In this document: positions 1 to 64,000 of the stretch, one piece after another | Layout of the letters: each line of letters begins with the position of its first letter | How positions within the stretch are numbered: the stretch's first letter is position 1 | NCBI GenBank assembly: GCA_951406725.2 | Contig: OX597816.1 | Coordinates: 180,172,001 to 180,236,000, forward strand | Length of the DNA stretch: 64,000 bases | Source of the DNA: Octopus vulgaris | Taxonomy: Eukaryota | Reading direction: 5' to 3' | Translations under genes and position numbers: made by a program | Notes under the pieces: generated by a model | What the model was told of the DNA's origin: nothing | What the model saw: the letters and a program-made list of their open reading frames with translations, nothing else | The model's database searches: none

Positions 1-251
1 GTGCCCAGGTCAGATGCTGGTTGTAAGATCATTGCTAATTTTTATAATAATCATTTATGCATGTGATTTATGTTTATGACCACATACCTATGCTCTCAGT
101 TGCACTGGTATTATGGTAGGGTTGCAATTGCAATGGTTACTAATCGATGGAGTTGAAACATATGTAGGTCTATGTAAAGCGTATATATAAAAAGGAATTA
201 AAGGTAATGGTATGCTACTCCATAATCATTATTATTATTATTATTGATATA

Positions 252-624
252 TCTCTTATTATAATCTCTTATTATAATATATATATAAACGGCAAAATGT
301 CTGTGTGTGTCCTTTATACAAATCCACAATTTTTCAGTTAGAGGGCTCGCACTTTCTATGGTCATTCAAAACTATCCAAGGGTGGTCTTGCACATCTTTA
401 CATTTCCCCAGTCACCCTGCAAAGCCATTAAAAAATCAATAGAAGTGAGTTTTTTGTGAATCCCAATCAAAATGCCTGAAACTTGATACGCCAATTGAAT
501 GTCAGAAAAGGGCTTTTGTGATTGGTCGGAGATTTGGACAGTACTTGCGTGTATGTGCGCACGCACGCAGCTGTATGTGCATGCACTAGCACTATGATCC
601 GGCATTGCCGGGTCATAGTACTAG
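252..624 (+). mobile_element. non-autonomous Helitron
   Basis: 5' TC start; 3' hairpin ccggcattgccgg followed by CTAG|T; 5' motif tataaacggca..tgtctgtg is shared with the 59521 copy. Confidence 0.7.
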
Positions 625-989
625 TATATATATATATATATATATATAATCCCAAAATAGGCACAGAGACAGGTATTGTGAGTGGGGGAACAGTTTATGA
701 CGTGGTCTACCTCATCTGATTGACACATTGATATCAACCAGATACACAAACATACTGGCATCCATCCACATGTACAGGAATGTACATACACATACACACA
801 CATGTGAATACATATGTCTTTATATTGTGATGGTGACAGGGCTTTATATCTCAATACTGGCAGTGGCAGTAGCGTCATTGCTACCCATCTTGTATTTTCT
901 ATAAAGGATCTTTCCCTGTTTTCTTTTTAACATAGTTTCATGTATCTTTCATAACATTGGATGTTATAGGGGAAACAGTAAGATTTTTA

Positions 990-1360
990 TTTATCGTTTA
1001 TTTTTTATACTTGTTTTAGTTATTGGACTGCGGCCCGTACTGGGGCACTTCTTTGAAAGGTTTGGTCAAACAAATTCACCCTAGTACTTTTTTTAAGCCT
1101 GATAGGTATTCTGTCAGTTTTTTTTGTTTTTTTACCAAACTACTAAGTTATGGAGATGCAAACAAACCGACACCTGTTGTCAAGCAATAGTGGGAGAAAA
1201 CAACAGGCTTCTTTCAGTTTCTGTCAACCAAATCCACTTGTAAACCTTAAGAAGACACAGCTCTATAATAGAAGATACTTGCCCAAGATGCTGCACAATA
1301 GAACTGAACCCTAGACCACATGATTGGGAAGCAAGCTTCTTAACCACACAGCTGTGCCTC
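990..1360 (-). mobile_element. diverged tRNA-derived SINE (main family)
   Basis: homologous to 36265-36686 on the minus strand. Confidence 0.7.
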
Positions 1361-1412
1361 TCTCTCTTTCTCCCTATATACAAATATATATATATATATA
1401 CACACACACTTT

Positions 1413-1805
1413 TATTCTTTTGCTTGTTTCAATCATTTGACTGTGGCCATCATTGAGCACCACCTTAAAGAGTTTAGTTGAAGAAATTGACCTCAGGACT
1501 TATTCTTTATAGTACTTATTCTATTGATCTCTTTTGCCGAACTGCTAAGTTATGTGGACATAAACACACCACCATCAGTTGCCATCTGATGGTGGGGAGA
1601 CACACATACATACACGTGCACACACACACACGCATATATACGACGGGCTTCTTTCAGTTTCTGTCTATCAAATCCATTCACAAGGCTTTCGTCAGCCCAA
1701 GGCTACAGTAGAAGACACTTGCCCAAGGTGCCACTGAGTGGGTCTGAACCCACAACCATGTGGTTGGGAAGCAAGGATCTTACCACACAGCCACACCTGC
1801 ACCTA
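1413..1805 (-). mobile_element. tRNA-derived SINE (main family)
   Basis: head rc(ggtgcaggtgtggctgtgtggtaag), internal TA/TG tract and tail homologous to other copies. Confidence 0.8.
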
Positions 1806-2319
1806 TATATATATACCATTGTCTTCATCATCATCATCACCGTGATCATTGTCATTTTACATTTGCTTTCAATGCTGCCATGAGCTGTATCGGTCATTAT
1901 GGCCTGAATCACTTCTGATTGAGAGTCTCTGACTTCTTAGATGGGCTGGAGAACCTGATCTCACTTGTACAATACATTCTGACATGTTTTGTATTGCTGG
2001 ATGCTCTCCTTAACACCCACAGTTTACAACATATACTGGGTGTATTTCATCATGGTTCCAACACAAGAGAGATTATCATCATGTAATCAAGAGCATCTAA
2101 GGATTATCTCAACTCTATGATGTCTCTACTTTGTAGCAGTACTAGTTAGTTTGCTTTGTTTCTCACAAGACTAAAGAGTCATTATATATATGTATGTATA
2201 TAATAGAAATACCAACCAGAGCTCATTGCATTTTATGAAGCATTGAAATGACTGAGTGCACTAGACTCCCTCCTGGATGGAATGCTTGTCTGTCACAAAG
2301 TTAATCTCCAGCAACTGTA

Positions 2320-2760
2320 GAGGCATCATGCCAAGATGAGATGTCATTGATGCCCTGTTTCTTGTAAGACAACTATAGAAGTTCTTAGTGAAGAGCCAAC
2401 CTCTGTACTTTGCATTTGTTGACCTACAAGTTGTGTTTTTTAACAGGATACTATGGTTTATAGTCTGGTGACAAGAAAACTGGGTCTAAATAATTTGTTT
2501 GTGAGAGCCATGTATGCATATACTCACAAAAGGTTGAGAGCCTGCAACAATTTCATTGAGGAATTTAGCATGGAGGTATGTATATATCCATCATGACGTA
2601 GTTTTTAGCTCTTTGTTGTTTATCAAAGCTCTCCAAACCACAACAGGAGGTTAAGACTGGCTGCCCATGGGAACATCTGTAAGCTGATGACATAGTTTCC
2701 ATAGCTGAATTTCTAGAAGAATAAGAGAAATTCCAAATGTGGAAGCAAAGCTTAGAATCC
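2320..2760 (+). pseudogene. degenerate RTE-type LINE reverse transcriptase fragment
   Basis: remnants of LYFAFVDL and GCPWExLxADD; homologous to 15130-16010. Confidence 0.6.
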
Positions 2761-2985
2761 ATTTTATTAAGTAAATCTAGCAAAATATGATGTTTTAAAA
2801 TAGTAAGAAAATACAGGTCACTACTGCTATTTAGGAAGTGGACATTTGTGTGCATATCAACCCATGACAGCAGACAGGGCAGCTGCTGAACGATGATATA
2901 TATTTATATATATATATATTGGATTGTTGGTATGGCTGTGGAATAGTATTATAACACATCTCTTTGATATATATATATATACATA

Positions 2986-4600
2986 CTAGATGACGTACCC
3001 GGTAATTCCCGGAAAAGTGGGGCTTGTCCCTTGGTTCCATTCTTATAATTGTTTCACTAATCCAATAACAACAATACAAAGTATGTAGCCCTTAAAACGG
3101 TTTTTGTGCATTTACAGAGAATACCAAACTGTCTTCCAAAGGATCTTGCTTTTTGGAATTCCCAATAAGTTATGAATACCCAAATTGTGAAGTCAGTTAT
3201 GTAATAACATGAAATTAGTTCCCCGATAGTAAGACTTCAAATAAAGTAGTCCTGAAAAGGGCTTCAATGCATTCCCAAAGTATATAGAACTTAAGAGGAA
3301 ATACCAATAAGGTATGTGTACGAAAATCATGAAGCATGTTATGTAATAACAGGTTAATCGGATATGAGATAATAACAATTCAAAGTAAATAACTCTGAAA
3401 AGGGCTTTTGTGCATTCCAAGAGTATATAACACTTAGGGATGCTAGTGTTGAAATAGATTTACAACAAATGTAGAAACAGACTGACATTTGGCTTTATAG
3501 TAGACATACAAATACATATAAATTTGAAAATAAAATAACATGTAGATTATAAATACATTTACAAAACAAATATTACAGTTAAATAATGAATACCTGATGA
3601 TTTCGTGAATCTTATTAAGTTTGCAGGACTTCTTGATAAACAACATTTATGATCTTTCCTTGTGGGGCATAAACAAACAAATGATTAGTATTGCCAACTC
3701 TTGAGCATCCCACATAAAGTTGGCCATGGGAGAAAACTGGTTCCACATCCAAAGACTGGGCCTTCTTAATGCTCATTGCAAAGCTCAGTTTCAACGAGAA
3801 TTGCAGGTGTTTGTACTGGAAAGGCATTTCTGCTGAGGTTTGCCTTTGAATCCTTTGTAGGATGTCCTCTGCCATGCTGGTTTTGTGGGTCACCCAAAGC
3901 TTGAGAGGTTCACGCAAGCAAACAGATTGTCTTTGGCAAACAGATCACATTGGCATAATTTGAAGAAAGCTGTCAAAGTGGTTTCTGGTGGCTTCCGAAT
4001 AACGTTTTGAACATTGTCTTTTGTAAAATATACATGTTAGCCATTTTCAAGATGTACAGGTAGACGCACCACTGTTGGATGTTGCTTGTGGATTTCGAAG
4101 CCCAGGATGCCTCATTAGAGGAAATATACCTGCTGAACTTATAATGCTGAATTTCATCTGCCTGCCTGCCCTCCTGTTCAAGTCCCAAAACCACCATATC
4201 TGAGTCCTTATTGATACATTTACATACATATTTAATACTCTTTATAGAGTTGCATGACTCAACATTAACATGGGCCTGCAATGTTTTAGACAGCAATGGT
4301 TGTAGGGCACGATCCACCTGTTGTCAATTTCCATCCCTTGACCATTAACTTTGAGCTTGGTAGTGTTTAGGGTGATCAAAGGAATGGGTTATTTCCCTTG
4401 GCTATTAAAGGAAAATATATGGATGTGGACCCCTTCTAGGGTCATTAGCCTTCCAATTACAGATCTTTATTAAACTTCAATGAGCCTAGTAACAAACTGG
4501 ATGTTACTTTAACACATTTGCAAAGTTTCACGAAAATTCGTTAATGGGAGTAGACGTGCACTTGACACAAAGAGATAACTTGCGTTTATAGATGTATAGA
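2986..4600 (-). mobile_element. internally deleted Helitron (Rep and PIF1-like helicase remnants)
   Basis: ORF 3973-4317 AHVNVESCNSIKSIKYVCK (Rep region); ORF 3615-3917 QFSLKLSFAMSIKKAQ..FSHGQLYVGCSRV (helicase motifs V/VI); TC 5' end at 4600; hairpin plus CTAG 3' end at 2986. Confidence 0.85.
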
Positions 4601-4604
4601 TATA

Positions 4605-5070
4605 TTGTTTAGATATACTCAGTATCTACTTATGAGCTATTAATAGTTTCATACATTGAAGAAATCATCTGGGCAAATTTTAAAACACACCTAGTGTCTC
4701 CAAGTAATCTCCAGGTGCTGGGCACATAGCTTATACAAGTTACAAATCCAGACAATAGAACAAGAGAAATCCCAAGAAGATGCAATTGGGTTCAGAAGGT
4801 GGAATGGTGTTCCTTCTTTTATTTTTCCTTTCTTTTTCTGTTTTTCTTTTTTTATCACCATTCCTCCTTTCGAACCCAACTTCATCTTGTCTTTTTCTTT
4901 CATGATTACTCATGTTCAACTCTCCTGATTTGTAACTTATATAGGCTATGTGTCCAGAGCCTGAAGATTACTTGGAGACACTAGGCATGTTTTAAAACTT
5001 GCCTAGATTATTTCTCCAATGTATAAAACTATTAATAGCTCATACTTATATAACTTGTACATTAAACAAT
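4605..5070. repeat. diverged fold-back element (~200-bp inverted arms)
   Basis: atgagctattaatagtttc...ctagtgtctccaagtaatct recurs as its reverse complement at ~4900-5045. Confidence 0.75.
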
Positions 5071-5653
5071 ATTTATCTCAGCAGATAATCTTTGTTAATC
5101 TTACCTTAACAGAAAAGTAAACTATTTGTGTGTGTATGTATGCATGTTCATATACACACACATATTGCTGTATCTCGAAGGGGTTTCACCTCTTTATTTT
5201 TATGTGACAATTGACTAATTAACTAACCAATTGTCTAATCGACTTTGATTAATTGTTTGGTTAATCAACCATTCAGCTAAAACTATGTGGCAAGTCCTTG
5301 CATCTCATTTACAATCTCATCAATGACATGCCCTCTCTACTCCAGGTCTGTTTCAAGTCAACTTGACTTTGACATAAGCATGGCTGTATGGTAAGAAGTT
5401 TACTTTCCAATGGTAAGAAGTTTGCTTCCCAACCACATGGTTCCGGGTTCAGTCCCACTGTGTGGTGCCTTGCATCTTCTACTTTAGCCTCAACCTGACT
5501 AAAACCTTGTGAGTGGATTTGGTAGATGGGAACTGAAAGAAGCCTATCATGTGTGTGTGTTTTATATGTATATATCTATATAATCGAGCTATCTTTCTCT
5601 ATCTGTCTCTTTGTCTATCTATCTGTCTATCTATCTATCTATCAGTCTATCTA

Positions 5654-6713
5654 TGAGGTGGTATCAAAAGGTTCCCAGACTCTCTTACTCTTTTACTCTT
5701 TTACTTGTTTCAGTCATTTGACTGCGGCCATGCTGGAGCACCGCCTTTAGTCGAGCAAATCGACCCCAGGACTTATTCTTTGTAAGCCCAGTACTTATTC
5801 TATCGGTCTCTTTTGCCGAACCGCTAAGTGACTATTTAAGTTTAATAAAAATTAATTTATTTACCATTATTACCTGTTTTAACATCATCACCTTCAAAAT
5901 AGTCACCTGGTGCAGCAGTTCACCCATCCCAGTGTTCCTGCCACTTTTGGAATCCAGCATGAAAGTTATTTTCTGTAAACGAATCGAGGACCTTCTGCAA
6001 TTTGCTCTGCATCTCAACAATGGTATTAAAATGGCGATGTTTAAGCTACGTTTTCATCTTGGGGAAGAGATGAATGTCAACAGGTGCTAAACCTGGTGAA
6101 TAGGGAGGGTGCAGAAATGATAATATGTTACGTTTTTGGCAAGAAACTCCCAAGTGAGGAGAGCTCAGTGACTGAGACCATTGTCGATGTGAAGAATCCA
6201 TTTCTTTGCATTCCACAGACCCAGTTGCTTTCACCAAATGTCCTCCCTCAAACACTGCAAAATGTCACAGGAGAACTCTCAATTGATGGTCTGGCTCTGA
6301 GGGATGAATTCTCAATGCACAATGCCACATTTCTGGGGGTAACACTCATGGCAGATCTTCCCGGGGCAATCTTCCATTTTTGAAGTACCCATGTCACTTG
6401 CAACATTTTATATGATCTATTGCCTCATTTCCTATAAGCTTGCCAAAACATGCTCAATATCTCTGTAGCAGACTTCCCAAGTTTAACTAAAAATTTCACA
6501 TTGCTTTTTGTTCCTGTCCACATGAGAAAATCACAGACTACAGCAGACACATGATCACAAAAACGCAAATTTCACCACTTGCAAAGTGAGCACAGCAATG
6601 TCACTCAGCACACTGCCTCATGACAGTCACTGCTCACTCTCACTGCACATGCAACCATGTGCTGCCATCTGTTGTTGTGCAACAAAAGTATTCCAGGAAC
6701 TTTTTGGTACCAC

Positions 6714-6717
<4 letters not shown>
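5654..6717 (-). mobile_element. degenerate mariner transposon with nested SINE (5681-5830, -)
   Basis: TIRs tgaggtggtatcaaaa / tttttggtaccacctca flanked by TA; ORF with HPPYSPGLAPVDIHLFPKMK (mariner YSPDLAP motif). Confidence 0.85.
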
Positions 6718-6757
<40 letters not shown>

Positions 6758-7847
6758 AGTGTGTATTTTATATATATATATCTATGTATGTATGTGTGTG
6801 TGTGTAGAAATGATTGATTTTAAATTACTATTTTCCTGAAGTAGCCATGTTATATATTGGTAAAAAGATTCCTTATCTTTTTTTCTCCTTTTCTGAGGTG
6901 GGTTGGAGTGGTGGTAGAGCATCATTTTGCTAGGTCTAACATCATTTCCTGGTCCATGGATGCTTTTAAGTGATATGTATGTGTATATATGCACGTGAAA
7001 TGCATATGTGTATGTATGTGTACATGCACATATATTTAGATATGCATAGCTATGTGTGTATACATCTATGAGTGTGTAAAAGTATGTGTGCATTTATACA
7101 CAACAGTACTGTGTTATTTCCTGCTCCCAGTTTCACTGACTCAAATTACAAATCCTATTAATCACAAGTGATTAATATTTCTGAATTCAAGGATACTTCA
7201 GGCACAATGCCATTTATGACTATACATAAACTGGCATTTTGCAATGATAAAATATACCATCATGTGCATATTGTTAATAATACTTAGTAAATTTATGCTA
7301 CTCAATTGAGCTAACCATTTAAGCAAAATCCGGTTGTTACCTCCCTCACATTGTCATATTGTGCTTATAACAAGACACTTTATGATTCAGCGTTGGTGTT
7401 TTATGTATAGTCACACATAGCATTACATCTGAAAGATCTTTGAATTCAAATATATTAATCGCTAGGATTAATAAGATTTGTAATTCGTCCACAGAATCTA
7501 ACAGTAGTGAATAACATATATCCATTTTATACTGAATAAATAAACATCCTCATTCTATGGAATTACCAAGTTTTCTCTGTTTCAGTCTGTTATCATTTGC
7601 TGACAACAAGCAGGCTTTATCATCATTATCGTTATCTTTTAATGCCCATTTTTCCATACTTGCATGATTTAGATACACTGTCAACAACATTCTTCTTTAA
7701 GAATAATATATACATGTGATGTGTGTGAAAGTATGTGGCTTGGTGGTTAGGGTATTAAGCTCATGATTGTAAGATTATGAGTTCGAAAACTGACCACGCA
7801 TTGTATCCTTGAGCGTTGTATCACATTTATATACATATATATATATG

Positions 7848-8026
7848 TACCGTTGGCGATTTTTTTTCCTCTGTCTTCCCTTCTCCCATGTTTCCGACGA
7901 AGAGCTCCGCTCAAAAAGTTAAACCCTCCTTCTTCCCTTCCTTCCTGAGCGTCCAATAATACTGTATTTGTTCCACGTCCTTGCGTTGTTGTGTTTTCTC
8001 TTTGTGTTTTCATGTTTGGATTAACT
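7848..8026 (+). mobile_element. short non-autonomous PLE-like element with decayed HHR (7890-7924)
   Basis: homologous to 43326-43530(-); gttt-CCGACGA-a-gagc-tcc-gctc-AAAAA-gtt-aaac; TA on both sides. Confidence 0.6.
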
Positions 8027-8554
8027 ATATATATATATATATATATACATGTAAATATGTATTGCCATGACTATAACCTCAACCTTGCCACAAGTGTAGA
8101 TATAGTTCTTTAGTTATCTAAAAACTATTGTTAACCTTGTGTACAAACAGAGAGCTTATGATGTATTTTACACAAATCGATAATCCCTCAAAAATAACTG
8201 GGTTTAGATGTGAATGTATGTATTTAACGTTGTGTATTTATATCATTGTGTAGGTAGGTGTGTATATGTATTAGCACATATATGTAAATGTCTATATATG
8301 CACGCATGTGTGTATATAAACTTCTACTCACATGCATGCATCCCTTTCTGCCCTTCCTCTGCTAGCTGCACTTTAAACACAACCAATATTCTCATCTAAT
8401 AAAGCACTGCCCATTCTTAAAAAATTTCAACTGTGGCCTTCTAAACAGAAGATAACTAACCTGTGACACGTTACTTATTGCACCTTTGCACATAGCGCAT
8501 TCAACGCTTGCAGAGCATTTGCTGACACCTAATTGCCTCAGTGACCAACAAGTT

Positions 8555-9080
8555 ACTCAGCATGGTACCCTGTCAAATACATTCTCCAAATCAATGAAAG
8601 CCAGGAATAGTGGTTTATTCTTAGCCAAGTATTTCTCCTGCAATTGCCTCATGAGAAAGATTGCATCTGTGATGCCTCTTCTGGGCAGAAAGCCAAACTG
8701 CATTTCAGTCTACTCGATCACATGTCTCTCTCTCTCTCTCTCTGACTGTCATAACCTGATCCAGTCGTTTGATTCCTCTGCAGCTGCTTCTCTCTCTCAG
8801 GCAATTCCTTTGCCTTTCTAACAGTTTACAATGTTACTGTTAATGCTAGTCGTAGTGTATGACATCTTCCTGCATAACTTTATTATCTATCAGGATGGTG
8901 ATCAAGCCTCCTACCTCACAACATATTTTTGGAATCTTTACAACTATCCCTGACATGCCTGCAGCTTTCTCTCTCTCCATGTCCTTAATAACTTAATTGT
9001 CAACGTTCATGTTGACTTAAATGGTTTCACCCTTTTTAGAGTTATCCCTCTTCATCCTCTGCATTTTCCACATTCAGCAG
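8555..9080 (-). pseudogene. degenerate RTE-type LINE RT fragment
   Basis: minus strand reads MQFGFLPRRGITDAIFLMRQLQEKYLAKNKPLFLAFIDLENVFDRVP. Confidence 0.8.
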
Positions 9081-9173
9081 CTCCTCATTTTAGCACTTCC
9101 ACATCACTTCTCTTCGACATCAATGGCAAGTGTTCTTTCCTCATTCATTGATACACACACACACACACACATG

Positions 9174-10168
<995 letters not shown>

Positions 10169-10172
<4 letters not shown>

Positions 10173-11337
10173 TGATTGATTGATTGATTGATTCTAGTTT
10201 CAGCTTATGAGCTGTGGGCATGCTGGGGCACCGCCATTTGGTGTCGCTACTTGGTTTCACTTCATGGAGGCTTTCTAGCAACTGCTATTTGGTGCATGAG
10301 AGAGTTCGATGCAGCTGCCCTCATCTGTCCCTCCTGCCGTGAAGTTGGTTCATCTGGGACACCTGACAGGAAGAGATCCAGCTTCATTTTAAAGACATCT
10401 GTATCCACCCCATGCAGGTCTCTCAGGTTCTTCGGGAGGATATTGAAGAGCTGTGGGCCTCGGAAGCCCAGGCTATCACAGTATCTTGTCCTACATCTTG
10501 ATGGCAGGTTTGGAGTCCTAGGCACCACGCAGTGGCGCCCAGTTCTCACAGCCTTTGCGTAACTCTCGATGCCAAAGTTCAGGACACTTCCCTCCAGGAT
10601 CTTCCAGATGTATATTATGGCATATCTTTTCCCGCCTACGCTCCAGGGAATATAATTTTAATCTCTTGAGTCTTTCCCAGTAGCTTACATTCTGCATAGA
10701 GGCTATCTTCTTTGTGTAGCTTCGTTGGATCGCCTCAAATTCTGTGATCAACTTGACACTGGATGGTGACCATAGCTGAGAGCAATAGTCAAAGTGGCTT
10801 AGGACAAGTGTCTTCCAGAGGACCATCATGGTTTCTTGTTCTCTTGTTCTAAAGGTTCTAAGAATCCATCCAGCCAGCCGTCTACATTTCATTGTCAGTT
10901 TAGCAACATGTACATGAAAGGTCGCGTCATCACTCATGTGAATACCCAGGTCACGCACTGATTGTGCCTCTGGGATTGCAATCCCTCCGGGTCCAGTGTA
11001 TTCATTGGGTATTGCATTCAGTTTTGCATGCTGATAGTATAAAGCTTGAAACTTTCCAGCATTGAACTGCATGCTATTCTTTTCAGCCCACTTGTATATT
11101 TCGTCCAGCTCACATTGCAGGTGTTTAGTGTCCTCAGGGTTCTGTATTGCCTGTGAAACTTTTGTATCATCTGCATAACTTGTGATCGTGGCTCTCTGCG
11201 TGGCTGAGGGCATTCTGAGAGGGCCATTACGAACAGTAGTGGTCCCAGAACAGTGCCCTGCGGAACACCGCTCACTATTTGTGTGTTAATGGAGGTGGCC
11301 CCATTGGCTACTATACCACCTGATATCCTTCAGAAAG
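10169..11337 (-). mobile_element. 5'-truncated CR1/L2-group LINE (RT C-terminal half, 3' UTR, (ATCA)n tail)
   Basis: [34 protein letters not shown] and LYSLERRR with two frameshifts; tail of tgat repeats at 10169-10193. Confidence 0.9.
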
Positions 11338-12386
<1,049 letters not shown>

Positions 12387-13006
12387 TACAAGATAAGAAA
12401 ATGGAGAAATACATCTAAATCAAATATCAATTACCAGATAATACTCAATCACATACTTTATTAAACCACCACATAAGAGACTGTAGGGTTAAACATAAAA
12501 AAGCAGAACAAATCAGTGTACATAAAAAGGCTAATATTGGTAAAATGAGACATACTTATCTACATGGCCGAAACAGCTGTAAGATGTAATCTATACTTAT
12601 ATTTATATTGACTTATATTTATATTCTCTTTTTTATATATATTCTACTTATTATTCAACATTACTCTTTTATGTACACTTTTTTATGTACATTCCTTTAT
12701 GTACACTGATTTGTTCTGCTTTTTTATGTTTAACCCTACAGTCTCTTATGTGGTGGTTTAATAAAGTATGTGATTGAGTATTATCTGGTAATTGATATTG
12801 GATTTGGATGTATTTCTCCATTTTCTTATCTTGTATTAGTAATTTGTGGTAAATCATTTTACCTTTGCCCATATAATACAGTAAATGAATTGATTGCATC
12901 GCAATCCTTAACATTTATGTATTAACTCTGTTGGGTACTTCACTAGCAGTATATTGGATATATGTTATCCCATGGATGGTTGCATTTACAACCTCTATCT
13001 CAATTT

Positions 13007-13010
<4 letters not shown>
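12387..13010. mobile_element. PLE pLTR-like remnant with 140-bp inverted arms and half HHR
   Basis: arms 12387-12526 / 12696-12835; spacer contains aggc...gcc-GAAAC-AGCT-GTA-aga; TA flanks. Confidence 0.65.
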
Positions 13011-13041
<31 letters not shown>

Positions 13042-13057
13042 TACGTATGTATGTAAT

Positions 13058-13095
<38 letters not shown>

Positions 13096-13109
13096 CACTA
13101 TACACAGAG

Positions 13110-13395
13110 GCAATGTCTGAGAGCCTTGGCATTATGTTGTGCTTGAGAAGACCTATGAAGCTGAGCAATATCACAGTCATGGTAGATATTGGTGTGACAC
13201 AAATGGCTCTCATGCCGGTGGCACCTAAAAGCACCCATTACACTCCTGGAGTGCTTGGCATTAGGAAGGGCATCCAGATGTAGAAAACCATGCCAAATCA
13301 GACTGGAGTCAGGTGCAGCCTTCCAGCTTACCAGCCCTTGTCAAACCATGCGACCCGTGCCAGTATGGACAATGGACGTTAAATGATGATGATGA
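13110..13395 (+). mobile_element. SINE-like repeat with (GAT)n tail (family ttaggaagggcatccag)
   Basis: shared with 41640-41978, 50695-50843, 24890-25590(-), 51508-51720(-), 56575-56697(-) and 58547-59060(-). Confidence 0.75.
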
Positions 13396-13399
13396 TTGT

Positions 13400-14310
13400 G
13401 GGTGTGGGGAATAAATTGTTGTTTAAATTATGCAACAATGAAAATAACACTAACATCACATTTTCACAGATATATTTACTAAAATTACATAAAAATATCT
13501 TGAAATACTAAAGAGTAAATTTATTCAGTAAAATTGTCATTGGCTTCAACCACAGCCTCCAGAATCTCCTGCAACTCTTCTGGACAGCCTCCGAGTTTAA
13601 GTTGGTGAATGCTGCCATAATCCTTGCCTTCAGTTCATCTTCGGTTTTACAAGGAGTTTTGTTGGTCTCTCGCTCAACTGCACCCCACACATAATAATCA
13701 AGGGGTTTTCAGTCTGGGGAGTTAGGTGACCAGGGGTGATGTAGTCGCAGAAATTTTGTGACAGCCATGACTGGGTTCTCCTGCTTGTGTGGTATAATGC
13801 AGAGTCCTGTTGCCAGACATTTGGGTGGGGATCTTCCAGCAGCCACCCTCTTGACCCAGGGCAGCACTACCTCCTCCAAGCACTTGATGTAGGCTTCTGT
13901 GTTGAGTCTGAGGTCGTCAGGGAAGATTAATGGAGGCATAACATCACCATCACTAGTGATCACTCCAGATACCATGATGTTGACTGGATGATTGATTCTT
14001 ATAACTCTCAGTACATGATTTGGGGACACAGCAAGCCAACAGTTGTTCTGTATGTTCACCATCTGATCCTGGCAGAAATTTTTCTAAGAAAAACCAAATC
14101 ATGTTCAGTTGGAAGGGATGTTTGAGTTTGTTCAAAAGCTTCATAGTACGGTTTTTCCTCTTGACCATGATGGCATGGAATAAAAATTGGCCCTTTCTCA
14201 TCTTGTATGAGGAATACAGAATGTCTTTATGCACTACCTGCCTCAGATATAATAGACCTGATTGACTTGGAGGGATCGTTGTCAATCATGGCCTGGATTT
14301 CACCAACAAA
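13400..14310 (-). mobile_element. degenerate maT/DD37D-like Tc1/mariner transposase
   Basis: IMVSGVITSDGDVMPPLIF..LNTEAYIKCLEEVVLPWV..WSPNSPD..NPLDYYVWG. Confidence 0.8.
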
Positions 14311-14355
<45 letters not shown>

Positions 14356-15129
14356 CACACACACACGAATGTAATTCTATCCCATACCATCTCACACATA
14401 TACACACATATGTAAACACATTCACACACACCACAAAAATGTATGTACACTTTGTTACAGTACTGTCGCACATATATTCAAAAACAAAACAAATTCACTC
14501 TCACACATACACACCCTGAGATACAATAAACATGTCTTACCCTAAAAGCTAAGTATACATGCATTCAGATAATAAACACACACACACATACTCACAGTCA
14601 ACATTTACATGTACTTACACACTCTAAAGCTACACATGTGTGTGTGCATGCGCACACACACACAGATGGCTACACAAACAACACCATAGATATAACAAAC
14701 ATGCATGAAAAACCAACCAGCACATGCACACAGATGCACAAATACACATACACATTATAAACACATACATACACACACTATGTACTGATGCACAATTTAA
14801 CATTCACAGTTCAATAAACACACACACTCTACTGTACTGCACCACTGTACACACACATACACACACACACACACCTTCATACAATGCACACAGATATACA
14901 TATACATACCAATAAAAATATACAAACATCCCCCCTCCACATCTACTCACCCAAGCATAACCACACCAAAAAAAATGCGATGAAGCTCAAATAAAGATCT
15001 TCAACAACTAGAAACACACTTATATCCATAGATGCATGCACGTGCACTATAATGCAGCCTGTCACGCATACACCTGCTCCCTGTATTAAAAGTCCTTTTC
15101 TTCCTGAAAAAGAAAAAGGAGGGCATGGA

Positions 15130-16010
15130 AGTGTTTCTATGAAAGACTACTAAATCTGGAGAATGCATAGAAAGAGAGTCTTCCTAATGTGAACCCATTG
15201 GAATGGCCAACCATTATAGTTGACGGCATCATGATAGATTGAGCAGCAATTAAGAATATGAAGACAGGAAAATCCTCTGTTCCATCAGGAATTACCACTA
15301 GAATGCTTAAAATATCTGTTGGAGTGAAACACAGTCTAGTCACTGGTACAGTTAATCAGGTGGTACAGGAAGGTGTCATACTGGTGTAGCAGCCTTATAG
15401 TCAAGTGTTACAAGGATGAAGAAGATGCCTTAGAGAGAAGTAAATACACAGGTATCAAATTGCTGAACCAGGTCGTGAAAGTTAGAGAGAAGGTTATAGC
15501 TCAACTACTTAGAGGTTTAGACTAGATGAAATTCAGTTTGGTTTTTTGCCAAGGAAAAGCACTATTGATGATCTCTTTCCTGTAAGGTAACTCCAGGAAA
15601 AGTATTTATCCAAAAGTAAACTTCTGTACTTGGCATTTGTTAACTTGGTGAAAGTTTTTGACAGGATCTCTTGTTCCATCATGTGGTGGTTGCTGCAGAA
15701 ACTAGGAGTAGAGGAATATCTGGCAAAGGCCACCAAACCACGTACAGAAGGGCATTTAGTAAGGTGAGAGTAAACAATGAATACCACAATAAATTTCATG
15801 TACAGATTGGTTCTCAATCCCCTCCTATTTTTCATTGTTTCCAGGCTTTCAGGATTTTAAGACCAGTTGCCCCTGGGAACTCCTTTACACTGATGACTTC
15901 GTTCTTATAGCTAAATCTGTAGCAGAATTAAAAAAGAAATTCCAGGTGTTGAGGCAAAATCAGGAATCAAAGGACTTTAATGTTAGTTTAGCAAAGACCA
16001 AATTTCTAAA
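15130..16010 (+). pseudogene. degenerate RTE-type LINE RT fragment
   Basis: QFGFLPRKSTIDD..LQEKYLSKSKLLYLAFVNL; CPWELLYTDDFVLIA. Confidence 0.8.
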
Positions 16011-16462
16011 GAGAATATCCTATGTTTGTTGTATGATGATACTATTGTACCAAAATCCTTGCCTGTTGATGCTTTTGAGTGATATTGCCTCATAATGTAC
16101 TCCTCTTTGTATTATATACATTATAAGATCAACCATTTACTGAATATTTAAAATAGCTGTAAAGCTCCGTTTACATTATGTAAATATATGTAACGTCTTA
16201 CAAGTGCATTCCTAACACCCATAATTGTTTTTGGCCATCTTTCCTCTCTGATATCTTGCTTGAACTTTGTATTTCTTCACACCAACTTATCTGTTTCTGG
16301 AGTACTTTACACGAATTCAGAAGTTGAAGTTTAAGAATTCGATATGTACTAAATTATTGCCTATCTTCCACACATCTTTCCATCCACTATGTGTGTGTGT
16401 GTGTATGAAAAAGAATATGTATGTATATATTTACCTGTATATATATATATATATATATTTAC

Positions 16463-16498
<36 letters not shown>

Positions 16499-16502
<4 letters not shown>

Positions 16503-16675
16503 TAGGGTACTGGAATATCACTTGCTAGAAATTTCTCACTATTAAGAAACACTTATTTCTTGCTTTTTTATTATATTTGTTACATTCGCTGTGTATGTTT
16601 CTTAATAGTGAGAAATTTGTGGCATTGGAGTGTTAACTCCTATTTCTAGCAAGTGATATTCCAGTACCCTAATTT
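16499..16675. repeat. short fold-back element next to (TA)n
   Basis: aattagggtactggaatatcacttgctagaaat and its reverse complement; inner arm ttctcactattaagaaaca. Confidence 0.75.
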
Positions 16676-16827
16676 ATTTGTATATTTTAGCTATATAAGT
16701 TAAACTTGCTGGCCACATGATTATTGTAATAATGATAATAATACTTTATTAAATTATACATATTTAACGGTGGTGCATCAGCATGGCCGCAGCTCTGAGC
16801 TGATACTAGGAAAAAAAAAAAAAAAAA

Positions 16828-16918
<91 letters not shown>

Positions 16919-17118
16919 CATATATATATTCTTTTGTATCTGGTTTGCATAAACAAACAACTTACTGTTTAAACTTAATCAGTTGACTTATAAGAAAGGA
17001 GTGGAATTGAATCAGTGCATGTGTTAATATTGGCATAATGTCTCCTTCAACATAACAAAACATATATGTATAGATAGATAGATACATCTATATATGTTAT
17101 ACACACACAAACACACCA

Positions 17119-17156
<38 letters not shown>

Positions 17157-17975
17157 TATTTAATCCATAATTATTAGTTTAACAAAATATATTTTGTTGA
17201 ACTAATGAATAAGGATTAAATGTTTACTTATTCTCAGACTTATCTCAGACTTCTTTATTCTATGTGGCCAGACATAACTTGACTTGATTTTGGTTTCAGA
17301 ATTACAATATTAGATACCCACACTCACTTTGTGTGTGTTACTGTCTCCTTGCATTGACATTATGATATTATTGTAAATAAGTGTCCCCATCATGCAAGTT
17401 GCATCCTGTGTTTCCGGTCACACACACACACATGCATACATTGTGTGATTCTGTGTATCTGTATTGTAAATCTGAAACCAAAATTGAGGAAAGTATATAA
17501 GATGCCTTGTATATTTTATGAATGTAACAATGCATTCTGACTTTTGTTGAAACAGTGTTGTATTGCAGCAACTAGTGTTGTAAGGTAAAACATTATTAAC
17601 AATAAATTAATATGTTGATATAGGGTTGGCCCTCTTCCATTCAACAACAAGGATTCAATTGTTCAGTCCACTGAATTACCAGCTCATGTAATTAATGTAT
17701 GAGTAGCTGAGCGTTCCACTCATACACATGGCTTGAATGTAATTCTCATGTAGCAACAGCTTGACACAGGGTGTGACAATGCTGTTCCCATGAAAAATTC
17801 ATTCAACAGGCGTCTATAGATTTTCTCTCTAAAGTGTTTCTTTTACAAGGTATGGGTCAAATAAAGGTTATAGAAAATGGCATTAGCCCAAGAGGCCATG
17901 CAGTGGACTGAATTAATGATGTGGTTGTGCAGTGAACTACTTGACCATTTAGCCATCATCATTATATATGTGTAT

Positions 17976-18019
<44 letters not shown>

Positions 18020-18020
<1 letters not shown>

Positions 18021-19941
18021 TAAGAAAGTTGGTTTGTGAAAGCACGTGGTTGAATATATAGAAAATAGTAAAAAGTGAAAAAACTACAGAAGGCTTAAAG
18101 GTTAAAAAATATATTTGCGTCAATATGTCGGTAGAATATTAAAAATTTTTTTCCTTACAATGACATAATTTAGAAGAAAGACTGGTTTCGCGTTTAGCTT
18201 TTCAAATTTCTTACGACGTTATGTTTATGTTGAATAGAGTTATCGTTATGTTTATGTTTAAAAGAGTTCTAAATAAGGGGAGGTAATGAGTGATTTCTTC
18301 CGGTGTAAGGGAGATAATCGCTTAAAATTTTTTTCCTTTCCCTTGGTGTGAATTTCTCTGTATCAGTATGTTGGCATGGTTAAGTCTGGGCTTGTGCTTT
18401 TCAATGAAGAGTGTTTCCTTGTTTAGTCTAATTTGTGTTGATGATCCGATAGCACATTGGTAAAATGGAAAGATTAAAAATTGTGGTAGTAGTTGCTTTG
18501 CGCATTTCTCAATGTGCTCACTAAAAGGTATCATTCTGTATTCTGGGAATGCAATCTGTTGTCGATGCAGTGTGCATCTATGTCTGAGTGATAGTCCCGT
18601 GGATCCCACGTAGTCTTGGTGGCAGCCTGAGCATTTTATGACATAAATTGTTTTCAGAGGCACAAGTAAAGTTAGATTTGATCTTGAATTTCTGTCCCTC
18701 TTTAAAGAGGAATTCTGATCCTTCTAGCAGGTTTGGACATGTTGTACAGTTCGATCTACCACATTTTTTTACTTTTGCATCCGTAATTTCAGAAAACAAT
18801 TTTGCCTTTGTGAGAATCTTTTTAAATGATTTAGGTTGTTTGTAGCTTTTAATGATTTGGTGTATGTTTAGAATTTCCTTTAATTTGGGGTCCTTATGAA
18901 GTATTGGTAAATTCTGGGTGATGATGGTGAAGGCTTCTTTGTTTCTGGGGTTGTATGTAGATATGTAAGGTAGTATTTTCGGGGAAGGTGTGTTGTGGTG
19001 TTGAACTTTTCTTAAAGTTTCTATGTTGATTTCTGTTGCACGTCTGATCCCATCCTCTATGAGTTGAGCTGGGTAATGTCTGTCAATTAGGGTGTTTTTG
19101 AGTTCTTGCAGTCTAAAGTTCCTGGTATTTTGTTCTGACACTATTGTGCATATCCTTCTTGCAAGGTTGAAGGGGATGTTTGTTTTAGTGTGTCTTGGGT
19201 GGCATGAATTAAAAGAAGGTATTGTTTGGCGTCTGTGGCTTTGTAAAAAACGTCTGTTTCTATTTTAAGGTTAATTTTTTTAATTAGTATATCCAAGAAC
19301 GGGAGCTCCTTTTGGTTGTATTTCATTGTGAACTGTATATTTGGGTTTATGCTGTTCAATAGGTTTTTAAATTTTATGAGTTTATCTGTGTTTTCATTCC
19401 AGAGTATAAAACATTCGTCTAAGGATCGTTTCCAATTCTATTTTACGTATTGAGAAAGGGGGTTTCCAAAGATTGATAAAGATTCCTGGTAAATGATTAT
19501 TTCCATGTAGCCCATTGTTAGGTTCGCAATGACTGGTGCTGCCCTTGTACCCATAGCAATTCCGGATTTTTGACGGTAAAATGTATTGTCAAACATGAAG
19601 TAGTTATTATGTAGGATGAATTCAATTGATTTAGTAATGAATTCTTTACTGATCCTTTTTGGTATTTCTTCCGGAAATTGGTCCAGCCAGAACTGTATTG
19701 CCTCTAGTCCATAATTATGAGGTATACTGGTATATAAGTTAACTACATCAAATGAAACCAGGATTGTTTCTTCCTTGGCTTTTTTTGGAAGGTGGTTTAA
19801 CATATCTAAGTCATCTCTGATATGGCTATCGATATGTTTAAGGAAGGGTTTCAGGAGGATGTCCATAATTAGACTTAGTCTGTGTGTTTCACAGGTTGGG
19901 CCAGCTACAATGGGTCGTAGTTTTAGGTCCCCCGGGTTAGG
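18020..19941 (-). mobile_element. 5'-truncated Penelope-like element (Neptune/Nematis type; RT, Zn knuckle, GIY-YIG), frameshifted
   Basis: LRPIVAGP, SFDVVNLYTSIP, GIAMGTRAAP, LPFLDILI, KCGRSNCTTC, IYVIKCSGCHQDYVGSTG; TA arrays on both sides. Confidence 0.92.
18174..18212 (-). ncRNA. minimal hammerhead ribozyme-like motif in PLE 3' pLTR (variant core)
   Basis: aagaaa-t-TTGAAAA-gc-taaac-gc-GAAAC-CA-GTC-tttctt; 6-bp stem I. Confidence 0.55.
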
Positions 19942-19973
19942 TGTGTGTGTGTGTATATATATATAGGTGTGTG

Positions 19974-20022
<49 letters not shown>

Positions 20023-20024
<2 letters not shown>

Positions 20025-20674
20025 CATGAGAATTTACAAAACCAGGAACGGGCCTTATTGTCCGAATGGTAGATGAGCACACACCCAAACAGCTGTTTTA
20101 TGGCAAGCTGGCAGAAGGGAAATGCAATCGGTGTAAACCTAAAAAGAGGTTTAAAGACGGCATAAGGACTACCATGAAGTCACTTGGAATGGATCCAAAG
20201 GCCATAAAAATGCTTCGGATCAAGCTGGATGGTGAACAGATGCATGGAGTGGAGTAAAAGCATTTGAGGAGGCCAGGATAACATACGCAAGACTGAAAAG
20301 AGATTTAAAGAAGAATGTTGTGATTGAGAAGGTGAATCTCAATAACCTTTTTGTGTGCACAGTTTGTGACACATCAAGCCTTTCTTTTGCTGGGCTCAAA
20401 TCTCATTTGAGGACCCATGAAAAACAAACCTCCACCAGCTATTCTGCCTATATATCTCTGCACACCTTTCAATGCCATGTATGCTATATGGTCTGCAATT
20501 CTAATGGAGGCCTTAAAATACATTTTAAGATCCACAAAGATCAGAACTCAACTGCAGTTCTTGATGGTCCAAATCGGATCTGCACTCTATGGGGGTGTCT
20601 TTTCAATACATTGTCTGGTTTAAAAAGCCACATTAGATGCCATGATGAACATAAGGTATAGGTACCAACAACCA

Positions 20675-20677
<3 letters not shown>
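20023..20677 (+). mobile_element. 3' fragment of RTE/BovB-like LINE with three C-terminal C2H2 zinc fingers
   Basis: IVRMVDEHTPKQLFYGKLAEGKCNRCKPKKRFKD (RTE C-terminus), then CTVC..HLRTH, CHVC..HFKIH, CTLW..HIRCH; TA flanks. Confidence 0.8.
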
Positions 20678-20731
<54 letters not shown>

Positions 20732-20946
20732 CTTATGTCATATATATATATATTTATATATATATATATCCAGATTCTTCCATTTTACTCAGTGAAATAT
20801 TCATCCATTCCCTGGCACTAGATGGGTTGTTCCACCCTGCAGCAAGATTAAAGGGAGTCCCTAAATCATTGCACTGTTTGTGTTTGTTCATTCCTTTCCA
20901 TTTTGTCTTTTGGTCTCATTTATAAATAGAAAGAGGAGAGAATGAA

Positions 20947-20997
20947 AGCTTCCTGATGATTTCATTTGAATGAAGCAGTTCTAGTCCTGTAGAAGCT
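20947..20997 (+). ncRNA. type I hammerhead ribozyme
   Basis: agcttc-CTGATGA-t-ttc-attt-gaa-t-GAAG-cag-ttctagtc-ctg-TA-gaagct; all three stems present, one core change (A15.1 to G). Confidence 0.7.
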
Positions 20998-21035
20998 CCT
21001 TCTATAAAATAAATAAATATATATATATATATATA

Positions 21036-21442
21036 CTCTTTTTACTTGTTTCAGTCATTTGACTACGGCCATGCTGGAGCACCGCCTTTAGTCGAGCAAA
21101 TCGACCCCGGGACTTATTCTTTTTTTTTTTGTAAGACCAGTACTTATTCTATCGGTCTCTTTTTGCCAAACCGCTAAGTGACGGGGACGTAAACACACCA
21201 GCATCGGTTGTCAAGCAATGCTAGGGAGACAAACACAGACACACAAACACACACACATACATATATATATATACATATATATGACAGGCTTCTTTCAGTT
21301 TCCGTCTACCAAATCCACTCACAAGGCATTGGTCGGCCCGGGGCTATAGCAGAAGACACTTGCTCAAGATGTCACGCAGTGGGACTGAACCCAGAACCAT
21401 GTGGTTGGTTAGCAAGCTACTTACCACACAGCCACTCCTGCG

Positions 21443-21445
<3 letters not shown>
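21036..21445 (-). mobile_element. young full-length tRNA-derived SINE (main family)
   Basis: near-identical to 36265-36686; TA on both sides. Confidence 0.9.
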
Positions 21446-21482
<37 letters not shown>

Positions 21483-21617
21483 CTTATGTCATATATATAT
21501 ATATATAAAAACCTTATTTTATATATATATATAAAACCTTATTTTATATATATATAAAACCTTATTTTATATATATATATAAAACCTTATTTATATATAT
21601 ATATATAAAACCTTATG

Positions 21618-21652
<35 letters not shown>

Positions 21653-21741
21653 CTTATGTCATATATATATATATATATATATAAAATAAAACCTTATGTC
21701 ATATATATATATATTTATATATATATAAATAAAACCTTATG

Positions 21742-21794
<53 letters not shown>

Positions 21795-21802
21795 ACCTTA
21801 TG

Positions 21803-21832
<30 letters not shown>
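21446..21832. repeat. compound minisatellite: AAAACCTTATGTCA/AAAACCTTATTT spaced by (TA)n
   Basis: about 9 units; the same unit also occurs at 20727-20740. Confidence 0.85.
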
Positions 21833-21836
<4 letters not shown>

Positions 21837-22030
21837 TTAGACGTTGGAATAACCATATAAAGGATATCACCAAATATGATGATGATTATTATCAGAATAT
21901 CAATAGCCATACCATACAACGTTGAAAGCCGGAACAGCTGTTAGATGGGATGCAGTCTATTTGTATTGAATTAAAAAAATAATAATTGATGTAAGTCAAT
22001 TGTTGTTGATCAATATTTCTCCTTTTTCTG

Positions 22031-22068
<38 letters not shown>

Positions 22069-22069
22069 T

Positions 22070-22260
22070 TATGATGGGGAGCTGAAAAGTTCCTTAAAGA
22101 GTATCACAACCTTCCAAGTTCTTTTACAGGGTTTAGAAAAACTGAAGGGCAGCTGCAATAAGTGTGTGAATCTGAGAGGGGATTATGTTAAATAAATCAT
22201 AACTGATCCTTCTGTGTTTTCTTTTACCCAAAGCCAGGAACTTCTCAGCTCCCATTTCTG
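22070..22260. mobile_element. mariner-derived MITE
   Basis: ggggagctgaaaagttcc / ggaacttctcagctccc inverted termini. Confidence 0.6.
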
Positions 22261-22380
22261 TATATATAGAATACTATATATATGTTATACACAGACATAT
22301 ATATCACTCTTTCTCCCCTGCCACCTTCTCTCAACACTCCCACTTATATTCAGTCTCTTTACTTTCAACAGCAAATCAGT

Positions 22381-22430
<50 letters not shown>

Positions 22431-22987
22431 AATCACACACTCACACTTTCCCTTCCATCACCCTCTCTTCACTTACTCTCTCTTCCTTCACCCCTGCTTT
22501 CCATCACTCAGTTCACTTCTATTATCGCTTTCATTCTCTCCTCTTTCTATTTATAAATGAGACCAAAAGACAAAATGGAAAGGAATGAACAAACACAAAC
22601 AGTGCAATGATTTAGGGACTCCCTTTAATCTTGCTGCAGGGTGGAACGACCCATCTAGTGCCAGGGAATGGATGAATATTTAACTGAGTAAAATGGAAGA
22701 ATCTGGATAAAAGACAGTGTCTCTATTGTTGGTGTTATGATAAAATGCACCAAGTACTTGGCAATAAAGTGGTCAGCCATAGGAAATGTAAAACCTATGA
22801 GCAAGACATGGTACCCAACCCATCCATGAGACAGTAACTTCAAGACATAGGTTGAAATGACCTATCCACATCATATAACTCGAGAAAAGCAAATGCAAAA
22901 TTATGACCATATCACACACACACACACACATACACACACACACACATACACACACACACACATACACACACACACACAAACAATACG

Positions 22988-23305
22988 TCTTTTTACTTGT
23001 TTCAGTTATTGGAGTGAGGCCATGCTGGGGCACTGCACTGAAGGGGCTTTTAGTCAAATCAACTACAGTACTTGTTTTGTAAAGTCTGGTACTTATTCTT
23101 ATCATTACTTTTGCTGTACTACTACTAGGTTACAGGAGAGTAAACAAACCAACACCAGTTGTCAAGTGATGGGACATAGGCATTAACAAAAAAGACACAT
23201 GCACACATGTACCATGGACTCCTTTCAGCTTTCATCTACCTAATCCACTTACAAGACTTTGGTTGGCTTGGGGCTATAGTGGAAGACACATGCCCAGACA
23301 CTTGC
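22988..23305 (-). mobile_element. diverged SINE (main family)
   Basis: homology to other copies. Confidence 0.7.
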
Positions 23306-23529
23306 CTGTGTCGCGTGCGCGAGTGTGTGTGTGTGTGTGTGTGAGCATGCAACCCAAGGTAAAGAAAAACAATGGATAAAAGTGACCAAAAAATGAAACC
23401 ATATATCTACTGGTTGCGAGGTGCTGGTGGCATTGGTTATTCTCATTGAACTCCAAATAATCTTTAACTCAAAATAACATTTTACATACATACACACAAT
23501 TTACTGCATACATACATATGTATATAGCA

Positions 23530-23856
23530 TACTGCCTAAGTGCCAATCTTGAGAAATTTGGCTTATCAAAACCAAAAAAGGAAAAGCTGACTTGAAGACT
23601 ACAGATTCAAGCCACAACTGGAACTGTAAAAATTTGTAAAACTTTCCAAAAGTTTATCATTTTAGTATATATGTGCATGAGAATACATACATAAAACAAA
23701 ACATACAAATCTACACATGAACTGATTCCAATTACTGCACATATACATACATGCATGCAAAAATGTTAAATTCTAATGTAGGAGTCTTGAATCTATGTTA
23801 GAAACCAGTTCTTTCTCTGCTGGCAAGAAATCTTAAAATAAAACTAAATATTGAGA
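23530..23856 (+). mobile_element. 3' end of RLE-type (R4/NeSL-like) LINE
   Basis: reads ..LQIQATTGTVKICKTFQKFII; homologous to 26180-26627; CATA repeats on both sides. Confidence 0.6.
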
Positions 23857-23912
23857 TACATACATACACACACACACACACACGCATACATACCTACATA
23901 CATACATTCATT

Positions 23913-24735
23913 CCATGGAGAAATAATGTTCTTAAGAATATTCTTAAGAAAATGATAGGACAAGTTAGCTTATTACATCTGGTAAAGTACAGAAAAAGAA
24001 AGATTTTTACTTAAAATATTGCAACTGAGGATAAAATTTCAGATAAAATATTTAGATTTAAAAAATATTAGCTTTTATTAAAACTAAAAATGTTATTACT
24101 TCTATTTGTTATAACTTGTTACTTCTATCAAAAATTAAAAAAATAACTCAGTTAAAATATTTTTTGCACTTTACAAAAATTCATTTCTTTTAGTTATTAA
24201 TTAATAATTAGAAATTTGAATATAGGTTATAAGAAATAATAGTAGTATATATATTTAGTTAGTACAATAAATAAAATAATACAAAAATTAGTTATATATT
24301 ACAATAAAATCTACATATAACAAATAATTCACAGAAAAATTTGCTTGAGTTCTTGCCTAAAATATTGCCAAGTCTTCACATTTTTAGTCTTGACCCAATG
24401 CCTATTTTTTACATAATGAATTTGCCTACCATATATACTATTCTACTTTGCAATAAAACTTAAGCTATATTGGTACTTCTGGCTCTCATTTTTAAGTATT
24501 CTAGTGTGTCAATATTTTAGCAAAATGATAGTACCTATTTTAATTATAATGTTACTTTTTATTATTCAAATTTTATCCTTAGCTGCAAATATTTTAAGTA
24601 AAAATTTTCTTGTTCTGTACTTTACCAGATGTAATAACTTGTCCTGAACTTTTCCAAGCGTAATAACTTGTCCTGTACTTTTTTCCAGGTTTATAATCTT
24701 AAGAATATTATTTCTCTTGCTCGCATTTTTCCATG
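23913..24735. mobile_element. AT-rich MITE/fold-back with ~130-bp imperfect TIRs
   Basis: ttattacatctggtaaagtacaga...aaaatattgcaactgaggataaaattt mirrored at ~24568-24650. Confidence 0.7.
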
Positions 24736-24889
24736 CAATCCATGTTTTTTCCAGGCTGTGCTAATTAATGTGTCAAATGTGTCAATTAGTGGTGTCGTTG
24801 ATAATTCTTTCCTTACCTCAATGATGCCGGTGACATATATTAAAAGTCCCTTATAGAACTATAGTCATAAAAATGTATAGAACTGTATT

Positions 24890-25590
24890 ATCATCATCAT
24901 CATCATCGTTGTTTAATGTCCACTTTCCATGCTGGCATGGTTGGACGGTTTGACTGCGGACTGGTGAGCCAGAGGCTACACAGGCTCAATCGGATCTGGC
25001 AAAGTTCTACAGCTGGATGCCCTTCCCAATGCCAACCACTTCAAGAGTGTAGGGGGTGCTTTTACATGACACCAGCATGGGTGCCAGTCCGGCGGCACTG
25101 GCAATGACCAGGCTCAAATGTTGTTTTTCATGTGCCACTGGCACATGTGTTGGTAACGCGATGTTGACAACGACCATGCTTGAATGGTGCTTTTCACGTG
25201 TCACCGGCATGGGAGCCAATCCGTGGCCCTGGCAATGATCACACTCAGATGTGCTTTTAACATTCCACTGGCACGAGTGCCAATCAGGCGGTACCGTCAT
25301 CAGCCATGTCAGCAATTTTGATTTCACTTGCCTCAACAGGTCTTCACAAGCAAAGTTTATTGTCCAATGAATGAGGGGTATTCATAAGTGGGTTGGTTAC
25401 ACCCCTGGCATAGGCCACAAGGTTATGGTCTCACTTGGCTTGTTGGGTCTTCTCAAGCACAGCATATCTCCAAAGGTCCCATTCACTAGTCATTGCCTCG
25501 GTAAGGCCCAATGTTCGAAGGTCATGCTTCACCACCTCATCCCAGATTTTCCTGGGTCTACCTCATCTACAGGTTCCCTCAACTGCTAGG
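24890..25590 (-). mobile_element. SINE-like repeat with internal ~60-bp units and (GAT)n tail
   Basis: same family as 58547-59060. Confidence 0.75.
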
Positions 25591-26179
25591 GTATCACCCA
25601 CAAATTTGAGAAACAAACGCTCATAACGTCTTTCTTTTAAAACTTCATTGCAAGAGATTGATACCATGAAATTCCCTGAATTGAGCTCTATCATTTAAGC
25701 TTAATAAAAATATAGTTTGTTTTTAAAATAAAAAAGTTAATTATACTTAAATCCAATTTTTTGCCTAACTTATAGGTTTTTTCATGATATTTTACCTCAC
25801 AACTTTTTGATACAAATTTTTGTTGCATGGGATCAGAACTATGACATTCTTCAAGCTTTCTTCTATCATTGAAGCTAAAATAAATATATTTTGCTTTTAA
25901 AATAAAAAAAGTTATTTAGATCTAAACTTGATTGGTGGTGTTACTTACTCTCCTATAACATTGCTACTAATTTTGATGTAGACTTTTTTTTACTGGATCA
26001 AATCTCAATTTTTTAATGCCAAAATATAGCTAGTAACTAGTCCGTTTCAAACATGTTAACAGTTTTCAATTTGGTTAAGAACTGAATTAGCAACAAGTTA
26101 TAAAATGTGCTGCATCTGAGTAAATTGTGGCCTTAAGAATATTATTCAACTACTACTGTAGTTGAATGATACATGCATA

Positions 26180-26627
26180 CATACAAGTTCAGGTTTTTAC
26201 CTATAACCATTGCTAGCACTGGGATATGTAACACACACTGCCTATTTGTCAATCTTGAGACATTAGGCTTCTTGAAACCTGAAAGGAGAAAGCTGATCTG
26301 AAAACAACAGATCCAAGCCATCACAGGAACTGTAAAAATTTGTGAAACTTTCCAAAAATACATTATTGAAGTATATATATATATACATGTGTAGACATGC
26401 AACTATATGCAGCATGTGAATACATACAGAAAACAACCAGCAAATTCACACATGCACTGACTCCAAATACGTCACACACCACACACACACACACATACAT
26501 ACATACATACATTAAAAAATACTCTGTTGTCGATGTTGAAATTCCAATGTAGGAGACTGAGATCTAAGTTAGAAATTGGCTCCTTTTCTATTAGCAAGAA
26601 CTCTTGAAATAAAACAGAACAGTGACA
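26180..26627 (+). mobile_element. 3' end of RLE-type (R4/NeSL-like) LINE
   Basis: YKFRFLPITIASTG (decayed PIxIGALG) ... LETLGFLKPERRKLI*KQQIQAITGTVKICETFQK; CATA flanks. Confidence 0.65.
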
Positions 26628-27175
26628 TACATATATATATACATACATGCATGCATGCATACATATACACATACATACATAAATGTATGTGTGTGTGTAT
26701 GTATGTATGTATGTATGTAAGCATGCATGCAAACATGCATAAAAGTTTATAGATGCTAAGATTCTCCAGAGAAGAACAGAGCCGAATGATCCACATTCTC
26801 CAATTATAGTAGTTTAGAAGATTACCATGAACATTTGAAGAACGTTCCAAGAACTTTCCATAAGTTTACTAAGCTCAAACAGATGTGCACAGTAAGGTAT
26901 ATGTGCAACATGCACTCAAGCTGTAACGAAGCACCCACACTTGTGTACCGAAGTGACATGCATACCCACTACACAGACAAAAGTTTATCCACTTGCACAC
27001 ACAGATGCATACACACACAAACCATCCAGCTCAGATAACTGCAAATCTCGAGTGTTCTTCACTTAAGCAAAAGAACCATAACACATTTTTGGTGGCTGAC
27101 GTGTATTCTGTAAAAGAAACTGAAATAATCTCAGAGAATAACATACATACATTTATACACATACAGATATGTATA

Positions 27176-27218
<43 letters not shown>

Positions 27219-27471
27219 TTCGAAACGTGGAGTAGATGAAACAAACGCGACTGAAGAAGGGGAATTTTCCTTGTATTGTATGTCCCGTACTCTATTTTTT
27301 CGTTTTTTAAGAAAAATGTCCGTTTCCTTGGTTTTGTATTTATGTTTTCGTTTCTCATTGTGTTCGACGTTTTTTTGGTGTCCTGTACCCATATATGCAT
27401 GTATATATACATGTAGAGGTAGGTACGTACATATATGTATGTATATATGCATATGTTTTATTTATTTATTA

Positions 27472-30280
<2,809 letters not shown>

Positions 30281-30344
30281 CATACCTACATGCATGCTTA
30301 CTTGCTTCTATGCATTCATACATAATACCCATCCGTCTATCCAT

Positions 30345-30712
30345 AGACATGGTTCCGCGTTCAGTCCCACTATTTGGCACCTTGTACAAGTGTCATCTAC
30401 TATAGCCTTGGGCCGACTAAAGCCTAATGAGTGGATTTGGTACAGAAACTGAAAGAAACCTGTTGTGTATGTGTGTGTGTATTTGTATCTGTGTTTGTCC
30501 CCCCACCACCGCTTGACAACCGGTGCCGGTGAGTTTATGTCCCTGCGACTTAGTAGTTCGGCAAAAGAGACCGATAGAATAAGTACTTGGGTTAAAAAAA
30601 TAAGTACTGGGGTCGAATAATTATTTGACTGAAAACAAATTGTTCTAGGCGGTGCCCCAGCATGGCCGCAGTATAATGACTTAAACAAGTGAAAGATAAA
30701 AAGATAAAAGAT
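30345..30712 (+). mobile_element. SINE (main family)
   Basis: homology to 36265-36686. Confidence 0.8.
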
Positions 30713-31025
30713 ACATACTCGTACAAGCTCGTATAATAAGTAAATACTCGTTGCAAAGGAGTAGGTATTTACAAAATTGTCCACAAACAGCTTTTTTGAT
30801 TATGAGGGTTGTAGCTTAAAATTCTTACACACATACTGTGCTATACTGATAATTCTTTGAGAGTACACGAGCCTGTGTAAAGCTCAGCCAAGCGAACAAG
30901 CGAACCTTTTTCTAAAAGTACAGATCTACAACTGTGTGGGTGTGTGGATGTGTGTGCATACGCGCGCGTATGTATGTGTGTGTCAGTATATGGTGTGGTT
31001 GTGTTAACTGCACGTGGAGAAATGA

Positions 31026-31148
31026 TAGGAAAGGAAAAAAAAATAATAATAATAAGGCAGAATGCTAAACAGAAAGCAAATTCCCCATTTATATTAAAAT
31101 TTGCTTTCGGTTTAGCATTCTACCTCGTTATTATTATTTTTCCTTTCC

Positions 31149-31150
<2 letters not shown>
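31026..31150. repeat. short fold-back element
   Basis: aggaaaggaaaaa..agaatgctaaacagaaagcaaatt mirrored by aatttgctttcggtttagcattct..tttttcctttcct. Confidence 0.75.
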
Positions 31151-31183
<33 letters not shown>

Positions 31184-31189
31184 TATATC

Positions 31190-31405
31190 GTCCGTAAAAA
31201 ACATACATCCGAAAGAAGCACACTCTAAGATGTAGAGTAGTGTATATTAAAAATGGGTAAGGCCGGTTTATGGGATTACCTTAGGTTTCCCGTCCATAAA
31301 GGGTTTGGGCCAACAGGTCTTGGGGATCTGCCGATACGCCATAAAACTAAACCCTTTATGGACGGGAAACTTAAGGTAACCCCATAAACCGGCACTCCCC
31401 ATTAT
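31190..31405 (+). mobile_element. fold-back pLTR-like element with HHR (31323-31383)
   Basis: inverted arms ~31262-31305 / 31349-31393; gggat-CTGCCGA-..ccataaa..tttatgg..-GAAAC-ttaag-GTA-acccc (the inverted arm reads atccc, perfecting stem I). Confidence 0.65.
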
Positions 31406-31958
31406 ATATGTATATATTTATATGTGTGTGTGTTGATATATATATGTGTGTGTTTATGTTGATGCGTGTTTGACAGCTAGTGTTAGTTTGTTTACGTCCT
31501 CTTAGTTTAGCACTTCGCCAGATGAGAGGATTGAGTAAAAACCAGCAAAAATAAAATAAAATAAAAGTATTGGGGTTAATTCATTCAACAAAAGGCCCTC
31601 AACGCCTAGTATAGCTGCAACAATTCAATAAAATAAAGAAAAAAAAAGATATATATTTATATTTTTCGATCATCAGACTGCGGCCAAACTGGCCCCGCCT
31701 TGAGGAATTACAGTTGAATGAATCGATCCCACTACTTATTAGTATTATTCATTTATTTATTTTCCCGTTTTTTGGAAAGTCTGAGATGTATTCTATCCGT
31801 CCCTCTTCACGACTGCTAAGTTACTGAGACGTAAACACACACACGCGCGCGCGCGCTCAGGTGATCACATAAGTGCAAAACAAGGTGGAAAAAATAGTGC
31901 TCAAATACCAAAGGAAGAGTAATATACTTACTGCTTTAATAATAATAATAATAATAAT

Positions 31959-31994
<36 letters not shown>

Positions 31995-32004
<10 letters not shown>

Positions 32005-32385
32005 GAGGTTGTGTGCTGTCTGTCTCCTACGATTTAGATTCCTAACTACTCCCACATTTTGCGGTGCAGTTTAACCAAAACCGGGTATCTTATAGCCGTG
32101 ATTCACATCGAGCCCTTCTGGGTATTAGCGCGCGTCTACGATGAGTCTACGATTTTAAAAAAAATTACCAAAATATTTTTCCATTTTTAATGCATTTTTT
32201 CGCTATTATATAAGGGAAGTAACTCTCTAAAAATGTATTATTAAATCTCAGAACGTAAAAAGCTACAGTAACACCCCCCCTTTGTGGTTAGCCATATTGA
32301 GATGGCTATTATACTTTACATCTCTAAAAATGCTTATATAGTTATTTCCCTTACAAACCCGAGCAACGCCGGGCGACGCTGCTAG
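31995..32385 (+). mobile_element. non-autonomous Helitron
   Basis: 3' cccgagcaacgccggg hairpin plus CTAG|T; 3' end shared with 59521-59903. Confidence 0.8.
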
Positions 32386-32403
32386 TATATATATATATAA
32401 AGG

Positions 32404-32434
<31 letters not shown>

Positions 32435-32446
32435 AGCTGATCTATG

Positions 32447-32505
32447 GAGTTATCTTAGGTTTCACGACCTTAAAGCCCTTAGCTTTACAGCGTTTCTTCA
32501 AACCC
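32447..32505 (-). ncRNA. decayed hammerhead-like motif (same family as 31323-31383)
   Basis: gggt-TTGAAGA-a-acg..taaagc-taagg-gcttta..cgt-GAAAC-ctaag-ATA-actc. Confidence 0.55.
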
Positions 32506-32519
32506 TAAAATCCGTTCTA

Positions 32520-32556
<37 letters not shown>

Positions 32557-32680
32557 CCTACCTACCTACCTACCTACCTGGATGGATGGGTGGATGGATG
32601 GATGCATGCATGCATGCGACGAGCTTCTTTAAGTCTACAGAATACACTCACAGGGCTTTGCTCGGTTCGAAGATCCTAGT

Positions 32681-32957
32681 ACAGAGGTTCTCAAACGTTT
32701 TGGGCCACCGCCACCCCTCTTGGCCACATAATACCCTCACTTACCCCACCCCTGTTTTTATGTATAAATAAAAAATTTCAAATTTTACTAATTTATATAC
32801 ACTATGAATCATTTTGATATTTAATATTATAAATTCTTAAGCGTCCCCCAATCCTCTGCCTCTCCATCAATGCCTCCTTTTTCTCTACACCTGCGCCCAC
32901 CTAGACGCCTCTTAACGCCTACCGGGAGAGGGGTAGCGCCCACTTTGCGCACTTATG
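32681..32957. mobile_element. hAT-like MITE inserted in a minus-strand SINE
   Basis: cagaggttctcaaac terminus, decayed right end, near 8-bp TSD tcctagta/ctctagta. Confidence 0.55.
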
Positions 32958-33073
32958 CTCTAGTACAAGACCCTTTCTCAACATGTCACACAGTGGTTCA
33001 GCGATTGAACCCGTACCGTGTGGTCGGGAAACAAGCTTCTTACTCGCAGACGCACCTGCGTGCGCGCGTTTGC

Positions 33074-33164
<91 letters not shown>

Positions 33165-33167
<3 letters not shown>

Positions 33168-33875
33168 TTTGATACTTTGATAGGTTTCGGCCATTATTGG
33201 CCCAGGCCATGTCTAACTTAATAGCACCACCTGGTGAAGTCTTTCAAGTCAGAATTTGGGCACTATGGCCCACTCAAGTAGAGAGTTATTGTTTACAGAG
33301 ACATATCCGGGTGTAGGGGGTTTATCCGGGATTTCTTGAAGGAATCTGTCCAAAGACTTCTTGAACCCTATAGGGTCAGTTTCTGTTTTAATGTGTTTTG
33401 GTGTAATGTTAAAGAGAGCGGGGCCAATTGAGGTGAAATAATTGTGCCGTATTGTTGTTATGAGATGAGAGTGCGATTTTTGTTTTGGGCGGATGGCACG
33501 GGGCCCAAGCCTTGGATGTACCTTAAAGGTGATGCCAACATCATTTGGGCAATGCTGATGGAATATTTTCCACATCATGCAGATGATGTAGCGCTCACGA
33601 CGACGTTGGAGAGAATAGAGTTTTAGCTTTTCTAGCCGACCCCAATAGTCGAGGCCTGTCATGCCATCTATCTTTTTTGTGATTGCCCTTTGAGGTGCTT
33701 CAACTTTTATGATACCTTGTATTGTGTGGGGAGACCACAGTGGACAACAGTATTCAAGGTGGGGTCGGGCAAAAGTGGAGAAGAGAAGGATAATGGTGTG
33801 GATATCTCTCGACTGGAAAGTTCTGAGAATCCAGGAACACATTCTGCGGGCCATGTCAACTTTGGTGTTTATATG
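33165..33875 (-). mobile_element. 5'-truncated CR1/L2-group LINE with (TATCAAAG)n tail
   Basis: ORF 33249-33854 WILRTF..RPHLEYCCPLWSP..LYSLQRRRERY; related to 10169-11337; TA on both sides. Confidence 0.88.
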
Positions 33876-33876
33876 A

Positions 33877-34039
<163 letters not shown>

Positions 34040-34040
34040 A

Positions 34041-34358
34041 GGCGCAGGAGTGGCTGTGTGGAAAGTAGCTCTCTTACCAACCATATGGTTCCGAGTTCAG
34101 TCCTACTGCGTGGCATCTTGGGCAAGTTTCTTCTACTATAACCATGAGCTGATTAGACGTGTGTTTGTATGTATGTGTCTGTGTTTCTTTCCCACCACCC
34201 ATCACGACGCTGGTGTGTTTACGACCCCGTAACTTAGCGGTTCGGCAAAACAGATCAATTGTACTAGGCTTACTAAGAAAAAGTCCTGGGGTCGATTTGT
34301 TCGACTAAAGGCAGTGCTCCACAGTGAAATGACTGAAACACATTAATGAATAAAAGAA
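34041..34358 (+). mobile_element. SINE (main family, internally deleted)
   Basis: head ggcgcaggagtggctgtgtgg. Confidence 0.8.
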
Positions 34359-34761
34359 TGTATACACACGCGCGCGCGCGCGCGCGCTCACACATGGCGC
34401 CTTGTAATTAGAATTATCAAATATTTTAATATTTGTGTTTTTTCATTTATAAGACGATTAATGGATTTTTTTTCTTTAATAATTGAGAACCCTCTCTGTC
34501 GAAATCCTGGCGACGCCCATGTTTATTTCCGTTTCAATTTCCACTTCAACGGTGTGGCTTTAATTTAATTTAATTTAATTTGATTTGAATTTCATGTTGA
34601 GCTCTTTCATGTTAAATAACTCGTGTCTTTTGGGTTGGGGTTATTTATTCACAGATGATTTTGTGAATGTGTGTCGATTGCATATACACATACGCATGAC
34701 GCACACATAGGCATACACGCGTATGAGCGGGCATACGCACATACAAGCTACACACACACAC

Positions 34762-34822
<61 letters not shown>

Positions 34823-34836
34823 CATACATGTACATA

Positions 34837-36110
34837 CAAGGGTTGGACAAAATAATGGAAACACCTTAAAATTTCAAACAAATTTGGTTTAACATGGGGT
34901 AGGACCGCCTTTGGCAATAATTACAGCTTGAATTCTACGAGGTATGGACTCGTACAAAGTTTGAATTGTTTCCAAAGGAATTTTTGTCCGTTCTTCAGCT
35001 AAAACAGTCTCTAGTTCTTGTAGTGATGATGGTGGAGGATATCGACCCCTTACTTGTTTTTCTAAAATGCACCGTAAATGTTCAATAATATTGGGATCTG
35101 GGGACTGTGGTGGCCAAATAAGATGTTCAACTTCACTAGAATGTTCCTCGTGCCATTCAGTAACAACTTTAGCTGTGTGAATTGGTGCATTATCATCCTG
35201 AAAGATAGGCCTTTCCCTCCGAAAACAGTTCCGCAACCATAGGATGAATATGATCAGCTAAAATGCTTAAATAGTCTTCACTAGTAATTCTGCCATGAAG
35301 GGAAACATTGGGCCGGCGAATTTCTAAGATATATTCCCCCAGATCATCACAGATCCTTCTCCATGTTTAACAGTTGGAAGAAAGCAGTCTGGATCAAATG
35401 CTTCTTTTGGCTGTCTCCACACGTATACTCGGCCGGTGGTCGAAAATAAGGTAAAGGATGAGAAAAGTCCGAGAAAATAACATTCTTCCACTGTTCTAGG
35501 GACCAATTCTGTAGGTTTATACACCACTCTAAACGCTTTGCAACGTTTGTTTTTGAAAGTAGTGGATTTCTGATGACAGACCTCCCGTGAAACCCGGCTT
35601 TGTGCAGCTCCTGGCGAACAGTTTTTGTGAAAACTGGGTTCTCGAGGTGGTCATTAAGCTCTGCAGTAATTTTGGGAGCTGTACTTGTGTGATCCTTTCT
35701 AGCAATTTGCGTAAGAGTTCGGCGGTCACTATCTGAAAGTTTTGATTTTCTTCCGGAGTTTTATTTCGATGAAGAGGTTTTTCCCTCTTTCTCAAGGGCT
35801 GTCATTACTTTCGAGAGAGTAATTCTTGATACACCAAACATTTCGATTGTTTTCATTACGCTAGCACCTGCTATATGAGCACCAGCAATTTGACCTCTTT
35901 CAAAATCCGATAGATCTGTCATTTTAATGAATTTTAATTACCTTTTTCTGGTGATATCTGAAAAGAAACGGCAATTTTAGCAAAACGTATTAAGCAACGC
36001 TATAAATTTTTAAAAAAACCCATAAAAATAAACAAGATTTTGACGGTTTTATAAATATTTCAAAATTATGATACTATGATGCTAGGTGTTTCCATTATTT
36101 TGTCGAACCC

Positions 36111-36113
<3 letters not shown>
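34837..36113 (-). mobile_element. full-length degenerate Tc1-like (DD34E) transposon
   Basis: 30-bp TIRs ca(a/g)gggtt(g/c)gacaaaataatggaaacacct; PTVKHGEGSVMIWG, FQDDNAPIH, WPPQSPDPNIIEHL; several frameshifts. Confidence 0.92.
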
Positions 36114-36144
<31 letters not shown>

Positions 36145-36154
36145 TAATTTACAG

Positions 36155-36686
<532 letters not shown>

Positions 36687-36715
36687 ATATAATATATATA
36701 TATACATATATATAC

Positions 36716-36775
<60 letters not shown>

Positions 36776-36972
36776 GTATATATATATGTATATATGTGTA
36801 TATATATATGTATATATGTGTATATATATATGTATATATGTGTATATATATATGTATATATGTGTATATATATATATATATATGTGTATATATATATGTA
36901 TATATGTGTATATATATATATATGTGTGTATGTATATATATATATATGTGTGTATGTATATATATATATGTG

Positions 36973-37043
<71 letters not shown>

Positions 37044-37277
37044 GTGTATATATGTATATATATATGTATATATATGTGTATGTATATATATATATATATG
37101 TATATATGTATATATATATGTATATATATGTGTATGTATATATATATATATGTATATATATGTATATATATATGTGTATGTATATATATGTATATATATG
37201 TGTATGTATATATATGTATATATGTGTGTATATATATATGTATATTATATATATGTGTGTATATATATATGTATATA

Positions 37278-37332
<55 letters not shown>
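36687..37332. repeat. (TA)/(TG) compound microsatellite
   Basis: direct observation. Confidence 0.95.
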
Positions 37333-37336
<4 letters not shown>

Positions 37337-39617
37337 AAGTATATGAGAGATGGACATATTTTGAAACAAACACGTATTCATACATAATTTATATGCATGT
37401 ATGTACCGTACACGTACTTATGTTAACGCGCGCATATTCACGTACATGCACGTATAAATATATAGACTTATCCATCATGGCTAATAGGAATTGAATTACA
37501 TATACACTTATATATGTGTGGAGAGAGAGAGAGAATTTTGCGTATACATAAGCAGTACATATATATATATATATGTATATATGTGTGTGTGTTATATGTA
37601 TATAGTTATGTGTTTATAGATGTTTATTGGAGGAAAAAATATCGAGTTTTAAACACATGTTTACATTCCACGCATCCCCGTCAACCAACCACACTCACAA
37701 ACACACATTGAGGTTCAATCACATATACATACATGCATATATATATACGCGCACCCTCTGTCTTTCTGTCTCTCTCTCTTTCTCCTCCCCTCTTTTCTCT
37801 TTCTCTCTCTCTCTCTCTCTCTCCTCTCACTCACGTACTGAGGCTATACATACTCCTCGCTTGTGTATCACCAGTTGCTTCCAAATATAGTGTTGTCGTA
37901 GATATATATTCTCCCATCGACTTCGTAGTTGACAATTGGCGCTTGTAAAGAGGTTTGCAACGAAGAAGGCTGGTAGTGATCGTGTGTATATGTAACGACT
38001 TGTGATGTGTGTGTGTGTAAGAGAGAGAGAGTGCTTGTTAGAAGAGGGTGGTGTCTATGATGATAGAGTGTGTAGTTGGAAAAAGTACGACATTGAGATA
38101 GAACATGTGAGAGAAGGCGCAGAGGAAGCGAGCGTGTATGAATATTAGCACTATTCAGGAGATTATAAAGCGTGAGTGAAAGGAAGATAGAATGGGTAGA
38201 AGAGGTATTAGAGGATGTGTAGAACGTGTGTGGCTGTAAAGGAAGGAAAGGTGGGAACTGTTAGTGCGAGGCGGTAAGGCGTAAGGTAACAACTATCAAC
38301 AACATGAAAGGGAATAGGTGTGTGTTGTATGCGAGTGTGAGGAGCTGATAGAGCATCTGCGCGTGTAAAATGGAAAGACAGGAATGTAAGAATAATTGCA
38401 GTGAGCGTGTGTCTGTGAGGAAACGGTGAGAGAGGTTGTGTAAGCATTTCAGAGAGAGTGGTGGGAACGGTTAGAGTGCAGATGTATGTGCGAGATATAC
38501 CGAAAGTAATCTGTTACATACAGTGAGAATATGTAGAGAGAGAAACAGATAGTTGTAACGAAGAATAATGATTCGAGAGAAGAAAAAGTGGAAGGCTGGA
38601 TGGGGAAAGTGTGTGACGGGGGGGGGGGGGGTCGGTAGATAAATGATAAACAACTCTCTGACCCCTTCGTTTATTGTTATCAACGGTAACACTGCTAAGC
38701 ATGGTAACACTGCTTTGCTTTCATTTTCTCTCTGAAACTCCAATTTTGTTTAAACATATGGCACATTGGCTGATTAGGCGTCTACACACACACACACACA
38801 CACACACATTGACACAAGCGTTGCAGAATGGTTAAGATCTCAGATTTGCAATCACTAAGTCTCAGGTTCGTTTCCGATGCTTGACATCTTGGACAAATGA
38901 TTTGTGCCATAACTTTCACATGATCCAAATCTTGTGAGTGGAACTTTGAGTTGACTGCATCTGCATTTCAAATGCACCCCACCCCTCTTTCCCATGTTGT
39001 TTCCACCAGAGGATTTCTCCAAACGGTACAAAGATCTGTGGAATATTCAGCCACTCACTAATGCAATTCAGTTGATTGAACAACTGGAATATACATCATT
39101 AAAATTATTCTCTATATCAAAGTTACTCTATATACACTCGTATGTCGTTTATATTTATATATGAGTGTTTTTATATAGTCGAGTGGTGCGTTTAATTATA
39201 GTGAGAATTCATTTTCTTGTTTGGCTGAAAATCCAGCAAATAAAGTCACATATATCCATTTGTCTTTACTCTTTTACTGGTTTCAGTAATTCAATTGTAA
39301 CTAGATTGAGGTAGTGCTTTGAAGGGCTTTCATCAATGAAACCCCTTCCCAGTAACTTGTTTTTGTTTTTTTCTTTTAAAGTCTTGTTAAGACTAGTTTT
39401 AAAGAAAAACAAACTGGCACAAGGATGCATTAACATAATATAATTCTATACCATTTTAAAAATAAATAAGGGTAGGCATTTGACTACAAAATACTACCTC
39501 AAGGTCTTTCATCCAAGCCATACCAGTATGGAGAAAGGATAAGCAAAATGTGATGATGATAAGAGATTCTCTCCCCTTCTTTAGTAAAGTTACTGTGTGT
39601 ATGTGTGTGTATGTATA

Positions 39618-39648
<31 letters not shown>

Positions 39649-39656
39649 ATATATAT

Positions 39657-39790
39657 AATCCAAATAAACAGGTAAAATTAACAGACTAAAGGATGTGCAC
39701 AGTGAAAGGAGAGAGTTTGACATTTCGAGCATAGCTCTTCATCGGAAAGGAGAAAGGGAATAGTCCAAAGAAGGAAATCACCAACAGCAT
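39657..39790 (-). mobile_element. short PLE-like element with HHR (39716-39748)
   Basis: ttt-CCGATGA-a-gagc-tat-gctc-GAAAT-GTC-aaa. Confidence 0.6.
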
Positions 39791-40249
39791 GTGTGTGTGC
39801 GTATGTGCACGTGTATATATATATATATATATATATGTACACACCAACTAGAGTACCAGTACTGCATGTACAAGAAAAGATTAAATTTATAAACAAAGTT
39901 ACAATCAAGTTTTAAAAGTTTTATGAAAACATTAGAATTTCCACCCCTATCACTCACATACACCTGAGATTAAACAACAAGGGTCTCAGGAAAGGTCAGT
40001 TAATCAATTAGTTCTGGTTTGCATTAAAAGGTTTGTCAGGATTCAATTATTTACACCTGACTGCCGAGAAATAGTAATGAGCAGCCAGTTCATGAATTAT
40101 GTAAACAGAATCAGGATAGGCCTGACCTTATACATATGCCAGAAGAAGAATAGGACATACCTAGTGACAAAGCTACAAGTTTATCTCTGTTGCTCCATGT
40201 ATCAGATGGAAAGTGGTAATGATGATGATGATGACAATATGTGTGTGTG

Positions 40250-40585
40250 GGTGCTGTGTGGTAAGTAGCTTGCTAACCAACAACATGGTTCCGGGTTCAG
40301 TCCCACTGCGTGGCACCTTGGGCAAGTGTCTTCTGCTATAGCACCGGGCCGACCAATTCTTTGTGAGTGGATTTGGTAGATGGAAACTGAAAGAAGCCTG
40401 TCGTATATATGTATATATATATATATATATGTGTGTGTTTGTGTATCTGTGTTTATCTCCCTAGCATTGCTTGACAACCGATGCTGGTGTGTTTACGTCC
40501 CGTTAAGTCCCAGGGTCGAGTTGCTCGACTAAAAGGCGGTGCTCCAGCATGGCTGCAGTCAAATGACTGAAACAAGTAAAAGAGA

Positions 40586-40588
<3 letters not shown>
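40250..40588 (+). mobile_element. SINE (main family)
   Basis: homology. Confidence 0.85.
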
Positions 40589-40627
<39 letters not shown>

Positions 40628-40876
40628 CTATCTATATCTTTTGTCTTTAATTTGTTTCAGTCATTTGACTGCGGCCATGCTGGAGCACCACCCCTTGAAG
40701 AATCTTTTAGTTGGATAAATCAACCACAGGACTTTTTTTTAAAGCCTAGTACTTATTCTATCAGTCTCTTTTACTGAACTGCTAGGTTATGGGATGGTGT
40801 AAACACACTAATACCAGTTGCCATGTGATAATGGAAGACAAACACTGACTCAAAGACACACACACATATGTATGTA

Positions 40877-40911
<35 letters not shown>

Positions 40912-41634
40912 GTTACAGAGATGTACTTGCATAGCAAGTGGCCTGATCTGAGATCGTGTGCTGTAACAAAAACAGTTGCAGTGTGGGAGGTGTTTCTAAG
41001 CCATTTAAAAACACACAAAAACCGTCAGAGTCACTTTCAACATTTAAATTTAATTTGTCTAAATATTTTCGTCACTTTGAGACCGTCACCTGTTCACTGA
41101 CAAAATTTCATGCTGCATATATATATATACATACACATGCTGACACAATAGGCCTGTTTCAGTTTCCATCTACCAAATTCACTCACAACACTTTGGTTGG
41201 GATTGAACCTAGAATCATTTGGTTGGAAAGCAAGCTTCTTGCTACACAACCACACCTGCTAGTCTCTATATCTACATGCATATATATATATATATGCAAG
41301 GGTGAGTCTGTGCATGTATTATTATGCATACCTATCTGTATGTCTGAAGCCTACAAGTTCACTGGTCTGGAGCTTATCCTCGTCTGCAAGATGTATAATC
41401 AACTGGGTGTACCAGACTCTTCCTTAGACCAGACTCCAGTCTGCTATGAGGCTAACCCTGAATTATTGATGGTACTCATTTCAGCTGTAAACACTGGGGG
41501 TGGGTGGGTCGAAAAGAAGTGCCTTTCTCAAGGATGTAGTGCACTGCCCCAAAATCTTCACAACAGTAAAAATATGAGATTAGACATTATCTTATATTAC
41601 ATAGTACATAGTAAGCAATCACATATCTATGCCG

Positions 41635-41978
41635 TTCGACAGCCTCGTCTGGCACCTGTGTCCGTGGCACATAAGAAAACACCGAAAACACCATCCGAGC
41701 ATGGCCGTCTGCTAGCCTCGTCTAGCACCTGTGTCGGTGGCACATAAAAAACACCATCCGAGCATGGCCGTCTGCCAGCCTCGTCTGGCACCTGTGTCGG
41801 TGGCACATAAAATCACCCACTACACTCTCGGAGTGGTTGGCGTTAGGAAGGGCATCCAGCTGTAGAAACACTGCCAGATCTGACTGGCCTGGTGCAGCCT
41901 TCGGGCTTGCCAGACCCCAGTTGAACCGTCCAACCCATGCTAGCATGGAAAGCGGACGTTAAACGATGATGATGATGA
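41635..41978 (+). mobile_element. (GAT)n-tailed SINE with tandem ~57-66-bp internal units
   Basis: gcctcgtctggcacctgtgtcggtggcacataa x3. Confidence 0.8.
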
Positions 41979-41984
41979 TATATA

Positions 41985-42365
41985 GGCGTAGGAGTGGCTG
42001 TGTGGTAAGTAGCTTGCTTACGAACCATATGGTTCTGGGTTCAGTCCCACTGTGTGGCACCTTGGGCAAGTGTCTTCTACTAGAGCCTCGAGCCGACCAA
42101 AGCCTTGTGAGTGGATTTGGTAGACAGAAACTGAAAGAAGCCTGTCGTATATATCTATATATATATGTATGTGTGTGTATATGTTTGTGTGTCTGTGTTT
42201 GTAACCCCATACTGGTGTGTTTACGTACTCGTAACTTAGCGGTTTAGCAAAAGAGACCGATAGGCTTACAAAGAATAAGTCCTGGGGTCAATTTGCTCGA
42301 CTAAAAGCGGTGCTCCAGCATGGTCACAGTCAAATGACTGAAACAAGAAAAAGAGTAAAAAGAGT
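41985..42365 (+). mobile_element. SINE (main family)
   Basis: homology. Confidence 0.85.
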
Positions 42366-43325
42366 ATATATATATATATATTATATACCATATTTCATCA
42401 TCATTAGCAGTTAATGTCCATCTTCCATGATGGTATGGGTTGGAAAGTTTGGCAGGTTTGAGGAATGTATCAGTTTTCATTGTTTGCTTTGACATGTTGT
42501 CTATGTCTGGATGCATTTCTTAATGCCTACTACAGAGTATCATCATCATCATCATCATCACACGTCCGTTTTCTATTCTGGCATGAGTTGGACAGCTTGA
42601 CAGGAACTATTAAGGCAGGAAGTGCTTTTTTTCTTTTCTTTATGTAACAAGCACTAATGAGGTTGTTATGCACCTTGCAAAACTAATATTCGCTTCGACT
42701 CAGTGGGAACATTGTTAAGAAAAATGTTGCTGAGAGAATAGAGTATGAAAGAATTGGTCAAGACAGAGTAGGACAGAACAGTGATGTACTGAGTAATAAG
42801 CTCAAATATAACATGGATATGCTGAGCAATAGGGTCAGCAAGATCTGGGCTAGCACTTCAATTAGCAATCATTTGAAGATTCTGCTGTATCAGAGTATTG
42901 TCCTGCCAACAGCATCTGTGTGTGAAAAAATTGGAAAACTCAGAGATTGAATGCATTCCATCAATGGTGTACATGGAGCGAATAACAAACATTGAACTCC
43001 TGAGAAGAGTCAATCTGTGCAAGGTGCAAAGTTGCAGGAAATAGAGACCGAAAGAAGAGTGAGCCTTGCAGGTCTTGTTTTCTAGCTGCTAGAAGAAAGG
43101 GTGCCTAAGACAGCTATACCATGGGTACTCCCAGAAAGAGGGGGACTCTATGAGACATAGCTGACCTCTTTCAAAGATGATCTGAAGCAACTTGGCATCA
43201 TTTGGGAAGATGCAGTGACTATGCTGAAAACTGAGGTGACTGCAGACTTCTTACTATGCAATGTATCGGCCAACTGTACAGGAGGGAATGAGACTAAGAT
43301 AGCTGTGTATGTGTATGTATATATA

Positions 43326-43525
43326 AAGTTAATCCAAACAAGAAAGCACAAAAAAACACAACAACGCGAGGACGTGGAACAAATATAGTATTATTGGACG
43401 CTCAGGAAAGAAGGAGGATTTAACGTTTCGAGCGGAGCTCTTCGTCGGAAACATAGGAGAAGGAAAGATCCAGAGAAGGGAAGACAGAGGAAAAAAATAC
43501 CCAACGGTATACACGCAGTCACATT

Positions 43526-43530
<5 letters not shown>
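43326..43530 (-). mobile_element. short PLE-like element with minimal HHR (43418-43452)
   Basis: gttt-CCGACGA-a-gagc-tcc-gctc-GAAACGTT-aaat; palindromic AACGTT stem III; TA flanks. Confidence 0.7.
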
Positions 43531-43579
<49 letters not shown>

Positions 43580-43584
<5 letters not shown>

Positions 43585-44228
43585 AATTTTTTGCGTAATG
43601 AGATAAAAAAAACCAAGGCTGTATAGATATTAGAACATTTATAGATAGAAGGTCTTACAGCTGTTTCCAGGATATTTGTTAATTGAGACGGTGTGAGAGG
43701 ATGGTTAAAAACTGCTGGATCTCACTCCTAAGGCGTCGGAATCTTACATTGTGTATAAACTCTATATTTGAGAGGACCCATTTTAAATTCTGTTGGACTT
43801 TTGGACTTTACTCATAGGGTAATGGAATCTTAGCTATATACCATTCTGCCTAAAAAATGGATCTACAACTTCAATATCCCTACATATCTTGCATCTATTT
43901 TCTTTCCTCCACCCCACTCTCTATTTTGTATCACATCTAAACTAACTATGCCTTAATTTTCCCCTCACACCGTCCCCGATGAAGGGATATAATTAATAAA
44001 TATCCTGGAAACAGCTGTAAGACCTTCTATCTATAAATGCTCTAATATCTACACAGCCTTGTTTTTTTATGTCATTAGCAAAGAATTCTTATATACATAT
44101 GGTGACATAGAACCAACGTTGAACCCCTTATTCGCATAATCACCGAATCTGGAACTTAACTAAGGTGTGTCTATAGCACTTATTCAGCATTACCTGACAC
44201 ATTTGGGTCTCAATGACACCATTATCTC

Positions 44229-44230
<2 letters not shown>
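43580..44230 (+). mobile_element. fold-back pLTR-like element with HHR (43972-44023)
   Basis: arms ~43580-43700 / 43963-44092; gtcc-CCGATGA-a-gggatat..atatcct-g-GAAAC-AGCT-GTA-agac (the other arm reads gtct, perfecting stem I). Confidence 0.75.
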
Positions 44231-44264
<34 letters not shown>

Positions 44265-44784
44265 TTACTGCTCTTAGAATGTGCTCCTCTTCCGGATTTA
44301 TGTATTTTTATAAACAATCCTAAATATGCATACTAATACCAATATAACTACATATACATACATATATAATTACACACACACATCTTTATTTAAATATGTG
44401 TGTGAATAGATGCATGCACATGTAAATGCCAGTACAAGGGAATTCGCTAATAATCTTTCATTTCGATGGCAGCGTTTACATGTGTCAGTGTATGTTATTT
44501 TAATAAAGAATTTTTTTTTTACATAATTCCTTGATAGTTTTCTTTTGGGGAATGGACTCACACACACACACAGAGTTACACTTGCACACCCATACATGTG
44601 TATGCGAATGAGTGTGAGTGAAGTGTGCATCCATATAAAAGGAAGAAAATTATATATATATGCATACAATTATATATATATTTGTGTGTGTATAGATTGC
44701 AAGGTAGACAGATAGATAGGCAAGCAGGCAGTTAGCTAGTTGGACAGACAGACAGCTACATACTATTTATTCTTTTATGTGTGC

Positions 44785-44821
<37 letters not shown>

Positions 44822-44854
44822 TTTATTTATTTATTTATATATATATACATATAT

Positions 44855-45024
44855 GGGTGCAGGAGTGGCTGTGTGGTGCGTAACTTGCTTACCAACCACA
44901 TTGTTCTGGGTTCAGTCCTACTGCATGGCACCTTGGGCAAGTGTCTTCTACCATAGCCTCGGGCCAACCAAAGCCTTGAGAGTGGATTTGGTAGACGGAA
45001 ACTGAAAGAAGCCCATCGTATATG

Positions 45025-45055
<31 letters not shown>

Positions 45056-45250
45056 CTGTGTTTGTCCCCCCACCATCACTTGACAACTGAAGCTGATGTG
45101 TTTACGTCCCCGTAACTTAGCATTTCGGCAAAAGAGATCGATAGAATAAGTACTAGGCTTATAAAGAATAAGTCATGGGGGTTGATTTGTTCAACTAAAA
45201 GTGGTGTTCCAGCATGACCACAGTCAAATAACTGAAACAAGTAAAAGAGA
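44855..45250 (+). mobile_element. SINE (main family)
   Basis: homology. Confidence 0.85.
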
Positions 45251-45296
45251 ATATCTATCTATCTATCTATCTATCAATATATAAATATATATAAAT

Positions 45297-45635
45297 GTGA
45301 AGGTGCATGGCTCAGTGGTCAGAGCATCGAGCTTACGATTGTGATGTTGTGAGTTCGAATCCCGGACCGGGCTGTGTGTTGCGTTCTTGAGCAAGACACT
45401 TTATTTCACATTGCTCCAGTTCACTCAGTTGTAGAAATGAGTTGCGACGTCACAGGTGCCAAGCTGTATCGGCCCCTTTGCCTTTCCCTTGGATAACACT
45501 GGTGGCGTGGAGAGAGGAGGTCGGTATGCATGGGCGACTGCTGGTCTTCCATAAGCAACCTTGCCTGGACTTGTGCCTAGGAGAGTAACTTTCTAGGTGC
45601 AATCCCACGGTCAGTCATGACCAAAGGCGGTCTCA
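45297..45635 (+). mobile_element. second tRNA-derived SINE family
   Basis: A-box tggctcagtgg, B-box gagttcgaatccc, core ttcttgagcaagacacttta; related head at 52808-53130(-). Confidence 0.8.
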
Positions 45636-45923
45636 ACATATATACATATATATATATAAAAACTTACTGTTAATAAAAGTCAGGGTGTCCTGTGTTCCGT
45701 TACTTAATAAATGAAAAAATGTATTGTAAATAAATAATGACAGGTAAAAAATGTATACCTATACTGAGTGTACAACTGGACAGGAGACAGATACAGAAGG
45801 TCTCTAATTCCTCATAAGTTATCAACCAAATGGTAGTATGTTTTTTACCTGTCATTGTTTGTTTACAATACATTTTTTCATTTATTATATATATATATGC
45901 TATTATATATATATATTTGCTAT

Positions 45924-45955
<32 letters not shown>

Positions 45956-46163
45956 ATATATATATATGCTATTTAATGTATATTTCTATATATATATATA
46001 TTTACTATTTCATATACATTTATATATATGATACTTTATGTATATTTATATATGTTTCTTATAATTTTTCACTCAAAATATAAAGAGATGAAAGTGTGTT
46101 TATATATCATTGTACATGTATAAATAAATATTTATATATCTATATCCATATATATATTTGCAG

Positions 46164-46195
46164 GGGATTTGGCAAGCAAGGATTTCAGTGCAAAG
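46164..46195 (+). CDS. 32-bp internal exon of a conventional protein kinase C (PKC-alpha/beta/Apl I-like), C1A domain
   Basis: tttgcag|GGGATTTGGCAAGCAAGGATTTCAGTGCAAAG|gtgagt has canonical splice sites. It reads (W)GFGKQGFQCK(V), matching the cPKC C1A motif FIWGFGKQGFQCxVC, with the short exon size and phase I recall for cPKC exon 2. Confidence 0.88.
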
Positions 46196-46743
46196 GTGAG
46201 TTTGGATTTCATTCTTTGTCTCTTTCACCCACCCACCCCAACTAGTTACCCACCGACTAACTACTCTAATTATAATCCCTTATAAGCGTGTTTGGCTTGT
46301 GGTACAAACATATTGAGTTTCACATCTTCTGTAAGAAACAGCAGGTGAGTTCCACCTACTGAGAAACAATGTTTCGTTCTGATCAAAGCAAATGATGATT
46401 GTTGGTAATTAGTGGCATTCATGCCTTACTGAAAATCCACTTAACACAGAGAGTGAGAGAGAGAGTGCAACCCTTCTCCTACAGATGTGTTTGAATCTTG
46501 GAATCTTGGGGAGCAGGCAGTTATTTGGTTTTGATTTTAGTTCTGGGATGTTAAGCAGATGTGAGATAATTCTTCTATCCAGCCTCAACTTTATTCCAGG
46601 TCTTTCTCAGGTAACATTCCCTTTATAATCTGATAATCTATTCCACCCTCACCCATCACCAACTGTGAAGTGACCTAAGGTTAGGTCGAATCAAGTATTT
46701 TGCACTGACGCTGACTGCATATTGAAATATCAGAACTACATTT

Positions 46744-46784
<41 letters not shown>

Positions 46785-46869
46785 TATAGAGAGAGAGGGT
46801 GGGGGGAGAGGTAGTTAGATACATACATAAATAACACACGCACACACTCACACTTACACATATATATAG

Positions 46870-47060
46870 GTAAATTAAAAACAAAAACAGGAAAACCAGC
46901 AAAAGTCAAAAGAACATACACAGTGTATATATATTTGATTGATGTTCAGAGAAAGGGAAAAAGAGGAGCGGTGGGACATTTCAAGTATGGCTCCTCGTCG
47001 GAAAGAGGACACAGGAAAATGTCCAGAGAGAAGGAAAAGAATAGTCTGAGAAATGCACAT
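46870..47060 (-). mobile_element. diverged short PLE-like element with decayed HHR (46973-47004)
   Basis: ttt-CCGACGA-ggagc-cat-actt-GAAAT-GTC. Confidence 0.45.
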
Positions 47061-47586
47061 GTGTTGTTACATATATATTATACACATAAATCATTTATGT
47101 ATACATATGCATATATATTTGTGTGTGTGTGTGTGTGTGTGTGAAATTATATAAGTTATATTCCATGGTGGACAAACTGTCCCTTCACCATGGAAATATT
47201 CCTGTTTTCCTAGTGTGTGAAAGATGGTCACTGCAGATGTCTAGTTTTCTCCATAATCACCGGCAAAGGTCTTGAAAGGATGTTCAGGGTTTAGCGATGG
47301 AGTGAAACATCCTTTCCCTGACCCAGCTCACTATGATGTTACCATAGCCCTATTGCCTCTCAACATATGCACACACACACACACACACACACATCATACT
47401 GTTTCATTGTCAGTTTCACAACATCATGTGTACCTTTCTACATATACTACAAATAAATATATGGTTGTAACTCGATTTAATTGTTTTCTTTCCCTTATTC
47501 ATTTTCTTCTACGTCCTTACCTAAAAGTAAATTAATAATAGAAATATTAAAATTACTAAGTCTCTCTAAAGGAGATTACGGCAGCG

Positions 47587-48069
47587 TTACTGGAAATTAA
47601 TAGTTATCGCCATACTAATATGGCAGTCTATAAATATAAGACTAAAGCTGTCGCTGATTAGCTCCAAGAAGCCACCGCCTCTAGCTAGCTATATGACACA
47701 CGAACCTGCATCCATTACAACCTTCGAACAGGGGTTTGAAATTTTAATATTTTTATTATTGAAAACAAGTGGATGTATTCCACTGTAACTAGGTAAATAA
47801 AATCTTTGAACAGACGGTCAGTAGCGACACCTGCTGGTTCTGACTTCGCTGCATTGATAAAGGGCAACAACCCTGAAACATGTCTGCAGATGTCTGGCTA
47901 GCAAGGTGAAGCGGCTGACCTCCCCTGTTCGAAGGTTGTAATGGATGCAGGTTCATGTGTCATATAGCTAGCTAGAGGTGATGGCATCTTGGAGCTAATC
48001 AGCGACAGCTTTAGTCTTATATTTATAGACTGCCATATTAGTATGGCGAGAACTATTAATATCCAGTAA
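47587..48069 (+). mobile_element. fold-back pLTR-like element with HHR in spacer (47849-47889)
   Basis: ~147-bp inverted arms 47587-47734 / 47922-48069; ctgca-TTGATAA-aggg-caacaa-ccct-GAAAC-AT-GTC-tgcag. Confidence 0.75.
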
Positions 48070-50694
48070 ATTAATAATTATATGAATATTTAGCTACTGT
48101 AGGAGACAGGCAGGCATATATTAAAAAGTTTGGACTATCACTAAACCAGACAGAACTAAACCAGCAATAAAATGAATGTCTGACAGACACATACGAGGCT
48201 GGATAGAGATAGCTAAATGGATAAACAAGCAGATGGACAGGTAAACATAAGGGCAGATATATGGGAGTTCAACTAAAAAGTATACAGCAAATGGTTAGAC
48301 TGAGAAGTAGTTAAATAAATTGACAGATATGGATTGACACCATTTGTCTCATTCTCTCTCTCTCCCTCATTCTCTCTCTCTCTCTCCCTCATTCTCTCAT
48401 CTTCTTTCACTCTTATTAACCTTTATTGCTTTGGATCATTCTCTCACATTTCTCTCTTCTGCCACTCTTGCTGTTTTTCTTTTCAACTTCCTTACCAATG
48501 ACCAAAATGTAACTGCCTATCTCTTCTTCCAGTACTATCTCCCTCCGTTACTCTCATCCCCTGACACTCTCTTTCTCCTATTATAGTGGTTCATCTTCCA
48601 CCTTTTCATCCACTCTCTCAATCACATTGCTTTGAATGGCTGGAAATATTTAGAGCTCTCTAGCCTTGCTTGGTATGAGGTAACTTCTCTGGTACTGGTA
48701 CCACAATAAAATGTGTCAAATGCCCTCTCTCAAAGGGTTGGTAAGCAGAAACAACATTGGGCAGAAAAGTCTCTTTAGTATTGCCAAAAACAAGAAAACC
48801 TTTTTATTACTGGTGCTATGATAAAATGTACTTAATACATTCTGTAAAAAGACTAGTCTTTGGAAAGTCTTCCAGCCAGAGAAACCATACCAAAGATAAA
48901 TGGAATGTGAAGGCAAGATTTGGTACTGAAACTAAGAGAGCGGTAACTGCAAATAAGAACTGATGACAAATCCAATCAAAGCCGCCATCATGGAAATCAT
49001 CATTGTTATTTTAATGTCCACATTTTCATGCTTCTGTGACTCATGCTAAATTCATGGAGACAGATTTTTTTTCTTGGCCAAACCACACCTGTTTTGAAAC
49101 CAGGTAAAATTTTCCCCTGGCTGGATATCTTTTAATGGAAGATTGGAGATGAATGACTTGTAAGATAGTGACACTCATTTACAACTATTGCATGATGTCA
49201 AGACAAAGAGATCCAAACATGCACACACATGCAGAGTAGTGGTATAATAACGAGGGTGCATGCAGTAGTATAATAAACCTGTAGGTAGATTACAAATAGG
49301 GAAATGATGTAATTTATCAGTTTATTCTACTGCTGCTGCTCTCTACCCTTTCTGTACTACCACACGGCACCTCTTCCTCCTTGGATCACTCCTTGGATCA
49401 CTCCTCCCCACCACTCAATTGATATTTAACTTCAATCACACAGCTACTCTTGTCCATTATTCACCTCTGCCCCCATCTCCAAGCATCTGCCACTTTGCTC
49501 TCACACTTATAAACTTACTCACTCTTCCCAATCCTCTTTCCATATTCTCTTTTATACTAAACATCTTTCAGTTTCCCTTCTTCTAGATCCACTTATAAGC
49601 TTTAGTCTGCCAAAAACTTTAGTTAGAGACACTTACTCAAAGTGCTGTGCAGTAGGACTGAACCCAAAACCACATGGTTGTAAAATGAACTTCTGAACCA
49701 CACAGCCATACCGGTGTCTATAAGTAGTTATAAAATGATAATGATGATGATGTATATAGAAAGATGTGTATATATTTCCTCATCTCAAAATTATGCTTGA
49801 CGAATGCATGGACATCACACTGCTCTACTTCATTTAATTGTGATGTTTTATACATTTTGTTAAGAAATATTTATTTAATTTCTTGGAAGATGCCTGCTAA
49901 GTTTCCAGCAGTTCTTAATTTAGCTTATGTTCAAGAGACATGTATTACCATCACTGACTCCCTCTTAGATGTTTAAATCATGGTTTTTATCATTTTGGGA
50001 GTGCAATTAGCTTGCATTGTTTCCATAGAAAGCATTGTTGTTAGAATTGATGCATTGCTAGAGACTGGATCTTTAGATGCACTTTCACAACATTCCTAGT
50101 TTTAATGTCTATTAATTAACAACACTGCCAATGACTTCTTTTAATTATATTTGTTGTTTAGCCTCCTGTCAGACTTGATTTGGGAAACCTATGATCAAAT
50201 GGGGTTCCCTTAACTCAGAAGCGAGAAATCATTTGCCCACTGGCAAAATTTCACTCTCTTGACTGTAAAACCATTTGCTGTGAAAGTTTCTAAAAGCACA
50301 CATGAAAAGAATAGTTTAAATCTTAACCCAAATCAGTAATTTATAAGTTCTATACCTAATGAATTTGTAAAATTAGATTCATTATTTTTCTCAGCATGTA
50401 TGAACTCAACCAGCTTTTTGTGCAATTGCAATTAACCCTTGTTTCAAAAATGTCCTCACCTCTACAACTATTCAATCCATAGAACAAAAAATTAAGAAAT
50501 TGTAGTGTGTGCATATGTGTGTGTGTGTGTGTGTGTGTGTCTATGTGTTTAAACAAGGTTGTTATTTCAGAACTGCCTAACAATACATATGGAACATTTA
50601 CTGAGAAAAGAATCAAATTTATTGAAGAAGTCAAGTTGACTGGGACTTGAAGTTTCACTTATTGACTACTATCCGTTGGTGTTAGGAAGTGCAC

Positions 50695-50843
50695 TTGGCG
50701 TTAGGAAGGGCATCCAGCCGTAGAAACATTGCCAGATCAGACTGGGCCTGGGGTAGCCTTCTGGCTTCCCAGACCCCAGTTGAACCGTCCAACCCATGCT
50801 AGCATGGAAAGCGGACGCTAAACGATGATGATGATGATGATGA
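50695..50843 (+). mobile_element. 3' part of (GAT)n-tailed SINE
   Basis: near-identical to 41838-41978. Confidence 0.8.
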
Positions 50844-52807
50844 TCACCACTGCAGCCACAACTATCACACTATGTATATGTAGATATCTACCTAACTATC
50901 TATCTGTCTGTCTATTCATTCATCCATTCATGGGTGACAGGAAGGGCATCTGGCCATAGACAGTCTACCTCAATAGCATGGAAAAGTGGATGTTAAAATG
51001 ATCATGATGATAAAGTTATTTGATCGACTGTTGTGAATGGAACATCCGAGAAACAAACAGAAATTAAGGAAGTTAAAGATTGAATAGTCAAACAAAATAA
51101 TCTTATAGTTATTTCTTGTCAAAAACTAATATTTGTCTTACAACTAAATTATAGAATCAAACATAATAAGTCTATGGTTTGTCAAGACATAAAAATTAGT
51201 CTTACTATATTTAGAAATACTTGTGTAAGTTACCTTAAACAATTCTTGAAGATATATTGGGAGAAAAACATAAATAAATGAAGCAGGAATAAAAATATTG
51301 AGTATGAATTCAAAAGACAAACTGAAATACAATATATACTTGGTTTGAATAAAAAGGAAAAATAATAAGTGGCTAAGTATAATATTGGTTAAAATTTAAT
51401 GAAAACAAGTGAACGTGAATTAAATTAAGATGTAATGTAAAAAAAATTATAAATACAAGATACTAGTAAAGACACGTTGTTGAAATAAAAATTGAAACCT
51501 GATATTACATCATCATCATCATCATTTAGTATCTGTTTTCCATGCTGGCATGGGTTGAGTGGTTCAACAGAAGATGGTGGGCCAAAGGACTGCACCAAGC
51601 TCAAATGTCTGCTTTGGCATGGTTTCTACAGCTGGATGCCCTTCTTAATGCCTACAATTTTATAGAGTGTACTGGATGCTTTTTACATGGTACCAACACT
51701 AGTGAGTTACCAAGTGACTCCCAAGACCTGACCCCTCAATTGAGTTGGGGGTGGATAGTATCAAGAAAGGTGGCGTTATGCTAGGTGATGGAATGATAGG
51801 GGGACAGGAACTGGTGTCTTGCTGTAGGGTTGATACATGGTTACCTCTTCAAGCACACACACACACAAGCACTCGTACATATATTGTCTTTAAAATGTAA
51901 CATCTTTTAAAATAGTTAGAATTTTTATATATTACTTTAATAACAATGCAATCTTATGATGACAGCTCTCAGAGTGACCTTACTTGAATGAAGTTTAAGA
52001 TATTTAGAGTATCTCCACAGGAACTTGAAATGTTAAATGTGAACTCGAAACAACCATTTTTACACGTATTTCTTGCATGATTTCTTTAAAGAAAATCATA
52101 AAGACAGGCCTTTTCTTCATTACTTTCATGTAACATTTCCAAATTATTTGAACAACAGAGAAAATGGGTTTCGATTACCAGCTGAATAATCAAAAACATG
52201 AAACTCGGAGTACTGGAATTATCAGCCTTTCAAGTTATAATGCATTAAAGAGTATTTTACATTTGCATACTGATTTATGTAATTTATCTCTTCTCCAAAT
52301 CTATACAAATGTGTGTGTGTATTTTCACACCTTGTATTCAAAGTATTGTATCAAAATATCTAAGAATTTTATAACCAGTAACTGTGAGTCGAATTTATAT
52401 AATTTAGTTAAGTGTAGCTAATATGAAAATAAATATTAAGAAGCATTGAAAGTCAAGGAAAAAAGAACAACGAAAATTGTTTAATTACCATTAATTAAAT
52501 AAGTTTGAGAAATGTCACTGATGGTGTACTTATAAACGATAGTAAAAAAATTATATAATTAAGTTTTATTATATGAAATATAAAAATTAGGAGGAAAAGC
52601 TGTCAACATCATCTCTTGTACACACAGAGCCTAGTTATTAATGCAAGATAGTGAAGAATTAAACAATCAATAGGTAAATAGTTTTTGGGTAGACCCACCT
52701 TCATAGTAAATTATATAAAATCAACATTCTAACAATGCAGTAATAAAGATAGGAAGAGAAATGAAAGAGCAGTACATACAAATGTATATATACATGTTGG
52801 ACATAGG

Positions 52808-53130
52808 GCCCTCTGTTGGTTACAATGACAAGGGTTCCAGTTGATCCGATCAATGGAACAGCCTGCTCATGAAATTAACATGCAAATGGCTGAGCACTCC
52901 ACAGACATGTGTACCCCTAATGTAGTTCTCAGGGAGATTCGGTGTGACACAGAATGTGCCAAGGCCAGCCCTTTGAAATACAGGTGCTACTAATTTTTAC
53001 CAGCCAAGTGGACTGGAGCAACATGAAATAAAGTGTCTTGCTCAAAGACACAATGCGTTGCCGGGAATTGAACTCACAACCTTATGATCATGAGCCGAAC
53101 GCCCTAACCACTAAGCCATGTGCCTTCACT
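52808..53130 (-). mobile_element. tRNA-derived SINE
   Basis: rc head gtgaaggcacatggcttagtggttaggg..gagttcaattccc. Confidence 0.75.
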
Positions 53131-55964
53131 ATTATGATGGAAGCTTGGCAGGATTTACACGACTTCATTTTAGCAAATAGCAAACATTTAAAGAAACAAA
53201 AAAAGAAAGCATTGATATAATGATAAAATAATATTGGAAGAAGGCTTCTGAAACTTAAAAGAAAAAGTATATTTGGTAGTGAACTAAAAATGTAAATGTA
53301 TCAAAATTGGTTCAAGTAGGTGAAACAACAGGTAGCTATTCAATAGTCAGATAAGAAACATGTTCAACATGGTAGAAATATAATATTTATTAGTAGGTGG
53401 AGCTACATGTATTTATATGATTGTTAGCTAAGCAAGATGTAGAACATGATAAGCATCAGTTTGCACACACAAATTATAACAGAACATAAAAACTGTGACC
53501 ATTGGGACTTGTAATATAGGTATAGCTAAGGACACAAACATATATAAATCTTCAAACTTTATTGTTGAGTAAAAGTTCATAACTCTCAGAAAATATGCTA
53601 ACAGTTGTAGAGAAAATAGCAAACAAAGATAAACTTGATTTTGGAAGAAAGCAATTTACGCAGCTTGATGTTTATGAGATTGGTGATTGTAAGAATGTTT
53701 AGGAATTTTTATGGTTGTATGATATTATTTTCTTTTGGGCGGTGGGGATTTATTGAGTAGGGCATCTTTGGTAAAGAATATTTCAGATACCTCAGCTGTA
53801 CAAAATGTTAAAAGATTTTTTGTTTCCTGTGTATAGATGTATGGTTTTGCCTTTTTTAAATAATTCTTTTTCAGCTCAAAGGGTATATTTTGGTCCTATA
53901 ACTTCCTTATAAATCTAGACTATGAAGCACTGTTTCTTTCAGGATTACAAATGAAATCAGCATGACAATTATAGCTTATTTTAAACTTATTACAAATAAT
54001 TCCAATGTAACCTTTTTTTTTTTAATATTGGCCCATATCTGTCTAAAGAGACTACCTGCATTATACTATCACATGATATGAATAACTATGAGTGTGACAA
54101 ATGATTGTTGAATCCTCATGTCAAGTTGATGTCTTCCACTTCTGCCTTTTTAGTGTCTGAAACCCACTATGACCATTATCCTCTTTTTTCATCCATGCCT
54201 GCATAGTATATCTTCAGGGTGTATGGATTGATGCTATGTCCTCTTATGATTTTATTTCCATGTACCCTTGACTAATGTACCCCTTTTGTGTGCATCCATA
54301 TATCTTATGTAGATCTGAGTTTCTACATAAGACACAATCTGCACTCAAGCTAGTAGTACAGTAGTTCCTGAGGTTCAATTTTGGTTGTTAAATTTAGTTT
54401 CTTGAATGTTCCACACACTGCTATTATCAAAGAATTTCTTCCTGTGATATTAACCATAATTTTTTTTCGTATCAAATATGATAGCCTTTTGAATAGCTCC
54501 TTCTCATGTAGCTCTCTTTTCCAAATGATATATTTTATATTTATTTTTATATTTCTGTCCATTTTCCTGGATAAATCTTTAATTCCTATATTTTTTTTGT
54601 GCTGTATTCCTCCTATTGTTGTTTTTATAATTTCAACCATAAATAAATGTTGTTGATTTTCAATATCTATTTCTGACTAGTGGCATGTTATGATGTGCAT
54701 TAAAATAAATTCTCATAAGGTCATTTTTGTAAGATCTCCTATGAAATATATGCCCTTGTCAACATTTTACACTTTAGGTACTATTTCTCCATTCAGATAT
54801 GGCAAATGCTTACTGTAGAAGGACTCATCTGATTAGTGGGTAACAGTGTAGAGTATATATATGTGCTGGAAAATGCCACACATAACTAAAGTTAGGGCTG
54901 AGTAGCATGTTTCACAATCCATACTTGTATCCAGTGTGGTTAAGCAAGAAACATCAAACCATGGGATAGCCTAGTGTGCAGAAGACGAAACACATAATAG
55001 TATTAATGAAATACAGACAACATGTTTGGTATTTTAAGCAAGGCTATCCTTGTGGTTTTCATACCTCTAATATGATTTAGTTAAACCTACTTGTACACCC
55101 CTGTCTATATACTTGATGATGATACACATATAAATATATAAAGATGTATACATACATATATATATATAATAATAATAATAATAATGAAAGTGGCTTCTTC
55201 ACAATTTACAACTGAAAAGCAGAAATATAGATGTCACTAATATATATGCATAAGCATTATGACTAACAAAGAAAGTGTAGGTTGTTGGATCCTCATATGA
55301 TGAAACCAAAAGAAGAGTCTATCTCTGCATATGTGGTGTGCGTATGTATGTTTATACACACTTACACAGAACCATACTTACACACACACACACACACATT
55401 GTAAGTGTAGGGGGAAATCTTTGTTTGATTGAGCCAGTCTGTTAGAACACAGCCAGACTTGTTTGTTCAACACATGCTGACAGTGATTCAGTTTCATTAA
55501 AGATAAATGAGTTTTCACTATTTTACAAGATCATTGACCGATGGTCAGTGACTTTGTCAGGATAAAAATAGAGCACTTCCATATCTCCCGCCTCTGTCAC
55601 AATGGTTGATGTTTTTTTTTAATCTAGTTTCAAAACATCATGTATATGTGTCCATGTGTGTGTAAGAGATAGAGAAGGAGAAAGAGACACTGTATTAGAC
55701 TGCATTTGTAAATCAGTTGAAATTATTGTTGTTATATTATCTTTTATCTTTCACTTGTTGCAGTCATTTGACTGCAGCCATGCTGGGGCAGTGCTTTGAA
55801 GGGTTTTAGTTGAACAAATCAACCCTCCCCACTAGTACTTATTCTATCTGTCTCTTACCAAATTGCTAAGGTACAGGGACATAAACATACAACACAAGTT
55901 GTCAAGCAGTGGTGTGGGGCAAACACACACATAAAAGACATACTCACACACTCACACACACATA

Positions 55965-58127
55965 TATAAATCTTCTGTCTGTCTGTGTGTTTCCTCTATG
56001 CACAGCCAAACCACTGGATCAGTCTGTACCAAATTTGACATGAAGGTTTTTCATTACTCAGGGAAAGTTCTAGTGGGGCTCAAATTTTGACCCTTGCCCA
56101 TATAGGGGGCTGTAGCCCACCTATACAATGCTTCCAATTTTTTCTTTTTTGCATTGTTATAATACCAAATTTGGCATGAAGGTTTTCTACTACTCAGAGA
56201 TGGTTGTTGGGGTGTCAAATTTTGGCCCTTCTCCATATAGGGGCTGTAGCACACCCTATATGACACTTCTGATATTTTTTCAGTGGTATAATAGTTTCAC
56301 TTTTCATAACGCTAGTTTCACTTTTATTGTTTCACCTTTATTCTTACTCTGTGTGTGTGTGTGTTTCCTCTATACACAGCCAAACTGCTGGATCAATCTG
56401 TACCAGATCTGGCTGTCTGGAAAGTATGTTGGTTTTGTTTTTTCGCTTTAAAGGTAAATGATTCTGAAACATTTTTTAATTGTGATAATGAAACGAGATT
56501 TAAAGGAAAAAAAAACAGTAAGGTTTCTAAATAACGAAAGGTCTTCATATGGACACACACTTATACACTGTAGGATCATCATCATCATCATTTCATTTAG
56601 CATCCGCTTTCCATGCTAGCATGGGTTGGACGGTTCAACTGGGGACTGTGAAGCCGGAAGGCTGCATCAGGCCCAGTCTGATCTGGCAGTGTTTCTAATC
56701 TTTCAATTTATTCAATAAACTTTATAAATTTTAAAGTTCAATATTCCTGTGTCATAAGTTAGAGATATTGACATGAGTTATTCAAATAATTGTTTGTAGC
56801 CCCTCTATACAACGCTTCCGATTTTTTTTTTCTTTGCTGCAGTATAATAGTTTCACTTTCCATAACACTGTAATTTCACTTTTATTCTTACTGTCTGTGT
56901 GTGAGTATGGTGTGTGTGTTTCATCTATGCATGGCCAAACTACTGGATCAATCTGTACCAAAATTTGGCTGCCTGGGAATTATATCAGTTTTGTTTTTTC
57001 GCTTTGAATGTAAATGATTTTGAAATGCTTTTAAGTGTGATAATGAAACAAGAGATTTAACGAAAAAGAAACAGTCAGGTTTTTAAATAACGAAAGGTCT
57101 TCATACAGACACACACTTATACACTGTAGGATATCTTTCAATTTATATGATAAACTTTATAAGTTTTAAAGTTCAATATTCCTGTGACCTAAGTTAGAGA
57201 TATTGACATGAGTTATTCAAATAATTGTTCGTGGAATGGACCTAATAAAATTAGCCAGAGTACACTTGATATTTCATATTGAAATCCGATGTTACTATTT
57301 CTACTTGGATATTGGTCCTACCTCTGATTCAAAATCAAATCTACAATTTCCCCCTACCCACACGGCCTATTGGCATGGCCAAACTACTGGATCAATCTGT
57401 ACCAAATTTGGCATGAAGGTTTTTCATTACGTGGGAAAGGTTCTAGGGGATGCCACTAAAGTTTTAGCTTTTTTTCAAAAACAGAAATATGTTTTACATA
57501 CTTGTCGTATACATCGGTAAACAATTCTGATAGAAGCAAACACGATATTGAATAATTCTCCATCATACGTCTACGACCTCCACCTCTTCTTCTTTAAAGT
57601 AAAGATAATCATTTTTTAATTGTGATAATGAAGCATTAGGTTTAGTCCTTACTGCCAAAATTCATTTCTCTTGGGAAATATAAGGGTGATTATATCTTCA
57701 TTCTACAGATCCCATTAATCCCATCTGACATCACCTGTAAATTGAAACAGCTCCAGTTCCCACCCAGTGAAACTAAGTTTTGCTACGTCCATAAACAAAT
57801 CTCAAGCCCAATCTCTCAATGCTGTTGGGCTTAACCTTGCTTCTCCTTGCTTCTCTCATGGACAATTATATGGTGGATGTTCACCAGTAGGAAGTCCCAA
57901 AACTCTTTTACTTTGTACTCCAATTACAGGACACACTGAAAACATTGTATATTTAGAAGTTCTTCAAAATTAAACTGTGATTGATTTCAGGATTTGTTTT
58001 GATAACTTTGTTTATACTCATGTCATATGATAGAACTTTTCTGAAAATATCTTTTTTATTGGAATAAATATATTTATTTCCTTTAATATTCTTTAAACTT
58101 CTGAGCAATGCTGAGTACTTAAGCTAG
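55965..58127 (+). mobile_element. Helitron derivative with internal duplications and helicase C-terminal remnant
   Basis: ORF 57767-57973 KLSFATSINKSQAQSL..FSHGQLYGGCS; decayed hairpin plus CTAG|T at 58124-58127; repeated gccaaac..ctggatcaatctgtaccaaa modules. Confidence 0.75.
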
Positions 58128-58145
58128 TATATATATATATATTTA

Positions 58146-58194
<49 letters not shown>

Positions 58195-58196
<2 letters not shown>

Positions 58197-58352
58197 GGGT
58201 TCTTTCAGTTTCCTGTCTACTAAATCCACTCACAAGGCTTTGGTCGGCCCAAGGCTATAGTAGGAGACACTTGCCCAAGGTGCCACGCAGTGAGAATGAA
58301 CCTGGAACTATGTGGTTACGAAGCAAACTTCTTATCACACAGCCACACCTGT
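58195..58352 (-). mobile_element. SINE head (main family)
   Basis: homology. Confidence 0.75.
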
Positions 58353-58546
58353 CTCTTCTAAATTACTCAATACAAGGTTGTCTTTGATTAGGCAGAAGAG
58401 TAATACTTAAGTAACTTGACCTCAGAATATTTGCTGAACAAGAATAAATGAAAGTGTCAATCCTCAACAGGCTTTGAGCTTAGCAAGGAATCTCTTGTAT
58501 TTGATAACTATAATGTAGAATAAACAGTTAATGTGTAACTGAACAT

Positions 58547-59060
58547 TCATCATCATCATCATCGTCGTTTAACGTCCGTTCTCCATGCTAGCATGGGTTG
58601 GACGGTTCGACCAGGGATCTGGGAAGCCAGAAGGCTGCACCAGGCTCCAGTCTAAATTTGGCAATGTTTCTACAGCTGGATGCCCTTCCTAACGCCAACC
58701 ACTCCGTGAGTGTAGTGGGTGCTTTTTACGTGCCACCTGCACAGGTGCCAGGCGGGGCTGGCAACGGCCACGGTCAGATTGGTGTATTTTATGTGCCACC
58801 GGCACGGAAGCCAGTCGAGGCGGTGCTGGCATCGGCCACGAGTCGGATAGCGCTTTTTACGTACCACCAGACCAGGGATCCTGGCTGGTTCAATTCGATT
58901 TCGATTTCGCTTGCCCCAACATGTCTTCACAAGCAAAGGGGGTTGGCAAGGGTGCCTGTCGTACGGTCGCATTGGAGTATTTTACGTGCCACGGCCACGA
59001 GTCGGATAGTGCTTTTTACGTACCATCAGACCAGGGATCCTGGCTGGTTCAATTCGATCA
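58547..59060 (-). mobile_element. (GAT)n-tailed SINE with internal 65-bp duplication
   Basis: 58833-58899 repeated at 58993-59058. Confidence 0.8.
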
Positions 59061-59520
59061 AAACTCCAACATCATGTGATCAAGACTGAGACAGACCAAT
59101 AACTGATGGACTTTCCTCTGAGACTGAACTGGATTGATCTGATGCATTTTTTTTTTTTTTTTGGTGGTGGGTGAACTGATTTATAGTTGGTAGTATTAGA
59201 TTAATCTGATATTTATTCTTCATAGCTTGGGGAACTGACCAGCAGACTGTGGTCAGAGAGTGAATTAGTTTGATCTGTTAAATTATAACAACTAGGTAAA
59301 CTAATATAATATTGAATAAAGCATTTTGTTCAGAAAGAGAGGAACTTCAGGAACAGATTTGAACCCATGACACATAAACAGATGGTTGGAGGATTTTACC
59401 CATTGGGCCATCTCACCTCATCAAACAGAACTATTGCTACTATTTTCACTATTACCAGTTCCATACTTCAGTGATCATTATTATAACTAATACTTTCTCT
59501 GTTACCAATACTATTACAAA

Positions 59521-59903
59521 TCTCTCTCTATATAAACGGCAGTTTGTCTGTGCGTGTTTCTGTGTGTCTGTTTGGTTGTACCCTCACCCTGACCACGGCT
59601 TTCAACCGATTCTGATGAAACTTGACACACCATAGCCCAATGTCATAATTCAAAACTAACGCAGCGAAAATTTTGAAAAGTTCCCCCAGTTCTGAAAAAA
59701 ATCGATAAATTCGACATGGGGTCGAGAATCAGAAACACAAACCGCAAACTGTCTAGGGGACGCAACTCCACCTTTTTTTACTCTCAAAAAAAATTTACCA
59801 TCATTTTTTTCCATTTTTTGGCTATTTTTTGGCTATAACTCTCTAAAAATGCTTTATAGTTATTTCCCTTACAAACCTGAGCAACGCCGGGCGATACTGC
59901 TAG
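59521..59903 (+). mobile_element. non-autonomous Helitron
   Basis: A|TC start, hairpin plus CTAG|T end. Confidence 0.85.
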
Positions 59904-60453
59904 TAGATAATAAATATATAAATTGGTTATGGCATGGATCAACAATTTCTAATTTTAAATGGCTCGTTTTGATTTTTGCCCATTTTTCAGTGGTCTACAA
60001 ACTCTGTATTATGTAGCTTTTGCGCATCAAACAAAAATCCCCACACATGCCCTCATTTCCATCACTAGCAGTCCTTATTTATATCAGAAAAAAATAGCCA
60101 ACAAATGTATTTAATTTGAATAAGTTTTAGAGGTGGTCCAAAAGCCACAGAGATCATCACTGTAGCCCCATCACTGTGCACCATAACATAGTTGTTGCCA
60201 CTACCTGGGCTACACCTTGAGATACTCTATAAACCATACATTTCAATCCTTCTATGTTTCTGCTCTCTTTCCATATGCATAAGCATATACGCTGCAGTGT
60301 TAGAGATAACTTGGTGAGATTAGTGCAGTTAAGGTTCAAGATGGGCTGTTGAAATTTAAGGGTTGAAGGACAATTTTGGCCTCAGTACATAAACAGTGTG
60401 TTGAGGATTTTTAAAATACTATTTAAAGACTTTAAAAAATCTCTACAAATATG

Positions 60454-61070
60454 CAGTGGTTCTCAACCATTTTTTTACCTATGGACCTCTTTGATTCCTA
60501 TTTTACTCAGATGGACCCTTCAATCTTCAAAGAAATTCTGTTATATTTTTATATCCAAATAATATAAGAAATTGTATTTAAAAATCTATGATAATATTTT
60601 GTGTATTGTTGAAGTATTCTCTCTTTTACTTGTTTCAGTCATTTGACTGCTGCCATGCTGGAGCACTGCTTTTATAGTTGAGCAAATCAACCCCAGAGCT
60701 TATTCTTTGTAAGCCTAGTATTTATTCTATTGGTCTCTTTTGCCAAACTGCTAAGTTACAGAGACGTAAACACACCAGCGGCGAGCTGGCAGAACCGTTA
60801 GCACGTCGGCGAAATGCGTAGCCGTATTTCGTCTGCCATAACATTCTGAGTTCAAATACTGCCGAGGTCGACTTTGCCTTTCATCCTTTCGGTATCGATA
60901 AATTAAGTACCAGTTACGCACTGGGGTTGATGTAATTGACTTAATCCGTTTGTCTGTCCTTGTTTGTCCCCTCTGTGTTTAGCCCCTTGTGGGTAGTAGA
61001 GAAATAGGTTGTCAAGCGATGCTGGGGGGGGGGGGGACAAACAGACACACAAACATACACATACACATAC

Positions 61071-61113
<43 letters not shown>

Positions 61114-61386
61114 TACGACGGGCTTCTTCCAGTTTCCGTCTACCAAATCCACTCACAAGGCTTTGGTGGCCCCAAGGTTATTGTAGAAGACACTTGCCCA
61201 AGGTGCCACGCAGTGGGACTGAACCCAGGACCATGTGGTTAGTAAGCAAGCTACATACCACACAGCCACTCCTGTGCCAATTTGTTGCACATTGGTAAGG
61301 AAGCTACTTACCACACTCCTGCGCCAATTTGTTGCACATAAATTTTAAAATCGAAATCTTATGTGGACCTCAGTTGAGAATCACTG
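60454..61386. mobile_element. hAT-like MITE containing a minus-strand SINE (60618-61278) that itself contains a plus-strand SINE (~60779-61008)
   Basis: TIRs cagtggttctcaac / gttgagaatcactg; inner SINE head ggcgagctggcagaa..gagttcaaat. Confidence 0.7.
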
Positions 61387-62532
61387 CTTTAACATATCAA
61401 AAAATATCTTATTCGTAATTTTATTATACACAGGTATGATTAATACAAATTGAGCAATAATTTTTTTATATATTTTTCCCTTAAACTTTTGACGTTAAAA
61501 TATAATTTTCCTTGAATTATTGATGCGATAATTTGAAACTTTCGATTCAAAGTATGTCAGCAAATTTTTGCTTGATTACCAGAGCATCGCTAAGTTTAAC
61601 AAAAGCCATGCTCTAGTGAGGCATAAGTGTTTTGAGCAGTGTGACATATGGGACACAGTTGCAACACCTGGCAGATGGAGGGCATATGGGTGTGCTGTGT
61701 TGGTAAGAATGAATGTGTCTACAAAGTATTTGCTATATTTTGTGTAATGTAAAGTAGAATAATTTGATGCTATGTGTATCATAGTGTCGTTATTTAATCT
61801 CAGGTTTGTGATTTAGCTTATAGATCTAATGTAAGGCATTTTCAGCCTGACTGTTATGCTTTTCTGTATGTTTATAACTATATTGTCCTATATATGTACT
61901 TCTTTTTTTCAACATTGTGTGTTATTTGAGGGAGATTTAGCTGCTGTTTCTAGCTGGTCGAGTGGCCATGTGGTGGTTCACTTGTTCATTCATGTATTGT
62001 GACATAATGCTTGATGTTGTGTAGTGAAATGTCGCTGCTTAACCACAGGTCAACTCTAATCTAATAGATATGATCGAAAGCAATCTAGTCATGACCATCT
62101 TGTCTTTTCAGGGGTGTGTTGGACTATACACCTAATGTATTTTTGTCAGGCCTATCACACTAGGTGATTTTTAGTATTTTGGCATTGTTGTGCTCTGTGA
62201 CAGGTCTTCATTTCCACAAGTTTTACTCATAAATATTAAATGGTGGTGGTGGTGGCGGTGGCGGTGGCGGCGGCGGCGGCGGCGGCGGCGATGGTAGTTT
62301 GGTGGTATGTGTTGTTTAGCCGAAGGTCATCCCTGACTGAACTGAACTAAGAACAAAGGTATTCCAGCCATGATCATCCCATGGAATTACATTATCCACT
62401 ATATCTATCCTTTATTGTTTGAGACCATAGGATGTGTGTTGAGGAAGATTTGACTACTGTTTCTAGCAGAGCAAGCAATCTTCATAGAGACTTCCTTGTT
62501 GGTCATAGTCGTGTTAGAATGTTATTGGTGGT

Positions 62533-63013
62533 GGTCATCATCATTCATCATTGTTCGACCGTGGTTGAATCAATGGAATTTACCATGCTACACCAGACTT
62601 CACGGTCCATCATGGCATTACGGAGGTCCTGTTGCTGGATGCCTGTATCCCTGGAGATTACATCAGGGTAGGAGAGTGTGCGCCCTCTGGTATTGCGAGT
62701 AGATGGCTTCCAGAGGAGAAGAGTAGAAATTACCTCTTTTTCAGCTCTACAACAATGTCCAGCAAACTGGACTCTCCTACCTTTCACAAGAGATGACACA
62801 GGTTGTAGTTTCCCATATATTTGCATTTTGGTTGGATGACGCTTCCACGAGAGATTTTGAGCTCTCATAAGGAGGCGAGTGTAGGTTCCATCCAACTGCC
62901 TCTCAAGCTTCTTTTATAACGTCCAGGTTTCTGAGCCATATAGTAGAATTGGTTCGACTGTGGCTTTGAAGATTTCAAGTTTGAAGTCTCTATTTAGATT
63001 TGATGACCAGATC
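62533..63013 (-). mobile_element. 3' fragment of RTE-clade LINE with (TGA)n tail
   Basis: ILLYGSETWTL..LDGTYTRLL..RRVQFAGHCCR. Confidence 0.85.
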
Positions 63014-64000
63014 TTGGTGGTGGTGGTAGTATTAGTGGCAGTGATAATAGTGTTGGAGGTGGTAATAGTAATGTCGGTGATGATGGTGGTTGTAACAATA
63101 GTTGTAGTGATGGTAGGACAAGTGGTAGAACTAAGCTTCAGAAGTAAGAACCCTGTACGGCACCTATTACTAGTTCTTAATAGCAGTGCCTACAGCTCCC
63201 CTGTGTGTGCACCCACCCATGCATACACATGCCTATCAGTTCGCTTACCAGAAAGGCCTTACAGGCACCCACTTGTTCCTAGATCTTGCTCTGCTTCACT
63301 AATTGCAGACATATAACATTTACATACATATATACATATATCTTTATAGATGCAGGCATAGGTGTGTGGTAAGGGTCTTGCTTTCCAATCACATGGTTCC
63401 TGGTTCAGTTCCACTTGGTCCTGTTGCTGGATGCCTGTATCCCTGGAGATTACATCAGGGTAGGAGATCAAATCCTTGTTTGTGGACTTGGTAAGCAGAA
63501 ACTGAAAGCTTGTTACATATGTGTGTGTGTGTGTGTGTGTCCTTGCCTTGACATCATGTGATAGTTATAAGTGGGGGTGGGTAACGTTGTCATACAAGCA
63601 TTGTCATCATTCATTTCCAGTATTCTGCGAGAACATGTCTATCTGCTGGCGAATATTACTTTGCTTCGAAAGATGTGAGGGTTGGTGAAAGGAGGGACAT
63701 CTGGTTGTAGAAAATCTGCATCAGTAAACTCCATCTGACCCACACAAGCACGAAAAAGTGGATGATATATGATGATTTTTACACACAGACACACACACAC
63801 GCACACATAAAATTGATGTTTGTTTTATGTTTATGAGCAAGTGTCTTATATAATATAATGGAATTACTGTATACAGTGCTCAGGTGCACCACAACTTGTC
63901 AGAGTATATGCAGTAATGTACAAATATTTGGAAAGCGAACAATGCATGAGTCAGATATATGCTTGTGTGTGTATGGAGGGGAGAAAATCAGGTGTAGTGT

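What the first reader, a model, noticed from the sequence alone, without database searches (positions are those of the whole stretch)
20770..22707. Hammerhead fused to an inverted 180-bp copy of nearby genomic DNA
Seen: 20770-20949 is a near-perfect reverse complement of 22528-22706. It joins, within the agc of stem I, directly to a near-canonical HHR (20947-20997) and an A-rich end, and the whole cassette lies inside a TA array. Inference: a PLE-type cDNA truncated at the HHR switched template to local chromosomal DNA, so ribozyme elements could capture host sequence. The pair also forms a long dsRNA stem in the PKC pre-mRNA.
Basis: partly seen in the sequence, partly recalled or inferred. 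Interest (0 to 1): 0.75.

Follow-up and report, generated by a model that had tools for sequence, protein, structure and literature searches.

The report
Penelope insertion patched with nearby DNA
A short piece of a common Penelope-like jumping gene sits in a kinase intron joined to a backwards 183-base copy of DNA 1.6 kb away, likely a patch copied while the insertion was being sealed; such patches are known from other jumping genes and occur in 3 of 150 other copies examined here.

Summary
20767-20949 is a 183-nt inverted copy (2 mismatches) of 22527-22709, found only twice in the genome search. It is fused through a 5-nt microhomology (AAAGC) to a type-I hammerhead motif, inside a TA array, in intron 1 of a conventional PKC gene. 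The hammerhead is the tail-less pLTR arm of an abundant Hydra-like Penelope element (2,693 exact hits of a 33-mer). Copies of that family are usually two head-to-head arms, one tailed and one tail-less, in (TA)n. Here host DNA stands where the tailed arm would be. Three of 150 other copies also carry a 100-170 nt near-identical host patch at the junction: two copied from 1.4-1.8 kb away, one from another chromosome. Best reading: templated end-joining while the insertion was sealed (about 0.6). The ribozyme is probably a bystander: the junction lies 42-46 nt from the cleavage site, at the family's usual junction hotspot, and this copy has G at a core position that is A in nearly all others. 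The patch was not spread further. Flank-templated 5' junctions are known for L1 and ZfL2-2, and host capture for rotifer Penelopes. New member of a known kind.

The parts
20677..20769 (.). Left TA array (target), with an AAAACCTTATGTC unit shared with the array at 21445-21833
20767..20769 (+). TAT microhomology between the TA array and the copied segment
20767..20949 (+). Inverted 183-nt copy of 22527-22709 (2 mismatches); the templated patch
20945..20949 (+). AAAGC microhomology shared by the source DNA and the element; the family's junction hotspot
20945..21014 (+). Tail-less pLTR arm of a Hydra-like Penelope element
20947..20997 (+). Type-I hammerhead motif; core CTGATGA 20953-59; G instead of the family's A at 20975; predicted cut after 20991
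   Evidence: activity not tested
21018..21035 (.). Right (TA)9 flank
21036..21444 (.). Unrelated multicopy interspersed repeat, apparently inserted in the same TA array (borders approximate)
   Evidence: many hits in the window
22527..22709 (-). Source (original) copy, continuous with unique flanks on both sides
46164..46195 (+). 32-nt exon 2 of a conventional PKC gene; places both arms in intron 1 (about 66 kb)

Best explanation
This is a truncated insertion of a Hydra-like Penelope element in a TA array, and its free cDNA end was likely sealed to the other side of the break by a short patch copied from the neighbouring chromosome. Inferred steps: (1) the element's endonuclease cut the TA array; (2) the right-hand end primed reverse transcription at the inner, tail-less start site and copied about 70 nt through an uncleaved hammerhead to AAAGC; (3) the cDNA 3' end paired by 5 nt with the same strand 1.6 kb away (snap-back on exposed flank DNA) and was extended 183 nt, which gives the inverted orientation; (4) the new end paired by TAT with the left TA end and the gap was filled. 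Shown: the anatomy, the family, both microhomologies, the recurrence. Not shown: the order of events, the polymerase (host polymerase theta-type or the element's RT), and the template molecule.
For: The patch is unique in the genome search and the arm is highly multicopy. The usual insertion is a tailed arm plus an inverted tail-less arm in (TA)n (antisense tail within 900 nt in 59 of 79 tail-less arms). Either arm can be the longer one, and tail-only stubs join full hammerhead arms (L021, L028, L029; L116, L117). That rules out simple fold-back on one cDNA and fits separate priming from both ends, as the anole PLE protein does in vitro (both strands extended, two RT start sites, uncleaved RNA used; PMC11167929). 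Lone tail-less arms between TA arrays exist (7 of 79). Three of 150 other loci carry a 95-99% identical host patch at the junction with 2-4 nt microhomologies: L103 (112 nt, direct, source 1.7 kb away), L202 (109 nt, direct, 1.4 kb), L058 (170 nt, other chromosome). In those three the patch lies between two arms, so an element end must have switched onto host sequence. Patch divergence (2 of 183) and arm divergence (1 in about 70) are of similar size.
Against: The window's layout (no tailed arm, inverted patch) was not seen again in 150 loci; the other two local patches are direct and sit between two arms. Orientation does not tell which end primed, so geometry does not prove snap-back. No empty site was seen, and TA arrays hide any target-site duplication. 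AAAGC is common (19 sites within 4 kb either side), so the microhomology alone is weak. No contig bridged the hammerhead junction by 31 nt or more.
Confidence: 0.6

Rival explanations
1. The left end of the break primed reverse transcription on nascent PKC pre-mRNA (+ strand) instead of element RNA. The 183-nt host cDNA then met the element cDNA head-to-head at AAAGC, just as two element arms normally do.
For: The patch occupies the place of the tailed arm and meets the other arm at the usual hotspot. The locus is in PKC intron 1 on +, the strand this route needs. L1 insertions with two oppositely oriented cDNAs from different RNAs are described (PMC11702581, section 7).
Against: Patches between two arms (L103, L202, L058) cannot be first-primed cDNAs and need a switch by an already extended end. 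The anole protein needed its own RNA motif for activity (PMC11167929). No expression data were obtained.
Confidence: 0.17
2. An ordinary palindromic insertion came first; it later broke (hairpin or TA fragility) and host repair replaced the tailed arm with a copy of local DNA. The element's enzymes played no part in the copying.
For: The join is at the centre of the usual palindrome. Fragility of TA arrays and perfect palindromes is recalled, not tested. Sequence alone cannot date the two pieces apart.
Against: Lone tail-less arms are a normal outcome, so no lost arm is needed. The three other patches sit between two retained arms with little loss. Both pieces are about equally young.
Confidence: 0.17
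3. Assembly artefact: a chimeric or folded-back read put the 183 bp next to a hammerhead copy.
For: TA-rich region; contigs of four runs (X2, X3, X4, X7) pass through the source unbroken and show no junction.
Against: A contig of run X1 joins the 183 bp to 24 nt of TA array with the same interruption as 20743-20766 and reaches 1 nt into the hammerhead. Contigs of X5 and X9 break at the repeat borders. The two arms differ at 2 sites, and each variant is seen in other runs. X1 could be the assembly's own sample; its letters differ from each window copy at one site, whereas X7 matches the source exactly.
Confidence: 0.04
4. The 183 bp is a normal part of the element or a retrozyme body that usually precedes this hammerhead.
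For: None found.
Against: Only two copies; none of the other loci examined has it upstream; the source copy has no hammerhead and runs into unique flanks.
Confidence: 0.01

Closest known systems
Hydra clade of C-terminal GIY-YIG Penelope-like elements (PMC8557442, section 11 read, other passages seen)
   Same: C-terminal endonuclease, CxCX5C linker, no CCHH motif, hammerhead in the pLTR, (TA)n targets, inverted 5' copy with a tail on one end only.
   Different: Copies here carry a long microsatellite-rich stretch before the pLTR, and most insertions are 150-250 nt two-arm palindromes. Templated host patches at the junction were not in the passages seen.
Flank-templated 5' junctions of LINEs: ZfL2-2 5' extra nucleotides (PMC4245944, passages) and L1 insertions with sequence templated from nearby genomic DNA (PMC11702581, section 7 and passages)
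   Same: A retroelement 5' end joined to the target through a copy of neighbouring DNA, with microhomology; a minority outcome.
   Different: Here the element is a PLE, the target a TA array, the patch 100-183 nt and its source 1.4-1.8 kb away or on another chromosome.
Host DNA capture by Adineta vaga Penelopes (PMC3846280, passages)
   Same: Host sequence found within PLE insertions; inverted pLTRs with palindromic junctions; 5' joins by microhomology.
   Different: There the host DNA lies between pLTRs of mobile or trans-mobilised units (0.9-1.5 kb spacers, a whole gene). Here it is a single-copy junction patch that has not spread.
Anole Poseidon in vitro mechanism (PMC11167929, parts 1-3 of 4 read)
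   Same: Both strands cut and extended, two RT start sites explaining tailed and tail-less ends, AT-rich targets, hammerhead cleavage not needed.
   Different: Another clade; junction repair and host patches were not studied.
Polymerase theta / SD-MMEJ templated insertions (search listing only; details recalled)
   Same: Direct or inverted (snap-back) copies of flanking DNA bounded by microhomology.
   Different: Recalled as usually shorter and much nearer the break than 183 nt from 1.6 kb.

Membership tests
Penelope-like element (endonuclease-bearing) | RT plus GIY-YIG endonuclease in one ORF, in sense with the pLTR | tested here: met
   423-aa open frame in L097 with YRDDG and a C-terminal YIG region; pieces at 86-98% identity lie in sense with a hammerhead arm in L033-36, L065, L078, L093, L168; atlas neighbours at 0.93-0.98 carry RT, GIY-YIG and PF26215 labels in part of their members. 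Pfam itself gave no RT or GIY-YIG hit.
Penelope-like element (endonuclease-bearing) | Inverted 5'-truncated copy, with a tail at one end only | tested here: met
Penelope-like element (endonuclease-bearing) | Hammerhead motif in the pLTR | tested here: met
   Core and three stems present; variation in 154 copies falls at N7, loop II and the truncated 5' end.
Hydra clade | CxCX5C linker before the endonuclease | tested here: met
   CNCPDKTTC in L036 and L065; first C changed in L034, L035, L097
Hydra clade | No CCHH motif; CxxC and CxH flanking the conserved E and N | tested here: met
   No cysteine pair between the GIY- and YIG-like strands; CDLC before E and CMH after N, read by eye
Hydra clade | Insertion into (TA)n | tested here: met
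Hydra clade | N-terminal RWK and DKT motifs; place in an RT tree | not tested
   No full-length copy was recovered and no tree was built.
Hydra clade | Short element (<3 kb) | tested here: inconclusive
   Long copies span 4-7 kb but include microsatellite tracts and nested repeats.
Active hammerhead ribozyme (this copy) | Intact core including A at position 15.1, and self-cleavage | tested here: not met
   G at 20975 (5 exact copies genome-wide). That this impairs cleavage is recalled; activity was not measured.
Non-LTR retrozyme | Tandem repeats of a hammerhead-bearing monomer | tested here: not met
   Single copy; the 183 bp is not repeated with the hammerhead.
Templated insertion at a retroelement 5' junction | Near-identical source elsewhere and microhomology at both joins | tested here: met
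Templated insertion at a retroelement 5' junction | Formed in the same event as the insertion (empty allele, no intermediate allele) | not testable with these tools
   Contigs do not bridge the TA array.

The most novel reading that the evidence does not exclude
The PLE reverse transcriptase itself, priming from both ends of a cut TA array, jumps from its RNA onto chromosomal DNA or nascent host RNA 1.4-1.8 kb away, or on another chromosome. It would then write 100-180 nt host patches into about 2% of insertions, seeding new intronic inverted repeats. The thousands of short two-arm insertions in this genome would be a natural record that settles how PLE inverted ends form.
Probability: 0.2. 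Interest if true: 0.65.

Novelty: new member of a known kind. Interest (0 to 1): 0.36.

Why it matters
The single event is a minor scar. Its value is as evidence on an open point, how PLEs form and seal their inverted 5' ends (called unresolved in PMC8557442). This family gives thousands of short, young insertions whose two arms look separately primed, and a few percent carry host patches with traceable sources. A genome-wide count could tell DNA from RNA templates and host repair from RT jumping. As a side effect the event made a 183-bp inverted repeat in a PKC intron, a possible RNA-editing substrate, but such repeats are common here.

Tried and rejected
Rfam gave no hammerhead hit. Pfam gave nothing useful for the parent ORF. 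The RT ORF in L033 (weak RVT_1; no PDB hit) proved to be another PLE nested in or joined to that copy. My first label 'Neptune-type' was dropped after reading PMC8557442. A transcription start at AAAGC (27 nt after a TATAAAT box) may explain the junction hotspot, but so may the AAGCTT palindrome; not resolved. A pattern enriched for odd junctions gave 26 hits; 9 were fetched for this test and none held host DNA. Candidates dropped before the count of 3: L045 (88% match to a common repeat), L077 (internal 98-nt inverted pair, probably another element; not searched genome-wide), L185 (no source above 85%), L084, L127, L142, L154, L175 (no TA array or element sequence on the left, no local source), L160 (complex, unresolved). 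The forced hammerhead pairing was wrong and was redone. The script stopped at L077 and was finished. The output was cut, so its count is a minimum. No RNA holder listed. Earlier findings of this scan: none returned. Literature searches showed no paper describing flank-templated patches at PLE junctions or this family; most subscription papers are not covered and no supplements were read (the family lists of PMC8557442 may include it). 10.64898/2026.07.22.740005 (passages) and PMC2912911 (passages) added nothing specific; PMC4209133 (passages) gave the hammerhead background.

Full report
Observation. The inverted pair is 20767-20949 and 22527-22709: 183 nt, 1577 nt apart, two mismatches. A search of the own genome (2.8 Gb, 227 contigs) with the 177-nt core returned these two places only. 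The next 70 nt match a very abundant sequence: 2,693 exact hits of a 33-mer, 0 for the reversed control. The copy at 22527-22709 is the original. It runs into unique flanks, and contigs from other runs continue through it. Both copies lie in intron 1 of a conventional PKC gene on the + strand: exon 1 (RRGALRQKNV...QPTFCSHC) 20 kb left of the window, a 32-nt exon at 46164-46195, and a C1b exon 120 kb to the right.

What the hammerhead belongs to. [quoted passage not shown] The linker CNCPDKTTC, the lack of a CCHH motif, CxxC and CxH around the last conserved residues, and the (TA)n targets match the description of the Hydra clade (PMC8557442, section 11). The N-terminal motifs and a tree were not tested, so I call it Hydra-like. 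The genome resembles that of an octopus (recalled, not tested).

How the family normally inserts. Most insertions are two head-to-head arms in a TA array. One arm ends in a tail of about 60 nt; the other stops after the A-rich stretch. Of 79 tail-less arms, 59 had an antisense tail within 900 nt and 7 stood alone between TA arrays. Either arm may be longer, and tail-only stubs join full hammerhead arms. Fold-back on one cDNA cannot give that; separate priming from both sides of the cut can. This fits the anole PLE protein, which extends both strands and starts at two sites on uncleaved RNA (PMC11167929). Of 220 arms, 97 begin within -3..+8 of AAAGC, 39 of them at the AAGCTT palindrome. The window's arm is thus an ordinary tail-less arm with an ordinary 5' end; only its partner is unusual.

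The junctions. Source and element share AAAGC (20945-49); source and left array share TAT (20767-69). The predicted cleavage site is after 20991, 42-46 nt away, and the arm is intact across it. This copy has G at 20975, seen in 5 exact copies genome-wide, where at least 97% of 154 sampled copies have A. Nothing ties the capture to ribozyme cleavage.

Recurrence. I fetched 71 regions covering 98 of the first 100 listed hits, and 79 of the 100 listed (152 in all) hits for a tail-less end. Three of these 150 have a host patch with a near-identical source. L103: 112 nt, 95%, direct, source 1.7 kb away. L202: 109 nt, 96%, direct, source 1.4 kb away. L058: 170 nt, 99%, source on another chromosome. 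All three lie between two arms, with 2-4 nt microhomologies. This is a lower bound: I examined only the stretch between the hammerhead and the nearest upstream TA run, and searched 4 kb each side. The three local sources (with the window's) all lie 1.4-1.8 kb away, which is suggestive on so few cases. The window's own layout, inverted and without a tailed arm, was not found again.

Is it real? A 214-nt contig from run X1 joins the core to 24 nt of TA array carrying the same interruption as 20743-20766 and reaches one letter into the hammerhead. Contigs of X5 and X9 stop at the repeat borders, as a branch would cause. X2, X3, X4 and X7 run through the source unbroken, which does not prove absence because contigs drop variants. 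The hammerhead junction was not bridged by 31 nt, and no empty site was seen. The insertion's G at 20794 is shared by source copies in other runs, and 20828 is a CpG site, so the two mismatches look like one change on each copy or standing variation. The event is young.

Mechanism. Most likely the right end primed a short cDNA whose 3' end snapped back onto its own strand at AAAGC, copied 183 nt, and then paired with the left TA end (0.6). The three between-arm patches show that element ends do switch onto host sequence in this family. Orientation alone cannot say which end primed, so a cDNA made on nascent PKC RNA from the left end (0.17) and later repair of an ordinary palindrome (0.17) remain open. 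Artefact is unlikely (0.04).

The RNA stem. The arms could pair in the pre-mRNA (duplex -336 kcal/mol), but at least 29 of 150 fetched loci hold a non-family inverted pair of 60 nt or more at 94% or more. No RNA evidence was obtained.

Novelty. Flank-derived 5' additions are described for ZfL2-2 (PMC4245944, passages), nearby-DNA templated insertions for L1 (PMC11702581), and host capture for rotifer Penelopes (PMC3846280, passages). My searches found no report of such patches at PLE junctions. It is a new member of a known kind, useful as a handle on PLE integration rather than a new system.

Noticed in passing
genome-wide; e.g. L004-L032, L044-L114, L127-L205: The family forms very many 150-250 nt two-arm palindromes in TA arrays, with junctions clustered at AAGCTT just after a TATA box; a good dataset for dual-end priming of PLEs.
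   Followed up: partly
L058:4020-4196, L103:3845-3960, L202:4110-4218: Three further host patches bridging the two arms; one comes from another chromosome.
   Followed up: yes
L055, L071, L077, L098:4096-7454 and several flanks: Other palindromic or inverted structures anchored in TA arrays, probably further PLE families with the same habit.
   Followed up: no
window 20677-20769, 21018-21035, 21445-21833: These arrays share the unit AAAACCTTATGTC(AT)n and may be one array split by the PLE cassette and a second repeat; a further templated piece cannot be excluded.
   Followed up: partly
window 18581-19588 (-) and 28264-29730 (-): RT-like ORF remnants that resemble by eye the other PLE-type ORF seen in L100.
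   Followed up: no
window 20030-20660 (+): Decayed LINE 3' ORF fragment (RT C-terminal and zinc-finger-like) just left of the TA array.
   Followed up: no
L033:3943-6119 and L100:4002-6324: Different PLE ORFs nested in or joined to copies of this family.
   Followed up: partly
L158 and L159, about 4660-8001: Near-identical tandem and inverted 535-nt units beside the element in two loci 14 kb apart.
   Followed up: no
L106, L111, L113, L063: Short (8-20 nt) duplications of element sequence at the arm junctions, typical of repeated re-priming.
   Followed up: no

What the first reader, a model, noticed from the sequence alone, without database searches (positions are those of the whole stretch)
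43326..43530. ~200-bp family with CCGANGA-A-GAGC-NNN-GCTC-GAAAYGT hammerhead (four copies)
Seen: copies at 7848(+), 39657(-), 43326(-) and 46870(-) share this core, a pyrimidine-rich flank and a T-rich 3' part ending ..tttggatta in three copies, while the rest diverges and the stem II loop varies (tcc/tat/cat). The U4C core and zero-nucleotide stem III loop imply obligate dimerisation. Inference: a retrozyme-like or solo-pLTR family in which the ribozyme is the conserved part.
Basis: partly seen in the sequence, partly recalled or inferred. Interest (0 to 1): 0.7.

Follow-up and report, generated by a model that had tools for sequence, protein, structure and literature searches.

The report
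Variant hammerhead in Penelope element ends
These 200-base repeats are the clipped tail ends of a still-spreading Penelope-type jumping gene and carry a small, probably slow self-cutting RNA of a known kind; the unusual point is that the same change of a normally fixed catalytic letter is found in three unrelated young jumping-gene families of this genome.

Summary
The four copies are real (none in shuffles; 9,500 exact cores genome-wide). They are not a retrozyme. They are 5'-truncated ends (pseudo-LTRs) of a Neptune-type Penelope-like retrotransposon: an intact 949-aa RT/GIY-YIG family carries the identical core 2.6-2.9 kb after its stop in 15 of 15 loci, and copies of the window's subfamily run back into that ORF. 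The motif fits the published minimal type I hammerhead except for U4C. The core is conserved between subfamilies but not among inserted copies; two of the four window copies are damaged. 5' ends pile up at a conserved TTCA about 110 nt before the predicted cut, probably the transcription start, which would explain the ~215-nt size. Junction density drops about fivefold across the predicted cut, a weak hint of cleavage. U4C also marks the youngest haplotypes of two unrelated families, but it reverted in one sublineage, so tolerance is as likely as selection. Cleavage and dimer formation are untested. Earlier notes of this scan reported such hammerhead-bearing ends and other core variants on other DNA of this genome.

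The parts
43327..43530 (-). Solo pseudo-LTR (subfamily A) of a Neptune-type Penelope-like element, from TTCAAAATG to GGATTAACT
   Evidence: 97.5% to the subfamily majority; sister copies extend into the ORF
43418..43452 (-). Minimal type I hammerhead: stem I GUUU/AAAU, core CCGACGA (C at position 4 = 43447), extra A, stem II GAGC-UCC-GCUC, GAAA, palindromic ACGU; predicted cut between 43422 and 43421 (GUU)
   Evidence: published consensus in PMC4209133 supplement; cut position inferred
43521..43530 (-). TTCA border, likely transcription start in the pseudo-LTR
   Evidence: 5' ends pile up here; start of transcription inferred
43531..43582 (.). (TA)n target microsatellite on the 5' side
7846..8026 (+). 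Subfamily A copy with G12A and C15.2A, predicted inactive
39655..39795 (-). Subfamily B copy with internal deletion; core intact, C15.2 decayed to T
46878..47077 (-). Subfamily C copy (most diverged), stem II broken, predicted inactive
27723..27767 (-). Hammerhead with CCGAAGA core (U4C) of a second, unrelated young Penelope-like family
28378..29628 (-). RT part of that second Penelope-like element, 32% identical to the 949-aa protein

Best explanation
The repeat is the 3' end (pseudo-LTR) of a Neptune-type Penelope-like retrotransposon that inserts into (TA)n, and its ~215-nt size likely arises because the element's enzyme starts copying inside the RNA about 113 nt past the hammerhead and stops at the RNA's 5' end about 110 nt before it. 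Shown: the link to the ORF, the fixed 3' end, the (TA)n targets, the 5' pile-up at TTCA, and conservation of the core between subfamilies but not among inserted copies. Inferred: TTCA is the transcription start; copying starts internally as in the anole Poseidon element; some solo copies may themselves be transcribed and recopied. Predicted: the hammerhead cuts slowly, only as a pair or with help from the element's protein, so that most templates are uncut; U4C is a tolerated, rate-lowering change. The window copies are passive insertions.
For: Same 26-nt core 2.6-2.9 kb after the ORF stop in 15 of 15 loci (first 15 of 150 rows; one reads CTGA) and in two tandem arrays of ~6.2-kb period. 94 of 150 scored hits are 100% identical over 189 aa. 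The protein has DKG, YIDD, CX4CxxC, GIY-YIG-like and CCHH motifs. 2 of 20 5'-extended subfamily A copies reach ORF pieces 82-91% identical (7 of the 20 were picked from loci already inspected). Of the first 30 pattern hits, 15 start at -93..-111 from the cut and none at -112..-158; 710 matches join (TA)n within 3 nt of TTCA; 6 of 7 junctions in the active family fall at the homologous TTCA. Junctions: 5 in the 12 nt before the cut, 68 in the 28 nt after it (73 loci, hand count; p about 1e-6). Internal priming, protein-assisted cleavage and uncut RNA as main template: PMC11167929. Start of transcription in the upstream repeat, internal promoter: PMC2377424. U4C lowers activity in vitro: PMC3088659.
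Against: No RNA ends were seen: only assembled contigs of runs guessed to be RNA were available. The step at the cut may reflect poor microhomology of the GC-rich core with (TA)n or a polymerase stall at the fold; the cut itself (10 junctions in 3 nt) is hardly above the downstream level (58 in 25 nt). The test in subfamily B, which lacks TA at the cut, gave one locus only. Short TTCA-start copies are rare in the active family (7 loci) but abundant in A, so direct copying alone does not explain the numbers. The double-hammerhead fold is far above the best alternative dimer (-3.1 against -22.5 kcal/mol; no tertiary contacts in the model), and stem I of the active family has a U-U mismatch.
Confidence: 0.75

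Rival explanations
1. A non-autonomous, SINE-like solo pseudo-LTR lineage: short copies with an internal promoter are transcribed and recopied by the Neptune protein.
For: Copies joining (TA)n exactly at TTCAAAATG are mostly one haplotype (G in 59 of 70 rows; 451 exact matches), whereas copies reaching further upstream are mostly T (91 of 100, G 5 of 100). The window's 43.3-kb copy reads as the G type with a CpG change.
Against: Long G-type copies exist (L164, L179). No 5' flank beyond the microsatellite is shared in register among 30 precise copies, apart from one 68-bp match. The anole enzyme needs downstream ORF sequence on its template.
Confidence: 0.35
2. A non-LTR retrozyme: tandem ~215-240-nt units cut out by paired hammerheads, circularised and copied round the circle.
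For: One head-to-tail dimer with a (TA)n spacer among 30 best hits (L024); size within the 150-450 bp range of retrozymes.
Against: Mostly solo copies; the unit continues upstream into a 3' UTR and ORF; none of 30 precise copies has a head-to-tail neighbour.
Confidence: 0.08
3. The hammerhead no longer cuts; the fold is kept as a signal for the element's protein, and U4C is a sign of relaxed catalysis.
For: U4C, weak stem I, unfavourable dimer energy; catalytic mutants do not affect insertion in vitro in the anole element; position 4 switches both ways.
Against: G5, A6, G8, A9, G12, A13, A14, the NUH site and the ACGU palindrome are unchanged between subfamily majorities, apart from CpG decay in C, while flanks differ at 17-33%; step of 5' ends at the predicted cut.
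Confidence: 0.25

Closest known systems
Minimal type I hammerheads of metazoan Penelope-like elements (Cervera and de la Pena 2014, PMC4209133; main text parts 1-2 of 4, supplement part 2 of 3 and a term search)
   Same: Extra base after A9, G10.1-C11.1, GAAAC-GU-H with palindromic stem III, short stem I, position in the pseudo-LTR, mostly single dispersed copies
   Different: C at position 4 (published consensus CUGANGAH; no CCGA core in the alignment rows seen); 4-bp stem II with 3-nt loop; ~2.8-kb CA-rich 3' UTR
Neptune clade of C-terminal EN+ Penelope-like elements (Craig et al. 2021, PMC8557442; passages and parts of the supplement)
   Same: DKG, RT, CX2-5CxxC linker, GIY-YIG with CCHH, tandem and inverted insertions, microsatellite targets
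   Different: Clade set by motifs and by-eye likeness to the published alignment, no tree; Nematis not formally excluded
Poseidon element of Anolis carolinensis (Frangieh et al. 2024, PMC11167929; parts 1-2 of 4)
   Same: Hammerhead in the pseudo-LTR, AT-rich targets, fixed genomic 3' end downstream of the hammerhead
   Different: There the hammerhead overlaps the ORF start; here the ORF starts ~420 nt after the cut and the 3' end shares TATA with the target
Animal non-LTR retrozymes (PMC7229834, part 2 of 6; bioRxiv 10.64898/2026.07.22.740005, part 1 of 5 and passages)
   Same: Short non-coding unit with a type I hammerhead, tied to Penelope-like elements
   Different: No tandem arrays of the short unit; unit is contiguous with a coding element
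U4C hammerhead variant of a viroid (cited in Perreault et al. 2011, PMC3088659; passages and section 8)
   Same: Same core change, natural, lower activity in vitro
   Different: Rare variant there; here the majority state of three retrotransposon families with thousands of copies

Membership tests
Minimal type I hammerhead of Penelope-like elements | Core CUGANGA ... GAAA | tested here: not met
   CCGACGA (U4C); other core positions intact. Subfamily C and sublineage A0 read CUGA
Minimal type I hammerhead of Penelope-like elements | Extra base after A9, G10.1-C11.1, palindromic stem III, NUH site | tested here: met
   A / GAGC-GCUC / ACGU / GUU or GUC
Minimal type I hammerhead of Penelope-like elements | Helix I closing the motif | tested here: inconclusive
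   4 bp in A, 3 of 4 in the active family, 3 in B, 1 in C
Minimal type I hammerhead of Penelope-like elements | Located in the pseudo-LTR of an RT/GIY-YIG element | tested here: met
Minimal type I hammerhead of Penelope-like elements | Self-cleavage as a dimer | not testable with these tools
   Needs an assay; indirect step of 5' ends only
Neptune clade | RT then C-terminal GIY-YIG with CX2-5CxxC linker and CCHH; DKG | tested here: met
Neptune clade | Placement in the RT phylogeny | not tested
   By-eye likeness to Neptune rows of the published alignment only
Neptune clade | Partial tandems, inverted copies, microsatellite targets | tested here: met
Non-LTR retrozyme | Head-to-tail arrays of the short unit with a hammerhead in each | tested here: not met
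   0 of 30 unselected copies, 1 of 30 best hits, 0 of 30 precise-start copies
Non-LTR retrozyme | Unit independent of a coding element | tested here: not met
Non-LTR retrozyme | Circular monomer RNA | not testable with these tools
   Only contigs available; no joints listed

The most novel reading that the evidence does not exclude
Three unrelated Penelope-like lineages in one animal genome have each fixed the rate-lowering U4C change just as they expanded, because a slow hammerhead keeps the uncut RNA that is the real template; and the solo 215-nt pseudo-LTRs, bounded by transcription start and internal priming site, have become self-propagating mini-elements. Genomic 5' ends would then record both the start of transcription and occasional cleavage in vivo.
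Probability: 0.22. Interest if true: 0.65.

Novelty: new variant of a known kind. Interest (0 to 1): 0.38.

Why it matters
What hammerheads do in Penelope-like elements is open: they are nearly universal, yet dispensable for insertion in vitro. This genome offers natural pairs of sister subfamilies with U4 or C4 in three independent lineages, one with many identical full-length copies, so the rate of cleavage and its effect on copying can be compared directly. Searches that demand CUGA miss these families. As a feature of this window, the copies are ordinary transposon debris.

Tried and rejected
Rfam: nothing at gathering score, one chance CRISPR match at E=5. The RT fragment beside L026 is a decayed Hydra-type element in duplicated segments, not the partner. 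The young 717-aa family is not the partner either; its repeat differs in sequence; I first took it for Nematis, motifs make it Hydra. A sharp peak of 5' ends at the cut looked strong (23 of 64 loci at the cut, 3 at the like AAAC run upstream, 9 at a TAT site; 3 of 67 dropped as mis-anchored) but the downstream control turned it into a step. In the active family 9 of 15 listed loci start at the cut, confounded by ATA microhomology. Subfamily B test: one locus. Untemplated G at TTCA as a cap mark: about 10 G against 6 C, not convincing. General T-to-C drift as the cause of U4C: 2 of 7 changes on the young branch of the second family, no clear bias. RNA runs: no holder on record as RNA, contigs only, no ends or joints. 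Lunse et al. 2017 on variant Penelope hammerheads is not held; it may list U4C. PMC3376415 passages held nothing on U4C.

Full report
Observation. The four copies are at the stated places. The 26-nt core pattern has 4 matches in the window and none in 100 shuffles, and 9,500 exact matches in the 2.8-Gb own genome against 0 for the reversed pattern. Genome size and repeat make-up look octopus-like (inference; earlier notes of the scan say the same). Two window copies are exact; the 7.9-kb copy has lost G12 and the 46.9-kb copy has a broken stem II. The copies belong to three subfamilies, A, B and C. Rfam does not recognise the motif.

The motif. Read as RNA it is GUUU CCGACGA A GAGC-UCC-GCUC GAAAC GU U AAAU. 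This matches the published consensus for minimal hammerheads of Penelope-like elements (CUGANGAH G..C GAAAN, palindrome, NUH; PMC4209133 supplement) at all points but U4C. No CCGA core stood in the alignment rows I saw there, nor in the hammerhead table of PMC8557442. Searches for 'hammerhead' with 'U4C' gave one paper, on a viroid variant with lower activity; searches with CCGANGA-type strings listed nothing on Penelope-like elements by title or abstract start (one listed paper uses CYGANGA and was not read). Lunse et al. 2017 could not be read, so absence from print is not established.

What the repeat is. Copies have a fixed 3' end followed by (TA)n and variable 5' ends. Some run upstream through a CA-rich tract into an ORF. 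That ORF belongs to a young family: 94 of 150 scored hits are identical over 189 aa. All of the first 15 hits carry the same core 2.6-2.9 kb after the stop, and two tandem arrays have one core per ~6.2-kb unit. In tandem junctions the end GGATTAAAATTATA continues into the 5' UTR of the next ORF; in terminal copies it runs into (TA)n. The 949-aa protein has weak RT and GIY-YIG Pfam matches, both under the curated cut-off, and DKG, CX4CxxC and CCHH motifs, the marks of Neptune/Nematis, with by-eye likeness to Neptune rows. 798 relatives passed 1e-50; the few with names are from molluscs, a sea urchin and a coral. The window's subfamily A is a sister: 2 of 20 extended copies reach ORF pieces 82-91% identical.

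Not a retrozyme. Of the first 30 pattern hits, 24 are alone within 1.5 kb, 3 have a same-strand neighbour 0.7-0.9 kb away and 3 an inverted one; among the 30 best BLAST hits one is a head-to-tail dimer; none of 30 precise-start copies is in a head-to-tail array.

Conservation. Between majority sequences of N (active), A, B and C the 23 non-loop core positions differ at 0-3 sites, the flanks at 17-33% (Fisher p 0.003-0.2; pairs are not independent, and the families were found through the core). Among 28 of 30 copies picked by an upstream pattern, the core has decayed like the flanks (non-CpG 10 of 440 against 134 of 3,851; CpG 16 of 274 against 17 of 320). Selection thus acts in source elements, not on scattered copies.

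Why about 200 bases. Of the first 30 hits, 15 begin 93-111 nt before the predicted cut and none at 112-158. 710 matches join (TA)n within 3 nt of TTCAAAATG, and junctions thin out quickly upstream. TTCA stands at the same border in A, B, C and N, and 6 of 7 junctions in N fall there. Drosophila Penelope starts transcription in the upstream repeat from an internal promoter, and the anole enzyme starts copying inside its RNA. I infer that a transcript starting at TTCA and primed about 113 nt past the cut yields exactly this solo piece, and that full-length copies need tandem transcripts. Against this as the whole story, short copies are rare in N (7 loci) and precise-start copies in A are mostly one haplotype (59 of 70 rows, against 5 of 100 among copies reaching further), which hints at recopying of solo copies; long copies of that haplotype exist too.

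Does it cut? Junctions with (TA)n number 5 in the 12 nt before the predicted cut, 10 in the 3 nt after it and 58 in the next 25 nt (73 loci counted by hand from the first 100 rows). A step there is what a minority of cut templates would leave, but microhomology or a stall could give the same. From reverse-strand counts (149, 308) such copies number some hundreds against 9,500 that span the core, so most templates were uncut, as found in vitro for the anole element. The double-hammerhead fold is not favoured by nearest-neighbour energies. No RNA ends were available.

U4C recurs. In the window itself, at 27,762 (-), a second young family has CCGAAGA in different helices: 1,702 matches; in the first 100 rows 66 of 68 C4 copies share one loop and 31 of 32 U4 copies have other loops; C4 copies differ by 1.8%, the two U4 groups by 4.3% and 9.9% (20 loci). 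A Hydra-type 717-aa family has CCGAAGA too: 5,145 matches, 75 C4 and 25 U4 in the first 100 rows, C4 on the uniform haplotype; the published Hydra-1_Obim has CUGA. In the present superfamily C reads TG at 16 of 21, B CG at 22 of 32, A 108 of 127, N 24 of 26. Against selection: sublineage A0 reads TG at 7 of 9 and groups within A on a weakly supported tree, a probable reversion; other hammerhead families in the fetched loci keep CUGA; and with some 30 recently active Penelope families reported for Octopus vulgaris three such changes could arise by tolerance alone.

Verdict. A real feature and a new variant of a known kind: solo pseudo-LTRs of a Neptune-type element with a minimal hammerhead. 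Earlier notes of this scan reached the same general reading for other DNA of this genome and list other core variants; look-ups for U4C and for this sequence returned nothing. Interest 0.38.

Noticed in passing
window 27723-29628 (-): Young Penelope-like element of another family; 240 bp around its hammerhead are identical to L196:538-777. CCGAAGA core, U-U at 10.1/11.1, palindromic AGUACU stem III; tandems of 4,271-bp period elsewhere.
   Followed up: yes
window 18553-19938 (-): Decayed third Penelope-like ORF ending near a (TA)n run; no clear hammerhead found.
   Followed up: partly
L063:1429-3582 and repeats: Young Hydra-type element, 717-aa frame, 2.59-kb tandems, CCGAAGA hammerhead with a bulged stem II.
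   Followed up: yes
L206:6222-9093: About 2.8-kb CA-rich 3' UTR between ORF and hammerhead in the active family, unusually long for this class.
   Followed up: no
L158-L187 upstream of TTCA: CTTCCGG, an ETS-like motif (recalled), lies just upstream of the inferred start in subfamily A and in some C copies.
   Followed up: no
L028, L121, L252: Inverted pairs of copies separated by short (TA)n, as expected for priming on both target strands.
   Followed up: no
L031-L036: The same solo copy beside a decayed Hydra-type ORF at five places on one contig: segmental duplicates.
   Followed up: partly
window 41685-41812: Two head-to-tail copies of a 63-bp unit.
   Followed up: no
L220:5479 (+): Another hammerhead-like motif with CCGACGA whose relatives read CTGATGA; possibly a fourth U4C case.
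   Followed up: no
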